Notes under the pieces: generated by a model
Databases searched by the model: none
Told to the model about the DNA's origin: nothing
What the model saw: the letters and a program-made list of their open reading frames with translations, nothing else
NCBI GenBank assembly: GCA_034226945.1
Contig: CP120460.1
Span: 496,001 to 560,000 of the forward strand
Reading direction: 5' to 3'
Length of the DNA: 64,000 nt
DNA from: Picochlorum sp. SENEW3
Lineage: Eukaryota
Part shown: piece by piece, positions 1 to 64,000 of the stretch
Layout of the letters: every line of letters starts with the position of its first letter
How positions within the stretch are numbered: the first letter of the stretch is position 1
Made by a program: the position numbers and the translations under genes

Positions 1-1730
1 GAAATGCCATTGGGTCTGGTATGCTCGAGTTGGGAGTGAAGGGAGGGAGCGATACGAGGGTTGGGCTGTATTCGCATAATAGTGTGGATTGGATGTTGGT
101 TGATTGCGCTGTTCATGCGTATGGGATGACGGCAGTGCCGTTATATGACACCCTGGGACCAGATGCTGTGGAGTATATTTCCAATCATGCTGAGCTGGCG
201 GCGATCGCGTGCTCTATTACAGTGCTTGATAAATTATATCCAGTTCTTTCATCCTGTACGACTGTCAAGCTGGTTGTTGTGTATGGGACGACGCCTCACC
301 AGAGGTTGCCGGAGAAGCCTGCTGGGTGTGGGCATGTCAGGGTGATGACATTGGATAGAGTGCAGGCCATGGGATACAAGCATCCAAAGCCGCACATGCC
401 TCCGCGGCCTGATGATATTGCATTGATTAATTATACGTCTGGGACGACTGGTGTACCGAAGGGTGCCATGTTGACGCACAGAGCTTTGATTGCAAATGTG
501 GCTGGAGCATGCATGGTGATTGACCCAATCATAGAGTCCGACACGATGGAGCACAGGCATATTTCGTATTTGCCTTTGGCGCATATTTATGAGCGATTTA
601 ATGTGATATTGATGACGTTCAAGGGTGGAGCTATAGGATTCTATAGAGGGGATGTGTTGCTGTTGTTGGAGGATGTAGAACAGCTTCAGCCCACAACATT
701 TGCATCTGTGCCGAGGTTGTACAATCGAATATACGATAAAGTCATGGCGCAAATTGAAAGTAGTAGCATCGTCGCGAAAAAATTGTTCTGGACGGCGTTT
801 AATTATAAAAAGGCGCATATTTTGAACGGCGATTTACGAGGGGGGCCTCTTGCCCCATTGTTTGATGCTCTGGTGTTTTCAAAAATTCGAGCAAAATTGG
901 GCGGGAAGATTCATATGTTATCCAGCGGATCATCACCCATTTCGAGCGATGTATTCTTATTTCTGCGAGTATGTTTTGGCCCGAATGTGCTGGAGGGGTA
1001 TGGGATGACAGAGACGGCATGCTTGATCACGTTGACATACCCAGGAGATGCCACATATGGACATGTTGGTGCACCCATTCCATCATGTGAGGTCAAGCTG
1101 GATGATATTCCAGAGATGAATTACTCAAACAAGGATACACCGTATCCTCGAGGGGAAATTTGTGTTCGAGGTCCCATTCTATTCTCCGGGTATTTGAAGA
1201 ACCCAGAGGCTACAGCAGAGACAATAGACAAGGATGGATGGTTACATACTGGCGATGTTGGTATGTGGCTCCCTGGAGGTCGGTTGAAAATTTTCGACAG
1301 GAAAAAGAGTCTGTTCAAGCTCGCGCAAGGGGAATACATATCTCCGGAAAAAATTGAAGGTGTATATGGCAGATCTCCCTTCATTTTGCAGACATTTGTG
1401 TATGGAGATTCATTACAGGCCCAGTTGGTGGCCATTGTGGTCCCTGACCCAGAATACCTGCTGCCCTGGGCAGCACAAAGAAACCTACCCCAAGATATGA
1501 ACCAGCTCTGCGCCAACTCGCACGTCTCTGCAGCCATATTTAAGAGCATGCAAGAAGAAGCCAGATCCGCTGGGCTGAAAGGATTTGAACGGGCTGCTGC
1601 AATTCGCCTCTGGGCAGAGCCATTGAGTGTGGAGAATGGCCTCTTGACCCCAACATTCAAGGTGAAGCGTCCTCAGGCCAAGGCTGTCTTTGAACAATTA
1701 ATTAATGAAATGTATGCGTCACTTTCATAA
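1..1730 (+). CDS. Long-chain acyl-CoA synthetase (LACS), 5' end probably outside the window
   Basis: AMP-binding motifs YTSGTTGVPKG and GYGMTE, and the FACS signature DGWLHTGDVG...DRKKSLFKLAQGEY. The frame is open back to the window start. Stop at 1730. Confidence 0.93.
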   Translation, partial: NAIGSGMLELGVKGGSDTRVGLYSHNSVDWMLVDCAVHAYGMTAVPLYDTLGPDAVEYISNHAELAAIACSITVLDKLYPVLSSCTTVKLVVVYGTTPHQRLPEKPAGCGHVRVMTLDRVQAMGYKHPKPHMPPRPDDIALINYTSGTTGVPKGAMLTHRALIANVAGACMVIDPIIESDTMEHRHISYLPLAHIYERFNVILMTFKGGAIGFYRGDVLLLLEDVEQLQPTTFASVPRLYNRIYDKVMAQIESSSIVAKKLFWTAFNYKKAHILNGDLRGGPLAPLFDALVFSKIRAKLGGKIHMLSSGSSPISSDVFLFLRVCFGPNVLEGYGMTETACLITLTYPGDATYGHVGAPIPSCEVKLDDIPEMNYSNKDTPYPRGEICVRGPILFSGYLKNPEATAETIDKDGWLHTGDVGMWLPGGRLKIFDRKKSLFKLAQGEYISPEKIEGVYGRSPFILQTFVYGDSLQAQLVAIVVPDPEYLLPWAAQRNLPQDMNQLCANSHVSAAIFKSMQEEARSAGLKGFERAAAIRLWAEPLSVENGLLTPTFKVKRPQAKAVFEQLINEMYASLS

Positions 1731-1748
1731 TTCGTGTAATAGATCAGC

Positions 1749-4700
1749 ATGGTATCCCTATCGTACGAGGAAGTTTTGAACTGTTGCGCGTCAAAGTCAT
1801 TTGCGCAACGATTAGCCTCGCATTCTCCATTTCAGGACGAAGCAGAGGTTTTTAAGATATCTAGAGATATTTGGTGGACTGAGGTATGCCGTATAATGCA
1901 ATTACAGCACTGCGGGTGTCAAATGACACAACCCTTGTCTGCTGCAGTTGTCCATTTTTGACTGGCTCGAGGCTTTTCAAGCACACCCAAGTATAGGTGA
2001 GCAAGCGAGTGGCGAGGGTTTGGGCAGTGCATTCAGTGCTGTGGAGCAGTCGATGGCCGCGCAGACGGCAGATGAGAGTCTCAAGGAGGTAGAGTTGCTT
2101 TGATTGCCTTTTTCCATGCGCCCTCCCATGACAGCAGCCGTGGTTGATCATATGCAGGAGCTTGCTCATTGGAATGCCAAGTATAAACAGAAGTTTGGTC
2201 ACGTCTTTTTGATATTCGCACAAGGAAGGTCATCACGTGAGATATTATCAGAACTGTGCAAAAGGTATGTGTGTATTTCTTCTTACATGTGTGCATCATG
2301 ACACAAGACAGACAGCGAGAGAGAGTACATTGGAACGACACAAATTTACCACGTGATAAGGATTGGTGGTGTTTAGAAACACCATGATGGGTTGACAAAA
2401 AGTCAAACATACCTGTGACAGAGCAATTCATATCACACAGTAGTGTACCTGCAACAAAACATGGTGAGACGCAAAAAACACAGAGAGACAACGCCAAAAT
2501 ATACAATGGTACATCAAAGGATGATTAACGAATATTGACAGTACGGAGCAAAGAGGAGCTCATCCCGGACGCAGCCTTTGCAACAGATTTGCCCTGAGAA
2601 GATCTAGAGGAGGATCCGTCACCAAAGCATTTCCAGAATCTCAGGGTTTCATCAGCAGCGGCAGAGGCCACAGTTGTTCCATCTGGAGACTGTGCCAAAT
2701 GAAGCACACGAGATGTGTGTCCATTCATCTCTGCCACCTTTGCCAAGGAAGGATACTTCCAAAGGCAAAGCTGATTCTGAGAAAATCCATGAGAGGAGAG
2801 AATCTCCTTCTCATGACGATTCCACTGTAGGGCACATACCTGAGATCCAGTATCAATGGAGTTCAAGCATACACCCGTTGTCGTGTTCCAGAATTTAATG
2901 CTACGGTCCGCTGTTCCTCCTCCACTTGCCAAAAGGTTGGACTGGAATGGGCACCAAGCAAGGGCTTTGACTGCAGCCTGATGGTCTGTAAGGGTATGGG
3001 TGGGTCCATCATGACGAGCATCCCAAATCATCAACATATTGTCGTTTCCTCCGGATGCAAGCTGTGACCCACTTGGAGACCATTTCAAGCCGCAAACCTC
3101 TTGCTGATGTCCTCGCAGAGTCTTCACAATATGATCCCTGACTCTCACGTCATGATGGATAATTGTGCTGTCTCTACTTCCAGAGCTGAGAGTGTGATTA
3201 TTCCAAGACAGAGAAGAAACACGAGATGAATGCCCTCCCAGGTTTCTAATTGGACGTAATCTCTCAGCATCCCAGATTTGGCAATTGTTATCAGAAAAGC
3301 CCACCGCAATGTGCCTTCCATCGCCTGCCCAGTTCACACTGGTCACATAGGAATCATTCTCAGTTGCAAGCAACTGCTGAATATCTCCTCCTGATGCATT
3401 CCAGAGATACACTGTTTGGCTCAAGGCAATGGCCACCTTGTTCGATGACCCCCAGTCCATCAGATTGAGATAATAATCATCAACCAGGTCTGGAGCATCA
3501 AGGATACGGTCTGGCTGCGATGGTACTGCTCTGAACTTCTTCGATGACTTCATATCTGTTGCATTAGCAGAGTACAATGCTGCCAAATGACTGGAATGTC
3601 CCTCTGGTGGGGCAGGGGCCTTCTGCTTGAATGCAAGCACACGAGCAGAGGCATCGGTTCCCAGATTCGCGGCAAGCTGTTTCTTATACTCCTGCACAAA
3701 TGGTACGTATTATATTATCGTATATGGCATCCAACACGGCATCAATGAGCAAGATCATGAGCACACACCTTGCTTGGAGACGAAGCCACATTCTGCTGAG
3801 TATTCTCAACATCCCTCATCTCTAATGCGATATTGTACTGTGAACTATCCAGGTTGCTCGCACTCCTATTAGGAATGAAGCGGTCCATCTGCACGTGCGT
3901 CATACGACTGGGTGAGAATGCTTCAATCAACAAACAGATCTGGACATGCCAACACTCGGGAGGACGAACAGACACAATTGCCCATGCTCTCCCTTGAAAA
4001 GCATAAAAGTAATTAATTACGTACCTTGGAAGATGTCCTGGATGGCGCAGCAAACTTTTGGGGGGTTGCCGAACTCGTGGGCACCCTCATCGGAGATGCG
4101 ATCGAGGAAGACATTCTGATACGCTAAAGAATACAAACTATGCTACCTAAAATCGATATAAATATCGAAAGAAAGAAGTAGAGTACCTAAGGATACGTGA
4201 TATAAAATCTTTGGGAAAACAAAGAAGGGCTTCGACGGTTGCTCCACCTGTCTATAAACCAATCCAAATGATCCAGGGTCAAAACAGTGTGTATCCTTGG
4301 CCATCCCACCATTAGTCTCTCTCATCCTCTCATTGCTTGGGCATGGATGTGTCTTTTTTTTTCTTGAAAACAGTCAATTGCATCATTCAATTGCCTTGTA
4401 TCGTCATATTCTGGCGTGGTGATTCCTTTCGTTTGTCTGATCATTTCAAGGCACCATATTTTGTACACTACCAATGAATGATTCTACTTGATGATGATTG
4501 ATTGATGCAGGTATGTCAATACAGCAGACGTTGAATTACGCCATGCTGCCTTTGAGCAGCAAAAGATTACAGAAAAGAGACTCAAGGATACATTTGCTCG
4601 CCAGGAGGCGCCTCTCGACAGCAACAGCGTTGTTGATAGGAGGGCTGCCAACTTGGCATCTCAACTTGGCTCCACCAGCAAAACAGGTACGCGCATTCTT

Positions 4701-5258
4701 TATTTTTTTCTTGTCTCTATCACTCCTTGAATATATATATATCATTTTCTAATTATTATGAGTCTTGTCATTCCAGGACAATCTGTCTCAAAGCAGAAGA
4801 AGACATCACCAATCACCACCCATGTCTTGGACACTTGCAATGGAAGACCAGCCTCAGGAGTCTCTATCGATCTCGACTACTGTTCATCCTCATCTCCACA
4901 CACATGGATACCTATAGGAAGAGGAAAAACCAACAGTGACGGCAGAGTAGCCAATCTTTTGCCATCTGATGCATCACCTCAACCAGGATGGTACTGCCTT
5001 ACGTTCCATGTGGGCGAGTATGTGGAACAGTGTCGAATCGAGAATCCAACCTTCTTTCGCGACGCCTCATTTTACCCATTTGTGAAGATTCATTTCAGTA
5101 TCAGACAGGATCAGGTGCGTATATATCACTCGTGTGCCATGGTGAATGTCTACCGAGACTCATCCATCCAAACTGATCATCATGTGCAGGTCAACCAGCA
5201 TTTCCACGTCCCATTGACATGGAACCCATTCGGGTATTCCACCTACAGAGGATCCTGA
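1749..5258 (+). CDS. TTL: Bifunctional OHCU decarboxylase / 5-hydroxyisourate hydrolase (transthyretin-like, S-allantoin synthase), 6 exons
   Basis: Exons 1749-1883, 1948-2088, 2158-2264, 4511-4686, 4777-5114 and 5190-5258 are all GT-AG and phase-compatible. Decarboxylase motifs WLEAFQAHPSIG, YKQKFGHVFLIFA and RYVNTADVELRHAAFEQQKITEKRL. Hydrolase motifs ITTHVLDT, HFHVPL and C-terminal YRGS. Confidence 0.92.
2265..4510 (+). other. Long (2246 nt) intron 3 of TTL, containing CDC20 on the opposite strand
   Basis: Donor AG|GTATGT at 2265 and acceptor TGCAG at 4510. Joining them gives ...ELCK-R-YVNTADVEL..., which completes the OHCU decarboxylase domain. Confidence 0.88.
2525..4114 (-). CDS. CDC20: APC/C activator CDC20 (WD40), 3 exons
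   Basis: Exons 4114-4025, 3888-3769 and 3691-2525. C-box DRFIP, KILR-like RVLAFKQK, RILDAPDLVDDYYLNL, WD40 repeats and a C-terminal IR tail. Confidence 0.95.
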
Positions 5259-5411
5259 CACATATTAAATTCCAAATACTTTCAGACCACCATTGTCAAG
5301 GACGCAGTATCATAGTATTTGTTGTTGAGAAACACCTGTAAATAAATAGCGATACAACGTTGTATACACAATTGATGCTGAATACACCGAGAAGCATTAT
5401 TCTCTTCTAGT

Positions 5412-7042
5412 ATGTCATATAGTAAGGGTTTCATCAATGGGGAAGAGCAGGAGGAGAAGAAGAAGAAGAAGAGCAAGGCACACGACAACGACAGTCCTCC
5501 GGACTCGCCGACGAGTCGGTTGCTCAATCGGATTGCAGAGATTAAATTAGATAGTGAAGAGGATTTTGGATCGTCTCCTGATAGGAAATTTAGTTATGTG
5601 GAGGACATTGCTCGGAATCCAAAAATTTCTCAGGCTGCCCGGTTGGAGTCCGTGTCTGGTCAGGCGACCCCAACTGCTGGGTTGGATGATAGCCTGGCCT
5701 TTCTCTCTCATGACCCAGATATCGATAGACAGAAGGAAGTCTGTGAGGCTCTTGACAGGGATACGGAATTGGAGAGTCGATTGAATCAGGAGATGGCGAG
5801 TGTTGTGATTTCAAGAATTCAGTCAGGAAGATCATCTGCAGAGAAGATTCTGTCCGTGTTGCAGGCGTTTGCGTCGGCGAATAGATCGTATGGAAAATCT
5901 TTGAGTACAATAGGGGGGATGGAGCTAATAGGGGATGCGGATGGGGCGACGCTGAGGGATGCATTGGCAGACTTTGTGCAACTACCCATGGTATGTGTGT
6001 GTGACCAGTCATGGTGATGAGCATTTCCGTCTCGATGTGTATATATATTTATATACATGTATGATCTTGTTGTATGCAGATGGTTGGGGATAGTCATGAT
6101 AGAGCGTCGCATGCGTCGCAACCGTCGATTAATTTGGTGCGCGACCTGGTAGGAAAGCTCCGAGAGGCGTGTGCCGAGCTGAAGCAAGGGGCTTTGAAGG
6201 TGCAGACAGACGTTGACTTGAGCATGAAGGCTCTTCGGCAGTCTGTTGTCGCGCATAGAGATGTATGTAAATCTTTTGATGCGTTGGCGTTGTCGAAGAA
6301 TACAAAGTTTACCTCGAAATCCCGGCAGGTGGAATCTGATCCATGGATTGCAGAAGGGCGGTTGGTTGAGAGGCAAGCTGCACTGAGAATCGCGCAGGCG
6401 AATCAGAGAAAGTATTTGGCTGGAGCTTTCCGGCGTGTTGGAGAGCTTGAACGACAAAGAATTAGTGTCACGAAAATGGCATTGACCAATTGTGTAGAAC
6501 TGATGGCGAGTTCCATATCTCTTGAAATACGAGAGCAATCAGATTCTGCCCTTGGGAGTCTAGGGGCTGTTGATGGAGAATCAGATTTGGATTCGTTTGC
6601 AAGCATGGCTGCGGATAGTACCAAAGGTGGAGAGGTGTTATCGAGACGTCAATCCCAAATGATTCAATATTTATGGCGTCAGCTGGAAGGGAGTGTGGAT
6701 GTCATTAGGCAGGGGCGTGTGCGGCGAATGGACTCGAGAAGGGTGTGGGTAGCTGGCTATGCGGTGCTTACTCGAGCAGGCTTTTTACATTGGTTTACTA
6801 CAAATGACAGTACTGAAGATAGAATGTGGGTCTTCTCTGGTGGTCCAGAATGCAGTATTCACCTTTCCAGGTGTGAATTCGAGCTTGGTGATGCCCCGTC
6901 CTGGAAACTGAAGGAGACAGCATCCATGTCATGGCTGAGTGGAAAGACAGTCCACCAAACATACAGTACAGATGATATCGATGCATGCATGGATTGGACA
7001 GCAGATTTAAAAGAAATGATATCCATGTATAAAATACAGTAA
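5412..7042 (+). CDS. BAR-like helical domain plus C-terminal PH domain protein (Slm1-like architecture)
   Basis: Exons 5412-5990 and 6080-7042. A long helical region is followed by PH-like VIRQGRVRR...WVAGYAVLTRAGFLHWF and a terminal helix containing W (MDWTADLKEMI). Confidence 0.6.
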
Positions 7043-7049
7043 TAATGCC

Positions 7050-8364
7050 CTATTTCATTGATTGCACAAGATTTGGCAACACTGCTTTGAACGCTGTCCA
7101 TTGTTCCTCTGGCATGCTCAAGCCTTTTGCTCCGGGGCACAACTCCCCATTCTTCTCATAATACTCTCGCACGTTCACCATGGGAGTTCCTTTGAAAATC
7201 AGGATTGTAACTTTGCGTTTTGGCGAAATCTCGAGAGAAAATGACTCATCACGCTGGGCAAATGCTTGAGAAATGTCTTCAATCTTTTCCAGCATTGTCC
7301 TTGCCTGTGGTGACGTGAGAGAAATCCCTTTCTTTCCTGGTCGCAACTCTCCATCCTTTTCGTAATATTCTCTCAGATTGAGCAAATCAGACCCACGCCA
7401 GTTCTCCAAACTGACAAATCTATTCTGTGACAGTGCATGCTTTGTTGGCCCACCATCTCCTTGGGGAGGAGCATCATGCTTTTCCTTCTGCTGTTCCGCG
7501 ACTGGCGCCTTGTCACTCTCCCTCTTGGCAGAACTATCTCCTTCGTTGCCCTTTGAATCGCCCTCCTCGACCGAATCAAGCCGAGCAATGTCTTCTTGCA
7601 ACGGGCCCATGATGACTTTCAAGGCATCATACTGCGCCCGAGGCAAACAAATACCCTTCTTCGAATGCTTCATCTCTCCATTACTATCATAAAACTCTCG
7701 TATATCAAATCCCATAGAATCCCCACCGAGAAGAACGATGCTTATTTTCTTGGTCGGAGATATCTCAAATGACATGTTGATCATATTAAATGAACACGGC
7801 TCATCATAAATAGCATTCACCAAACCATCCACATCACCATCCATCACCTTTGAACGAAGACACTCCCATTGCTTCAATGTCAAAGATATACCCGTTTTAC
7901 CAGGCATCATCTGCCCATCCTTCTCGTAAAACTCTCTGATATCCACAAGATGCTTCCCATGAAACGTCTTCAGTCCCACATACCTCTTTGAAGACAATGG
8001 ATAAAAGCCAGGAACCTTGGATTCTTGTTTTTGCTTCTTCACCGCATCATGAAGCTGCGCCAAAACAGCATCCTCGGCCGCTTTTCTCTTCTTCTGATGT
8101 TCACGCATGGCTTGCTCTCGTAAAAACAAGTCAACTTCTGACCTGAGCAAGTCTTTATACTCCGCCAACGAGAAGCCAAGATCCGACTCGAGACTCTCCT
8201 GTAATCTTGTTACTTTTACAGTAGTAATGTTGCATCTTTTATACATGATACAAAGCGTCCAAAGTGCATACCTGAATACTTGTCAAAGTGGACTGTTCAA
8301 GTTCAAGACGGGGCAATAGGTCCCTCACACGGGCCTGAACTTGCTCCTTCTTTTCTTCATCCAT
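7050..8364 (-). CDS. KELP/PC4 (Sub1)-type coactivator: DEK-C-like N-terminus plus four PC4 domains
   Basis: Exons 8364-8272 and 8198-7050. Four copies of the D/N-[ILV]RE[FY]Y...K[KT]G[IL]SL-type PC4 motif. Confidence 0.85.
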
Positions 8365-8584
8365 TATTTCTTTTTTTTAAATATTTTTTAAAACGAAATG
8401 GATTTGACTGACGCATGCTTAAGCACCTCAAGCTTGGGGTGGCTGTGGTATCAAAAATCTACGATACATAATGTTTTATATACGGACTTTCTCAACCACA
8501 CCCTACTGTGCTCTTGTCACCAGAAACGCACCCGTATCTGATATACCTGTAGCACATTATATCATTTATAGCGTTAGGGACACA

Positions 8585-9228
8585 ATGTTGCGTCGTACGG
8601 TGTCAAGACTGGCAAAGCAGTGCTCGTCTAGCGTTGGAGACTTGTCCAAGCTTCAGCCAGAAAGGGCTGTCTGGGACTATACCATCTCTCAACACATGAT
8701 AAAAGATTATTTATGTTCATCAAGGACCCTGACATCTTCATCCATAGCCGCATCGGAAGATAAAAAGTCGTACGTAGACATGTCAGAACATGCTGTTGCA
8801 ACACTTTTGTCTCTTTCCCGCTGCGTAGGTCTATATATAATTCTATTCGGTATGCAATTGCCTGCAGATCAATTCATGTTACTTTTACAGATGAGAAGGA
8901 TGGTTCTGTGGTGACTGTGGAAGCTCCTCTGGGAGAGAACCTATTGGAAGTGGCACATAGCAATGAGATTGATTTGGAAGGGGCGTGTGAAGGGTCCCTT
9001 GCGTGCTCAACATGTCATGTGATTGTGGAAGATCAAGCGTATTATGATAAGATTCCTGAGCCTGACGATGATGAGAATGATATGCTTGATCTTGCGTTTG
9101 GCTTGACGGATACGTCGAGGTTGGGGTGCCAGGTGATTGCTACAGAAGAGTTGGATGGGATGCATGTTACCATACCCTCGGCAACGCGAAATTTCGCGGT
9201 AGATGGCTTTGTACCAAAACCTCATTAG
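8585..9228 (+). CDS. Mitochondrial adrenodoxin-type [2Fe-2S] ferredoxin
   Basis: Exons 8585-8769 and 8868-9228. Presequence [11 protein letters not shown]; motifs [15 protein letters not shown] and SRLGCQ; C-terminal PKPH. Confidence 0.93.
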
Positions 9229-9322
9229 ATGTGCTTTCATTCTTTGTTACTAGTGGGCCTCTAGTAGGGGCAGATGCTAAATTGCTACAACCATATTCGT
9301 CTGATGGTGGTACCAGAAACTG

Positions 9323-10594
9323 TTATTGTTCATGTTGCTGAATCAGCTGAATAGCCTGCTCTCGGCTTCCCATCAGACCCACTCGCTCCTCCAACACAAC
9401 ATACAATGGAATATGCTTGAGCACCTTGTCATGGAAGCGAGACGCTTTCCACAAAAAGGCCTCTAAAAGGCCTCCTTCTTCTACTCGCTCTAGTACCTTT
9501 GGTAGGATACCACCAGCTATATACACTCCACCAGTCGACAACCCTCTCAACGCCATATGAGACGCTTCTGCACCAACAATAGAGAGGAACATATCCAATG
9601 CCTCAGACGCCACAGGATCCGTCCGCTCTAATCCTGCCTTGGACACCGATGCTGGCGTGGGATTTTCCATGGGAGGATGGATGGGTCTGTGTGAAATCTC
9701 ATCCGTGTGCAAAAACTCATAAATACGAACCAAACCACTCCCACAGGCTACGCGTTCTACAGAACAATGCCCACGATCCGCCTCTACCTTTGCCTGCAAT
9801 GCTCTCTGCTTCCACCCACGTGGAGCAAATGTGGCATGCGAGCCCTCTGAGGGATACACAGTGTAATTCCCAATTGCATCATTCCAAAACAACTGTGCCT
9901 GACCCAAGCCCGTCCCAGGACCGAGAACAGACAATGGTCCTCTCTTCTCCCTCGGAACATCGTGCAATGTCAATATCTGATGACTCCCCAACGATGTCAC
10001 ACCATATCCAATAGCTTCAAAATCATTCAGCACCCGACAAGGAATTCCAAACTCGCGCTCCACATCCTCCTTGTCAACCACCCATTTCAAATTCGTAAAC
10101 CGACAGCAATCATTCTTCACAGGACCAGCACATGCAAACGCAGCAGCTTTTGGGGGCGATCGAGTCGCTGCATCCGTCTGTAGAAACGCAGCAAGGGCAA
10201 GATCAAACGTCTCATAGTCACTGGTGGGAAGAATCTGCTCCAAAGTCATCTCAGCAGGGCGATAAAACGCATCCAACTCCCACAACTGGAATCTACAGTT
10301 TGTTCCTCCGATATCCGCAACCAACACGCTTGCATTTTTTGCGACACCAGCAGCAGCAACAATGGAATCCCTGGAGAGTCCCGCAAGAGGCACTCCACCC
10401 CTCCTCCGAGACCCAAACCACCCATGCCCTGAATGCATGGTATTCTTCGATAAACACGTAAAATAACAATTACTGGTACTAGTATGGCGATACTGATGGC
10501 TCATAACACGAGCATCTCCACCCAAACGACTGGTTCCCTGATGACCTCCAGGGCAGCGTCCTCGTATGTCAAAGACGACACGGCCAATACTCAT
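9323..10594 (-). CDS. Glucokinase (bacterial Glk-type family) with a transit-peptide-like N-terminus
   Basis: Motifs LVADIGGTNCRF, LNDFEA, GPGTGLG, SEGSH and GGVYIAGGI. The first in-frame ATG is at 10594. Confidence 0.9.
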   Translation of the reverse strand: MSIGRVVFDIRGRCPGGHQGTSRLGGDARVMSHQYRHTSTSNCYFTCLSKNTMHSGHGWFGSRRRGGVPLAGLSRDSIVAAAGVAKNASVLVADIGGTNCRFQLWELDAFYRPAEMTLEQILPTSDYETFDLALAAFLQTDAATRSPPKAAAFACAGPVKNDCCRFTNLKWVVDKEDVEREFGIPCRVLNDFEAIGYGVTSLGSHQILTLHDVPREKRGPLSVLGPGTGLGQAQLFWNDAIGNYTVYPSEGSHATFAPRGWKQRALQAKVEADRGHCSVERVACGSGLVRIYEFLHTDEISHRPIHPPMENPTPASVSKAGLERTDPVASEALDMFLSIVGAEASHMALRGLSTGGVYIAGGILPKVLERVEEGGLLEAFLWKASRFHDKVLKHIPLYVVLEERVGLMGSREQAIQLIQQHEQ

Positions 10595-10978
10595 GATACC
10601 AAGGATCTGATTACTGATTGTGATATTCTGCTTCAAAAATTAAATACATCTAGCCCTGTAAGAATCGCATCGCAAGGGTTCTTTTTACAACGCTGAATCT
10701 CTACATGGATCTCTCAATTGAACATTTCCATTGTATGGATTCAGCAGCTGAAATAGATGTGTCACAACAGCCTACCGGTCGTAGTGCATCTTGGATTGGA
10801 AGCCCTGATATTGTGGTCGATATATACACGTTTGTCCCATCAACGCAAACTCTTGACAGGATATTGGTGCTGTTCCTTGTTTGCCACATCCTTCACCAAT
10901 ATATACCAGTGCCAAACGCAGCTTATATGTCATATTCTTAGCAATAACGTAGTAAAAGAAAGTATCACTGTTATCTTC

Positions 10979-11710
10979 ATGGGTCTGTTGGACGTATTTC
11001 GTGGGAAGAATTCCCAGCCGGAGGAACATGCTGCCTCCACATCGACGGAGGCGTTGCAATCCCATACCCAAGAGGGTGTGCCCTCTTCTTCTGGTGAAAT
11101 ATTGTCAGATGGATCGTTTGGACAGGACCCAAGTCCTCATAATGGGCTTGATTTCGGTGGTGAGCGCTTGTATAATCCATACGAAGGAATCAGTGCGGCA
11201 CTTGATCGTCGCGATGTGAAGGCTCCATTCAAGCTACCAGAGGAGCCAGAGTTTTTATTTAGTGAGGAATCGGTGATTAAGAGGCGGAGTTGGAGCGAGA
11301 ACTTGACGTATTATACAGGGGTAGGGTATCTGGCTGGAGCAGCAGGAGGAGGTGGTGTTGGAGCATACAAGGCGCTGTTGACGCCAAGTGCGATTCAGGG
11401 TGAAGGTGGGTTGCCATCGCAGAGAATTCGAGTGAATCAGTTGTTGAATACGAGTGGTAAATTGGGAAGGTCGGCAGGGAATGCCCTTGGGGTGTTGGGG
11501 CTGCTGTTTTCGTCCACAGAGAGCTTTTATTACTACATGAATGATGCGATCTTGCCGGAGGAGTTGATGACGATTGCGTCGGGAGTGACAACGGGTGCAA
11601 TTTATCGGTCTGTGAGGGGTCCTCGACAGGCTGTTGCTGCTGCGGCTGTTGGTGGTTTGGGTGGTATTCTGTTGTTGGGAGCACGGACGTTTATTAGTTC
11701 TGGGTTGTAG
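10979..11710 (+). CDS. TIM23: Mitochondrial import inner membrane translocase Tim23 (Tim17/22/23 family)
   Basis: PEFLFSEE, RSWSENLTYYTGVGYL, RVNQLLNTSG, and Gly-rich transmembrane helices. Confidence 0.88.
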   Translation: MGLLDVFRGKNSQPEEHAASTSTEALQSHTQEGVPSSSGEILSDGSFGQDPSPHNGLDFGGERLYNPYEGISAALDRRDVKAPFKLPEEPEFLFSEESVIKRRSWSENLTYYTGVGYLAGAAGGGGVGAYKALLTPSAIQGEGGLPSQRIRVNQLLNTSGKLGRSAGNALGVLGLLFSSTESFYYYMNDAILPEELMTIASGVTTGAIYRSVRGPRQAVAAAAVGGLGGILLLGARTFISSGL

Positions 11711-11738
11711 TTCTGGATTTACATGATACTACTACTCT

Positions 11739-13440
11739 TTATTTATGTAAAAGTTGTATACGATGAGAGAGGATGCGTTGCATCCAGGACTCGATTTCAG
11801 CCGTCTGTGCCTGACGGTCACTGCTGATGTGACAATGGTTCAGCAGGGTTTGATATTGTGACACGGCCTCAGCGGGGGGTAGGCCAGGAGTGTCACTGAA
11901 TTGTTTCGTAGCTGTATCGATTTCATTCCATGACGCGTTTGGATTGTTCCAGGCAAGGGCTGATTGTATTGCCCAGTGGCATACTGTGGGATTTTCATCT
12001 GCAGCATGGTGTCGATGGGTTTCCAAAGAGCGCTGTATGTGCATCATTCTGGAAAAGTGGTCCAGCTGTGGTATTGTAATATAATCATCGAAAAACTCCA
12101 AAAGGTCTTCGAGGTCTTTTCCTGCGCAGTCATCTGGCCTGGATGTTGTTCCTATGATGACCACCCTGCCTGCATGGAGTTTGCCCTTTTGATTCTGTAT
12201 CCAGGGTTTTATGGCTCGAGCGAGCACAGACATCTTGTTTTCATTATCTCGAGCCGATGATGTGATGAATACTCGCTCGATATGGCGAAAAAGCAAAATG
12301 ATTGGGGCTGGACTTGCCATGGCTGAGGAGAATGCACAATCTAGTGTCTTGCACAGATCCTTATTGAATGTTGGCGATTCCTCATCGAGCTGCAGTGATT
12401 CGATGGTCGAGAGTACATCCGTGATTTCAACATGTCCAAAGACTGAGGCTACGTCACGGATGATGTGGCGTTTTCCACAGCCACGAGGTCCTGCAAGCAT
12501 GATGGTTGATGGGGTTCCGTGCATGAAGGACATGGAAAGCTGGCAATATAATCTGTGAAATGATAGCGACGTTGTCGGGCATCCTAGATGGTTTCTCACC
12601 GTATCATGTTTTTTCTGCCTTCCTTTACGCTTCTGAGGCACTCGCTTTGGGCCCTCAAAGTCCCTGCAATGGCTCAGTATTGTCTGTGGTGATGGGGTGA
12701 TGTGTGGTGATAGAGAATTGGTTGCCTTGACGTTCTCTGGAAATGGAGCATGGGGATGTAATATGAGATGGCTGACAGTGTCAATGGTTCTCAGTATATC
12801 CGGGAGACTGCATTCATGGCATTCCCCAACAGCATCTTGTCTCTCGAGATGGTTGTGAGAATCATCTGCTCCCCGTGCCATGATAGTGTAGCCTTCGTAG
12901 GAATTAATAAGTTTCATATCAATTCCAATGCAGTGTCGAAGGAGATGACAAGGATCCACCAGTCCAGCCTGGTCTCTTGTGGAATCTTCCCAGAACTGAA
13001 CACTAGACATGGGCTCACCTGCATCTATTTCCTTCTCCTTCCATTTCTCTTCTTCTTCCTCAGAGTATTGGATTTCTTTATAACAATATAAGAAGAACTC
13101 AAAGGAGGCATGGAATGCCATTGTGGCGATACACCTTTGCCTGGCATCTGATATGGCATGTATAAGAAACTGTATCCCCTCATGGACACGCGTTGCCTGT
13201 CTGTGTGACTCTCGTGTGACTCTCCCCTGAAGATGTGTGACATACATTTTTAAAACTAATTGGTGGGTATCGAATCTGGGCACTAATGCGGCAGCAACAT
13301 ACCGTCTTTATGACGCCTTGTACAGCTACTTTGAGATCTTGTAGAAGGGAATCAAACACCTCCAGCACCGAAGAGGACAGACACTGGTTGGTAATTTCGA
13401 ATTTCATCTCTTTACATTGTGTACTAATATCATCTTTCAT
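11739..13440 (-). CDS. Divergent AAA-domain protein resembling IQCA1/DRC11; 5' exon structure uncertain
   Basis: Walker A GPRGCGK; GRVVIIGTTSRP; IPQLDHFSR. An upstream exon (about 13440-13303) encodes FDSLLQDLK and is followed by a GTATGT donor. Confidence 0.55.
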
Positions 13441-13487
13441 AATCAAATATGCTAAAGACAGGACATGGACGTTCTCATGACATACTC

Positions 13488-13523
13488 CTGAAGATGGTCA
13501 AACTGGGGTTTGACCATCTTCAG
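13488..13523. repeat. Perfect 16-bp inverted repeat with 4-nt loop
   Basis: CTGAAGATGGTCAAAC-TGGG-GTTTGACCATCTTCAG, read directly from the sequence. Confidence 0.95.
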
Positions 13524-13618
13524 TAGAGTCAAACAAAACTTGAATAATCATGAATCAATAATCAAAAGTGTCAAATCTTATCCGTCGTAATCACTTCACA
13601 AAATAACGGCGATGATAA

Positions 13619-15759
13619 TCATTTCTTAATGGCCAAATAGAAACTTGAGTACATGTTGACCTTGTCCATCATTTCTCCAGGCTCTTGGACCTGAATACGT
13701 TCTACAGAGAAGCCGGCAGCTTCAATGAATGCGGCGTATCTTGGGCTGAAGGCTGCAGACCTCCAGATAACCCTTCCTCCAGTCTTAACTTGTTCTCCTA
13801 ATGCTTTGGCGACTTGTTTCGCCGTTGTATCGTCAAGCCAGTCAACATGGTCCATCAGAATGACTTTTGTGTATTTGCGTGCTTTGAGGGTTGGGAGGAA
13901 AAAGTCGTTCACGATGAAGAGACTGTCGACCGCTCCGGCCTTCAATTTGTCGAATCCTTCTTTGGTAAGATAATCAGGACAATTGTCCTTTGCGAATGAT
14001 CCAGTCAAGCAGTTGTAGTAGAAATAGTTGTCTTTGCTAATCAGACAGTTCTGAGCAACCCCATCAAAAGTCCTTGCAGCATAATTTGACATGTGCACAC
14101 CATCTTGCTTAATCAACTGGTATTGCTTGAGCGGTACACCCGCACCAAACCAAAGGGTCACTCTATTGAAAAGAAGCAGAGCAAGAGTGTCAGAAATAAC
14201 TGAAAGAAGAGGAGCTGGCGCTGTCCTGAACAATTTGACAAGCCATGAATTGTTGAAAATTGCTTTTTGCTCCTCCAAAGTTTCTGCATGAAGCATCTTG
14301 TCCACGGCACCCTTGAGGAAGAGAACCTTGAACAAAATTTGCATGCTCCACACAACTTTTCCCATCCCTCCATGATAGTACAGTCCATCCCTGAAGTAAT
14401 ACTGTTTCGTTCTCCAGAATTTGAGGGAATTCTGGCTCAAGAATGGGGCCAATTTCTTTTCAAATAATTCAGGGAAGTTTTCATGTCTACCTTCGCCGAA
14501 CAATTTCCAAAAGTCCTCATATTCAAGGCGGCGGACCGCAACTTGTTTCAACTCCAGGAGTGCATTTTGGGCTGGATTGCAGTCCACCGAGTATACCGCC
14601 TTGACATCATCCAAGCAAAGTTTAAGACTATTGCAGCCACCAGATGTCAAGGTGAGACAAACATCACCAGGGCCAGCCCTGAGATACGGCTCATCCTTAT
14701 GAGGGTCTTCCCATGACTGAGTGTACAAGAACGTTGGAGGAAATCTTGGAGGTGCTTCAACCTTGTTCTCGATCAGCAAACTTTCCAATTTCGGCACAGT
14801 ATAAATAGCAACATAGTACGGTGCCCTGAAATATGGAACATAAGGAATGGACCCTTCATCGTTGAATTCCCACACTCTAGACAGTGAATGATCAAGGTAC
14901 TGTCTCCTCTCAGGACCAATGTCAATGTTGTCAGTATCAAAGATGCACCTCCAGAAAAACCTTCTTCCCCAGCTCATCTGCCTCATGGGAAGATCATATT
15001 TGGCTCCGGTGAAGAAGTCACAGACTCCCAACAAACCATCCTCTGGATCCAAATAGCTGACTGCACGATCCACAGCGGCATGGAAAGGAGGAATCATTGA
15101 AAGAGAATATGAAAATGTCACCAATGTTGCTTTTCCTTCATCAGGGGTAAATTCACACGCATCAGCCTCCACAACAGAGACATTCTTCCACCCATTCTCA
15201 GCCACCTTTTTCCTTGCCTGCTCGCACAAGGAACTGCAGAGGTCAACAACATAAATCTTCTTGAACTTGGACAAGTCCATATATTCTGACATCATGCTGA
15301 CATTTTCTCCTGTTCCTCCACCAAGGTCAACCCAAACCATATCATCTGTTGACGCAATGTCTTCCAATCGCGCTGCACAGGATGCCAGCAGGGGCTTTCT
15401 CCCCCACAAAAAGTTAGATCTGAATCCATCATCTGCACATCATTCATCACTCAATTAGCACAAAATGTATGCATAGATTTTCACCATAGTCTCTACGCAC
15501 ATGCATGAGCCTGTGGGCCATAAAATTGTTCCAGCCTCTCAGCATGACTCTCAGTCTTTGCCAACTTCTTGAACCATATATTCTTCAGAACAGTCAAATC
15601 ATTGTGAAGATCTCTCATCCTCTTCTTAGCATCAAAAGTAGTCTGTAAGCTCGACATCTTTTCCAAAACACTGGAACTGCGCTTCATTAAGCGTCCAGAG
15701 GACGTCCTGGTCCCCTTGTTCTTCCTCTGGCGCAAGTTTGCATCCCCTCCTTTGCCCAT
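13619..15759 (-). CDS. BTA1: Betaine lipid (DGTS) synthase, BtaB-BtaA fusion
   Basis: Exons 15759-15501 and 15432-13619. N-terminal SAM methyltransferase WVDLGGGTG; BtaA-like YTQSWEDP, LTSGGCN and ILMDHVDW. Confidence 0.93.
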
Positions 15760-16170
15760 ATTGACTCTTCTTGGGGATCAAGTAGACAGCAAAATATTTT
15801 TTAGGAATAGATCAAGTGAAATCAAAGGCTCACTTGATACGATCCGGCGCACAAAAGGTGAAAGGGCCGGTATGATCAGGTCAAGTAACAACCCGCACAA
15901 AATCGGATAATGGCGGAGTATTTGGTTGATCTACGCAATGTAAAATATCAAAACATTGAAATAATGCCACTTTGGGGGAATCCCTGTGGTTATATTGTCC
16001 ATCAGCATCAACAGCATGGAGAGATTCCTCCCCTCGCTGGTATCGACCGCTGTGAGATTCCCTTTCAACGGGGAATCTTTTTCAAAATCCTCAACAACCT
16101 GATGCTCAGCTCTGCGCTGAGTCAGCAATCATCTCTGTGGATCATTATGCGTTACATTGTCAGATACCAT

Positions 16171-19100
16171 CTATACGAGTTCATTATTGATACGCGCTTG
16201 CAATGAGACGAGCGTTTCTTTGGGCTCGGGTCTTTTGCAGGCCTGAGATGCTTTGTCAAACAGAGACAGGTGACTGTACTGCTGGTGGGAAGATGCCCCG
16301 TGGTCTAATCGGCTCGAGATAGTGGCGGCACGTGAAACAACGTCGATCGGCAATCCTGCCAATTTTGCAACATTTGCGCCGTATGATTTCGGGCAGGCAC
16401 CGGCTGTCAGTTGGTAGAGGAAGATGACGTCATCAACTCCGGATCCATCTGAAGATTCCCTGACGGTACATGCCATGTGCTTCAACGCCACGTGAGCATC
16501 ATCTTCAAATGACTCGGCCACATTGTGATAATGTGTCGCGAAGATGCCACGGCATTTAACTGTGTGTGAAAGGTACTGCAGGACGGAAGATGCTATTGAC
16601 GATCCATCCACTGTGGCTGTTCCTCTGCCCAATTCGTCCAGAGCAACGAGACTATGCTTCGTAGCTCTGTGCAATGCGGCAGCTGTTTCTGAGAGTTCAA
16701 TGAAGAATGTTGATTGTCCCAACATAATATGGTCTTTTGCTCCCATGCGTACAAATACTGCATCAACTGGAGAGAGAGCAAGGTGTTCTGCTGGTACCCA
16801 GGCGCCAATCTGTGCAGCAATTGTTGCGAGGCATACTTGCCTCATGATTGTAGACTTTCCTCCCATGTTTGGTCCTGTAAGCAACATGAATGGGGATGCT
16901 TCCCCTCCAAGATGGACATCATTGGGGACAAAACCACCTGCGCCAACCCCACTAATGCCAGCAGGATGCCTGAGTGATGTGGCTCTAAATACTGGTGCAG
17001 TATCAGGTGACGCTTCAGGGTGCTCGATGAATTCTGGACGGCACATGATACCATCGCTGCACATTGCTGCACGAGCAAGACTCATGAGAGAGTCCAGATT
17101 TGCAATGCTGTCAACTGCTGCAAGCCAGAGATCCTTGTATGATGCAAACTTTGCAGTCACATGCTGTAATATCTGAGCCTGAGCGACTTCTTTCTCCTCT
17201 ATCGCGTGGCTCATGGCGAGAGAGAGTTTTTTCAACTCGTCAGTCATGTATCTTTTGACTCCCTTTTTACCCTGGATACTCTCCCATGATGATGGTACTG
17301 AGACCGAGTCTGGTGCTTCTAGTACATATGCTTCTTTATTCAAAGACGTGAAGCGAAGTACCTTTGACCCATTTTTGATGTCGGATTGTAGGGATTCGAG
17401 ATATTTGTCCAAATCGTGCTGCGCTTTCTTGACATTGGCTTGTGCTGCATCATATGCTGCATCTGTACCCTCAGCAGGCTGAATTCTTCCAGTTTCCTCG
17501 GCCAGCTTCCAATCGACAGCATTCATCAGATTTTCTAGCGGGGTTTCGACGTCCGGAAACGATCCAGGGGCGACCAAGCTGCGAAGAAAATCAGATTGGA
17601 GTTCCAATGATGAGAAGGATTTGACTGCATCAACGGTTTTTCGTAAATCTGACAGAGTTGCAAGAATTGATTTGATCTTCTTCTTTGATACGTCTTCATA
17701 TAGGATCACCCTAGAAGATTCTCGGAGAGAGCCAACGCCTAGACCCGAGGCACATAAGCGAACGATGGCTCGCTCAATGTCCGTCACCCCAGAAAGCATC
17801 TTCCTTGCCATTCCAGCTGCTTCTTCCCCTACTTCCATGAGATCCCTGATGGCATCTTGTCGCCTGATGATGTCACGTACTTGAAAAAGCGGTCTGCAGA
17901 GCCATTCTCGGAGCCTGCGTCGACCAAAAGGTGTGACGCAGTGGTCCAAAGATCCCAGTAATGTGCCTGCAACACCACCATCTCCATTCTCGAGGATCTC
18001 CAAATTTTCCAAAGCCGCTCCATCCAAAGTCATGGTGCTAATAGTGGAAGCCACACTATCACTGCCAGATTGGTCTGTATCAGACGAGGCGCATCTTCCC
18101 AATCGCCCCAAAACGTCCTCAATACTTTGAAACTTGCTACAGCACATCACCCACTTATCGCACAAATTCCTCTTCAAACTCGCAAGCATACCACCAAGAG
18201 CAAGGCAGAGGGCTGTATACTTGTCCATCGATGATTTAATGCGTTGCAAAACTTCTGGAATTGCAGATTCTTCTTGGAAGTACTCCTCTGACTTGAGCAG
18301 TTTCCAGAACAGTGATGCTGTGTAAAAATTATCCTCATCATCTCCCACGGGCCTTTCGTCAAATAGAGGGTTTCTCAGAATTCCTTTGATGACTTTTCGA
18401 GAAGCCGCACTGAGGTGAGCGGCATCCCTAGGTATGACAACTTCCACAGGTTTCAATGCAGTCAAAACAGCTCGTAGATGAGATCTGAGCTCATCATCTT
18501 TAAACTGCCCCAAGATGACGCGAGCAGAAGCAACATCAACAGCAATAAAACCAACAGAGCAGCCTGAATCCTCTGTAGTCGAATCAACTATGCATGCCAG
18601 ATAATCACTGTCAGAGGTGGTTGAGGACTGCACCATGTCTCCATCAGTCATGGTTGCCCGACTAACAACTGCTACCTTTTCTCTCTTTACAACCGTGTCC
18701 CTTTTGAGTCCAGACTTTTTTCTCTCTGCGTTCCTAGCTGCTAGCATCTCTGGTGTCTCAACCTGCTCAACAACACTAACTCGATGTCCAGCACGGGCAA
18801 GCCTCTCAGCCATTTGAGCATAACCCACTTCAGGAAATCCAACGTGCGGTTGATCACCCTTCATGTAACTCAGACCAAGACATTCTGCACCGATGTGAGC
18901 ATCCATTTCGTACAATTCATAAAACTTTCCCACTTTGAACATCAAGACACTGTCAAAGTTCTGACTCTTGAATTCCCACCATTGCTTCTGGCCCTCGCTG
19001 ATTTTGTTTGTTTTAAACCAATTTGGAGGAATATAAAGAGTTGTCGGATCATAATTTGGATCTGAAGGACTTCTCATTTTCTTGTCCTTTATTTTATCAG

Positions 19101-19899
19101 GCTGCAAGAATGGAAAGCGTTCAGACTCCCTCTGAGAAAACTTCAGTGCTTGTTCTGGAGTCCCAACCAAAGACCCGCCCGTCATGGGAGACTCCAAAGA
19201 TGCTTTTAATTTTTCAGTATACGATGATTTTGGTGTCTTGAAATCAGAGTACGGCGTCATCTCGACTCTCCCAGCCGTGGTTGCTGCAGCTGGAGTCTTT
19301 GCAACCGGACTGGCCTTTTTCTTCTTGCTATTCCCTGCCCCAGTAGTGCGAGGCGTCTTCTTTCGGTTCTTTTCCATCTCGTCATCATCAATAATTTCTT
19401 CTTCTGCTTCCTCATCTTCATCAACAACAAAGTCATCTAGATCCATGTCTTCCTCCTCCTCATCAATGCTTGCAGCATATTCACTGCCCGAGGATGCACC
19501 CTCCTCCTCGTCATCATCACTAGATACGAGTACAGAGTTGAGATGTTTCTTCTTGTTTGCAGAGGCTCGTGCATGCCTTTGTCTGCCTACCTTGTCACTC
19601 TGAGCCTTCCTTCCACTGCCACAATCATCATCCTCCAGCGTGGTGGTGACTACCTGGCCATCGTCTCCATTCGTCTGCATTCAACACAACAAGATGAAAT
19701 ATACCATATGCGATCCGACCACATACCAGTAGCACCGTACCTGAACGACTCTTCTTGTCTCAGTATTCTGAACCACCTGGTCATCCTGATTCTCGTCATT
19801 ACTGCCAACTTTGGCTTTCGTCGTCTTGAAAAATGATTGTATTGATGTCTGTCCTGATAATCTCTTGTTGCTTTTCTTGTTAGACAGGTTCGAGGCCAT
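16171..19899 (-). CDS. MSH6: DNA mismatch repair protein MSH6
   Basis: Exons 19899-19741 and 19674-16171. PIP box QTSIQSFF, YDPTTLYIP, FKVGKFYELYEMDA, TGPNMGGKST and DELGRGT. Confidence 0.93.
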
Positions 19900-20161
19900 T
19901 GTTGTTTTGGTTTCTTGGCCACGTCGAAATTCAAAAAATCCCAATCGTCAATCTCAACACGTGGGTGCCAATATCACCTTTGAAATACACTATATATGTA
20001 TCATTGAGTCTTATCTTGGCCTAGGGTAGCACGAGGAATCTGTAGATTTCAAATGTCATGGCACCACGGTGGTGGCTCTCCGTATTTGAATGACAAATGA
20101 AACATGGCTAATTCTCCAAGTGTATTGAAGGCAGAGTATACTTCAGCCATGATAATGCAAA

Positions 20162-20998
20162 ATGAGCGAATACCATACCATTTACACTGGAGATCCATAT
20201 GAAACCACGGAGTGGGACGAGATACAGAGGAAGCATGGGAATTTGCCCCCAAAGGTATGCAGTTGTGGCACCTCTGATGTACATCTCTGGAACATCACAC
20301 CTATTACATGTATATATATTCAGGAACCAAAGCCAAAACCGCCCGATTGGGAGCCAGAAGAAGAGGACTGGAGAAAACAAAAGGGCCAAGGTGGGTTGGG
20401 AACAGAGAGGGCTCAGGAACACTTGGACGATATCGATACGCTCGATGAACTTGAAGAATTAGAAGACGAGTTTGAGGATGATAGATTCTTGGAAGAATAT
20501 AGAAGGAAGCGTATGCTTGAATTGGAGCAAGCAGCGACTGAGAAGATCAAAACAAAGCAAGAGTTGCAGCATATGTATGGCCAGGACTTTGTCAAAGAAG
20601 TGAATGAGGCAAGTGAGGACAAGTGGGTGGTTTGCCATTTATACAAGGATAGTGTTTCAGATTGTGCTATTTTGAATCAATGCCTGAGGTCACTAGCGGA
20701 GCAATATCCAGAGACAAAATGGGTCAAGATTATCAGTACAGAATGTATTCCAGGGTATAATGACGACTTTTTACCAACACTGCTCTTATACCATGAGAAA
20801 AAGTGCCAAAAGACAATCATACACGCTTTCAAGACTATGGGTGGGCAATCAGCGAGTCCTGCGCGTATTGCACTGTTTTTGAACCAGTTTGGGTCCATCT
20901 GTGGTGACTCGTCCTCTGCACGGAGAGGCCTGGTGACGGATTTGTTGGATGATACGCTGACAAAGCTTCACCTGGCGGACGAGGAGAGCGATGAATGA
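20162..20998 (+). CDS. Phosducin-like protein (PhLP2/PDCL3 type)
   Basis: In-frame 69-nt intron at 20255-20323. Motifs TEWDEIQRKHGNLPPK and DDRFLEEYRRKRMLEL, then a thioredoxin-like C-terminus (LPTLLLY). Confidence 0.88.
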   Translation: MSEYHTIYTGDPYETTEWDEIQRKHGNLPPKVCSCGTSDVHLWNITPITCIYIQEPKPKPPDWEPEEEDWRKQKGQGGLGTERAQEHLDDIDTLDELEELEDEFEDDRFLEEYRRKRMLELEQAATEKIKTKQELQHMYGQDFVKEVNEASEDKWVVCHLYKDSVSDCAILNQCLRSLAEQYPETKWVKIISTECIPGYNDDFLPTLLLYHEKKCQKTIIHAFKTMGGQSASPARIALFLNQFGSICGDSSSARRGLVTDLLDDTLTKLHLADEESDE

Positions 20999-21038
20999 TT
21001 TCAATGATTCAATATTTATTAATGTATTTCTTCTCTGA

Positions 21039-21849
21039 ATGAGCACGATCTGTAGGTGTATCCTTGTTGAACAAGGCACATGTCGTCGACATGTGTCTCC
21101 TGAGCAAGGAAACAGGAGTTCACAAGTCAACATGCCCAGCATCCATAATTGCCGATATCATGCTCATTTTTTGTTCAATACATCACGACGTCATGGCTTT
21201 CGTGCGAGAATGGCGGTCGGAGACGACTGTGGCTCTTCAACTGCTACGTTTGAACACGTCAGAAACCAAGTTCTGGTTGAAAGGTACGCTTGCCGTGTGC
21301 TATTCATTACCAACTGATATGTTTGCCCGTATTACAAGAGTGAGTAAAACATCTTTACTTGCATGCAGGGATTTGCGGCTGACATTGTCAACCATCGGTC
21401 CACTGTATAGAATAACTTGCACTGTTGAAGAACAACCTGAGGATGGTGGGGATGTTTGCACTATTCTCCTTGGGGAGACTGATGGTTTTGTTGTCCCTCC
21501 TTTGAAACTTATGCACTGTGATACGATGCGAATTTACAATAGTCGTTTGAAATCGTGCAAAACTAACAAAAGGCTGGGTTTTATGGGACTTGGACGAGTC
21601 ATGGCTCAAGCAGTGTTTGCCCATGGGCTGGAGAAGGGATGTGAGAAGGCAGAAATTCTGGCGATCAATGATGATGAGGATATGCATCGAAAACTAGTGA
21701 GGTATTATGAAAGAATGGGGTTTGAGGTAGAGTGTGAAGTCACAGGCGAGAATCTATCGGATATTTTTCATCTCTTGGTTTGGGGGGGTGTGGGCACACG
21801 AATGAATGCTGATTTACGGCAGGTTTTCCTCAAGGGCGACCAGCATTGA
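21039..21849 (+). CDS. Probable plastid-targeted GNAT-fold (acetyltransferase-like) protein
   Basis: Exons 21039-21283 and 21369-21849. GLGRVM...CEKAEILAINDD...KLVRYYERMGF. Confidence 0.6.
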
Positions 21850-22031
21850 CAGAGGATATATGTATAAACATGATTGTAAACGAGTGTATGTTACAAGTTA
21901 TCGTGTCTTTCCTTTCATCTTGGTGTCACAGCAATATAGCAGAATATACTATACTCAAAAGAAAGAAAAAAAGCATGGTTCTTTAAAGGGGGAAAAACTG
22001 TAAATGTTCTGGAACTGATTACCGGTTGAGC

Positions 22032-24006
22032 TCACACCATGATATCTGTGAGTTGAGTTTCAGTATTTCTGAATCCTTTACGTGGTACTGCGCTTGATCC
22101 TTGAAGAGTTAGACTTGAAAGCTTTGACGTTGGTGATCTGTTTGCATCAATCTGTATCACGGACATTGATTCTGACAACACTGTACTTGATGTGCTTGGC
22201 AGCGTTTCAACACTTGAGGCACTACTATGGCTTGGTGATGATGGCCTCGATTGCTCCAGCAATGCAAACTCTGGGGGACAACTCTCCACAGGCTCAATGG
22301 TGTCTCTCTGGTTCAATCGAATCACAGGCACGGTTGTCTGTCGCTGCATCACACCATGCTCTCCAGCTCTGGCGTATGTGACTGCTTTCTGCTGACCAAA
22401 GCTGATCACTTCGCGGTCCATTCGTCCACCTAAGATTCCTCCTACATCAACCATATTGAAACCAAACGCCATGAACACAAACCCTTGCACCACCATGTAT
22501 GATGAGAGTCCCCAGTGTGCCATCTGCATGAGTCCCAGTGTCCCAACAGACATGAGCATAATCCCAAACAGGAGTTCTCCTCCATAAATTCGGCACGATG
22601 GAATCATCATCGTTGTTCCAGGTCTCTTGTCTGAAGATCCAAGCTTTGTTGTGACCACCCATTCTTGGGCACGCTTGAGATCCAGCAAAGCGGTGATCAC
22701 TGCCCAGAGCTTGACCATACCCATGGCATTCTCAAAGAGCACATACAGGATTGAGTAGGCCCATCCTTTAGGAGTAAACGCTGCAGTAGTCAATGTCACT
22801 AAGATGGGCAAATGCACCAAGACCCATGTAGGGATGGTGACTTCAGGTGTAAGGATGGAGAGAGGAACAAGCGTGCAAAAGAACCCAAGGGCAACAAAAT
22901 GGGTAGCACACTTGCGGGCTCCAAAATACATGATTGTCAGTTCCAATTTTCTGAATGTACTCAAATCAGAAGACCATATATCTTTGTGCGCTTTTAACCA
23001 CAGCTGTGCGGGCCCACACGTCCAACGATGTTGCTGCTTTCGAAAGGCAAAGAATGAGGCTGGCAGCTGCACAATATAAAACCATAAAGGTAGTGCACAA
23101 CACGCAAGCGGCACGCAACTCGACAATACAACATACCTCATTTAAACATGTCACATCGTCTAAAAAGATGGCCTTCCATCCTTTCAGATAGGCTCGTAGA
23201 CTCAAATCCATATCCTCCACTGTTGTCCTACTGTTCCACCCACCAGCATCCTCAATGCAATGGACCCTCCAAATCCCTGCCGTTCCATTAAAGTTGAAGA
23301 AAGATCCTGTGGCAGAATGAACATACTGCTCGCACTTCATATGATAATTGAGACTGAGCTCCTGTGCCTTTGTCAGATACGACTCGTCAGGATTGGTGAA
23401 AACCCATCGGGTTTGGACATACCCCACATTAGGATTAGCATGAAGATGAGGAATAGTTCTCATCAAAAAGTCCGGCTCTGGTTTGAAATCTGCATCAAAA
23501 ACAGCCACATATCGATACCCTTGCCTTGAAAGAATCTCCATGCCTTCCTTCATAGCACCAGCCTTGTACCCTTGCCGATTTGTCCTCCGTAAACAGCTGA
23601 TACTCACACCCCTTTCTTTCCAAGTCAGAACTCGCTCATCCACCAACTCTCTCGTTTTTGAGTCGGTCGAATCATCCAATACTTGAATATGCAATTTAGA
23701 TTGCTCCCAATTCATCTCGCAGCAGCAATCAATAATAGCCTGACACACAGCCCGCTCATTGAACATGGGCAACTGGATCGCCACCATGGGATACTCATGA
23801 CTATCCTGTGGCAATGGCTGGAAATTCCAGCATTGCTGCGGCATTTTACCCGTCACAAACGCTTTCAATCTAATGAAAGCATACTTCAAAATGCATACCA
23901 GGCGATCCAACGACACCAGCACGGACAATGCAATAGCCACATGGACTAGGATGTTCAGCACTGCCACATACACTGGATAGTATCCTTTAAAGATGTGCTC
24001 CATCAT
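22032..24006 (-). CDS. Cellulose synthase-like GT2 glycan synthase (CslA/CslC-like, possibly mannan synthase)
   Basis: Exons 24006-23137 and 23066-22032. QLPMFNE, LDDS, GYKAGA, FDADF, TVEDMDL, QQHRW and WVVTTKLG. Confidence 0.9.
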
Positions 24007-24827
24007 CTTTTCCTTCTCTCAACCTCTATGGAATACTCAAATAAGAATCAAACGATGTATGTATGTTCTACTATGTGATATCAATCTGAGATACCACCAA
24101 GACTAGGATTCTTTTCTGTCCCGTGGGTCAGTCCTAGACAACCACGCTTCTCACTGACTGCAGCCCGCCAACGACAACCACGGCACCTGCTTCTCAAATG
24201 CTTCAGTAAAACTGGAATGCACGCTTCGACATACAATGTAAAACAGTTATATAGTTCTTTACAAGGCCATCATGCTTCATACATGATGGTCCACAACTCT
24301 GGAAGTGGTGCTGCTGCTCCAAAGCCAACAACAAGCCTTGGCGACGCGTGTATTCGTGTTGACAAAGCTTCTTGTCAAATACTCCTTGTAATTATACTTC
24401 TATGTATACTCAAAACATCTACAGATACCCGATGTATATGCATTGGCAGTGTCAGATCCTCCTGACGTGGGTAAGATTCTAGGACCATGTTCTCTGGGAC
24501 CATTTCTGGGACCTTCGATGGCCGTGGGCACCATGAGACCTAGAGCGTAGTTGCTCAAGGTGTCAATCGATCCACCTCGGTCGATACACGACCAAGGCGC
24601 ATAATATTCTTATCATGTGTATATGATTCGACTATCTGTAAGTGTGTATCGTGAGAGAACGTGAAACGCGCTGACGAGGGTATGGTTGTGACGAGGCTCA
24701 AGCCCTCGTGGGCGTGTGTGCCAGAATCGGTCCTTCCGAGGATGCATGGGACCATGCATCGTTTCTCCGATTTCATGCGACTGGGGTGATGGATTCGAGA
24801 ACATGATTTATGTATATTATTACACAA

Positions 24828-26264
24828 TTAGTCTACTTTTATCGCTTTCTGTCCCTGTGCGGGGCCCAAATCGATGCTAAGGATGGCCTTGACGAGGATC
24901 GCCAAGGCAACAACAGATCCTCCCATCAACACGGGTTTTTCATAGGACAATATGTCTGAAAACGAATATGTCACTTCGATCAGGGTCATCATCTCAGGGA
25001 CGACATTCTTCTGGCCGATAGAGATGACTGGCCGTCCCAACACGTCAAAATACGTATATTCCTTGGACACAGACTGCGTATGTTCTTGAGAGAGGAATGC
25101 ATCTCCAACGAGATGAGATCCTTCTGGCAAGTGAATTGTTGTATGGATCTCATCATACACCAAGTCAACAATCGACGGCACCGAGGTGAACGCCAACGTA
25201 TGAGATCCACCCTTTTTGGACATGGTCACCGAGGGTATATCCAACGAGTATTCGAGAATGAATGACGTGGACCAACCACCAAAGACGGGATACCGTGGCT
25301 GCAACAACAGCTTCTTCCATTCTTTGGCAGATGTAATCTCGGACGTGGATATATTACCAATCTCGTCCCTAAACCTAATATCATACGCAGATCCAGGAAT
25401 CTTGGCGGAAAAGGACAGGGCGGCTCCTGCAGCTCCACTGTCGCCCAACAGCATCAAATCAAGCCTAGAAAACTCTCCTCGGATGAGTGAGGCATCATTC
25501 TTAATATCAAACACTTCCTTCACCCGCACACCTCCCCATGGAGATACATATACATCTTTCTCAACAGTCTTTGCTCGAAGCAACCCCTGTCTCATAGAAA
25601 TGCGCATGCGCACAATATCCTTGGTACCGTCAAATGGAGCAAGCCTCTTCACAGGATCAAACAAAACCTTTTGCTTCTCCTGGGTATACTCTCTCTTCCC
25701 TGTGTACGACTCAATATCTCTTGCTGTCGTTAAAATAATAGTTGTTTCTTCCTCGCCGATGGGATATCCAGCGATGAATGCCCCAGGCACCGTCACCTCT
25801 ACCTTTGGAGATTCAGACTGCTTCCTCTCCTTTGGAGACGCAACCAAATGATTCGTAGAAATCTGCATCGTAAGCAACGTCCGGGTCTCCTTCTTCTTCA
25901 AAGGAGAAGGAAAATCATACTCATAGCACATGATCCCTTCTGGAATAGACGTATCTTCGCTGATGCCACGATATACCAAGTCCTCCTTGACCTCCTCACC
26001 CTTGTCCTTATCAACCTCTCCGATCTGAATCACCGCACTCGCCTCCATATCTTCCTTCCTCCCACAAAATTTGAACACATCAATATCATCACCGCGGCGA
26101 CCGTCATGACGAATCGTCAAAGCAGCACGTTGAAGTAATTTGCTCGGCAGAACACCAACTTCTCGATCCACACGATCGATGACTATTGATCCGTATACTA
26201 GGCTATACAGTGATGAGAATAGGCATACTATGAGTGCATTATGGAGACTACGGAATGATCCCAT
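24828..26264 (-). CDS. Oligosaccharyltransferase subunit 1 (ribophorin I)
   Basis: Signal peptide; FRDEIGNISTS, PRYPVFGGW and YTYFDVLGRP; C-terminal transmembrane helix. Confidence 0.9.
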   Translation of the reverse strand: MGSFRSLHNALIVCLFSSLYSLVYGSIVIDRVDREVGVLPSKLLQRAALTIRHDGRRGDDIDVFKFCGRKEDMEASAVIQIGEVDKDKGEEVKEDLVYRGISEDTSIPEGIMCYEYDFPSPLKKKETRTLLTMQISTNHLVASPKERKQSESPKVEVTVPGAFIAGYPIGEEETTIILTTARDIESYTGKREYTQEKQKVLFDPVKRLAPFDGTKDIVRMRISMRQGLLRAKTVEKDVYVSPWGGVRVKEVFDIKNDASLIRGEFSRLDLMLLGDSGAAGAALSFSAKIPGSAYDIRFRDEIGNISTSEITSAKEWKKLLLQPRYPVFGGWSTSFILEYSLDIPSVTMSKKGGSHTLAFTSVPSIVDLVYDEIHTTIHLPEGSHLVGDAFLSQEHTQSVSKEYTYFDVLGRPVISIGQKNVVPEMMTLIEVTYSFSDILSYEKPVLMGGSVVALAILVKAILSIDLGPAQGQKAIKVD

Positions 26265-26569
26265 TGTTGCTATTGTTCTAAAAATTGTTCAATGGGCTGA
26301 TCGACGACGAATCTGGGCTGACCCTGAACACGTATCGCATAGATGGACTATATAATATTTCTATGCTTCTAAAATACCATTTGTGTATGCATTTTGCCAG
26401 GAATATTGTCAAACATGTTGTCTTCTTGCACTGTGTATTCCTTAAAACGATACGAAAAGAAAATACCTTGCATGGATTCTTTCCAGAGTATTTTGAGAAT
26501 ATTATTCAAAATCAACCTGATATACAGATCAATAAACCCAATTATGTTAATATAATAGCACGCGATGGA

Positions 26570-28717
26570 ATGATGGCAATTGTGTATAGGCGATTTGGGC
26601 GCTTGTCTACATATTCCAGACTCTATGCTGGTTCTTCTTCTTGCTCATGTTTTGGTTTTCGAGGAGCAGGAGCAGGAGTCGAAAGACTGAGGAGTCATAC
26701 CCTTGATGGGCATAGATTGTATTCTTCTCCCGGTTCGTTGGGTGGTATGACATTTAGTGAAGAGCAGTGGGATGCAATCACTGCCCCCTTGGATGTGCCA
26801 GTAAGAATTGTGGCAGGGCCAGGGTCAGGGAAGACACGGGTTCTGGCTGGTCGGATTCATTACGTACTGCAAATGAATCCGGAGGATGCTTCAAGGATAA
26901 TAGCGTTGACGTTTACGAATAAAGCGGCGGAAGAAATGAAACAGCGTGTGGGGATGGAAGATGTGGTGTTTGGGACATTTCATTCCTTTTGTTACAGGCA
27001 ACTGAAAAAGTACTCTGCACACGTGATGGATGTTGTCTTTCCTGGGCGTGATGTTGATTGGATGGTCATGGATCAGGATGATTGTCGACGGCTGATGGAA
27101 AAGGTTGTCAAAGATGCAGAACATGATACGGATGTGGCATTGGCACGGTCTGTTCTGTCAAAGATAAAGCGGCTGAAGAACAGCGTTGGGTATTTGGATC
27201 CATCGGTTGGATATGAGGCATATATTAAGGGTGATGAGAATCTGTTGTTCTGGACTATGGCGTATGAGAAGGCGTTGAGAGATGCCGGTGCTTTGGATTT
27301 TGAAGATTTGTTGGGGGTTTTTGAACATGTTTTAAAGACCAAGGATGAGGTTGCGATGGGATTGCGGAACAAGTTCAAGTACATACTAGTTGATGAGTTC
27401 CAAGATGCGAATGTAGTCCAGTATAGTATTATAAAGCATTTGTGTCGTGGTAAGGATGATGCAAAGCATGTGTTTGTTGTTGGGGATGTGGATCAGACCA
27501 TCTATACCTGGAGGGGAGCTTCGGCGGATCATATGAGGGATATGTTTCTCAAAGATTTCCCTCATAGTGTGTGCTATAGATTGAAGGATAATTATAGATC
27601 GACCAAAGATATTTTGGGAGTCGCTCAGAGTTTGATATCAACGCTGAAGAATTCAGACAGAGTTGATGAATTTCGTGCTGTACGCAAAGATGGACACGGC
27701 GTGCCCGTGGATGTATTTGTATATAGCAACCCTGTAGAAGAGGGGATGGGTATTGCACAGGATATCAAGTCTCGATTAGGTGAACATGATGATTGTCGTA
27801 TTGCTGTATTGCTTCGAACTCATGCAAGTGCAAGGTTTATTGAGACAGCCCTGGCCTCTGCACAGGTGCCATACACTGTGGTTGGAGGGGTGTCTTTTTG
27901 GAAACGATCAGAGATTCGGGATATTATGGCGTATTTGAAACTTGCGCTGAATGTATCGGATGTCTTGTCTCTTGAACGCGTGATCAATACACCGAAACGA
28001 GGGATTGGTCCAGCTGCCATCAAAGGTCTGAGCACGGCTGCCGAGGGACAAGGTATCAATGTGGCAGAGTATGTCTTTGGTGCTCTGAATGAGGAAGATG
28101 TGACATCAAAGTCTGTGAGGAAGTCTTTGAGTGGTTTTAGGGACCTCATTAGTTCATTACGCGAGAAACTGGAGCAGAATGAGCCTCTCTATGATGTTCT
28201 CAACTACATTGTGGACAACACAGGCTATAGAGAATATATTCTTGGTGTGAAGGAGGAGTTTTCAAAGAAACAAGTGAGATTATCCAACATTGATCAGTTG
28301 ATTGACATGTCGCACACTGTTGTAGAGGAGGATATCAGTGATGGAAATAGTGTGTTATTAGCAAAAGCATTTGTTGATGCTGCTGCCATGTATGGCGACG
28401 AAGATGCCCCTGGAAATGCACCTGTTCAGTTAATGACTATGCATGCAGCCAAAGGCCTGGAATTTAATAGGGTATATATTCCTTTTGTCACAGAGGGTCT
28501 CATTCCTTGTGTCCAACAAGATTCTAGCATGGATCCTTGGGAACAGATGGATGAAGAAACCAGGCTGATGTTTGTCTCAATCACACGAGCAAAAGATAGC
28601 TTGTGTGTATCATATAATAAAGATGCGCGGCACGGGCGTCCAAACAAGCCAAGTAGATTTTTGTCGTTGATGTTTGCCAAGGAGCGCCCCCGTCTTGTTG
28701 ACTTTACCGCGTATTGA
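26570..28717 (+). CDS. UvrD/Rep/PcrA-family SF1 DNA helicase with an organelle-targeting-like N-terminus
   Basis: AGPGSGKT, LTFTNKAA, TFHSF, VDEFQD, VGDVDQTIY.WRGA, NYRS, TMHAAKGLEF and SITRA. Confidence 0.92.
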   Translation: MMAIVYRRFGRLSTYSRLYAGSSSCSCFGFRGAGAGVERLRSHTLDGHRLYSSPGSLGGMTFSEEQWDAITAPLDVPVRIVAGPGSGKTRVLAGRIHYVLQMNPEDASRIIALTFTNKAAEEMKQRVGMEDVVFGTFHSFCYRQLKKYSAHVMDVVFPGRDVDWMVMDQDDCRRLMEKVVKDAEHDTDVALARSVLSKIKRLKNSVGYLDPSVGYEAYIKGDENLLFWTMAYEKALRDAGALDFEDLLGVFEHVLKTKDEVAMGLRNKFKYILVDEFQDANVVQYSIIKHLCRGKDDAKHVFVVGDVDQTIYTWRGASADHMRDMFLKDFPHSVCYRLKDNYRSTKDILGVAQSLISTLKNSDRVDEFRAVRKDGHGVPVDVFVYSNPVEEGMGIAQDIKSRLGEHDDCRIAVLLRTHASARFIETALASAQVPYTVVGGVSFWKRSEIRDIMAYLKLALNVSDVLSLERVINTPKRGIGPAAIKGLSTAAEGQGINVAEYVFGALNEEDVTSKSVRKSLSGFRDLISSLREKLEQNEPLYDVLNYIVDNTGYREYILGVKEEFSKKQVRLSNIDQLIDMSHTVVEEDISDGNSVLLAKAFVDAAAMYGDEDAPGNAPVQLMTMHAAKGLEFNRVYIPFVTEGLIPCVQQDSSMDPWEQMDEETRLMFVSITRAKDSLCVSYNKDARHGRPNKPSRFLSLMFAKERPRLVDFTAY

Positions 28718-28880
28718 CTGATTGTCAAGACTTTCTCCTAACAACAATGGGTTGGTTATGTCTGTGCCTACTATGTACATACTCCCTGATGAAGGCATTC
28801 AGCCAACAACTAAATGAATTGATTGTCACATGAATAATAATACAATGTTATTGCAAATAATGATTACATTCGTAGCCTGT

Positions 28881-30581
28881 TCATTCTTCGAGTTCAAAGA
28901 GGTCTCCAGCACTCATTGACGCCTCCACAGGCGTATGGCTCACGTGTCCATCCTCTGCTATTCTATTACGCCATCTTCTGTATCTGACTGCCATTTTATC
29001 GTACGAGACTGGATGTGCCCAGGTATCACCGCCTCTTTTCAGACGATCCTGTTGGCCAACAACAAGCACCAAGTCTTCACCAAGGACCTGTCCAGCTACA
29101 TGCTTCCATACGTTTTGAATACCTGGAACATATCGCAGCCATCCCAAAAAGTCCATGCTCATACGATACAAGAGCCGAGTGTGACCTTCACGAGAAGGCA
29201 AGCAGAAATGAATTTGGTGAAGATGATTTTCACAATCCTCTGCAGTCACATCCCTTTTAATCTTTCCTGGCTGTGCCAAACCAATTGTGGACACTGTGAT
29301 ACATGGAGGCCTGAATTCCATGTTAATAGGATATGGATGCCAAACACCAGAAAGAGCTTTATTTGCGGTGAACTTGACAATATCAGGAATTGGCCATCCC
29401 TTGGCAAATGTTGACGTGTGGGTGAATGGAGCATGCGCAAGATCCAGCAGATTCTCGATCAGAAGTCCGTGTTCTACAGGTACTTCCACCTCTATCTCTG
29501 CATGAAGTTTAAAGCCTTCTGGATGAGCACCCAAACCTTCTGGACTGCCGACAGGTTTCTGCGCACCTGGCCAGACCCACACCAGTCCATCCACCTCAAC
29601 GATTGGTAATGCCTTGACTTTGATGCCAGGGCACATTTTTGTTGATGGCATCTTTGTACATGAACCGTTTGCATCATATTGCCAACCATGATAAGGACAT
29701 GCCACTTCTCCATCAATCACTTTCCCTGGGGAAATGGGACATCCCCTGTGAGCGCACTCGTCTTTCACACATGCTGCCTTGCCTTCAGAATCCCTAAACA
29801 GGACCCATGGCTCGTTGAAAAGATCGAATGGAATCATCATATTTTCCTCTAATTTGCTAGAAAACTGCACCGCAAACCAATGCTCCTTCAACTCGGGCTC
29901 AAGGCGTAAGCTGCTTTGCAGCCCATTCTTCTTTCCACTCTGTCCAGGCACCTGCTCTTGAAGAATATCATTGGTTGGGCTAAAGGACTGCTCCAAAATT
30001 CTGGCAGTCTGTTTCAACTCATTCACACGCTCAACATTAGCATCAATATTCTTCTGTGTGCGCTGAAGTCTGTCCTGGGCTTCCTCCACCTCTGCCTGCA
30101 GAGACTCCAGAGTTGTCTTCATGGAGTCAATAGAGGAGCGATCTTTATACTGTTCATCCAGCATCTGCAACACCTTCAGATTGGCCTCTTCGATAGCTGA
30201 TAAAGTGCATTCAACGTCATTATCCATGACATAATCATAGACTTTTGCCCAAGTCTTTCTGCTTCTCTTCATAAAATCAACCCTTCTCCGTGCCCGAGCA
30301 GCTTCCACACCATCTGCCCGACTCAACCTCTCATTCAACACAGCAAGATCGGCAAGTTGATCTCTTGCTCGATCCGTAGCTTTCCTAAACCGAATTTGCG
30401 GAGCTGAGGCCACAACGGTCTGAAGGGACCCACTCTCTGCCTCTCTGTCACTCTGAGTACTACACACAACAGTGACACTACCACCCCTACGATGAACATC
30501 CATCACACGCCTTTTGTCAGAGACCTTGTGCAAGACAGAAGGCCCATGGCGACCAGAAGTACTGCATGTGGACGTATACAT
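28881..30581 (-). CDS. CAO: Chlorophyllide a oxygenase
   Basis: Rieske CAHRGCP...CPYHGW, mononuclear iron site ENLLDLAHAPFTH, and QVLGEDLVLV. Confidence 0.93.
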   Translation of the reverse strand: MYTSTCSTSGRHGPSVLHKVSDKRRVMDVHRRGGSVTVVCSTQSDREAESGSLQTVVASAPQIRFRKATDRARDQLADLAVLNERLSRADGVEAARARRRVDFMKRSRKTWAKVYDYVMDNDVECTLSAIEEANLKVLQMLDEQYKDRSSIDSMKTTLESLQAEVEEAQDRLQRTQKNIDANVERVNELKQTARILEQSFSPTNDILQEQVPGQSGKKNGLQSSLRLEPELKEHWFAVQFSSKLEENMMIPFDLFNEPWVLFRDSEGKAACVKDECAHRGCPISPGKVIDGEVACPYHGWQYDANGSCTKMPSTKMCPGIKVKALPIVEVDGLVWVWPGAQKPVGSPEGLGAHPEGFKLHAEIEVEVPVEHGLLIENLLDLAHAPFTHTSTFAKGWPIPDIVKFTANKALSGVWHPYPINMEFRPPCITVSTIGLAQPGKIKRDVTAEDCENHLHQIHFCLPSREGHTRLLYRMSMDFLGWLRYVPGIQNVWKHVAGQVLGEDLVLVVGQQDRLKRGGDTWAHPVSYDKMAVRYRRWRNRIAEDGHVSHTPVEASMSAGDLFELEE

Positions 30582-31161
30582 GTCGCTTTGCTGATATCCT
30601 CTGGTACGAAGTGTTCTTCGTTACGTTGTCTCTCCTTTTGCTACTGATGTATGCAATTCTGTTCACGCAGCCTTGAATATGCGAATTTTTTGATTTTAAA
30701 ATGCGATTGGTGAGACGCAAGGATCAGGATAATCCTGATTCGCTGAGTGTCACGTGTCCAGAATTCTCTCACACACTAGCCAGTCGCGTTTGCGATACAA
30801 CCCCTCCTGGCAACAACATACACGATTAAGACGCGAAGATTATGTTTCTTACGTATTTAATCATTTGCATCTGGGATAACAGTCGCTCTAGTGCACCTTT
30901 TAAAACTCCGAATGGGCGATTTTTTGACAAGATTGGATGAGATTCTGTATTGGTGTCTCTTTTAATGTTCGATTTACAGAGCCAATCCTATTTACGACAT
31001 TTGAATTCCTTTGTTTCCGTGACACACGCACAGGGGATACAGAGCAAAACCCTCAAAACAAATCTATAGAAAGTATGGAGCACTTCTCTTGGCTTCATTC
31101 TCGAAGCAGGTGGATGTATAGAGTCGAGTAACAAAATACAACGTATTTTGTTTCGCTGGCC

Positions 31162-32673
31162 ATGGTTTTGCTGGTCTCTTTCTTCTCCTGTATCGGCGCA
31201 TTTCTCTTTGGATATGATTTGGGTTTGATTGCAGGGGCATTGCCTCTGATTCGAGATGATTTGAATGTGTCGGAGGTGGTGGAGGAGTTGATTGTTTCCA
31301 TGGCAAAGTTGGGTGCTGTTGTGGGGACCCTTATTGGCGCAACTGTGATGAAATTGCACGGTCGGCGTCCAGCTCTCATCTGGGATGTTGTATTTTTTCT
31401 GGTAGGCCCTTTTCTGATGGTTGTGCATCCATCGGGGGTCGCGCTGTTGGTGGTGGGAAGATTTGTAATTGGCCTTGGGATAGGTGTTTCCGCAGGAGTC
31501 TCACCAGCGTATTTGGGTGAAATTTCTCCCAATGCATATCGAGGAAGAATTGTGGGGTTGTATGAATTTATGTTGTGTTTTGGAATGCTTAGTGCTGCAC
31601 TCGTGAATGGACTGATTGACACATATGTTGATTCAAGAACATCATGGAGGCTAATGGTAGGATTGCCAATGGTGCCTGCTTTATTTATGGGTATTTTTGT
31701 GTGGTGGATTCCAGAGTCTCCTAGATGGCTTGTTTCTCAAGGACGATTGGATGAGGCGCTGCGGGTGATGCATAAAGTGCATACATCATCAACACTTCCA
31801 CAAGGTGAGCATAGTTCTACTGCACAGGTGGAGGCTGAGTTGCTCGACTTGTGGAGCTCTGTGGAGAAGGAACGGAGCGAACAGATTGATTCAAATATAG
31901 AAATGAATTCAATGGAAGGTACATTGGAGAATGACGCACTTCCTTTATTACCTGATGGGAGCAACGATAAGAGCAGTGCCGGTAACAGCACAAAGAGAAT
32001 GGCTTCCATATCACCGTCCTATTTCAGCATTTTTACTGATGTGTACAAGTTGGGGTTCAGTGATGAGAGACGAGCGTATTTTTTTGTTCTAGCAATTGCA
32101 TTTTTCAATCAAGCCTGTGCATCAACAGCCATCATAAATTATGCACCAACAGTGTTGGAGGAGAAGAAAGGTATTGAGAGCCTAGCGCAGGCGTCTTTTG
32201 CTGCCTCCGCGACAGGCGTTGCAAAGTTACTAGGTGCAATAGTTTCCATTTCTCTTGTTGATAGATTAGGGAGAAAGCCCTTGTTAGTCCTGGGATCTAT
32301 TGCAAGTTCTGCTAGTTTATTGCTTCTCAGTGTTGGTGACGCACTCTCATCTGTTCCACTCATGGTGACCTCCATGGGTGTATTCATTTTTTTCTTTTCA
32401 TTGTCGTGGGGTGCAATTTTCTGGATAATATTATCCGAAGTATTTTCGATGAAGAATAAATCAGGTGCAGTTGCAACTTGTACAGCAGCACTGTTTTTGT
32501 TTGGTAGTGCTGCAGATGCTTTGTTCTTGACAATTCGAAGTGCCATTGGATTTGGGTCGTTTATTGTGTATGCATTCGTTTCTTTGTCAGGAGGTGTATT
32601 TGTATATTTTTGCCTGCCGGAGACAAAAGGAAAGTCTCTCAAAGAGGTGCAACAGTCATTGAGAATTTCATAG
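31162..32673 (+). CDS. MFS sugar/inositol porter; exact start uncertain
   Basis: FLFGYDLG, GRRPA, PESPRWL, DRLGRKP and LPETKGKSL; about 12 hydrophobic segments. Confidence 0.9.
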   Translation: MVLLVSFFSCIGAFLFGYDLGLIAGALPLIRDDLNVSEVVEELIVSMAKLGAVVGTLIGATVMKLHGRRPALIWDVVFFLVGPFLMVVHPSGVALLVVGRFVIGLGIGVSAGVSPAYLGEISPNAYRGRIVGLYEFMLCFGMLSAALVNGLIDTYVDSRTSWRLMVGLPMVPALFMGIFVWWIPESPRWLVSQGRLDEALRVMHKVHTSSTLPQGEHSSTAQVEAELLDLWSSVEKERSEQIDSNIEMNSMEGTLENDALPLLPDGSNDKSSAGNSTKRMASISPSYFSIFTDVYKLGFSDERRAYFFVLAIAFFNQACASTAIINYAPTVLEEKKGIESLAQASFAASATGVAKLLGAIVSISLVDRLGRKPLLVLGSIASSASLLLLSVGDALSSVPLMVTSMGVFIFFFSLSWGAIFWIILSEVFSMKNKSGAVATCTAALFLFGSAADALFLTIRSAIGFGSFIVYAFVSLSGGVFVYFCLPETKGKSLKEVQQSLRIS

Positions 32674-32758
32674 GTAGTGCCTTGCTGGCATTACAGCCTA
32701 CATATGTGCAAACAAAAATTTTCCGTGTAATAGTACATTATTTTCCATCATCTTGATT

Positions 32759-35365
32759 TTATCCAATAATATTTAGAGGATTTGGTGGTTGGGCACCTTG
32801 GGCTTGAGGAACAATAGGAAGCTCCACTGGTGCAGGTGCTGGTTCTGTTGTTGTAAATGGCTTCACAGCTGTCTGAGGTGGTGTCTCAATCTTTGGCAGC
32901 TCCACTGGTGCGGCAGCTCGAGGCACCTCTTGTTTTGATGGCGCAATGCCCAATTGCACAGAGACACCTGCTGGTTTTGTGCTAGGGACATCAGCAGTGT
33001 TCTGAGGTTCTACAATAGCACTTGATATTGGTGGATCCGCCTGTGGCGCTACATCATTTGTGATCTCAGGCACAATAGAGACCACTTGCTCTGGGGATGG
33101 CGCCACAGCAGCTGTTTGTTCCTCAACAGCACCCTCGGTCTCATTGATTGGCTGCAGTTCCTCCGGATTGACGACAGGGGGGACACTGATGACGTCAATT
33201 GGATCATTTCTCACATCGCATTTCTTTTGGCACTGAACTTCCGTGATATCCAGATCTCCAATCTGATCAAAGGTCACATTAGCAGTCGGATAGTATGTGT
33301 AGGATGCACTGGACCCAGGGTCACTGATTGGACATGCGACCACCACTGAATCCACATCCTTGGACCATGTCATTCCACATCCACTCTCCAAGTACCCAAA
33401 TGGTACACAATTCATGCTTGAAGATAATTCAACACACGATGCACTTTTTAGGAAATTGGCTGATTCTCCCACTTTTGTTGGAAGAGCACACCCAACAATT
33501 GCAGCAATAAGTATGGCAACAAGAACCACACCAGAACCTATTTGAATTGATAGCCATTTGGTTCGCTTCTCATTTGCACTTGTTTGGACCTTTGGGAATA
33601 AGATCACAATATATGCAAGGCAGACACCACTGATTGCTCCACCAATTGAAAACCAGACATCAACAAGAGGGAATAGACTCAGCACAATCAAACCTCCGAG
33701 CACAATCAGAAGAATTAGAGTAACAAGGTACCATTCTTTCAAGTTTAGGAGCTTTCGCCTGGGCCATTCCAGAGTTTGGCTGGCAACAATGACACCCAAT
33801 AAACTCAAGATTCCAGAGAATGCTCCACATGCTATGTAATCAGCATTGAGGTTCGCTGAGGCAAGCGATCCAACGAGAGAGGACAAAAGGAACAGTGCCG
33901 CAACGGTTGCCTGAGGGAAAGGCATGGCAGTTCTAGCATACGCCCCAAATACCCACAGAAAGAGAAGGCACAGAGCAAGGTGAATGAGACCTGCTGGCAG
34001 GAAAATCGATGATATCAATCTCCACCATTCATTCCCAGGTGAATTCATCAAAGGCAATACCAATGCTCCAGATTGGACGAGCCCGTCCCTTGTGGCTCCA
34101 TACCAGGGGTTTTCAGACATTGGAGCCATTTCCCAGTTGGAAAATGAAAGTGAGAGGATGAACATGGCAACATAGACTATTGTCATGAGTGTCAGGAATC
34201 CAATACTGTACCATTCAACTGGAGCAAGCTTTTTCTTGGACTTTTGTGGGGATCCTCCTCTTGAAGATCTAGACCGTGATATTTGTCTCGAGCTTCTTGG
34301 GGATGCAATGCCTCTGCGGACATACCAGGGTGCATTCCCTGCTTCCAAAGTACCTGGTGTAGCGTTCACATCGATTCTTCCAGGCCTTACCTTGCTTCCA
34401 TTTGTATACGTCCATCCATTGCTGTTCATCCTTGAAGGTGGAGTTCTGGCTGGACCTGCTGCACCTGGGGTTGAGACATACTGGGTATCCTTTCCCTGAA
34501 AATCATATCTATTCGTCTCCTCTGTCAGAATAAATGATCCAGAGGGATCCTACGCAATACAATAAGTAGTATCAATATTCATGTGATATATATAAATAAA
34601 CATCGCAATTGTAAGTACATACCATCATCCATGGTGCATTCTTTCTTGCCCAAGCAGTGATTGCCATCATGAGCTCCGAATTAGGCGTCATTGATATAGG
34701 AACTCGCAATGTTTTATTCGTGACAGGACATCTCTTCTGTCCTTTTGCAAGTCTTTTCTCCAGCGCACATCTATCGCACGTTGTCCCAGTCGCAAGGATC
34801 ACAGGATCTTTCATGACTCGGCCAGAGATGGGGCAGATAAACCTTGGTGGAGCCTTTGCCTCGATAGCCATACGATCAAGTTCCCTGATAGGTGTACAAC
34901 CTTTTCTAGGACTAGGAGTTTTCCGGTCCACTTTTGCTGTGACAGTTTGTCCAGAGGTCGAACTACCACCCCTCCTTGAGGATCGTGGGGTCAAGCGCCG
35001 AGGAGACATTTGCCCATACTTCCCTGCTGGAAGAACCACAAATTGACCACTTTCAGGGCCTTTAACATCCATGGATCCTCGCATGGATGGAGAAGAAACG
35101 AAAGAATCTAGATGACCTGCTTTTATACTTTGGCTAGCTTCACTTGCTAACGTACTACTGCTCGTCCGTTGCAGGTTTTCCACCTGCAGGGGCTGCGGCC
35201 TTTTCTCCATTCCTGTGCCATCTGCCCAAAGAAATACACCAAAAAATATTAAAAACAATAAATGTGCAGAAGCTTGTGTAACTCGGACATACCTGTATTC
35301 GTAGACTTTGGGGAAAGTTTCTCTGACTTTGTCCGCAAGATTCCTGCACCAATCATCGGAGCCAT
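32759..35365 (-). CDS. U-box domain plus inactive rhomboid-like membrane protein
   Basis: Exons 35365-35293, 35221-34623 and 34549-32759 are GT-AG and in phase. U-box PPRFICPISGRVMKDPVILATGTTCDR...CPVT...PN. Rhomboid region ENPWYG, EWWRLISSIFL.AGLIHL. Confidence 0.8.
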
Positions 35366-35744
35366 ATCAGCATATCAACCGACCAAAGATCAAAAATTTA
35401 TATTATAATATCTATATTTAATGCCATACCAGTGCTCTGATCCACAGGAGCAACTTGTGGAAAAGTTGTTTCCATCTTGCCGTTAAGATCTGGTTACTGC
35501 ACTGAGAGGAGAGGTCCACGCGTATAGTGCGAAATAACCAACTAGATGGATCCCAATCAAATTGAATATATCAATAATATTTTGTGACCTGAAACGAGGA
35601 AAGATAATGCACACATGGGTCCACTGGCGACGTTCATGCGCATAACCGACATGTTTTGGGCGCCACCGGACCATCGCGCGATGGTGCGCCGTGATGACTC
35701 ATCAGAAAACCGGTCATCAAGTCCCATTCTTTCTTCTTTACATC

Positions 35745-37331
35745 TTAGATACTATCAATTGGTACATCTTCTTCTTCTCTAGTCTCCAGATTTTTCACTC
35801 GAACAAGTCCCTTCTCCCACTCGTCTGGAGCAACCAACACGAGTCGAGATGCGCCACAACGCTCAGCCTGCTTGAAAGCCCACTTCATCTTCTTTCCTGA
35901 ATCCAAGACAAGATCCACAGTCTTATTGTTGGCTCTCAACTTTGAAGCAATACTACACGCAGCTGGATACAGCTCTTTATCCATCGCGATGACGAGGTCA
36001 TCAACAGAATGACTCGGTGTTGGCAACAAGCCCTTGTCAGACAAGAGCTCCATAATCACTGCATCACCAAACCCAAACCCAACACACGGCTGATCCTCGC
36101 CTCCAAACGTCCCGAGAAGCTTATCATATCTCCCTCCTCCACAAATTGCACGCAATTTGCCCTCTCTATCAAAACCTTCAAACACCACTCCTGTATAATA
36201 TGCCAATCCACGAACCACGCTGGCATCAAACACCAGGTACTCATCATACCCATAGGCTGCCGCAAGATCAAACAATCGCTTGAGATCCTTCACAGCATCA
36301 TTATCCTCTCCTATTAAACTCTCTAAATCACCTACATCTTTCACATTCAATGCGGAGAGAATCTTCTCGGCAGTATCATTCGAGAGCCCCAACTGCAACA
36401 AACCATCAACCACCTTTTCCCTTGGTAATTTATCCAATTTATCCACCAAGATACACACAGGACCAAACGTTTCACTATCTAAACCACAGGACTCTAACAC
36501 TTGCTGCAATACTTTTCTACTAGACACTTTAATCCCCACATCAGCAGATGTCAAGCCAACACCTTTGAAGAATTGGGTGATGGCAGCCAACAATTCTGCC
36601 TCTGCCTCAACTCCCTCAACCCCAATAATGTCCATATTCCACTGATAATGCTCCCGCCTCCTACCCCGTGTCGCACGCTCATATCTCCAGCATTGCCCAA
36701 TCGCGTACCATTTCGCAGGCAATGCCAACCCCTTGCCCTTTTGCAAAGCCAACCGAGCCAATGATGGTGTCAGTTCTGGGCGCAAACTCACCCGTCTCCC
36801 ACCTTTATCTTCAAAATTATACAACTGATCCGTAATCTCCTCACCAGCCTTACGAACAAAGAGTTCTTCACTCTCCAGAACAGGAAAATCTATATGCTCA
36901 AATCCAAATCCTGTGGCTACACGATCAAACTCCCCAAACAGCCATTTTTGCATCCTCTTCTCCTCTGGGGGAAAATCGCGAGTCCCCCTCGGAGGATTTG
37001 TATCAATCATCTGTTTATGCTTCTTCCCCTTGCCACCTCCAATAGAACTGCTTCCCGCCTTGCGATCCGTCGACGTGGGAGAATCTGTGGCAGCACAGAC
37101 GACCCTGCTCGACTGGGACACCAATGTACGTCTCGATAACCCGATTGATCGATTTCCACGACGATCAAAATGCCTATAATGCACTCGGGAGTATGAATGC
37201 TGCATTGACAAGCAACCATTCGTGGCTGTGGACCACAGTCGATAGCAGTGGGTGGTGGGAACACCTTTGGCGAAGAGTCGGTTCATCATGCCACTTTTAG
37301 ATGTCATTTGCGCCTTTCCTGATACATTCAT
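35745..37331 (-). CDS. Histidyl-tRNA synthetase, organellar; start uncertain
   Basis: PPRGTRDF, LRPELTPS, RYER...GRRREHYQ, VRGLAYYTG and GGGRYD. Confidence 0.93.
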   Translation of the reverse strand: MNVSGKAQMTSKSGMMNRLFAKGVPTTHCYRLWSTATNGCLSMQHSYSRVHYRHFDRRGNRSIGLSRRTLVSQSSRVVCAATDSPTSTDRKAGSSSIGGGKGKKHKQMIDTNPPRGTRDFPPEEKRMQKWLFGEFDRVATGFGFEHIDFPVLESEELFVRKAGEEITDQLYNFEDKGGRRVSLRPELTPSLARLALQKGKGLALPAKWYAIGQCWRYERATRGRRREHYQWNMDIIGVEGVEAEAELLAAITQFFKGVGLTSADVGIKVSSRKVLQQVLESCGLDSETFGPVCILVDKLDKLPREKVVDGLLQLGLSNDTAEKILSALNVKDVGDLESLIGEDNDAVKDLKRLFDLAAAYGYDEYLVFDASVVRGLAYYTGVVFEGFDREGKLRAICGGGRYDKLLGTFGGEDQPCVGFGFGDAVIMELLSDKGLLPTPSHSVDDLVIAMDKELYPAACSIASKLRANNKTVDLVLDSGKKMKWAFKQAERCGASRLVLVAPDEWEKGLVRVKNLETREEEDVPIDSI

Positions 37332-37647
37332 TTCAGTATTCGACAACTTTTTGGGTTACAGTGGGTTGAAATGTGCATGAATTTGAGGCCAGACTACTGG
37401 GGCCAAGTTCCTTGGATTGGTATCCCATCAAATAGATTCTTGGATGGGAAGATGAGTATTTTCAAGACGACATCCCTGGGCATGAGGATTTTAATTGCAG
37501 ATACCCCTCGCTTGTCGGTAATTGTATTAATTTTATAGTAAGACTTACTATATTTAGATGACCATCTGCGAATGATTGGGTATAGATAGAAATCTGGTTG
37601 CAAGGTGGTTGGGTACTGAGCAACCAACAGACGACCCTTCTCTCGCG

Positions 37648-38907
37648 ATGGAAGGTATTGTCCACCTTCGAGAGCTGGTTCAGAGTTCACAACGTGATAA
37701 AAAATGCTCCGATTCATGTGGCTGTGACGTTATGGTATGCTCGAGTGGGTTTTTGCACTCGAGCAGGGAGGATGTGAAGGATCTCTGTGGCATCCATGGA
37801 ATTACGTATTCTGGAAATTTGGATGCGACGAAGACGACACATCTGTTGATTCCTTTGACAAAGAGAGACCTAAGATTGTGTCAAGAGTATGCCGATGTTG
37901 TTTTGAAGACTGACAAGGTGATGAAATGTTGGGAGAAGGGCATCCCAGTGGTGTGTCTTGATTGGTTGTTTGAGCGTGTGGGTGATGTCTGTGGGCGTTG
38001 TCGAGTGTACAATGGAAGGGCTGGTTTTGAAAATAAAGGAGTAGAAGAGTATATGTGGACGCCTACGGGGGAGGCGAGTTGCTCTACACCGAAAATGTTG
38101 GGCTTTTCTAATGATCATGTCTCTCCATCTCAAGAGCCACAGTGTACGGGGTTGATTGCTTCTCTGGATGATGAATCCAGCGAATATGAAAGGACTCCTG
38201 ATATTAATTCGTTAGATAGTGATTTGCTACGAAATTTTGCCAAGGTTAGAGTTACGCCGAACAGTGAGAGTAGTATGGTGGAGCACCAGGTTGCTTCAGA
38301 GTTTACGTTTGCACAGGTTTTGCATGAGGAGGATTCGTTCGAGTTTGAGCATCAGTATGAAGACGATCTTTCTAAACAAATTAAAGATGACAGCAGTCCT
38401 TCTGCTACAAATGAGATGGCGAACAGTGTTCGACTTCAAGACGCGTTCATCCCAGGAGACTTGGTTGGAAGAGCACCAAAAGGCAATGCTGTGAGGAAGC
38501 GCCATGGTATTCAGTCGCGAGCTCCAGGTCTGATCCAGTTTACATATTCCATGGTCTTTAAAAATTTGAATCATATGACAATAGACGCAAAGGCGAAGAA
38601 TATAGCGGTCAGGGTGAAACGCACTGAAGTAGTGAATACAGATGATGGCACCATGCTGGTAAAACCACTGCATTTTTATCGGATTCTGGGGCAAGACTGG
38701 ATGCTGGAGTATAGGCCATTCAAGGTTGATGAAAATGGTACGTATGAGATAAGTCTGCAAACGGAGATTGATTCGTGCCCTGTGGCCTTCATTTCTGGCA
38801 AAGTGTTGACCAGCAAGACACAAAAGAGTCGTGGTCCACCAATGAAGCCATTACCTCTGGTCTCGGCAACACATGGGCACCCTCCATACTTTTATCGAAA
38901 TGAATAA
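37648..38907 (+). CDS. BRCT-domain protein with a possible degenerate BAH-like C-terminus
   Basis: BRCT-like VCSSGF...TTHLL...IPVVCLDWLFE; C-terminal EISLQTEIDSCPVAFISGKV. Confidence 0.6.
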   Translation: MEGIVHLRELVQSSQRDKKCSDSCGCDVMVCSSGFLHSSREDVKDLCGIHGITYSGNLDATKTTHLLIPLTKRDLRLCQEYADVVLKTDKVMKCWEKGIPVVCLDWLFERVGDVCGRCRVYNGRAGFENKGVEEYMWTPTGEASCSTPKMLGFSNDHVSPSQEPQCTGLIASLDDESSEYERTPDINSLDSDLLRNFAKVRVTPNSESSMVEHQVASEFTFAQVLHEEDSFEFEHQYEDDLSKQIKDDSSPSATNEMANSVRLQDAFIPGDLVGRAPKGNAVRKRHGIQSRAPGLIQFTYSMVFKNLNHMTIDAKAKNIAVRVKRTEVVNTDDGTMLVKPLHFYRILGQDWMLEYRPFKVDENGTYEISLQTEIDSCPVAFISGKVLTSKTQKSRGPPMKPLPLVSATHGHPPYFYRNE

Positions 38908-39106
38908 CACAACCAGTGCCTACTTACTTTTAAAAAGTGCAAATGATAATTATTATTATGATACTGTTGTCGCATATAGCAATGTAAAAACACAATGACT
39001 GAAAAGATGATGGATAGCAATTCGAATTCTTCAGACTGATGAAAAAGATCCTTCATCTAGATGCGAGGTTTATCAAATATAAAGAAAAGACTTCAAAGTA
39101 TTATTA

Positions 39107-41053
39107 CTATTTTGATGAGAGAATGTTCTCCAAATCCTTGACAGATGTACCTGTTTTGATAAAGGATGGACGAACATAGGCAGGAATTTGTCTTGCATCT
39201 GCATCTGGACCATTATTTTGTGGACAAGGACTGTCTCCACATGCTCCACCATAATTTTCAATATACCAGGACCCAGGGAATCTACCAACCATATCAAACT
39301 CATCTCCAATATCGTCCAAGAACCCTTGAATTTCGATTGTAAGGAATGTCAAGTATTCGTCAGTCACAGCATGGCCAGCCCATCTCATCACAACCCAGCG
39401 GTAAAAGTCAGACACAAGGTTTCCAAGATATACCTGCGATGTGTTCAGGTCATGTCATAAATCACATGTCCTTTACGTGGTTTAAAAAAAACAGAGAAAA
39501 AAAGAACGTACCAAATTTCTTACAGGAGCTGTATTGTCAAGCTCTCCTTGAATTCCCATGACTGGGTTCTTTATTTTTCTGAATCCTTCAATTCCCCCAT
39601 TGTTGATAAACTGATCCAATGCAATTCTTTGGTAGAATGTCGTATTACTGTTTCCGGTCCAGCTCATCAGGTTTTTGTATACTTGTTGTCCATCAAGTTT
39701 ATAGCATAGCCACTGCGCAATGGCACAGCCTCCCTCTTGATAATCAATTGGATAATACACTTTGGTTTGATCTACATTCGACTGGGCAGTCGCCAAAAGG
39801 TATGCTGATCTCTCATCTGTATTCAAGACAACGTTAGACACAGCGATAATCTTTCCAATGCTATCTCCGTACAAGACACCCATTTGCAGTGCTACGATGG
39901 ATCCCATGGACCGCCCCATGACTGCTGTATTAGAATTATTTAATCCCAAATGCTCCAACAGCTGATAGGCACTGTTGGCCATGAAATCAATAGAATACTG
40001 GGGCAGAGGATTGGAAGACGAATTATACAAGAAACTTCCTAGACCCTTCGTCCTTGATGGTGGCCGGCCTTGGCCGGGATAGTCCATGATGATCATCCTG
40101 TTATGAACAGCCAATCCCTGCAGCAAAATTGGGCTCCAGGATCTCATCAAAGACCCGAGCCCAGGAAGCAAGATCATAGCCTTTCCAGATTCTTTATTTC
40201 CAAAATCAAAATACTGGATCGAGATGCGATCCCCCTCAAACCTCTGTATAGGTCCCAAAAAGTTTGCAGTGGTGTCCATGCCAAGACTCTCTTCATATGT
40301 CGTCACATCCTGGTACATACCGGCAGCACACCCGACATATTTGTACACATCGTCACCAAATCGTTGCAATGCTACTGGAGTGTCAATTGGCAACACGGGG
40401 ATGTCCAACAACAGAGATCGATCGCCAGACTCAACTGCAACAGCAGCAAAGATGAGGTAAACACAACAACGTACCACCCACGCCACTGCGGTGGACGATG
40501 TCCAGGCACCACGAATACATATACCGTAGTGACCAAAATTACGAGTCGATCTTTAAGTGTCCCGCCGGTCAGCCTTCAGATACATTAGTCGATGCTCAGA
40601 CTGACCAGGAGGGCACCAGATTTTCGTCTTAGATCCATCTGTTGGCCACCACATGGCCCAGCACCAAGCATCCATGCGAGGCGGTCAATGCTGGGAAGGA
40701 TGGTGCATGGCATGGCCCCATCCACGAGGCCATTCTGGTGGGCACGAAATGAAAGAGGAGTTGAAAATAGAGCGATTGGCGGTGTCCCCGAGAGCAGATT
40801 TGCCCTGGATGACGAGTCATCGGCAAATGAAGTTTGTCCAATACTATTAGTAGTCGATACAGAGATTCCAACCGGACAAGCCGACCCATAATTTTGGTCA
40901 CTATGGGTAGTTATCACATTACAAACACGTACCCATAGGCTCATCATCAGAATTCTCGTCGTAGTCATTGGCTGCTCTAACGACGGCAAGTCCCGAGGAG
41001 AGGACAAGGGTCGTCAAGACATAATATCGCAGAATTGTACGCAACTTGGCCAT
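39107..41053 (-). CDS. Secreted alpha/beta-hydrolase, 3 exons
   Basis: Exons 41053-40933 (signal peptide), 40434-39512 and 39433-39107. Nucleophile motif GRSMG, acid region GELD, His motif AGHA. Confidence 0.8.
40524..40907. mobile_element. Putative non-autonomous Tc1/mariner-type MITE inside intron 1 of the hydrolase
   Basis: 25-bp terminal inverted repeats at 40524-40548 and 40882-40906 with 3 mismatches, flanked by TA at 40522-40523 and 40908-40909. No transposase ORF. Confidence 0.7.
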
Positions 41054-41609
41054 CTTTCCTTCAAAAGTGACGTAAAATTCATTTACATTTGATAAAGAAT
41101 GGTTCTTTACGTTTTCAGAAACGGCAGATTCAAACACGTAGCGTGATCAGATTCGAAGGAGGCTTCTCAGGGTTACAAGGGTGGCGCCCAAAATGCGATT
41201 CCCGAACTACTTTGGACAACTAAGAAGGCGCCTTCACGTTGCCGTTGGGAATGCGATGACAAACAAACAAGTTGATTTTGCCCACGTATGCTCTAAGATA
41301 GTACAAAAAATAGTCCATATTCATCTATATCTGACTTAGACAGGAAAGTTGGCTCGTTGCGCCGAGCGTGAGGACGAACAAACGACCAACCAACGAACGG
41401 GCATTGTCACGCACTTGCCCAGTGGTATATGACACTGCAGTGCCCTTCTAATTCATAATTTGACTCTTAAGTATTGATTAAATGGTTGTATCTGTGGATA
41501 AAGAGAATACAGGGTATTCTCGTCTGTCACAGACAGGTGTGAGAAAATCGGTACGTGGATATCGAGTCTCTTCTGCTATTTCAGCACTCTGTTTACACTG
41601 AAGAGTATC

Positions 41610-44600
41610 ATGCAGTATTCTGAGACATTAGAAAAGCGTAGAGCTTTGACCAAAGCGAATAATGGGGCAAGGCATGGTAGCGATGCTGGGAAAGGTAGAA
41701 CTCCAGGAGTCTCTTCAACTCTGTACTCTGGGGGTGGGTATTCAAAGCATGCGTCAGTTCCTACAGAGTATGTACCAACGAGTGTGGATATTGCCACGAA
41801 TCATTTGCAACAGCAGCTGGAGGCATATGATGAGAGATTGAATGCTCTTCGGAATCAACTTCGGTCGTCTGTAGATGAAAAGTTGAGACATGGTGCGGGC
41901 GAGAAGAAGGAGAAGGCTGCACAACCATCTATCGTTCAAGGTTTGGTGACGGCGAGCGGTCAAGGTGCCAAAGAATTGATTAAAGAGAGCGAAAAGAATC
42001 GAAAGAATTTAAGTGGGTGTGTGTGGAAGACTCGTCCTTTCAAGAGCTCCTCTGTGAAGAGTTCTTGTACGCTCAAGTTAAACTGGAAGCGCTCTAATAA
42101 CGTTACTATCCGTATTACATTTGCTGAGGGAGATTGTGTTCCTGCCGGGCTGCTATTTGAGCATGCTCCCAAAGCTACTGCAGCGTTTAAAGCCCTTGGA
42201 AAAGTCTCACTGCAGAAAAAGTCCCTCAAGCAGCTGAAACACGTGTTTCATCTGGGACAAGATGTTCTTGTCGACAGGTTTTTGCGGATCAGCTGCATGG
42301 GGCATATATCTGATGTGAAAACCCAAAAGTACCATGCAGTTTCATACTTGTTGATAAGTGGGGAGCAAGCCCATGGGGATTCTCCAAATGTTTGTGACGA
42401 TGAGTCCTTCAGCTCTGAGAATGTTGACATGGATGAAGCAGTCGAATTCAGGGTGAGTAATGAAGGGAAACTCGAGGAGACTGTGGCTTCATCAGTTTCA
42501 AGAGTGAAGCAAGGCCGTAGAGCAACAGGACTCAATCATGGTACTCCTAGAAATGTATGGGAGCGTTTGAGTATGACAAAGTCAAAGAACCCTGATCATT
42601 CTACAAAAGAAGTACAGGTACGTTTCTCATGTGTGTTGCAAGGCATGTCTCTGTATCTCAATGGGGTGATGTTTTGGTTGCAGGTTGCAAGCAGTGTTAG
42701 AGTCCCTTCTCGGCACCGTTCTGTTCTGAATGAAAATAGGGTCAATGATATTACCCAAATATTCAGTGAACTGGATGTTACTGGCATGGAGTTGGCCGAT
42801 ATGATTAAGAATGTAGCTCTAGGAAATGACATGAGTGTTATGCAGTCATTTGATGAGGCTCATGTTGACAAGATTCTTTCATGCCTTCCGACTCTTGAGG
42901 AGCGTCAAAAGCTGCAGTCCGTTCGTCACTTTGGGGGATCAAATGAAGCTGAAGAGTTTATGCTTGAACTGTTGAATATCGAAAACGTGCACGGCAAATT
43001 AGAGGCGTGCTGCTTCCTTGCCGATTTGGATATGAGATGCATTGTTGCCCAGGATGCGGCTAATGGTTTATCGCGCGCATGTCAAGAAATTCAAAAGTCA
43101 GCAAAACTGCAATTAGCTATCAAAATCATACTCAACGAGTGTGAAGCATTAGGGAAGAGTCCCAGAGCATTGGACATCAATGTGTTGGGCAAACTCAAGA
43201 GTATGCCATACAGTCCCAAGGGATCTATGATTCATTTTGTCGCAGCTCGCATATCAGAAGCATCTGGATCCGTCAAAGTTCCCAACATTGCCAAAGATAT
43301 GCCATCTTGTGCGTCCGCCAGCCAGGTTGCTCTGTCTGACATCAAGTTTGAGCTGAAGCAGTTGAGGGATGGTTTGGACGAAGCTGATGGAGCATGGCGG
43401 CGAGACGAACCAGGATATGCGTGTGTTGAAAGGAAAATTGACTCGGCAATCAAGAGATTCTCTTCTACCGAAGCAATCGTCGCGGAGACGGAGGCTGAAT
43501 TCTTTGGTAGCATGTTGGATGCCGGAATTGACCCTTCTACAGTTCAACAGTCTCCAGATCTTTTCTTGGCCATCATCGACTTTTCAGATGAGCTGAACAA
43601 TGCGCATCTAGAAAATGTACGTGTAGGATTCCTCACAAAATCCAAGTGCCAGGAAGAAAAATTGACGCCACAGAAGAAGCATGAACAAGAGCTTTCACAC
43701 ATCTCAAGTGCTGGCAAGGACCGTGTACAGGCAACATCGCGAATATCTGTTGAGGAACTCATATTGTCAAGCAAAAAGAGCAAAGCTCCGATCGACGATG
43801 CCATAGAGGTGGAAGAAGAAGAGAAAGAAGGACAAAGCGACGAATGCAGCGGGGAAAGCAGTGCTCCTGTTTCTGGTGATGAATTGTCCACCCCAGTGAG
43901 AAAACTTTTGCAGTCATCCAGGGCATTGATCAATAGTATCGACCTACGCTCGCCAATCCCAAGCTCAAAGGTCAATCCAAAGGAAGAAAAAGAAGATGAC
44001 ATACCCGAGGAAGACGATCAAATATGTGAAATGAGTTCTCCTCAATCGCAGAAATGCACTATTGAGGAAATTGCCACCCCAGAAGACGATGTAGTCGCCA
44101 TTGAAGAAACATCAGCTTCACATGAGGACAACAAAGACATTGAACCAAAGGAAGAGTCGCTTGGGCAAGAAGACGGTGCCGCTGAAATACGTGAGAAAGA
44201 GGCAGATGAAATGGATGGACAGGAATCACAGAAGGAAGACGAGGATGCTGATACAGCAGAGCCTGCTCCAGCCATCTCTGAGCCCAACGAAGTTGTAGAT
44301 ACAGAACAAAAGGTGGACGAAAGCGCTGCCAAGGCAGACATATCGTCTGTCATTGATGTTGGGCTGGCAGCTCAACTCTTGGCCAATGCAGATAGAGTAC
44401 GAAAGGCCAGAGAGCAGTCTCAATCGGCTGCATCAAGTCCACTAAAAGAGCCAACTTCAAAGTCTGATTCACAAGAAAGGGAAAAAGTAGTTGCAAGCAA
44501 GAGTGTTGTGTCCCTAAAGAAGCAAGCAGAGACACTGTCTCTGACACCCGAGCAGACAAGAGCAGTCAAAGCATTGGGTGAAGTCATCAGAAAAAGCCTT

Positions 44601-45467
44601 CCGAAATTCTCATCTCTAGAAGCAGATAAACAATCTGGACTTCATATTGATACAAACAACCTTGACTTGGATAAGATTTTATCAGCAATCATCGCCAACT
44701 CTGGAAATACACCCACTGGTCCATTAGCCAGAGGTGTCCGTGGTGGAAACACGCAAATTTTCGATGATCACGCCGCCAAGGAACTTCGAGCAAAAGAAAA
44801 TGAAAAATATAGAAACATGGAGAGAAATGAGAACAGGAAAGCGCTCCTAGAGCCAATTATTCCAGCACCTTTGGGCATGGGAGTAACAGTCTCACAAACA
44901 GTCTCACATGGAATATCGCCACAGACAATTGCTCGATCCCTTCAGTCAAATATGCGCTCCAACTCAACATCACATACAAACAGTGCTAAAAGTACGGGAG
45001 ACACTGTACAGCAGCAGAGTCTGGATAACAAGACAGGGCCAAAACACTCGTCTATTAAACTATCGGTCAAAGATAGTATTGGCTGGCAACAATCTCATAC
45101 CCAGAACACCAACTCAGGGCACAAATATTACGAAGCACCAAAGTGGAAGGATAGCGAAGTGCGTGAGAGTAAATCCTCTCGGCAAAAGCAGACCACCAAA
45201 CCAGTGTTCATGGCAGGCCCATCTCATGCCTTGTCACCCCAAATCCATCCTTGCTCCAATCCAGACATTATACCGGAAGAGGATGCTGATGCCTACTGGG
45301 AAGCGTCGCTTCCAAAAGGACAAAATGAAGAGCCTGGTGAACAGTGCGATATTGATAGCCTTGGACCAACAGGATTGCGTTTAAGCCGGGATGATGCGCT
45401 GCAAAGTTCAAAAGAGAATGCAGCCTTGGCAGCTGAAAGGATGCAAATGTGGGGTTTCAAGATGTAA
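41610..45467 (+). CDS. Large protein with a degenerate formin FH2-like domain and a long acidic disordered C-terminus
   Basis: Probable in-frame intron at 42618-42683. FH2-like LPTLEE, EAEEFMLEL, ACQEIQKSAKLQ and LGKLKSM...SMIHFV. Start uncertain. Confidence 0.6.
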   Translation: MQYSETLEKRRALTKANNGARHGSDAGKGRTPGVSSTLYSGGGYSKHASVPTEYVPTSVDIATNHLQQQLEAYDERLNALRNQLRSSVDEKLRHGAGEKKEKAAQPSIVQGLVTASGQGAKELIKESEKNRKNLSGCVWKTRPFKSSSVKSSCTLKLNWKRSNNVTIRITFAEGDCVPAGLLFEHAPKATAAFKALGKVSLQKKSLKQLKHVFHLGQDVLVDRFLRISCMGHISDVKTQKYHAVSYLLISGEQAHGDSPNVCDDESFSSENVDMDEAVEFRVSNEGKLEETVASSVSRVKQGRRATGLNHGTPRNVWERLSMTKSKNPDHSTKEVQVRFSCVLQGMSLYLNGVMFWLQVASSVRVPSRHRSVLNENRVNDITQIFSELDVTGMELADMIKNVALGNDMSVMQSFDEAHVDKILSCLPTLEERQKLQSVRHFGGSNEAEEFMLELLNIENVHGKLEACCFLADLDMRCIVAQDAANGLSRACQEIQKSAKLQLAIKIILNECEALGKSPRALDINVLGKLKSMPYSPKGSMIHFVAARISEASGSVKVPNIAKDMPSCASASQVALSDIKFELKQLRDGLDEADGAWRRDEPGYACVERKIDSAIKRFSSTEAIVAETEAEFFGSMLDAGIDPSTVQQSPDLFLAIIDFSDELNNAHLENVRVGFLTKSKCQEEKLTPQKKHEQELSHISSAGKDRVQATSRISVEELILSSKKSKAPIDDAIEVEEEEKEGQSDECSGESSAPVSGDELSTPVRKLLQSSRALINSIDLRSPIPSSKVNPKEEKEDDIPEEDDQICEMSSPQSQKCTIEEIATPEDDVVAIEETSASHEDNKDIEPKEESLGQEDGAAEIREKEADEMDGQESQKEDEDADTAEPAPAISEPNEVVDTEQKVDESAAKADISSVIDVGLAAQLLANADRVRKAREQSQSAASSPLKEPTSKSDSQEREKVVASKSVVSLKKQAETLSLTPEQTRAVKALGEVIRKSLPKFSSLEADKQSGLHIDTNNLDLDKILSAIIANSGNTPTGPLARGVRGGNTQIFDDHAAKELRAKENEKYRNMERNENRKALLEPIIPAPLGMGVTVSQTVSHGISPQTIARSLQSNMRSNSTSHTNSAKSTGDTVQQQSLDNKTGPKHSSIKLSVKDSIGWQQSHTQNTNSGHKYYEAPKWKDSEVRESKSSRQKQTTKPVFMAGPSHALSPQIHPCSNPDIIPEEDADAYWEASLPKGQNEEPGEQCDIDSLGPTGLRLSRDDALQSSKENAALAAERMQMWGFKM

Positions 45468-45521
45468 ATGATCAAATGACTGACTGATGTAACACATAAT
45501 ACCTGAAAAGTGTTGTTTGAG

Positions 45522-45912
45522 ATGAATCGACTCATAATTCGAGCAATTTCGTCCGCAAAGTCGAGTATGAGTCCTGGGCCCATTCAGCAATCAATTGAAA
45601 CGCAAGTACTTGTCTGAACAATAATCGGCAAAATGCTCAACACATGACGATATATTTGTATTTTGCAGAAAAATTCACAACGCATTGAAGCCATCTGCCC
45701 TCACGATACAGAACGACTCGGCAAAACACGCTGGGCACGCTGGAAACCCAAGTAAAGACCCAAATGCCGAGACACATTTCAACGTGTCCATAGAATCGAG
45801 TGCATTCGCTGGCAAGAGTTTAGTCCAACAGCACCGCATGGTGTACGATCTACTGTCGGAAGAATTTGATCAAGGCTTGCATGCTTTAGCTTTGAAAACC
45901 AAGGCTCCGTAG
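45522..45912 (+). CDS. BolA-like protein (BolA1 type) with a GC-AG intron
   Basis: Exons 45522-45601 and 45669-45912. NDSAKHAGH, ETHF, F.GKSLVQQHRMVY and LHAL. Confidence 0.88.
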
Positions 45913-46182
45913 CTCAGTGACAATTCATGTTCAGAATTGATGACGAATGGATACAAAGACGTGCCTGTAAACAATATGCATAGATTGACATTCTTACAAA
46001 ATAAATGCTCTTTCATTGCCTAAAGACGAACTTGACGTCTGATTGGAAACAAAAAAATGTGCATGCATTTTTGGCAGATGTGAAAACCGGAAGAGTAGAC
46101 TCTGCACACGTGCACAGTCATGGAGGGAAAATCTGGTTGCCATGTACCACATGCATTCTGTCCTACACAACTGCGAGAAAAT

Positions 46183-47718
46183 TTATATGATGGTGTTGTC
46201 TGGAATAGTACCATTTCTCAGGACGACAACAATGCCATCTCTAATATAGTACCCATCCTCTTCCTTGGACGCCTCTTGCACATTCTCTCTGTTCACAATG
46301 GTGCAATTCTTTCCGATTCTAGCATTCTTATCCACAATAACATTCTTCAATGTCGTTCCTGCACCAATACCAATTGGTACCTTGCCCTGAGACTCCAACA
46401 ACTTGCGTTGCTCATCACTCTCGTAATAATCGGCTCCCATAATCATTGTGTCCTCAATGGTGGTATCAACTCCAACACGAGACCTCAATCCAATAATAGA
46501 ATGATTAATTTTAGAGTTCTTCACCATGGCTCCATGACTCACAATAGCATCAGTGAGTTCAGACTGAATCACCTTGGCAGGTGGCAAGAAACGTGGTGAT
46601 GTGTAAATTGGTCCTTCTGGATTATGGAACTCAAACTTTGGAGGATTTGCTGTCAACGCCAAGTTTGCATGGAAGAATGACTTGATGGTTCCAATATCTT
46701 CCCAATAGTCGTTAAACAAGAATGCCTGAACATTGTAATCAGCAGCTGCAAGTGGGATGATTTCCCCACCAAAATCATTCATCTCTGGATGCTGCCTCAA
46801 CAACTCCAACATGGCAGACTTCTTGAACACATAAATACCCATGGATGCAATATATGGATTCATTGCCGCTGCCTTGTCATCCAATCCCAACACGGTCGTA
46901 TCCACAGCCATGGCCTTCAATGCATCACCCTTTGGCTTCTCAGCAAACTCAATAATCCTGCCCTGGTCATCAATCTTCATCAATCCGAAATCAGATGCTC
47001 GTTCATCATCCATTGGAAGGCATCCAATGGTGACATCTGCATTGGTCGCCCTATGGTGGTCCACAAACCTCATATAGTCCATTCTATACAAGTGATCTCC
47101 CGACAAGATGACAATATCCTCCACACTCCTATTCTTAATATCCTCAAACAACCAAGAATACTGACGCACAGCATCAGCTGTACCTTGGAACCATTCCTTA
47201 TCGGTAGGAGTCTGAGTAGCAGCCAGAACCTCGACGAATCCTTCCCCACCAAATCTGACGCCGCCAGCACCAAAATTGTACGTCTTGGCAAGATGCCTAT
47301 TCAGCGACGTAGAATTGAACTGAGTCAGAATATAAATCTTAGACATACCAGAGTTGATACAGTTGGACATTGGAACATCAATCAACCTGTATGCCCCCCC
47401 AATAGGCACAGCTGGCTTTGCCCTATTCTTGGTCAATGGGTACAACCTCGTTCCAGCTCCACCTCCCAAGATGACAGCAAGGACACTGTTTGTCTGATTC
47501 CTACCACCCTCTGGCATCACAAGAGGAGATCCTTTCTGCACAATCTCTCCCTTATCGTTACGAACCACCTCGGCGGAGGCGCACACACGCTGTGTCTTGC
47601 TCTTCTCAGAAACAACCCTCTTCTTCATCAACAAACTCTGGCGTGCGCCAGCAAACCCAGAGGCAGAGGATGGTAAAACCAACCTTGGTCTATGTGTAGA
47701 AGCATGCCCCATGGACAT
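46183..47718 (-). CDS. ADP-glucose pyrophosphorylase large subunit (plastid)
   Basis: [26 protein letters not shown] (large-subunit-type residues), WFQGTADAV and YWEDIGTI. Confidence 0.93.
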
Positions 47719-48257
47719 TGTTGGCTGACTGCAGCATACGATACGGTCCCATGAGCAACGACATGTCTGGAGTGATTCGACACAAAAAGACCCGATGAGG
47801 GTGTTCGTATTCCCATACCTGATGCGATGTGTCATAAGTAAACCCATGTTATTCATGCGAGTGTAAAATAAACAAAATAGTGAGGACGTAACAGCGTTCC
47901 CAAATCCAGATTGACGCACCTGAGCCAACCTGGCGATAAGGTTTTAAATCCCAAGTACGGAATTCTGTGAATAGAACATTAAAATAACCTTCCGTCAGCA
48001 TCTCAGGGCCCTGGTTTTCATATGATACGTGGACTGTCGCCTGCCATGAGCATAGCATTGAACCAATAATTTACAAATTGTAATTGTATGACTGGGTAAC
48101 CGAATAGGATACCCGTTGTATTCAGTGCTCTGAGACATAGAAACCCACAGCAACACCTTAATTGGACGATAGAAAAGCCTCTGACGCATACATTTGTGTA
48201 GAATGTATTAGTTATATACCTATACGTAACGTTAAGTGGATATAAAGGGACAAAAGT

Positions 48258-50147
48258 ATGGATAACACGCGTTTTAATGTCATGACAGTGAATAGATCGA
48301 GGAGTCAGCACAGTGGCATGGCGTCTGGAACTGGAGGATATCACACGTCTGGGGTTCATGGGCGTAAAGAGTATCCTAAAACGGCGGATGGGTATGAGTT
48401 GGTGGAAGAGTGTGGGAAGGGGGTGTCTGCGACGGTGTGGAGGGCAGTGGTCAAGTCGACGGGTGAAGAGGTTGCCATTAAGAATTTGGACTTGGAGAAT
48501 TTGAGCTGCAGTATGGATGAAATTGTGCAAGAGGCGCATACAATGAAGACTCTGAATCATCCTAATTTGTTACCGCTGTACTGTTCTTTTGTTCATGAGA
48601 ATAGTTTGTGGATGGTGATGCCGTATATTCATGGTGGATCTGTGTTGAACATCATGAGGTTCAAGTACGCTGATGGATTGGAGGAGCCAGCCATTGCTAC
48701 TATTATGAAGAGTGTGTTGAAAGCGTTGGATTATTTGCATAAGAATGGAATTATTCATAGGGATATCAAGGCGGGAAATATCTTGCTGGATTGGGATGGG
48801 CATGTCATGCTTGCAGATTTTGGTGTGGCTGCGCAATTGGAGCGGGGAGGTTCTTGGGGAAATAGATTGATGTCTAGGAAGACGTTTGTTGGGACGCCGT
48901 GTTGGATGGCGCCCGAGGTGATGGAGCCCGAGAGAGGGTATGATTGGAGAGCTGATATATGGTCGTTTGGTATTACATTGTTGGAGTTGGCACACGGTCA
49001 TGCTCCATTTGCAAAGTTGCCGCCGATGAAGGTGTTGATGATGACGTTGAATAATCCACCACCCACGTTGGATCAGTCTCCGGATTCGAAGAAGCATTTT
49101 TCAAAAGCAATGCGGGATATTGTGGCGAAATGCTTGATTAAAAAGCCTTCTGAGAGACCGACAGCAGCACAGTTGCTGGAGCACAAGTTTTTCAAGACAG
49201 CGCACGATGCGCATTATTTGCATCGACATGTTCTAGAAGGGCTTCCACCTGTGCCACAGAGAGTGGAGTTGATGAAACAGGCGCATGGTGGTGGAGCTCA
49301 GAAGAATGAGAAGCAGGAAAAGGAAATTTTGGCCAGTCAGCAAGAGTATCGAAGAGGTGTCTCCAGTTGGAATTTTGATGTTGAGGCACTGAAAAAAGCT
49401 GCAAATGAAGCAGCGGAGAGAGAGCAGCGGCTCGAAGCGATTCAGGAGCATGACGGAGCGAGTCTTGCCCCATCAACAGAAGGGAATCTTACGGGATCTC
49501 CATCAAAGGTTGTTGGGGCTGTTGCTGCTGCAGGTGCTGCCGCAGGCGCTGCCGCAGGCGCTGGTGGCCTTGCACGAGCCATTTCAAGTCAAAAATCATC
49601 GATGAAGGAACAAGGACGTTTCAAGATATATGAGGGGGATGAGCCACCGCCATTCAGTCCTCCAGTCCTGGATGGGCAGAATCTCATGGAGGAAGCCATG
49701 TCTTCTAAAGGTGGCATGTCTGCTGCCAGTTCCACAATCGATGACGGTGAACCAGACATGAACAAGGAAGCAAAGCGCAAAGGTAGATTTTTATATGTGG
49801 AGAAGCAAGAGGAGGATTCAAAGGCGAGGTTGTCTAAACTTGCCTCAAATGTATCCCTTGACAGAATTCCTCCACCAACATCAGGGGCACCAGGCATTGG
49901 GGTGTTACACAATGCGTTGAAAGACCTGCTTGAAAGCGCCCAGTTGCAGCATGAAAGTCTCAAAGAGATGAATGCAGCCGTAGCAGATGCTGAAAAGGGA
50001 AAGTATGGAGCTTTGAATGCCTATCTCAACCAGCGACAACGCTTCCACAGTCCTGCTGACTATGACAGACTCAAAGCTGAAATTCAAGAGCTCAAGGAAG
50101 AAAATGCCAAATTGAAAGATGAGAATGCAAGGCTCAGGAATGCCTGA
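48258..50147 (+). CDS. STE20-family kinase (OSR1/SPAK/Fray-like) with a C-terminal coiled coil
   Basis: HRDIKAGN, DFGV, GTPCWMAPEV and PPMKVLMMTL. Confidence 0.92.
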   Translation: MDNTRFNVMTVNRSRSQHSGMASGTGGYHTSGVHGRKEYPKTADGYELVEECGKGVSATVWRAVVKSTGEEVAIKNLDLENLSCSMDEIVQEAHTMKTLNHPNLLPLYCSFVHENSLWMVMPYIHGGSVLNIMRFKYADGLEEPAIATIMKSVLKALDYLHKNGIIHRDIKAGNILLDWDGHVMLADFGVAAQLERGGSWGNRLMSRKTFVGTPCWMAPEVMEPERGYDWRADIWSFGITLLELAHGHAPFAKLPPMKVLMMTLNNPPPTLDQSPDSKKHFSKAMRDIVAKCLIKKPSERPTAAQLLEHKFFKTAHDAHYLHRHVLEGLPPVPQRVELMKQAHGGGAQKNEKQEKEILASQQEYRRGVSSWNFDVEALKKAANEAAEREQRLEAIQEHDGASLAPSTEGNLTGSPSKVVGAVAAAGAAAGAAAGAGGLARAISSQKSSMKEQGRFKIYEGDEPPPFSPPVLDGQNLMEEAMSSKGGMSAASSTIDDGEPDMNKEAKRKGRFLYVEKQEEDSKARLSKLASNVSLDRIPPPTSGAPGIGVLHNALKDLLESAQLQHESLKEMNAAVADAEKGKYGALNAYLNQRQRFHSPADYDRLKAEIQELKEENAKLKDENARLRNA

Positions 50148-50172
50148 TAAATTAAATTGTAACACGAATACC

Positions 50173-51633
50173 ATGTTTGATATTACTGTTTTCGGAGCAA
50201 CCGGTACGGTTTTTTTGTGTCTTTTGTCTTTCGTTTCTACCAAAGTTAGTGAAACCACCCCTCTGCAGGCTATACTGGTAAAAGAATTGCGAGAGAAATT
50301 GTTTTATGTGGATTTAATGGGTGCGTGGTGAAAAAAAAGTGTGCTCCTTGGATTCGCGAGCACTATCTGAAACGTGGTCTGCCCAGCCTCCTGACTGACG
50401 GCGACAACCACTGGCCATAATGGCCACGGGTTGTTTTTCTACTGCAGAATATTTGCAATTGCTGGGCGCAATCGAGAGAGACTTGAAGAGCTTAAAAAGG
50501 CTTTGGTCGATGACGGTGCCCAGGAAGCTGATGTTGGTGTGATTGTTGCTGACAGCAACGATGGTGAGTCCTTGAGAGACATGACCAGAAGCACAAAGGT
50601 TCTGATAAATGCCGTTGGCCCTTTCCGGTTCCATGGCAGGCTTGTTGTACAGGCGTGTTTAGAAACAAAGACAGATTATGTAGATGTATGTGGAGAACCA
50701 GAATTTATGGAACGGATTGAATTTGATTTTCATGATGAAGCATCTCAAAAAGAGGTGATTATTGCATCAGCAATGGGTTTTGACTCTGTTCCGACAGATA
50801 TAGGGAATTATATTGTTTCAAGAGAGTTTTCTCCTGGATCATGTGCTTCTGTAGAGACTTTTATTCAATTGCACTCTGGGCCAAGCGGTCTTGCGCTGCA
50901 TTATCCAACCTATGAGAGTGCAGTGCATGGCTTTGGGTCAGCCCAGGAATTACGCTCGTTGAGAAAAGAAGCGGCGAAAAAGCGAGGATCTCTTCCTCAG
51001 CCAGAGTTTCCTCTAGCACTGAAATCCCCGGGAACATTCGATCCAGAAGTTGGGCAGTATGTGATTCCATTTATGGGAAGCTGCCCTTCGGTGATCAAAA
51101 GGAGTCAGAATACCATGTACCATGGTTACAAGAAGGAGGAATCATCATTGTCATCATTCGACAGTAAAGTCTACATGTGTGTACCAACAAAGAAGAGTTT
51201 CTATCAGTTTGCCTTTTTTGGAACGATTTTCAAATCCCTGGCCAGGTATCAATTTGGTAGGAGCGTATTGCTTTCGTATCCCAAGATATTTTCCGGTGGA
51301 ATTTTAACGCATCAGGGACCTACTGAAGAGCAGCTTAAAGAGACATCATTTACGGTGACATGCATTGGGAAGGGGAAGGAATCTGATGGGAAAAAGGTGA
51401 CGCTGAAGATAGATGGCCCAGAGCCTGGGTATGTGACCTGCTCCATCTTCATTGTTGCAGCAGCACGGATCCTTTTGACAGAGAGAGAATCAATAAAGCA
51501 TCCTCTCCATGGGGCACATGGAGGAGTTTTCACGCCAGCGTCGCTCCTGATGTACAATAAAACATCTTACATTGATTTATTGGAGAAACGGGGGATCACT
51601 TGTACAATGACAGCGTCAGAAAGTGAGGGTTGA
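50173..51633 (+). CDS. Saccharopine dehydrogenase-like oxidoreductase (SCCPDH)
   Basis: Exons 50173-50203, 50269-50320 and 50448-51633 rebuild FGATGYTG. Also NAVGPFRFHG, GFDSVPTD and GPEPGYV. Confidence 0.9.
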
Positions 51634-51849
51634 ACCAAACTGCGACAATCCCTCGGAGGAACAAAGAATCTTGATTTCATGATGCATCTTGAATGAATAA
51701 TCATCGAACCCTTATAGTGCTGAGTCTTTGCTGTTCCCAGTGAGAACAAAGGAGCTCACTGGGGCATCGAGAAGAACAGGGTCTCTGTGGAACGCATTAC
51801 ATATGCAATTTGATCATAAAGTGCTGGTGCAGCGGAAAAAACTTCCTCC

Positions 51850-52845
51850 TCAAGTCCAAGGAAGCCTTTTGGGATATATACGTGTTCCACAATAATCTAA
51901 GAGACCCTCCATATCAGGACACCTGTCAGCACTGTAGCCTCCCTGAGCAAACGGGTCCCTCTTCACCCGCTTCTCAGAGAGCTCACCTTGACATCCATAG
52001 GGATCCTTTTCAAACGACCTTTTTGTCTTCTCCTCCCCTTCAAACGCCTTTGGATCCAAAGCAGGTGTTCCAATGAATTCTATTCTATTTTCTGGCCACT
52101 TGATAGCCTTTCTATGGGTCTGCAAGAACCTTTCCTCCTTGAATTCATAGCTAACAACAACAATTTTCTCAGGGTATGACCCTGTCAACTCGTAAAATCG
52201 ACACAAACTAAACAATACATTTTCCAGCGAGTCTCTCGAATGCTCTTCAGTAAACGCCCTTGATCGAACGCTGTCACCGTGACCAAACCAGCCATTCGCC
52301 TCTGCAACAGTCCAATACCCATTTGCCTCTGATCGTGGTCCAGCCTGTTTTCTCGTTTGCCCTCCAGAGAACACCAGCATGCTATTCTCATCACGCGCAG
52401 CTTCATCTACACCTAATTTAATATGCTCTAGAAAACTTTCTACTTGCCCAGGAGTTCTCCTCTGATACCCTAGCAATGCCCAATTGTTCTTATCCTCTGC
52501 ATTTCTCCAATCAACACCAGTGAACACAGAGTGACAAGCCACCAGAACCAGGGACTTGACATGCGGCATAGGATGCTCGAAAGAAGGTTGCGCTCTCTTC
52601 TTACTCAGATCAGTCTTCTCCACCATGGCCTTTCTATTCCCAACAAGAGCAACTCCTCCATCACCCTTCCCTGTCAATGCTGCATTTTCTAGAAAAAACA
52701 AGACTGTAACCACCAAAAACACGAGCAAACCTATGCAATACTTGTTGTCAAGCGATAAAAAACCGTGTCGACGATGGTACAATCGATGATAAATCCCTTT
52801 ACTCGGTGTTGATGACGCAGAATCACTCATCATCATTTTTATCAT
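51850..52845 (-). CDS. Membrane-anchored DUF218-like (YdcF-like) protein
   Basis: N-terminal transmembrane helix; VFSGGQT, EEHSRDSLENVLFS and VVSYEFKEERF. Confidence 0.75.
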   Translation of the reverse strand: MIKMMMSDSASSTPSKGIYHRLYHRRHGFLSLDNKYCIGLLVFLVVTVLFFLENAALTGKGDGGVALVGNRKAMVEKTDLSKKRAQPSFEHPMPHVKSLVLVACHSVFTGVDWRNAEDKNNWALLGYQRRTPGQVESFLEHIKLGVDEAARDENSMLVFSGGQTRKQAGPRSEANGYWTVAEANGWFGHGDSVRSRAFTEEHSRDSLENVLFSLCRFYELTGSYPEKIVVVSYEFKEERFLQTHRKAIKWPENRIEFIGTPALDPKAFEGEEKTKRSFEKDPYGCQGELSEKRVKRDPFAQGGYSADRCPDMEGLLDYCGTRIYPKRLPWT

Positions 52846-53322
52846 GCCGGTGTTGAAGGTTCAAACCCAGTCACCGCATCTAGTCCTTGACTTCGGACGC
52901 TAATACGATACTTGTGTACTTTCAATGTGTTTTATGGTGACATCACGCATTCATAAGGGATTTCAGGGCGATTTGAAGGAAAGAAAAGGTGGTTCGTACA
53001 GATCGGTCAAGATGCCATTCGTCCTCGTCCCCTGCAGCCTGACTCCATCCATATGCAGCATTTGGTACCCCTTAATGCTCTGTAGGATTTCAATGCGAAT
53101 GTTTTCCAGGTGCAGCACGCATCCTACATGGATTGGTGAAGACAGAGTTCAAAAGTCCTTATATAAATACTTTTAAAATCAACCCGAATTTCTTTGGACC
53201 TGCTCAAAAGGCTGCCTGCAACACGAAAGCGCGCAGGCATTGGCCCATGTCAAAGTAACGCCGATTCAGCTAGCCATATCATTAAATTATTCACATCTGT
53301 GGTATAGTATACGAATAATACA

Positions 53323-54393
53323 ATGGTACGTTGAGAAATAGAAGAATCCCACCATACAAGAGCGGGCATTGCCGCCTCCAAGACCTCAGCAGAGAAGCCT
53401 TTGTTTCATTTTGCCAGAGGGGCTCTGTATGGATTCATTGGCATGTTTTATATAAATATATACTGATACTTCATGAAAAATCGCATTCAATCCCTCGGAT
53501 GGTGTCTGAGCGACGATGAATGGCGAGTCGGCCATTGCGGCGGTGGGCGTGGATGAAGTCATGCCACATCGAGAGAAACCCAGATGATATATTCCAAACT
53601 GATATGAAATTAATATTGTACGCAGGCACCAAAGAAGAAGGTCGCGGCCGTTCCAGCCGCAGTGAGGAAGCCAGCTGCTGCTGCCAAGCCAACGAATCCT
53701 CTCTATGAGAAGCGCACAAAGTCTTTCGGAATTGGAGGAGATCTTCCACCAAAGAGAGATATGCACAGATTCGTTCGCTGGCCAAAGTATGTTCGTATTC
53801 AGAGGCAGAGAAGAGTGCTGAAAATGCGCCTCAAAGTCCCACCAGCTCTGAACAGATTCACAAAGACTTTGGACAAGTCTTCAGCTGAGACTGTGTTCAA
53901 GCTCTTGATGAAGTACCGCCCAGAAGATAAGGCTGCCAAGAAGGAGAGGCTTTTGAAGGAGGCCGAGGCTAGAGCTGCAGGAAATGAGGTTGAGAAGAAG
54001 AAGCCAGTTGTGGTCAAGTTCGGAATCAACCACGTCACCACTTTGGTTGAGCAAGGAAAGGCTCAGCTCGTAGTTATCGCCCACGATGTTGATCCAATTG
54101 AGATGGTTATTTGGCTTCCAGCTCTCTGCAAGAAGATGGGAGTGCCATATGTGATTGTTAAGGGTAAGGCTAGATTGGGAACTGTTGTTCACCAGAAGAA
54201 TGCAACCTGCCTTGCTTTGACCAGCGTCAAGTCGGAGGATGAGAGAGAACTTGCCAAGATTGTGGACACCAGTAAGAGCATGTACCTTGATGCTCCACGT
54301 GTCTCATGGGGAGGAGGTATCATGGGACCAAAGTCCCAGGCTGCTACAAAGAAGAAGGAGAAAGCCTTAGCCAAGGAGTTGGTCGGGCGTTAA
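53323..54393 (+). CDS. RPL7A: 60S ribosomal protein L7a (eL8)
   Basis: Coding exon 1 is only the ATG (53323-53325, ACAATG|GTACGT), followed by a 300-nt intron and exon 2 at 53626-54393. [14 protein letters not shown] and IAHDVDPIE. Confidence 0.93.
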
Positions 54394-54753
54394 GCTTTAT
54401 TAGTAGTAATATGAATTAGATGTGATGTATATCTTGTAATCCAATCTCACAATATACAATGTATCTTATGGGTGTATGGGTATCCAGGGTACACAGATGT
54501 GTATAAGGACAAACTTGAGTGTCGTTTTATTTACGGAAGGTGAGAAAATCCTAGACCAATCTTGTGCTTCTGGTGAGGATCGGCGCGAATCAGATTCACA
54601 TCCACTTTTAATAATTCTAAAGTGCCTTATAATGTCCAATGTGTGAAGAATTTCGCTGTGACAAAGGAAGAGAGCAAATGTGTGACTGAAGTCTCTGAAT
54701 TTTGTCTCAGTCGACTGTGTGAAAGAAGACGGAATAATAAAGGAAGAGAAAGT

Positions 54754-56529
54754 ATGATTAGATGCCCATCTTGGTGGTCTCGAGGGGATCGCCTAGGAGT
54801 GAGAAAACATCAGCGTGTCGGTGTTGGGACTGGAAGAAGGCAGGTTGTTGTTGTTGCACGACAGGGCTCTGGTGATCTGGCCAAGACTGTTTCGCGAGTG
54901 GTGGCATTAGTTCCAGTGTTATGGACAGCATGGTCATCTGGTGCTGTGGCACGCCAGACAGTTCGGGGGGACACTGGGACTGCTGTTTCTTTGTTCTCTG
55001 GGGAGAAGAAGAATGGAGTTTTTTCTTTTCTGAAAAGAGAGAAGGCTGTTCCAAGTCAGGAAAGTATGGCCGCTGTGCTGGAGTATTATACTAGCGATTC
55101 TGGAATCAGAACAATCGATGTAGAAATTCCTCGCCAGGGCGATGATGGAGGGCGTGAAGCAGTTGTTGCAGTCATCGTTGCACTTGCTTGTGCTCTTGGG
55201 TACGTGAAGTATATGGATTCGAGAAAATCATCATATGAGTATGGTATAGAGAGAGAATTGAGATATTTCGAACCGATTCGAGAGAATACAAGTTTGGCTG
55301 AGGAAGAGAAGGAGGCAATGAGGAGGGAGGCTATGCGTAGGATTGCAAGGGCAAAGAGAGCTGAGGAAAACTTTAGAAGAAATGCTGTACAGGAGCCTGA
55401 TACCAGCACGATAAGTAATGATGAAGTTGCTTTGATTGAGGAGGAAGAGGAGCGACCGTCCTCAATTGTAGTGGAAAAGACAGAGACAATCACTCTGGTT
55501 GAGGCCAGTCCGCCTCCTGTCACAGATGCTACAGAGCCTCCAGTTGCCCCACATTCTTCATCGATATCTACCAACCCTGGTTTACTGGCTATTGCTTTAC
55601 TGTCAGTGATGGCAGACGAGGTGTCAGCCATGATACCAAAGGTTGAGTTGGAGCATGGCAGAGTGCTAGGTTGCTCATACAAGAATGCAAAGGGAGAGCC
55701 CAGAGGAAAGACCTTGTCTGTAGGATCGCAAAAGCGTGTGGCACAAAAACTTCACGGGAAACAGTCAACAAGCCTGCATGGTAGCGATGTGCTTCTGGCT
55801 CCTCTTGCGCCGATGATGAAATCATTGGAGAAGAAGAAAACTGGGAGCATATTTTCTACAAAGTACAGTCCTTTCACGGATCTGCATGACTTTGTTTCCG
55901 ACTCAAACAAGAGTACACAAGTAAAATCAAATAGAGATCCGTTCCATGCCTTGACGAGTGCTCTCTTATCTTTTCATGGATTCCAAGTACCCAAGAGATT
56001 GGACAAGTATGACCCATCTGCAAGACTGGAGCAGATACAAAGGCCACAGAGTGACTGGCGATCAGATCCGATCATCTCTTGTATTAAAAACGCATCATTG
56101 TTTGATGGTCCAAAGATTTCAGAATTTATAAAAAAGTACGATCCTTTATCAACAGGTTTTGACATGACAATCATCCCGCAAAAGGGAAGCTCAGAGTATT
56201 CAGTTTTCCAGGCTCTGTTGAATGCTCGTCCAAAAGGATCGTCAGAATATTCGATTGTACACGCATTATTACAAGCAAAACCCAGGGATACGGGAGATAA
56301 CGATGATCCATGGAAGGCCCTTGTGGATGCGAGGCCTCCACCTGTCAGACCAGGAGAAGTTGTTGACGCACTGGACTCGGTGGTGACATACTTGAAGACA
56401 CCACTCAACATTGATTTTTTCAAATACGACATGATTCACAATATATTTGGACATGAACATGACGAGAAGGAGGAAGAAGAGAACCGAAATGAGAATGACA
56501 GCATTGAAAAACAGGGATACCAGGAATAG
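54754..56529 (+). CDS. Uncharacterised, probably plastid/thylakoid membrane protein with internal repeats
   Basis: Long open frame. Arg/Val-rich transit-like N-terminus, a hydrophobic stretch ending AVA, one transmembrane segment and repeated helical motifs. Confidence 0.6.
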   Translation: MIRCPSWWSRGDRLGVRKHQRVGVGTGRRQVVVVARQGSGDLAKTVSRVVALVPVLWTAWSSGAVARQTVRGDTGTAVSLFSGEKKNGVFSFLKREKAVPSQESMAAVLEYYTSDSGIRTIDVEIPRQGDDGGREAVVAVIVALACALGYVKYMDSRKSSYEYGIERELRYFEPIRENTSLAEEEKEAMRREAMRRIARAKRAEENFRRNAVQEPDTSTISNDEVALIEEEEERPSSIVVEKTETITLVEASPPPVTDATEPPVAPHSSSISTNPGLLAIALLSVMADEVSAMIPKVELEHGRVLGCSYKNAKGEPRGKTLSVGSQKRVAQKLHGKQSTSLHGSDVLLAPLAPMMKSLEKKKTGSIFSTKYSPFTDLHDFVSDSNKSTQVKSNRDPFHALTSALLSFHGFQVPKRLDKYDPSARLEQIQRPQSDWRSDPIISCIKNASLFDGPKISEFIKKYDPLSTGFDMTIIPQKGSSEYSVFQALLNARPKGSSEYSIVHALLQAKPRDTGDNDDPWKALVDARPPPVRPGEVVDALDSVVTYLKTPLNIDFFKYDMIHNIFGHEHDEKEEEENRNENDSIEKQGYQE

Positions 56530-56536
56530 TACATCA

Positions 56537-58144
56537 TCATGTAATCAACTGTTTCACATTCTCGTGCATTGGGATAACCCCATCTCTCCTATATGAATTT
56601 GATACACTCTCAGCACCCTGATACATGTACGTCACCATGAGACCAAAACTCCTTTCTCTCCCATTCGCGCTCAAATCCGCCCCATAGTGAATCTGATAAA
56701 TAGATGCACCATTCTCAACATGGAAACGAGTCACAGGATCCATTGACGACGTGTTCGTCAGATACTGTGCGCACCACCGCAACATACTATCTTTCATACA
56801 ATCATACAAATCTTCATCATGACGCGCCTGAAGCGACTGCAACACTTCTGAGAGCACCTCTGCTCGACTGGAGCCATCATCAAGAGAATGGATCATACCA
56901 TTCCATGTCTCATCATCAATCCCATCAGCGAGCTCCTCAATATTCTGGTACACCCACGATGAAAACAAAGGAATCGGAGACAACGTACAAAACGTATCCA
57001 ACTGATTCGGCAGTTCCTCCTGCAATCTCCTCATGGCCTCTGTAATCAGACTATGCCCCAAATCTATCCCCTTCAATCCATCCTCCATATTATTGATCGA
57101 ATAAAACACCGCAACATTTGGACTTTTTCTCGATGGAGAAGACGCCTTTCTAAAAATCTGTGGCAGCTCGGTGGGAATACTCTTCTCCAAACTGATGTAC
57201 ACAGCAAGCAATGGCACTCCTGGAAGCGCAGGATGATTCCAAACATATACCCGTTTATTCCCAACAAACCTCTGCTTCAAAGACATCCACGACCGCATCC
57301 GATGAACTTTTTCATGCACAACTAATCGTTCAAGCGCAGCAGCCGATGCATGTTCCCACGTCAGCCTTTCCAACTGCAACAGTTTCCCATCAACAAACCA
57401 TTTTGAAATATTCCTTTTCAAATTCTCATTCATAATCCCAAACACATGCTGTTTCTTTTCTTCCGCACGAGATATATTTGCAATAATGTTGTTCAAATCT
57501 GCCCTCAACGTGATGAGAAACTCCAACCCTCTAAATTTGGAAAAGATATCAAACAGCTCTTCATACAAGGGAACACAGGCAACTGACACATCCTCCAGAG
57601 CCTGCAGCACCCTCACATCACCCAAGGTACATACACCTGTATTGGTATCCTCACCCTCACTCTCTTCTTCTAGAACTAATGATGATGAAGTATGTACAGC
57701 CTCATGATACGACGCCATGGCCTTGTCCAGCGCACCCGCATCCCTCTTCTCCTTCTTCTCCCTCACAGACGCTGCCGCCAAGGAATCAAACATACCCTGA
57801 CGCCCATCCCCATCACAACCAAGATAATACGCACACATGGAATCCACAGCATCCTGAACATACATGGAATTCGGCTTTACTGCATGCATCCGCACAGCCT
57901 TCTCCGCAATCTCCCCAATCAATGAACAAGACACCACCACCTCGTCTCCCCTTCCAGCATTGTCACCATCGCTCCTATGCGCCACAGACTCTTCCAACAC
58001 GCGCGTATACTTTGCCAAAATCATCTCATCAGAATCATTACGAAATATCCCAGGGTGATAGCGGCGATACCGCATCAAGGATGCCAGAGACCATGTGTCT
58101 CCTCCTGTACGTCCCGCTGCTCCGAGCACAGCGCGACGACGCAT
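56537..58144 (-). CDS. Malonyl-CoA decarboxylase
   Basis: HEKVH, VFYSINN..GLKGIDLG, TLSPIPLF, DPVTRFHVENGA and SFGLMVTY. Confidence 0.88.
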   Translation of the reverse strand: MRRRAVLGAAGRTGGDTWSLASLMRYRRYHPGIFRNDSDEMILAKYTRVLEESVAHRSDGDNAGRGDEVVVSCSLIGEIAEKAVRMHAVKPNSMYVQDAVDSMCAYYLGCDGDGRQGMFDSLAAASVREKKEKRDAGALDKAMASYHEAVHTSSSLVLEEESEGEDTNTGVCTLGDVRVLQALEDVSVACVPLYEELFDIFSKFRGLEFLITLRADLNNIIANISRAEEKKQHVFGIMNENLKRNISKWFVDGKLLQLERLTWEHASAAALERLVVHEKVHRMRSWMSLKQRFVGNKRVYVWNHPALPGVPLLAVYISLEKSIPTELPQIFRKASSPSRKSPNVAVFYSINNMEDGLKGIDLGHSLITEAMRRLQEELPNQLDTFCTLSPIPLFSSWVYQNIEELADGIDDETWNGMIHSLDDGSSRAEVLSEVLQSLQARHDEDLYDCMKDSMLRWCAQYLTNTSSMDPVTRFHVENGASIYQIHYGADLSANGRERSFGLMVTYMYQGAESVSNSYRRDGVIPMHENVKQLIT

Positions 58145-58252
58145 CCCATCGATTATTATTAGGTAGAACTACCGCGTATACATGGTAGTATTTCAATTTC
58201 TTAAATAGGGTCAACAATTAATTAAAGTCATCAGCATGGGGGCATAGAGGTA

Positions 58253-59233
58253 TCACGGCACCAGGCCAAATCTCCAAAACAAGGCCGCTTGTATGACCAA
58301 GAGCAACATGAGTGCCCCAGAAAACGCAGGCACCCGTTCTTTATAATGCACATAGCTAGACGGAAACGCTTCCGTCAACATCTCCTCCTCCAGTGGGATA
58401 ATATATCTACTATAGAGTATAAATGACGCACAGAATGCAACCACACTCCATAACGCACCCCCAGAAACGGCAAACCCAGTCACAAACAGAATATTCCCCA
58501 GAGCCTGAGGATGTCGAAGCAAGGCATACGGCCCAACCGTGATTAAACGGTGAGGAACGTTCGGGTCTCCCATAAACGACCATGTGCCAACAATAACAGC
58601 AGATGAAGCAACCAATGCCAACCCATACAAGCACATGACGGCTCCAGGAATCGCAAGCAAATCAGTCACAGGTGCAGACGCTGTGGGTGCTGCATAAAAC
58701 AGGACAAAACCCAACCAAAACAGCGCCCTCCATCCATATCTATACAGCCCAGACAGATCCTTATCAACTGTTATACTTTCCGTGTGGTTCTGAACGTCTT
58801 TAATACAGCGAGCAAGGAACCAGCTCGCAAAAGCAAAACTTGCAATACACATGAGAGATACAAATACTTTAAACTGTGCCAGACGCGTCAATACAGTGTT
58901 CCCAGACAGGATAGATGCCAATAAAATAGCCCAGTATGTCACACTAATGGTATAATAAAAGTGTTCAAATCGACTGATCGTCTGTATGGTCTCACTATTC
59001 GATTCGAACTGTCCGATGGCTGTCCAATTCTTGAAGGCATTTAAATCCCACGGTGGACCCAGGGATGCCTCGCAGGCAACCCTTCTTCTATCTGATGAGA
59101 TACTATAAATGCTATGGCGAGTGAAAACACCCATCCTGGATGTTTTCGAATGGAGACGAAGAGTGCTCTTCTTGTCATTTCCGACAGGGCGAATGGTCGA
59201 ACAACCATTCGCCACAAGACGTGTCAACAACAT
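58253..59233 (-). CDS. ICMT/PEMT-family membrane methyltransferase-like protein
   Basis: LITVGPYALLRHPQ and EEEML...YVHYKERVP; multiple transmembrane segments; transit-like N-terminus. Confidence 0.75.
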   Translation of the reverse strand: MLLTRLVANGCSTIRPVGNDKKSTLRLHSKTSRMGVFTRHSIYSISSDRRRVACEASLGPPWDLNAFKNWTAIGQFESNSETIQTISRFEHFYYTISVTYWAILLASILSGNTVLTRLAQFKVFVSLMCIASFAFASWFLARCIKDVQNHTESITVDKDLSGLYRYGWRALFWLGFVLFYAAPTASAPVTDLLAIPGAVMCLYGLALVASSAVIVGTWSFMGDPNVPHRLITVGPYALLRHPQALGNILFVTGFAVSGGALWSVVAFCASFILYSRYIIPLEEEMLTEAFPSSYVHYKERVPAFSGALMLLLVIQAALFWRFGLVP

Positions 59234-59269
59234 ATTCACTGGTAGTTATATAAATATGTATCTATTAAT

Positions 59270-60159
59270 TCATTCGGTTCCATGAGATGCCTGAATTCCT
59301 GCTAATTTCTTCAGCACATCAGATCTGAGACCGGTGCCACGTGTCCCTTTGAGCTCTGCCCCAGAGCCAATCGTCTTGTTCTGATCAAATGTCCTCACCT
59401 TGCGCGGTCCCTTTTTGTTGGGTTTCTTCTTCTCCTCTTCATTGGTATTCGTAGTAGTATTCAGCAATTGCGCGGCATCGGCATCTTCTTGTTGTTGTCG
59501 CTCTATAATAGCCTCAACTGCCTTGGCCTTGTCCACCCTGGACAGATAAAAGTCTCTCTCTCTCTTGGCCGCAGCAACCTCAGCAGCCATTTTCTGATCC
59601 TTCACCGCACGCTGATAATTCAACTCCTCCGTCAGGTGATCCCAACTAAATTTAGGAAGATACTTGATACACCACAAGTCATAATAATGCGCAGACCGCT
59701 TCTTCCCTCCCATGGGCTCGCCATTCAACAGCTTGGCCACCAGCTTGGCATCCTTTTTATCTTCAAACTCCACCCACCCTTCTGTAAACTTTTTACCAGA
59801 GTGACCTCCCATTTTCTTCCTCTTCTTCCTCACGGATGGGTCTTCAACTGCCAAATACACCCTTCCAATCTCTCCATACTGCTCCAGCAAGTGCCTGATT
59901 TTCTGCGGCTTCTGCATACAGAAAACAAGACATCTATGATTATGATTATTATTATCACTGTAATGTATAGATTCAAATGACATTGGCTCATTCGTACCAT
60001 ATTGGGGGGAAGTCGACTCAGGTAAATGATCCCTCGCTTCTTCGCCTTGTCAATGTATCGTTGTAGTTTCGATGCATTCATCTCTAGTTTATTATCTATA
60101 TTCGTATCCTGCTCCATACCGCTGCCAGAAGGACTGCTGCTACTTCCTTTTGTTGGCAT
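59270..60159 (-). CDS. ESF2: Pre-rRNA processing protein ESF2/ABT1
   Basis: Exons 60159-59998 and 59911-59270. GIIYLSRLPP, FTEGWVEF and WCIKYLPKFSWDHL. Confidence 0.9.
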
Positions 60160-60354
60160 TGTCGCATGCGTCAATTTCTTCTTCTTTTTTTGCCTTTTCT
60201 TTTTTTGAAAAAGACGACAATGTGATCACAATGCTCTAGTTTTCAGTACTCATGATGCATAATAATAATAATTGTTATTTTTAGAATAGAAGAAGAAGAG
60301 AAGGTGTATTCTCGTCCACATGATACTTGCCGGAGGCATGGGCAGAGCAGGTGC

Positions 60355-60385
60355 TCTGGATCCAGAATCCGGAATTAATTCCGGA
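60355..60385. repeat. Two adjacent perfect palindromes (12 bp and 18 bp)
   Basis: TCTGGATCCAGA at 60355-60366 and TCCGGAATTAATTCCGGA at 60368-60385. Confidence 0.9.
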
Positions 60386-60652
60386 ACAGATCTACATCAT
60401 TAGATTATACTATGTTACACACATCTGATGTGATTCGATCTTATCTCTATAACAACAACAATAAGGATGACTGATTCGGAAAATAAAAAACACACAAGAT
60501 CATGCTGGTGGAAAATTGCCTTCATGAGAGGAAGGAAAAAACAAGGGAAAATACAAGTGATGGAGAGGCACCATCATCAACATCGATAGCAACTGTATGC
60601 TGATACCATGCCTGTGCTCACATCGATCGGTACAATAAATACATTCTATTCA

Positions 60653-61447
60653 TCATGAGGTGCGCCAGGATTCATGCAATTCCACACATTCTAAACAGTT
60701 CATGTCAGGGTCTCTGAAGAATATGGCAGCCCTTCCAGACATGCTCTTTGTATACTCTACACCAGCGTCTTTCAAACGCGCCTCCAATGGCTCAATATCC
60801 TTGACTCCGACGCAAAAATGCCTGTCCCTGCCGCCATGTTCTGGCCTCCCATCCATTGGATCAGGGTTTGGGAGCTCCATCAAGTGAATCATTTCGGGAC
60901 CAATCCATAGCCATGCTCCTCTATATGGCAATTTACTATCAGGTCTGTCTGGATTCAACTGTAATCCAAGGATGCCCTGGTAAAACTCGAGGCTCTTTTC
61001 CAAATTCTCACACAAGAGACCCACATGGTGCATGCCATGGAACACCACTCTCTGGGCGGTAGCGTCTTCGTTGGTTGACACTGCATCCACGGATGCATTG
61101 TGCACCATCTTTTTACTTGGTTGGAATGTGTTGCTAAAAACAACCCTGCGCCGAGCCCCGACAATCACGGAAATGCGATCATGTGTCGTGGTGGCGCCAC
61201 CCGCAAAGTGGCTCTTGTGCTGCAGCTCCGGTTCACCCAGACACTGCCCTCTTGAATACTGCATTGAAACTGGTTCTCCTCGTGCTATGACCAATCGATC
61301 ATTTTTCATAGGCAGAATTGTTCGACCAGTCTCGTTCCTGAGACAAGACACATGTGTCGATGTCGGTGTGGTAGTAACATGGCGACAACGACACGCAGTT
61401 GAATCCTGGGAAAGAAGGCCTCGATGTTGATATTGCTGTGTCTTCAT
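60653..61447 (-). CDS. Glyoxalase/VOC-family protein, probably plastid; start uncertain
   Basis: HHVGLLC, GAWLWIG...IHLMELPNPDP, GRDRH and FFRDPD.N.LE. Confidence 0.88.
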   Translation of the reverse strand: MKTQQYQHRGLLSQDSTACRCRHVTTTPTSTHVSCLRNETGRTILPMKNDRLVIARGEPVSMQYSRGQCLGEPELQHKSHFAGGATTTHDRISVIVGARRRVVFSNTFQPSKKMVHNASVDAVSTNEDATAQRVVFHGMHHVGLLCENLEKSLEFYQGILGLQLNPDRPDSKLPYRGAWLWIGPEMIHLMELPNPDPMDGRPEHGGRDRHFCVGVKDIEPLEARLKDAGVEYTKSMSGRAAIFFRDPDMNCLECVELHESWRTS

Positions 61448-61690
61448 GAATATGTGATGAGTAATAATGGTAATAATTGTATTTTCAAGTGATGAGGAGA
61501 GACGGAGTTGTATCGACTTGGTGAGGGGACAGAATCACCCATCCCCTGATCTCTCTCTTTTTTCTATCCGCTCGTGTTGGATCGGATACATTCACAGTAC
61601 CACTTTGAAGGGTGGGATTATGGTACTGCGAATGCACTCTAAATAGATACATTAGAAAACAACCGTGATATGTGCTTCTACTCTCTCCTT

Positions 61691-62912
61691 ATGGGGCATG
61701 GAAGACTGGAAAATAAAAAACGTGTTGGCGCATTTGATAGTAGTAGTGAGTATGCATAGGGAATGGGATTGTCTTCCTTCTTGTCGTCTCACGCAGTGAC
61801 TGTTGTCTATGGGCTTGTGCTGTGTGTCGGTATGTTGAATGCGTAATTGTAAATCAACCGATCGGTTGATTGATGACGAGAATAACCATCATGTAGTGGC
61901 TTGGTATGGGTTGTGGGCGTTAGATGGGACGAGAGGTAGCAGGTTGGTGTCGCAAGCGTGGGGCTTGTTTCATGGATACCAAGACACGTATGAAAAACTC
62001 CCAGTGCGATTGGATGGGTCAGAGGGATTGTTGTGTGGATCTGCTGGGATGATGACGTTGGTTGTGCATCATATTGCGTCTGATGGAGCATCGAGTATAC
62101 CTGACAGTGTTGTATCTGGCGTGCTTGGTCCTCTGCAGCAGGGGCGGCAGGTGGATGGCGTGCGTGTGGGTGTCAAGGATGTGGTGGCCAAGTATATATA
62201 TTATGATGGGGATGTATCGCCGCTTCTTGAGTGTACAGGGCAGAAGGGTGTGTGTCATTTGAATATGGAGCAGGCGTATGCGATGGGGTGGCCATTGTTC
62301 CAAGGGGCATCTGAATATCCAGAGACCAAGAGGGTGTCTGGGATGTTGAGGAATCTCATCTTGGTTGATGTGTCTCAGATGTTGGATGAGAAGGAATCGA
62401 CGTTGGGGTATCCTCGGGTGGGCGTCTTATCTGATACAGTGGCACTCGCGCTCACGCATGATGACGCTTTGAACGAGATGGGTGACAGTAGCAGTCTTGT
62501 GGATGAAGTGGATGCGTGGTTGTACGGAGACGTATTCATGGATAGTTCTCATCTCATACAAGATATTGCAAAGGCGTGTCAGAAGAAGGCTGCTGTGGAG
62601 CTGTCTCGGTCGTTGCATGTGTTTCATACTGCACGGCATGTTCGAATAGGACAGGGCATCCTCCATGATATAGATACAGCCTTGAACGCAGCAGACATGG
62701 CTAATAATGATACAGGTAAAAATAGTACTGTTTTATTGCGAGATTCTTTTAAAGCGGAGCGTCTGGCATACACGGTATTACATCATCCAGACTATGGTGT
62801 GGAACCTCGCATGCCAGATATGCATGTGATTGCCCTGATCCTTCCGTTTGCACTGCCTCTGACTCTTACATTTTCACAACGTATCAAATTCCTTGTAAAA
62901 GAGACATCATAA
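61691..62912 (+). CDS. Divergent, short GPI transamidase subunit PIG-S-like protein
   Basis: Proposed exons 61691-61745, 61797-61829 and 61897-62912 give an N-terminal transmembrane helix. The C-terminus AERLA...HP...MPDMHVIALILPFALPL resembles the PIG-S tail. Confidence 0.5.
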
Positions 62913-62914
62913 AT

Positions 62915-63847
62915 TTATGCATCATCTAATTCTTTATCGACCTGAGCCGCGGTATCAGCCCCCATATCTGCCGAGACACTTGGGGCTGCGTCATGCTGTT
63001 GCTGCTTCTTCATCTTGCGTTGCTCTTTGAAATTCGCTTCCAATACTTGCTCATTTTCCTTCAACATTTCTTCCAGTGCACCCATATCGACAGCCTCAAC
63101 CACACTCTTCATCTTATCCATACACTTCTGAAGCTTTTTATTCACGTCTGCATACACAGCCATTTGCCCTGCAAACTCGTACAAGACTTTTGGCAACAAA
63201 TAGCTGATACGAAGTGTCACCGCAGTCCCTGCATCGTCATCCTCTGAATGAAACAAGACTGCAGCGACAAGAGGAAATCCTTCCACTGGCTCCTCGACTA
63301 TGTATTTGTTCTCCTCCTCCTCGGTTCGATCCAATGTCACATACAATTCTAAAAACGGTGTTGTTGCCCACCGGTACCACATGTACATGGACATGTAGGA
63401 AGGCTCCTCCTCATGAAACCCAACCTCATCAATCATATCAAACCACTGCATCCAGTTCAATCTCGAGTCCCAGACTTTATAACAGTCAGATATCGGCCTA
63501 TCCACATGAACAGTCACCTCATGCTTCATGGCAATGTCAGTAAACTCGATAAACTCAAACGGGGTATACCCTCCGTCCTGAGAAGGATATTCATCTTCTT
63601 CTCCACTACTACTATTGATACTACTGCTCGCTAGATCCTCATCATCGCTCTTACTAAACTCCTGCTCCCGTTGAGCAGCATCGCCCGTCGCCCGGCATAA
63701 TGCGACCCCACGACTACTCAGCCTATTTGTTGTCATATGTAATTGTTGCTGTTGTATTCTTAATGCCCGTGGGTATGGTCGAGGTGCACCTTTGTTGCAT
63801 GCCGTCGTGGGGGACCCTACCACCACGTGCCGAGCATTCGCATGCAT
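62915..63847 (-). CDS. Polyketide cyclase/SRPBCC (START-like) domain protein, probably plastid
   Basis: HEVTVHVDRPISDCYKVW...WFD...VTLRISY; transit-like N-terminus. Confidence 0.65.
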   Translation of the reverse strand: MHANARHVVVGSPTTACNKGAPRPYPRALRIQQQQLHMTTNRLSSRGVALCRATGDAAQREQEFSKSDDEDLASSSINSSSGEEDEYPSQDGGYTPFEFIEFTDIAMKHEVTVHVDRPISDCYKVWDSRLNWMQWFDMIDEVGFHEEEPSYMSMYMWYRWATTPFLELYVTLDRTEEEENKYIVEEPVEGFPLVAAVLFHSEDDDAGTAVTLRISYLLPKVLYEFAGQMAVYADVNKKLQKCMDKMKSVVEAVDMGALEEMLKENEQVLEANFKEQRKMKKQQQHDAAPSVSADMGADTAAQVDKELDDA

Positions 63848-64000
63848 TGTGGAGTAGTGTATCGACGGTTATTTTGGTGTACTGATTGAAATTATTGTAT
63901 GACCTGGGGCACCCACATCTACGTGTATTTGTATACAAACGCACGAGACTCCGGACTGACCCTTAATTAAAAGTAAAAAAATACATTCACCATGCCATGC

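Follow-up and report, generated by a model that had tools for sequence, protein, structure and literature searches.

Why should the entire CDC20 coding sequence lie, on the opposite strand, within one intron of a gene for allantoin synthase? The question is raised by positions 1,749 to 5,258 of a 64,000-nucleotide stretch of the Picochlorum sp. SENEW3 genome (hereafter the window), where a TTL (allantoin synthase, ALNS) gene on the plus strand surrounds CDC20 on the minus strand. The arrangement was proposed in an earlier note made from the sequence alone, all of whose coordinates and numbers (exon 3 end at 2264, resumption at 4511, a 2246-nt gap, an intron about 30 times the usual size) were reproduced here. 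Very probably this is a real host-nested gene pair of a tiny, marine, Picochlorum-like green alga, with a layout that has no dedicated regulatory purpose and is held in place by a mechanical lock.

Structure of the host and nested genes

The TTL model has six exons on the plus strand, which form a single open frame of 321 amino acids with no internal stop, and its start Met is aligned with the Met of bifunctional relatives. The features are as follows (RNA joints are given as pairs of positions; X1, X2, X7 and X15 are sequencing runs):

1749..1883, plus strand: TTL/ALNS exon 1; ATG at 1749, 45 codons; RNA joint 1881>1946, GT..AG, in X2
1948..2088, plus strand: TTL exon 2; OHCU decarboxylase, Pfam PF09349 profile 46-94, 25.3 bits; RNA joints at both edges (X2 record 10)
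2158..2264, plus strand: TTL exon 3; PF09349 profile 91-127 of 155, 41.4 bits, E=2.7e-10
2265..4510, plus strand: TTL intron 3, the host intron; 2246 nt, GT..AG; contains the whole CDC20 coding sequence
4511..4686, plus strand: TTL exon 4; end of the OHCU decarboxylase and inter-domain linker with a PTS2-like nonapeptide; RNA joint 4683>4774
4777..5114, plus strand: TTL exon 5; HIU hydrolase/transthyretin-like, Pfam PF00576, E=1.1e-32; RNA joints
5190..5258, plus strand: TTL exon 6; …YRGS, then the stop codon; RNA joint 5111>5187

Exon 3 ends two bases into an Arg codon at the donor …CAAAAG|GTATGT (2264). The frame picks up at 4511 after …TGATGCAG|, where the AG|G codon restores Arg and is followed by YVNTADVELRH…. 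The remaining TTL introns measure 64, 69, 90 and 75 nt and those of CDC20 136 and 77 nt, so that the host intron is about 30 times larger than the median (76 nt) of the six other introns of both genes. Since mean intron length in three Picochlorum genomes is 88, 101 and 133 bp (as given in Table 1 of PMC6141220), it is an extreme outlier and not one long intron among many.

This unusual length is the one point in favour of an assembly artefact in which CDC20 was misplaced inside TTL, a possibility that we regard as negligible. Both intron borders are spanned unspliced (2194-2471 and 4282-4834) in X1, a second DNA-like set with another organism label, and the whole stretch is contained in a single 75,780-nt contig of X15, which is possibly the source assembly and hence not independent. 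Independent metagenome assemblies from two other lineages also show CDC20 flanked in the same order (see below). A genome whose introns average about 90-130 bp evidently has a splicing machinery that copes with one of 2.2 kb.

The nested coding sequence (4114-4025, 3888-3769 and 3691-2525) has three exons and encodes 458 amino acids with no internal stop:

4025..4114, minus strand: CDC20 exon 1; ATG at 4114; RNA joint 3888>4025, CT..AC, in X2 and X7
3769..3888, minus strand: CDC20 exon 2; C-box DRFIPNR at residue 32; RNA joints at both edges in X2 and X7
2525..3691, minus strand: CDC20 exon 3; seven-blade WD40 propeller and IR tail; stop codon 2527-2525

The C-box and the IR tail are motifs of CDC20-type APC/C co-activators, and the model matches the C-box pattern and has IR as its C-terminus. 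A KEN box, which varies among species, occurs in the N-terminal region of CDC20; the 458-residue model has no KEN tripeptide. The Pfam profile WD40_CDC20-Fz (PF24807) is matched over its full length (1-292 of 292) with E=2.5e-131 and 437.8 bits, the cut-off being 200. In the PDB, the scores are 451 bits for human CDC20, 381 for S. pombe Slp1, 350 for FZR1 and 335 for yeast CDH1, and the nested protein appears nearer to CDC20/Slp1 than to CDH1/FZR1 by about 100 bits. With CDC20/Fizzy/Slp1 (PDB 4GGA, 5G04, 4AEZ) it shares the WD40 propeller, C-box and IR tail; it differs from them in lacking the KEN motif and in being encoded inside another gene's intron. It is a predicted APC/C co-activator of the CDC20 subfamily. 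Both introns are seen as CT..AC joints (3690>3768 and 3888>4025) in runs of two studies, X2 and the recorded metatranscriptome X7. CDC20 is transcribed on its own strand, and its transcript is spliced.

Transcripts and protein alignment across the 2264/4511 junction

Transcripts joining 2264 to 4511, proposed earlier as a check on the nest, were looked for, and a single contig provides the join. X2 record 10 (765 nt, depth 88) contains the joints 1881>1946, 2086>2156 and 2262>4509, all GT..AG. The last (cut +2) skips 2246 nt and has 30 letters on its far side, of which 8 fit either side; this is one letter short of the 31 set as the bar for a bridging record. X2 is the only run with this joint. 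Its RNA label is a guess, and its source is a near-identical strain that need not be that of the window; the RNA contigs carry no strand or abundance information. A further contig, X2 record 14, begins at 4509, holds both downstream TTL joints and shares exactly 30 letters with record 10; the two records split 2 letters 5′ of exon 4, the point where spliced and unspliced paths would part. The DNA-like runs X15 and X1 have no joints. X7 has no contigs over TTL exons 1-5, and contig coverage of this kind cannot prove absence. The TTL mRNA is formed by pairing the donor at 2264/2265 with the acceptor at 4510/4511.

At the protein level, the Pfam OHCU decarboxylase match in exons 2-3 covers profile positions 46-127 of 155 and goes no further, and the transthyretin/HIUase match lies downstream. 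We built a family profile from 24 full-length relatives (297 positions). The spliced TTL protein gives one alignment of 322.7 bits with it, from position 16 to 297, while the match of exons 1-3 alone ends at position 136. Exon 4 alone matches positions 141-173 (18.7 bits, E=5.5e-8 for one comparison) and, when added to exons 5-6, raises their score by 23 bits. The multiple alignment of TTL relatives runs through the junction without a gap. By these comparisons the part of the OHCU decarboxylase that exons 2-3 lack is encoded in exon 4, and the domain is complete in the spliced protein; the same 321-residue polypeptide also contains the HIU hydrolase domain, which ends in YRGS as do HIU hydrolases in the PDB. 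Other searches did not pick up this segment. With the exon-4 peptide as a single sequence, BLASTP gave E=15 against P0003 and 0.48 against P0004, both at the wrong places, and Pfam found no family at E<=1 in 4506-4730. When P0001 was compared with the PDB by phmmer, the matches listed (60 of 158) concerned the HIUase part only and included no OHCU decarboxylase chain.

Might the locus then comprise three independent genes, OHCU-decarboxylase-like, CDC20 and HIU hydrolase, with a 2264/4511 join that is rare or artefactual? Chlorophytes are described as carrying HIUH and OHCUD either as separate genes or fused as ALNS (in the portion of PMC13691922 drawn on here), the far side of the junction contig is just 30 letters long, and Picochlorum sp. 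BPE23, the closest relative with a name, is annotated with the downstream part as a gene of its own, a 202-residue "hypothetical protein". Yet the break falls inside the OHCU decarboxylase domain, and the missing end is encoded beside the linker and HIUase, as in fused relatives. Read-through of unspliced exon 3 meets a stop codon 12 codons on; in the window, exon 4 lacks an in-frame start of its own; and the BPE23 protein, 96% identical over exon 5, consists of 8 unrelated leading residues followed by exon 4 onward. The depth of the junction contig (88) equals that of exons 1-3, and donor, acceptor and phase are kept in two other lineages. We consider three separate genes highly improbable.

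The BPE23 protein also bears on the expectation, voiced in the earlier note, that gene callers would split TTL in two. The downstream half was indeed found as a separate gene, while a separately annotated upstream half was not: 1 of 12 candidates covered it, and this was a run-through ORF of 91 aa, from a related strain, rather than a gene model. The public protein searches returned no protein joining both TTL halves. The nest layout is a trap for gene callers, and because the BPE23 annotation carries the downstream half only, a survey of purine catabolism in this group of algae could record the fused enzyme as truncated or not there at all.

Recurrence of the nest in other lineages

The same nest, in the same codon phase, is present in two other metagenome lineages, and a third lineage provides one side of it. 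At all seven loci with a CDC20 identity of at least 74%, TTL exons adjoin CDC20 on the opposite strand. Three of these (L002, L004 and L005) are sequenced on both sides and have the TTL N-terminal half on one side and the C-terminal half on the other. Their homologous host introns are 1998 nt (L002) and 2296 nt (L004 and L005) long, with unchanged phase. GT..AG ends are found throughout, as is the phase within the Arg codon that precedes Tyr, over a GC content from 0.45 to 0.63. The TTL proteins of nest-bearing lineages are just 42-55% identical to that of the window (tblastn). Together with the RNA contig containing the junction and the profile alignment across it, these loci bear out the proposal of a complete CDC20 gene antisense within a TTL intron.

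Other features of the neighbourhood are less constant. The other TTL and CDC20 introns are missing from nest-bearing relatives, and synteny of ACS, the upstream neighbour, is kept in L002 and L001 but not in L005. Flank lengths vary by lineage (157, 260 and 370 nt from the CDC20 stop codon to the TTL donor; 266 and 396 nt from the ATG to the acceptor; 260 and 396 nt in the window), and the non-coding flanks do not align between lineages except for one 26-nt block. Among 17 more distant loci of the CDC20 family (40-65% identity), none has a TTL match; in 7 of these the locus is flanked by 2 kb or more on each side, 4 have 4 kb or more on a single side, and 6 lie on contigs of less than 2 kb, and some may be CDH1-type paralogues, so the spread of the nest is only loosely bounded.

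Pairs of this kind are known from animals. In the portions of PMC11694760 (mammals), PMC12274878 (C. elegans) and PMC3192792 used here, opposite-strand genes lie wholly within one intron of their host, as in the window, and again both genes are expressed and the host is transcribed through the nested gene. The present host differs in belonging to a streamlined green alga with short introns, and the algal nest, set beside the animal pairs, is conserved across lineages despite the low TTL identity. Our literature search found no paper on nested genes in Picochlorum or on the TTL/CDC20 pair. The host-nested layout is thus of a known kind, and the TTL/CDC20 pair is real and conserved.

A lock or a regulatory device

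What lies between the two genes, and what passes across them, is relevant to why the nest has persisted. Three features of the host intron concern this question:

4115..4510, minus strand: CDC20 5′UTR and upstream region, presumed to include its own promoter; the 26-nt block 4142-4167 is also in L002
2281..2524, minus strand: CDC20 3′UTR (X2 record 11); TGTAA at 2287-2283
3703..3852, plus strand: minor GT..AG splice, antisense to CDC20 intron 2 and exon 2

On the 5′ side, X7 record 19 extends to 4149, so the CDC20 5′UTR is at least 35 nt long. In X2, depth is 0 in the bins 4140-4393, CDC20 exon 1 and TTL exon 4 being covered, and this cannot prove absence. The shared block is identical at 23 of 26 positions and stands equally far from the ATG in L002, where the remaining flank is unalignable. 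AACGG is the core of plant-type mitosis-specific promoters. This core had no match upstream of CDC20 in the window or in L002; L005 has two in 624 nt, against a background of about 0.6 per kb in the window.

On the 3′ side, X2 record 11 covers 2303-3044 at one depth and adds 18 loose letters which resemble an indel variant of 2281-2302. In green algae, TGTAA serves as the poly(A) signal. A putative copy on the minus strand at 2287-2283 lies 238 nt past the CDC20 stop codon, with 22 nt separating it from TTL exon 3, and in L002 it lies 7 nt inside that exon. From these positions the CDC20 3′ end would abut or overlap the TTL donor. The CDC20 contig itself reaches about 2281-2303, compared with the exon-3 edge at 2264, and contigs cannot show RNA ends.

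RNA polymerase transcribing TTL would have to read the whole CDC20 unit antisense. Such read-through is supported by the minor plus-strand splice inside CDC20, observed in X2 as the joint 3701>3852 (cut +1; 150 nt skipped, depth 17.9, side 30), for which none of the cut positions within the 3-letter ambiguity gives CT..AC.

A different explanation, which takes up the coupling of nitrogen salvage to mitotic timing suggested in the earlier note, is that the nest is a regulatory device. TTL transcription, once induced (for instance by nitrogen limitation or the use of purines), would run head-on through CDC20 and tie division to nitrogen status, and in return the CDC20 3′UTR would pair with the region of the TTL intron-3 donor, so that each gene lowers the other. 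Head-on transcription across the whole CDC20 unit is forced by the geometry, spliced plus-strand RNA exists within the CDC20 body, the putative poly(A) signal lies close to or inside TTL exon 3, and the nest has outlasted the synteny of its neighbours. Interference between host and nested genes is moreover documented in animals, in the parts of PMC3192792, PMC11694760 and PMC12274878 consulted. Against this, spliced RNAs of both TTL and CDC20 occur in one run, X2; flank lengths vary between lineages, with only the 26-nt block aligning; the plus-strand splice donor inside CDC20 is not kept in L002; and a mechanical lock alone accounts for the conservation. Contig depths differ between the genes, but they cannot rank expression and we draw no anti-correlation from them. 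We therefore think it unlikely that the nest is such a device. A conserved nitrogen-to-cell-cycle switch, in which allantoin synthase induced by nitrogen stress sends polymerase head-on through CDC20 and the 3′ end of CDC20 masks the TTL intron-3 donor in return, seems similarly doubtful. If such a switch did exist, the decision to divide and purine-nitrogen salvage would be mutually tuned by gene topology alone, and it would account for the nest outlasting both neighbouring synteny and most other introns; any effect of the topology on expression would offer, in an engineerable alga, a simple and testable connection of division with nitrogen status.

The lock is the explanation that we prefer. 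The CDC20 orthologue is presumed essential. Loss of the host intron, or a break within it, would destroy either this orthologue or TTL, and the nest would persist for that reason. Because the host intron cannot go without such damage, it would outlive most other introns of both genes. Conservation can likewise be explained without regulation, since moving either gene breaks TTL or puts the CDC20 orthologue at risk. The nest may thus represent a clean natural case of an unlosable intron in lineages that are otherwise shedding introns.

Apart from the nest, the window TTL resembles known allantoin synthases. Plant and chlorophyte ALNS, in the portion of PMC13691922 available to us, have their two enzyme domains in the same order (OHCU decarboxylase, then HIU hydrolase, with a PTS2 between them in ALNS), and the YRGS end is a further likeness; the TTL of the window is unlike plant ALNS in that its intron 3 carries another gene. 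The same portion of that source describes alternative splicing of intron 3 in Arabidopsis ALNS, which keeps or removes the PTS2. A scan with a relaxed pattern made for this analysis identified a PTS2-like nonapeptide, RAANLASQL (RAx5QL), at residues 172-180 of the TTL model. It is non-canonical in having Ala at position 2, and its targeting role is putative. The corresponding motif is RAGKLAQQL in L002 and the canonical RLAKVAGHL (RLx5HL) in L005.

Gene models of TTL and CDC20

Over its first 7 kb the window is eukaryotic, with introns of the GT..AG type. TTL (allantoin synthase, ALNS, comprising an OHCU decarboxylase and an HIU hydrolase, HIUase) occupies a plus-strand open frame of 966 nt (321 aa) assembled from six exons, free of internal stops and ending in YRGS. 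CDC20, the APC/C co-activator gene, lies on the minus strand and encodes 458 aa.

Exons of the TTL and CDC20 gene models
1749-1883, plus strand, TTL exon 1
1948-2088, plus strand, TTL exon 2 (Pfam OHCU decarboxylase, profile 46-94)
2158-2264, plus strand, TTL exon 3 (Pfam OHCU decarboxylase, profile 91-127 of 155)
4511-4686, plus strand, TTL exon 4
4777-5114, plus strand, TTL exon 5
5190-5258, plus strand, TTL exon 6 (YRGS end)
4114-4025, minus strand, CDC20 exon 1
3888-3769, minus strand, CDC20 exon 2
3691-2525, minus strand, CDC20 exon 3

TTL intron 3 (2265-4510, 2246 nt) encloses the entire CDC20 coding sequence, with 260 nt from the TTL donor to the CDC20 stop codon and 396 nt from the CDC20 ATG to the TTL acceptor. 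The remaining six introns of the two genes measure 64-136 nt each. The coordinates and size ratios proposed in the earlier note were all reproduced. Mean intron lengths of 88, 101 and 133 bp are given for three published Picochlorum genomes in Table 1 of PMC6141220. The downstream part of TTL matches the HIUase/transthyretin family (Pfam, E=1.1e-32). Its exon-5 peptide shares 96% identity with a protein of Picochlorum sp. BPE23, the nearest named relative, which suggests that the window belongs to a close relative of that strain.

The nested protein contains a complete CDC20/Fizzy WD40 propeller (Pfam, E=2.5e-131), a C-box at residue 32 and a terminal IR tail; no KEN tripeptide occurs in the 458-aa model. 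Among solved structures it scores higher with human CDC20 (451 bits) and fission-yeast Slp1 (381) than with CDH1/FZR1 (335-350), and so falls with CDC20 within the family. Both CDC20 introns are spliced out (CT..AC on the plus strand) in two public sequencing runs, X2 and X7. The latter is a recorded metatranscriptome from a different study, in which a 679-nt contig covers CDC20 from exon 3 through the ATG and a further 35 nt upstream.

Continuity of TTL across intron 3

Chlorophytes are reported to carry either a fused ALNS gene or two separate genes (PMC13691922), which made it worth excluding that the TTL halves are separate genes here. The 58-aa exon-4 peptide alone gave no Pfam match at E<=1, and BLASTP against two bifunctional relatives placed it wrongly (E=15 and 0.48). 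Since these single-sequence tests failed, a profile of 297 positions was built from a 314-aa bifunctional query and 23 relatives, those matching nearly the whole query in one stretch among the 150 matches listed.

Scores of TTL segments against the profile
Spliced TTL model: 322.7 bits, positions 16-297, single alignment
Exons 1-3: 119.3 bits, positions 16-136
Exon 4 alone: 18.7 bits, E=5.5e-8 for one comparison, positions 141-173
Exons 4-6: 184.3 bits, positions 141-297
Exons 5-6: 161.4 bits, positions 178-297

In a multiple alignment with three bifunctional relatives the junction is ungapped, and the unspliced frame leaving exon 3 meets a stop codon after 12 codons. Thus exon 4 completes the decarboxylase domain at its end and provides the inter-domain linker. 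A relaxed PTS2-like pattern of our own finds a nonapeptide in this linker in the window (RAANLASQL) and in two related metagenome loci, L002 (RAGKLAQQL) and L005 (RLAKVAGHL, canonical); PTS2 has been reported in the linker of fused chlorophyte ALNS proteins (PMC13691922).

Four public runs were compared with window positions 1600-5400, using contigs that carry no strand, RNA ends or abundance. X15 carries the whole stretch, without a single difference, in one contig of 75,780 nt; it may be the source assembly and is for that reason not independent. X1 covers both TTL intron borders unspliced (2194-2471 and 4282-4834) and behaves as DNA of a near-identical strain filed under another label. X2, whose RNA label is a guess only, behaves as RNA: it shows eight canonical joints and leaves 4140-4393 uncovered.

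One X2 contig (record 10, 765 nt, depth 88) carries the joints 1881>1946, 2086>2156 and 2262>4509, the last skipping exactly 2246 nt with GT..AG ends. RNA joining 2264 to 4511, as the earlier note's TTL model implied, was thus found, in this one RNA-like run and with a far side of 30 letters, one short of the 31-letter threshold for a bridging record. Eight of these letters are compatible with either side because exon 4 and the intron both start with GTATGT. Positions 1-30 of the record are the far side and 31-137 are exon 3, with no extra letters between. A second X2 contig (record 14, 2308 nt, depth 135) starts at 4509 and carries both downstream joints, so that it shares 30 letters with record 10. 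The two records diverge exactly two letters (AG) ahead of exon 4, which we infer to be an assembly-graph branch between spliced and unspliced paths. Splicing joins the TTL donor to its acceptor over 2.2 kb, and both genes yield spliced RNA.

Conservation and persistence of the nest

Metagenome contigs scanned with the long CDC20 exon gave 24 loci, which were searched by tblastn using the TTL model and three relatives as queries. TTL adjoins CDC20 on the opposite strand in all seven loci with at least 74% CDC20 identity (L001-L005, L022, L024) and in none of the 17 with 40-65%. Three of the close loci (L002, L004, L005) extend past CDC20 on either side; there the TTL N-half lies beyond the CDC20 3' end and the C-half beyond its 5' end, with canonical splice sites that, as in the window, fall between the second and third bases of the Arg codon preceding Tyr. 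Although some chlorophytes have two separate genes (PMC13691922), the mid-domain break, the RNA joint and these conserved splice sites exclude that arrangement for TTL.

Their identical match statistics mark L003, L004, L005, L022 and L024 as one GC-rich lineage, and two more are represented by L002 and by L001, whose contig ends and so shows the N-half side only. The host intron measures 1998 nt in L002 (GC 0.45) and 2296 nt in L004 and L005 (GC 0.62-0.64). L001 is intron-free in the TTL N-half and CDC20 residues 11-458, L002 is without TTL introns 2, 4 and 5, and introns are absent from the TTL C-half and from CDC20 residues 30-458 in the GC-rich lineage. The upstream acyl-CoA synthetase (ACS) gene is retained in L002 and L001, not in L005. 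Most introns of either gene, and the neighbour synteny, are thus younger and less stable than the nest.

The nested partners diverge very unevenly: between lineages, CDC20 matches are 86-90% identical and TTL matches 32-55%, some of the latter running across introns. GC content is 0.62-0.64 in one lineage and 0.45 in others.

We regard a locked accident as the best explanation of the arrangement: any rearrangement separating the genes would break TTL, and deletion of the intron would delete CDC20, which is presumed essential. That the nest has a regulatory role, as the earlier note suggested, is supported by nothing found here and seems improbable. The nesting of opposite-strand genes within introns of a host is a well-known arrangement in animals (PMC11694760, PMC12274878, PMC3192792); the layout here is of the same kind, and what makes it notable is the compact genome, the contrast in intron size and the conservation. 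We found no paper pairing Picochlorum with nested genes.

Transcription, annotation and neighbouring genes

CDC20 would have its own promoter within 4115-4510, which includes the stretch lacking X2 cover. A 26-nt block (4142-4167), 28-53 nt upstream of the ATG, is identical at 23 of 26 positions in L002 at an equal distance from the ATG and is a candidate core-promoter or 5'UTR element; the rest of the upstream flank shows no alignment with L002. Within the block, a short inverted repeat flanks an A/T-rich core.

TTL transcription would read antisense across the whole CDC20 unit. This is supported by a minor joint seen in X2 only (3701>3852, window 3703-3852, depth 17.9, side 30), which has GT..AG ends on the plus strand and fits a minus-strand intron at none of the allowed cuts. 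Its donor is not conserved in L002, so we take it as opportunistic, likely cryptic splicing of TTL pre-mRNA inside its own long intron. A further X2 contig (record 13, depth 18.3, 3861-4054) retains CDC20 intron 1 (3889-4024) and, contigs being strand-blind, represents either retained-intron CDC20 RNA or plus-strand host pre-mRNA.

The CDC20 3'UTR contig extends to about 2281-2303, with an indel variant in X2 at 2281-2302. A minus-strand TGTAA, which we take to be the green-algal poly(A) signal, is found 22 nt short of TTL exon 3 in the window; in L002 it falls 7 nt within that exon. The CDC20 3' end would on this basis abut the TTL intron-3 donor or overlap it slightly. On the plus strand the host intron holds one TGTAA (2987-2991), about two being expected by chance in 2246 nt; its use as a poly(A) signal would truncate TTL transcripts.

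The BPE23 protein (202 aa, transthyretin its sole Pfam domain) consists of eight leading residues foreign to the family followed by exon 4 onward, and in a PDB search its HIUase part alone matched among the best 60 of 158 rows. Gene callers had been expected to mis-handle TTL, and for the downstream half this proves right. A search for longer proteins containing exon 5 gave four among 126 candidates, and no close one is full length; a search with exon 2 returned a 91-aa run-through ORF alone.

The ACS gene (3-1730, AMP-binding, E=4.7e-76; TGTAA at 1735-1739) ends 18 nt ahead of the TTL start codon, and a single contig, X2 record 10, extends from no less than 207 nt upstream of 1602 across TTL exons 1-3. 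Necessarily, then, either the ACS and TTL transcripts overlap or the two genes are co-transcribed. In L002 about 36 nt separate them. X2 and X7 share a strain difference in the TTL 3'UTR, a 6-nt insertion behind 5290. The downstream neighbour (5411-7042, plus strand) has at least two exons, with an intron at about 5990-6078, and a weak counterpart (about 30% identity) at the syntenic place in L002.

Follow-up and report, generated by a model that had tools for sequence, protein, structure and literature searches.

A conserved family of U-box–rhomboid fusion proteins in core chlorophytes whose Picochlorum member has an iRhom-like rhomboid domain without the catalytic dyad

Rhomboid pseudoproteases, among them the Derlins, Dsc2, UBAC2 and the iRhoms, are thought to pass membrane proteins to ubiquitin ligases. 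UBAC2 pairs with gp78, the WR and G-x-x-x-G motifs are important in Dfm1, and RHBDL4 carries a ubiquitin-interacting motif (UIM). To our knowledge, the pseudoprotease and the ligase lie on separate proteins in every case that has been studied, and because the activities are divided in this way, the recognition and ligase roles have been hard to assign. In the Dsc E3 ligase complex, as described in one report (PMC11513148), the rhomboid pseudoprotease subunit Dsc2 assesses transmembrane domains. Here we describe an algal gene in which a U-box and a rhomboid domain share a single polypeptide, and we compare it with these systems.

The window analyzed is a 64,000-nucleotide stretch of the Picochlorum sp. 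SENEW3 genome (contig CP120460.1, positions 496,001 to 560,000), and on its minus strand one gene encodes both the U-box and the rhomboid domain (Table 1). Residue numbers follow the public SENEW3 model P0001 (828 aa, 100% identity), which carries the public name 'RHOMBOID-like protein 6'. The predicted protein would begin in the cytosol with an N-terminal region carrying a PUB-type U-box, followed by a linker, a seven-helix rhomboid without the dyad and, outside the cytosol, a small six-Cys domain and a Pro-rich tail. The function that we consider most likely, with modest confidence, is that of a membrane-embedded U-box E3 ligase whose pseudo-rhomboid recognizes or scaffolds membrane clients; we infer its E3 activity, clients, compartment and topology. 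The pseudo-rhomboid would bind transmembrane segments of clients or partners in the plane of the membrane, as the Derlins, Dsc2 and iRhoms do, and the ectodomain may contribute recognition on the far side. The tethered U-box would then recruit a charged E2 and ubiquitinate cytosolic lysines of the bound protein, and this ubiquitination would set the turnover of that protein.

Table 1. Positions in the window of the fusion gene, its introns and the features of its predicted protein
Feature	Positions	Strand	Content and basis
Coding exon 1	35430..35475	-	Met1 to first base of Gly16; translated and compared with P0001
Intron 1, 86 nt, GT..AG	35344..35429	-	Sequence, P0001, X3 contig with skip of 86 (side 50)
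Coding exon 2	35293..35343	-	Rest of Gly16, Ile17-Thr32, first base of Asp33; sequence, P0001, X3
Intron 2, 71 nt, GT..AG, phase 1	35222..35292	-	Sequence, P0001; X3 joint 35221->35293, skip of 71 (side 50)
Coding exon 3	34623..35221	-	Residues 33-232: Ser/Arg-rich N-terminal region and U-box
U-box	34638..34853	-	P0001 residues 156-227; Pfam PF04564
Intron 3, 73 nt, GT..AG, phase 0	34550..34622	-	Sequence, P0001; X3 joint 34548->34622, cut +1
Coding exon 4 and stop codon	32759..34549	-	Residues 233-828: linker (predicted cytosolic), 7-helix rhomboid domain, ectodomain, tail
Seven predicted transmembrane helices	33485..34213	-	P0001 about 345-587; 6-helix rhomboid core and helix 7; AlphaFold
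Phe476 codon TTC, catalytic Ser position	33818..33820	-	Active VGASGG = CGAFSG; MAFFT and hmmalign alignments
Ser533 codon TCA, catalytic His position	33647..33649	-	Active DNFAHLGG = DVWFSIGG; MAFFT and hmmalign alignments
Putative ectodomain after helix 7	33176..33478	-	Six near-invariant Cys: C604, C613, C623, C638, C672, C676; N-x-T sequon
Pro/Ala/Glu-rich low-complexity tail	32762..33175	-	Residues about 691-828; length and sequence vary among homologues

Pfam recognized the rhomboid domain (PF01694, E 9.9e-16, 58.7 bits against a cut-off of 22.6) over profile positions 2-141 of 143, and on P0001 the match spans residues 405-548; this score and that of the U-box given below greatly exceed what chance would produce. 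The AlphaFold model of the membrane region (mb6f82c5ac72a; pLDDT 92.6, pTM 0.90) adopts a 7-helix rhomboid fold, and structural comparison with VIA-align placed iRhom1 and iRhom2 closest, with Z scores of 25.1 for both iRhom2 8snl_B (262 residues aligned) and 9xy4_A (235 aligned), as against about 16 for GlpG (171-177 residues aligned), 10.1 for Derlin-1 and 8.6 for Der1. The closest solved structures in Foldseek were iRhom1 and iRhom2 in their ADAM17 complexes (E 7.6e-8), and the best PDB sequence matches found with phmmer were also iRhoms (E 0.002). As modelled, the fold is of the seven-helix secretase type and closest to the iRhoms.

Like iRhom1 and iRhom2 (RHBDF1/2), the Picochlorum protein joins a seven-helix secretase-type rhomboid fold with the absence of a catalytic dyad, but the two differ in several respects. 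Loop 1 is about 40 residues long (model residues 43-82) and has no large Cys-rich iRhom homology domain, Pfam found no match to the iRhom N-terminal domain PF12595 (E up to 1 or 5), and the GPxG signature is absent, the protein reading CGAF. It also possesses a U-box and a C-terminal ectodomain, whereas iRhoms are without a ligase domain. The Derlins, Der1 and Dfm1, which act with Hrd1 in ERAD, share the dead rhomboid fold, the WR motif and the small-residue G-x-x-x-G of helix 6; they are, however, structurally far more distant than GlpG and have neither a helix 7 with an ectodomain nor a fused ligase, and the DER1 profile (PF04511) gave no Pfam match at E up to 1. The sequence-only reading had framed the protein in terms of Derlins and the ER. 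That framing is not favored: the iRhom match far exceeds that to Derlin-1, the C-terminal features would fit any compartment of the secretory pathway, and ER localization is unsupported.

What would be shared with Dsc2 and the Dsc complex is the use of a rhomboid pseudoprotease and an E3 ligase to select membrane proteins by their transmembrane segments, as the Dsc report presents it (PMC11513148). Both Dsc2-Tul1/Dsc1 and UBAC2-gp78 are nonetheless built from separate polypeptides, with a RING ligase and a UBA on the pseudoprotease, whereas in Picochlorum the U-box is covalently fused and a Pfam search of P0001 at E up to 5 found no UBA domain. RHBDL4 (RHBDD1), an ER rhomboid protease, likewise couples a rhomboid to the ubiquitin system in one chain, according to a second report (PMC9437926). 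RHBDL4, however, has kept its protease activity and reads ubiquitin attached to its substrates, while the Picochlorum protein is without a dyad and has a predicted ubiquitin-writing domain. Plant PUBs have the same type of U-box but combine it with kinase domains or ARM repeats. For Chlamydomonas, a survey of 30 PUBs (PMC4378952) records 13 added domains, 'transmembrane motifs' among them, but never mentions the word 'rhomboid'.

The Cys-rich region and low-complexity tail reported in the sequence-only reading were borne out, as six conserved cysteines follow the last helix and a Pro/Ala/Glu-rich stretch comes after them. All 15 aligned sequences have every one of the ectodomain cysteines, which are at least 90% conserved in a set of 50 that includes the most distant clades. 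This region was modelled with pLDDT >90 together with the membrane domain and 76.9 when modelled alone. Foldseek against the PDB returned no match at E ≤0.001 (best 0.29), and in a VIA-align comparison with 48,161 chains the highest Z was 3.4, none reaching 5; the modelled ectodomain is thus without a solved-fold match, which does not show that its fold is new. Because U-box function requires cytosolic E2 enzymes, the N-terminus would lie in the cytosol, and with an odd number of helices the C-terminal domain would lie on the opposite side of the membrane from it. The six conserved cysteines would suit an oxidizing lumenal or extracellular side, and the disulfide-type domain, a conserved N-x-T sequon and the Pro-rich tail together suggest that this face is lumenal or extracellular, at whatever stage of the secretory pathway. 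On the other side of the rhomboid domain, a conserved linker of about 110 residues joins the U-box to the membrane, and the end adjoining the membrane is Ser/Arg-rich. Separately, a UIM-like motif was noticed by eye in other clades, for which Pfam reports none at E up to 5, and we record it as a lead only.

These features bear on a second reading, which is possible though we hold it to be the less probable, namely that the protein is receptor-like or a scaffold. The ectodomain and tail would then respond to a ligand or to the cell surface, or retain a partner in the way that iRhom retains ADAM17, the rhomboid would serve mainly as an anchor or scaffold, and the U-box would ubiquitinate a defined partner or the protein itself, with no survey of misfolded proteins. 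The iRhom-ADAM17 complexes being the nearest solved structures speaks in its favor, and the conservation of its cysteines marks the ectodomain as characteristic of the family to the same degree as the U-box; moreover, the nearest U-boxes are those of plant PUB12/13/14, which work with receptor kinases. An ectodomain with no recognizable fold, however, gives no basis for inferring a ligand-binding role, and the features specific to iRhoms, the long L1 domain and the N-terminal Pfam domain, are missing. The rhomboid domain could also be a mere membrane anchor, and it counts against client recognition that iRhom, the best structural match, scaffolds a partner protease rather than acting in quality control. 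The combination of client recognition and ubiquitination for membrane-protein quality control, as the sequence-only reading had it, may reasonably be proposed.

The ligase half of this proposal depends on the U-box. Its profile (PF04564) matched the exon with E 1.3e-15 and 57.7 bits (cut-off 21.4) over positions 1-71 of 73, and matched P0001 residues 156-227 with E 1.3e-14; the best solved relative is AtPUB14 (1t1h, E 7.2e-13), with 7xed also matching (E 4e-12). Across 52 family U-boxes six columns are invariant (P16, G22, L34, P42, P51 and W67), and the CPI, DPV and C-P-x-T loop are conserved, with 46 of the 48 rows filled at the Ile column of CPI having I and the other 2 having V. Position 33 of the central helix is more variable, with Trp in 29 of the 52, Arg in 11, Tyr in 8 and His in 4; all 11 Arg belong to the Picochlorum clade, and the solved PUB U-boxes have Trp. 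The matching residue in CHIP, His260, is needed for E2 binding. The predicted E2-binding surface of the Picochlorum U-box has the CPI Ile and the loop-2 Pro in place but an Arg (Arg188) on the helix where its relatives have W, Y or H. Because most relatives have Trp at this site, E3 activity should not be assumed, and the U-box ligase of the Picochlorum clade may be altered or weak.

A stronger version of this doubt makes the protein 'pseudo' twice over: in the Picochlorum clade the U-box would have stopped transferring ubiquitin and would act as a dimerization or E2/ubiquitin-binding module. The clade-specific Arg would agree with such a loss, as would the Cys found at position 25 in 24 of the 52 U-boxes where PUBs have Tyr, but the remainder of the domain, including the invariant columns and all three motifs, is strongly conserved and its Pfam score lies well above the cut-off, and we regard this reading as unlikely.

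The EWWRL, CGAFSG and VDVWFSIGG motifs are all found in the protein. As had been claimed from the sequence, the WR motif is retained (15 diverse fused members all share W408 and R409, as well as G540 of helix 6) and both catalytic positions are changed, the MAFFT and hmmalign alignments placing Phe of CGAFSG at the Ser site and Ser of VWFSIGG at the His site. Both alignments include intermediates from the family, with CGASAG, VGSSAG and AGASGG at the Ser site. In the Nannochloris clade the neighboring Ser477 is replaced by Ala. In helix 2, active rhomboids read HAGxxHxxxN (H145, H150 and N154 in GlpG), compared with PAGLIHLALC here, so that the first His is replaced by Pro, the second is retained and the Asn is replaced by Cys. 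In most of the clade the second His is Gln. The Asn is replaced by Cys, Val, Ser or Ala, a bulky residue (F, L, M or W) stands at the Ser position, and the helix-6 His position is S, T or A. By these alignments, both Ser and His of the dyad are lost, and the protein is predicted not to be an active rhomboid protease (MEROPS S54).

A pairwise phmmer alignment with iRhom had set Cys473 at the catalytic Ser position, and this candidate was rejected, its register being shifted by two according to the multiple alignments with intermediates. That the protein is still a protease through non-canonical residues, for instance this Cys just before the GxSG glycine, is very improbable. Cys473 is invariant in 15 close homologues, and one U-box relative, P0040, has the Ser, the His and the helix-2 His and Asn; yet the alignments through intermediates put Cys473 three residues before the Ser site (VGASGG = CGAFSG), neither His nor any other general base occupies the helix-6 position in the clade, and the substitutions at the helix-2 Asn and the Ser site described above also count against this reading.

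The gene itself has three introns, and both the sequence and P0001 place the CDS start at 35475 (Table 1). The sequence-only reading had assumed a start at ATG 35365, which sits within intron 1 of the public model and was replaced by the upstream start. Its 73-nt GT-AG intron, said to join the U-box ORF in phase to the membrane ORF, was confirmed by direct sequence reading (GT at 34622-34621, AG at 34551-34550), by P0001, which has the identical intron 3 junction, and by one spliced X3 contig. The upstream exon ends CCA TGG ATG ATG (last base 34623) and GAT opens the downstream ORF at 34549, so the junction is in phase 0 and the protein reads NAPWMM/DPSGSF across it. The exon-4 frame opens directly after the acceptor AG, the upstream stop overlaps this AG, and no ATG stands at the start of the frame. 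Flanking the intron, all 15 aligned homologues share A228, P229 and W230 on one side and G236 on the other, and the conserved linker spans the junction among homologues.

X3 is presumed to be an RNA run, its nature being guessed, from a relative about 97% identical (47 differing letters in 1635). Introns 1 and 2 are both bridged by one spliced X3 contig with 50-letter sides, which joins exon 1 to exon 2 at 35342->35429 (cut +1). An X3 contig omits the 73 nt of intron 3, which read CT..AC on the plus strand and GT..AG on the gene strand. RNA support for the 34623/34549 junction is thin, in that one X3 contig with a shorter side of only 22 letters is spliced there and unspliced pieces also occur in X3. 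Runs X1 and X2 are DNA-like and have no joints, and coverage in X7, a true RNA library, is confined to 33042-33519 and does not reach the junction. A gene-model artefact, in which neighboring U-box and rhomboid-like genes were wrongly joined, is scarcely credible, since the unspliced contigs across the intron borders and the Rhomboid domain found alone in 7 of 22 close homologues are set against the spliced contig, the conserved linker, the exon-4 frame, a Trinity transcript with both domains and rhomboid-only rows that are short at the N-terminus (core start at or before residue 213 in 25 of 26, versus about 378 in P0001).

Core chlorophytes share the U-box–rhomboid fusion as a conserved family, whose named members come from Trebouxiophyceae, Bryopsidales and Tetraselmis. 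Of the 22 close homologues, 15 have precomputed matches to both Pfam domains and the other seven to Rhomboid only, and a Pfam scan of 47 more distant representatives found both domains in 16; the Trinity transcript mentioned above is P0054. The wide family emerged from an exhaustive HMMER search, while a word-indexed profile search stayed within the close clade (32 matches). The catalytic Ser is present in 11 of 39 U-box-bearing representatives and the His in 1 of the 38 with a filled column, and none of 9 further U-box relatives has the His. The remaining 106 rows of the table have the Ser in 99 cases and the His in 87 of the 96 that fill the column. The family thus forms a graded series, from the full Ser/His/His/Asn set of P0040, a Tetraselmis-like U-box-bearing protein, through Ser only to neither.

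Before the tree was built, 8 of 170 rows were removed for having more than 25% gaps. A branch with SH-aLRT 99 separates all 38 U-box rows from 98 canonical rhomboids. A single origin of the fusion is nevertheless unproven, because 26 rows in which no U-box was detected share the U-box side and the starred branches require the label to change at least 9 times. The early core start of 25 of these 26 rows fits gene calls that begin in the large exon.

A search of openly available full texts found no paper describing the U-box–rhomboid architecture. The suggestion that the architecture is undescribed stands for the literature searched, but not for databases, which annotate both Pfam domains automatically; an ESM Atlas cluster of 99 members has the U-box + Rhomboid architecture.

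We tentatively suggest, as an idea that may well prove wrong, that the family is a 'Rosetta stone' for iRhom-like pseudoproteases as substrate adaptors in ubiquitination. A single chain would recognize a degron in a transmembrane segment, possibly along with an extracellular signal received by the ectodomain, and write ubiquitin in the cytosol. The ancestor would have been an active 'cut-and-tag' protease-ligase, and fusion would have preceded and enabled the decay of proteolysis into pure client recognition.

The name 'RHOMBOID-like protein 6' implies an active protease, contrary to the loss of the dyad. As a conserved natural fusion, the family offers an evolutionary argument that the pairing of pseudoprotease and ligase is functional, and the stepwise loss of catalytic residues under a constrained U-box is a clean case of a protease becoming a recognition module. 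As a single-chain, genetically simple system in transformable microalgae, it could link the recognition of transmembrane segments directly to ubiquitination.

An exhaustive word search with the minus-strand U-box-rhomboid gene returned a 100% identical match, the 828-aa public protein 'RHOMBOID-like protein 6 [Picochlorum sp. SENEW3]' (P0001, used here for residue numbering), on which the precomputed Pfam domains are PF01694 and PF04564. Picochlorum is a trebouxiophyte green alga, and the genome around the region is compact and eukaryotic. Reading the window against P0001 gave four coding exons separated by three GT..AG introns of 86, 71, and 73 nt. The sequence-only reading had joined the two domains across an intron at 34622..34550, which is exact and in phase 0 (..NAPWMM before the junction and DPSGSF.. 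after it); its start codon at 35365 falls inside intron 1 of the P0001 model and has to be replaced, as coding sequence extends to 35475.

Coding exons of the U-box-rhomboid gene and neighboring features (window coordinates)
Feature	Position	Strand	Remarks
Coding exon 1	35475-35430	minus	window sequence read against P0001
Coding exon 2	35343-35293	minus	window sequence read against P0001
Coding exon 3	35221-34623	minus	window sequence read against P0001
Coding exon 4, stop codon included	34549-32759	minus	window sequence read against P0001
Ser/Arg/Lys-rich stretch ahead of helix 1	34216-34300	minus	P0001 residues about 311-344
Histidyl-tRNA synthetase gene	35748-37355	minus	E 3.7e-44; one flank of the gene
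MFS sugar-transporter gene	31132-32670	plus	Sugar_tr, E 1e-87; other flank of the gene

RNA support for the proposed junction is thin. Among the four sequencing runs compared, joints were found in X3 and in none of X1, X2, or X7; X1 and X2 resemble DNA runs, and the coverage of X7 is confined to 33042-33519. Contigs from X3 skip exactly all three introns (CT..AC ends on the plus strand), including 34622..34550, but the joint side there is only 22 letters, against 50 at the two upstream introns, and unspliced pieces also occur in X3 at the gene. The RNA label of X3 is a guess, and its source is a relative that differs at 47 of 1635 letters. Independent support that the U-box and rhomboid exons form one gene comes from residues flanking the junction (A228, P229, W230, and G236, invariant in 15/15 aligned homologues) and from the presence of both Pfam domains in 15 of 22 close homologues and, farther out in the family, in 16 of the 47 representatives scanned, one of which, P0054, is a Trinity transcript.

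Neither neighboring gene has an apparent functional tie to the U-box-rhomboid gene. Only about 270 bases (35476-35747) lie between the histidyl-tRNA synthetase stop codon and the U-box-rhomboid ATG, and one X3 contig (record 23; 847 letters, depth 314) extends from a point past 35600 across the splice joints of the first two introns, so the UTRs of both genes overlap or abut. Its depth at this boundary is uninformative on expression of the U-box-rhomboid gene.

The Rhomboid domain (Pfam E 9.9e-16) and the U-box (E 1.3e-15) both score far above their curated cut-offs. Alignments by MAFFT and hmmalign set the active VGASGG motif in register with CGASAG or VGSSAG in intermediate family members and with CGAFSG in P0001, which places Phe476 at the catalytic Ser position, three residues after the invariant Cys473. 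A pairwise phmmer comparison with iRhom had put a Cys at this position but was overruled by the multiple alignments containing the intermediates. In helix 6, DVWFSIGG replaces the active DNFAHLGG, and the catalytic His becomes Ser533; helix 2 reads PAGLIHLALC versus HAGxxHxxxN. The WR motif (W408, R409) and helix-6 G540 are invariant in 15 diverse members. The earlier proposal that both Ser and His appear lost thus holds, and the rhomboid domain of P0001 is, judged by these residues, catalytically dead.

A model of P0001 residues 327-687, built from a 72-row alignment, shows seven long helices and, after them, a small alpha/beta domain (pLDDT 92.6, pTM 0.90). Foldseek returned four matches at E <=0.001, all iRhom1/2 chains (best 7.6e-8), with GlpG next. 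By VIA-align, Z was 25.1 for both iRhom2 8snl_B (262 residues aligned, rmsd 3.3) and iRhom1 9xy4_A (235 residues), 14.9-16.1 for several GlpG entries (169-177 residues), 10.1 for Derlin-1 7czb_A (179 residues), and 8.6 for Der1 6vjz_C (161 residues). Because of this ranking, the membrane domain, as modeled, is a secretase-type 6+1-helix rhomboid and not Derlin-like.

Six cysteines past helix 7 are invariant in the 15 diverse members; in a set of 50 sequences their conservation is at least 90%. An N-x-T sequon in this ectodomain region is conserved in the Picochlorum clade. The ectodomain was modeled confidently beside the membrane domain and less so alone (pLDDT 76.9); no solved relative was found by Foldseek (best E 0.29) or a wide VIA search (best Z 3.4). 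Since seven helices set the ectodomain and the variable Pro/Ala/Glu-rich tail opposite the N terminus, and the U-box needs cytosolic E2 enzymes, the ectodomain and tail would be lumenal or extracellular. Just ahead of helix 1 lies the Ser/Arg/Lys-rich stretch RGIASPRSSRQISRSRSSRGGSPQKSKKK, in which 15 homologues share R311, G312, I313, S315, and S319 without exception; it resembles a phospho-regulatory region at the membrane. Between U-box and helix 1, homologues from non-Picochlorum clades (P0036, P0039, P0049, P0187, and P0191; family alignment A4, columns about 640-680) carry a D-x-A-L-A-I-R-L-Q-E-E-E-like motif resembling a ubiquitin-interacting motif, although Pfam gave no such call at E up to 5; the Picochlorum-clade linker differs there and is itself conserved (QG.D.QYV, W.YTNG.K.RPG, PW...RGI.S). 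Near the C terminus, Nannochloris-type and neighboring-clade proteins (P0019-P0022, P0024, P0026, P0028, P0032, and P0177) have a GRKLRAG motif; P0001 lacks it and ends in ..PLNIIG.

Exon 4, as query in an exhaustive HMMER search, matched 2776 proteins at E <=0.001, 20 of which reach 1e-30, and a purpose-built profile detected a U-box in 45 of the 183 proteins collected. In the table of 170 representatives, U-box rows keep Ser in 11/39 and His in 1/38 filled (P0040), and the remaining 106 rows keep them in 99/106 and 87/96 filled. Nine further relatives of P0040, including Tetraselmis striata P0184 (76% identical to it), all have a U-box, with Ser kept in eight and His in none; the nearest of its relatives and other early branches carry Asn or Ala at the His position. 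A quick maximum-likelihood tree (162 of 170 rows, eight gappy rows dropped, 166 columns) has a branch with SH-aLRT 99 that separates 98 canonical rhomboids from all 38 U-box rows. The U-box side also takes in 26 rows in which no U-box was detected; for 25 of them the rhomboid core begins at or before residue 213, versus about 378 in P0001, as expected if their gene calls begin in the large exon, and the other, P0144, has a genuinely different architecture. On this tree the fusion probably arose once. Among matches bearing names, the genera are Picochlorum, Nannochloris, Auxenochlorella, Coccomyxa, and Elliptochloris (Trebouxiophyceae), Bryopsis, Ostreobium, and Caulerpa (Bryopsidales), and Tetraselmis. 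The ESM Atlas contains a 99-member cluster (U-box 100%, Rhomboid 99%) in which, with the phylum known for 14 members, Chlorophyta is commonest.

The suggestion that this architecture was undescribed stands for the full texts searched, few subscription journals among them, where no paper on such a protein was found. Public databases have long contained these proteins with automatically assigned names, for example 'U-box-domain-containing protein' for the one from Coccomyxa C-169 and 'U-box domain-containing protein 4' for that from Auxenochlorella. PMC2691004 and PMC11371169 mention U-box and rhomboid in separate contexts only, and PMC4378952, which surveys 30 U-box proteins of Chlamydomonas, names 13 added domains, 'transmembrane motifs' included, without the word 'rhomboid'. 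The architecture is real, conserved, and apparently undescribed. A separate protein from outside the window, P0077 (1351 aa), combines Peptidase_M8 (leishmanolysin-type metalloprotease), a tetraspanin region, a PA domain, and a rhomboid domain whose dyad reads Gly and Asn and is therefore dead; it may be a one-chain counterpart of the ADAM17/iRhom sheddase, which consists of two proteins.

On balance, and with some reserve, we favor a polytopic U-box ligase as the best-supported reading of P0001. An iRhom-like receptor or scaffold role is possible but doubtful: iRhom is the nearest fold to the model, yet P0001 lacks every iRhom-specific feature. That the U-box has no remaining ligase activity seems unlikely. 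Its closest solved structures are plant PUB14, PUB12, and PUB13 (E 7e-13 to 2e-11), and six columns are invariant among 52 family U-boxes, which retain the CPI, DPV, and C-P-x-T elements. The central-helix position, however, varies among the 52 (W 29, R 11, Y 8, H 4), with Trp in solved PUB U-boxes and Arg as the Picochlorum-clade state. The position corresponds to CHIP His260, which is needed for E2 binding, so E3 activity in that clade may be weakened or changed. Residual proteolysis, with Phe476 and Ser533 in the dyad positions, is highly improbable, and a gene-model artefact, which the unspliced X3 pieces might suggest, is scarcely credible beside the two-domain homologues.

Derlin is paired with Hrd1, and UBAC2 with gp78, as separate proteins. 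Dsc2, which assesses transmembrane domains within the Dsc ligase complex (PMC11513148), is also a separate protein, whereas the U-box-rhomboid protein is one chain. If it is a polytopic ligase, its dead rhomboid domain would bind clients or partners by their transmembrane segments for the tethered U-box to ubiquitinate.
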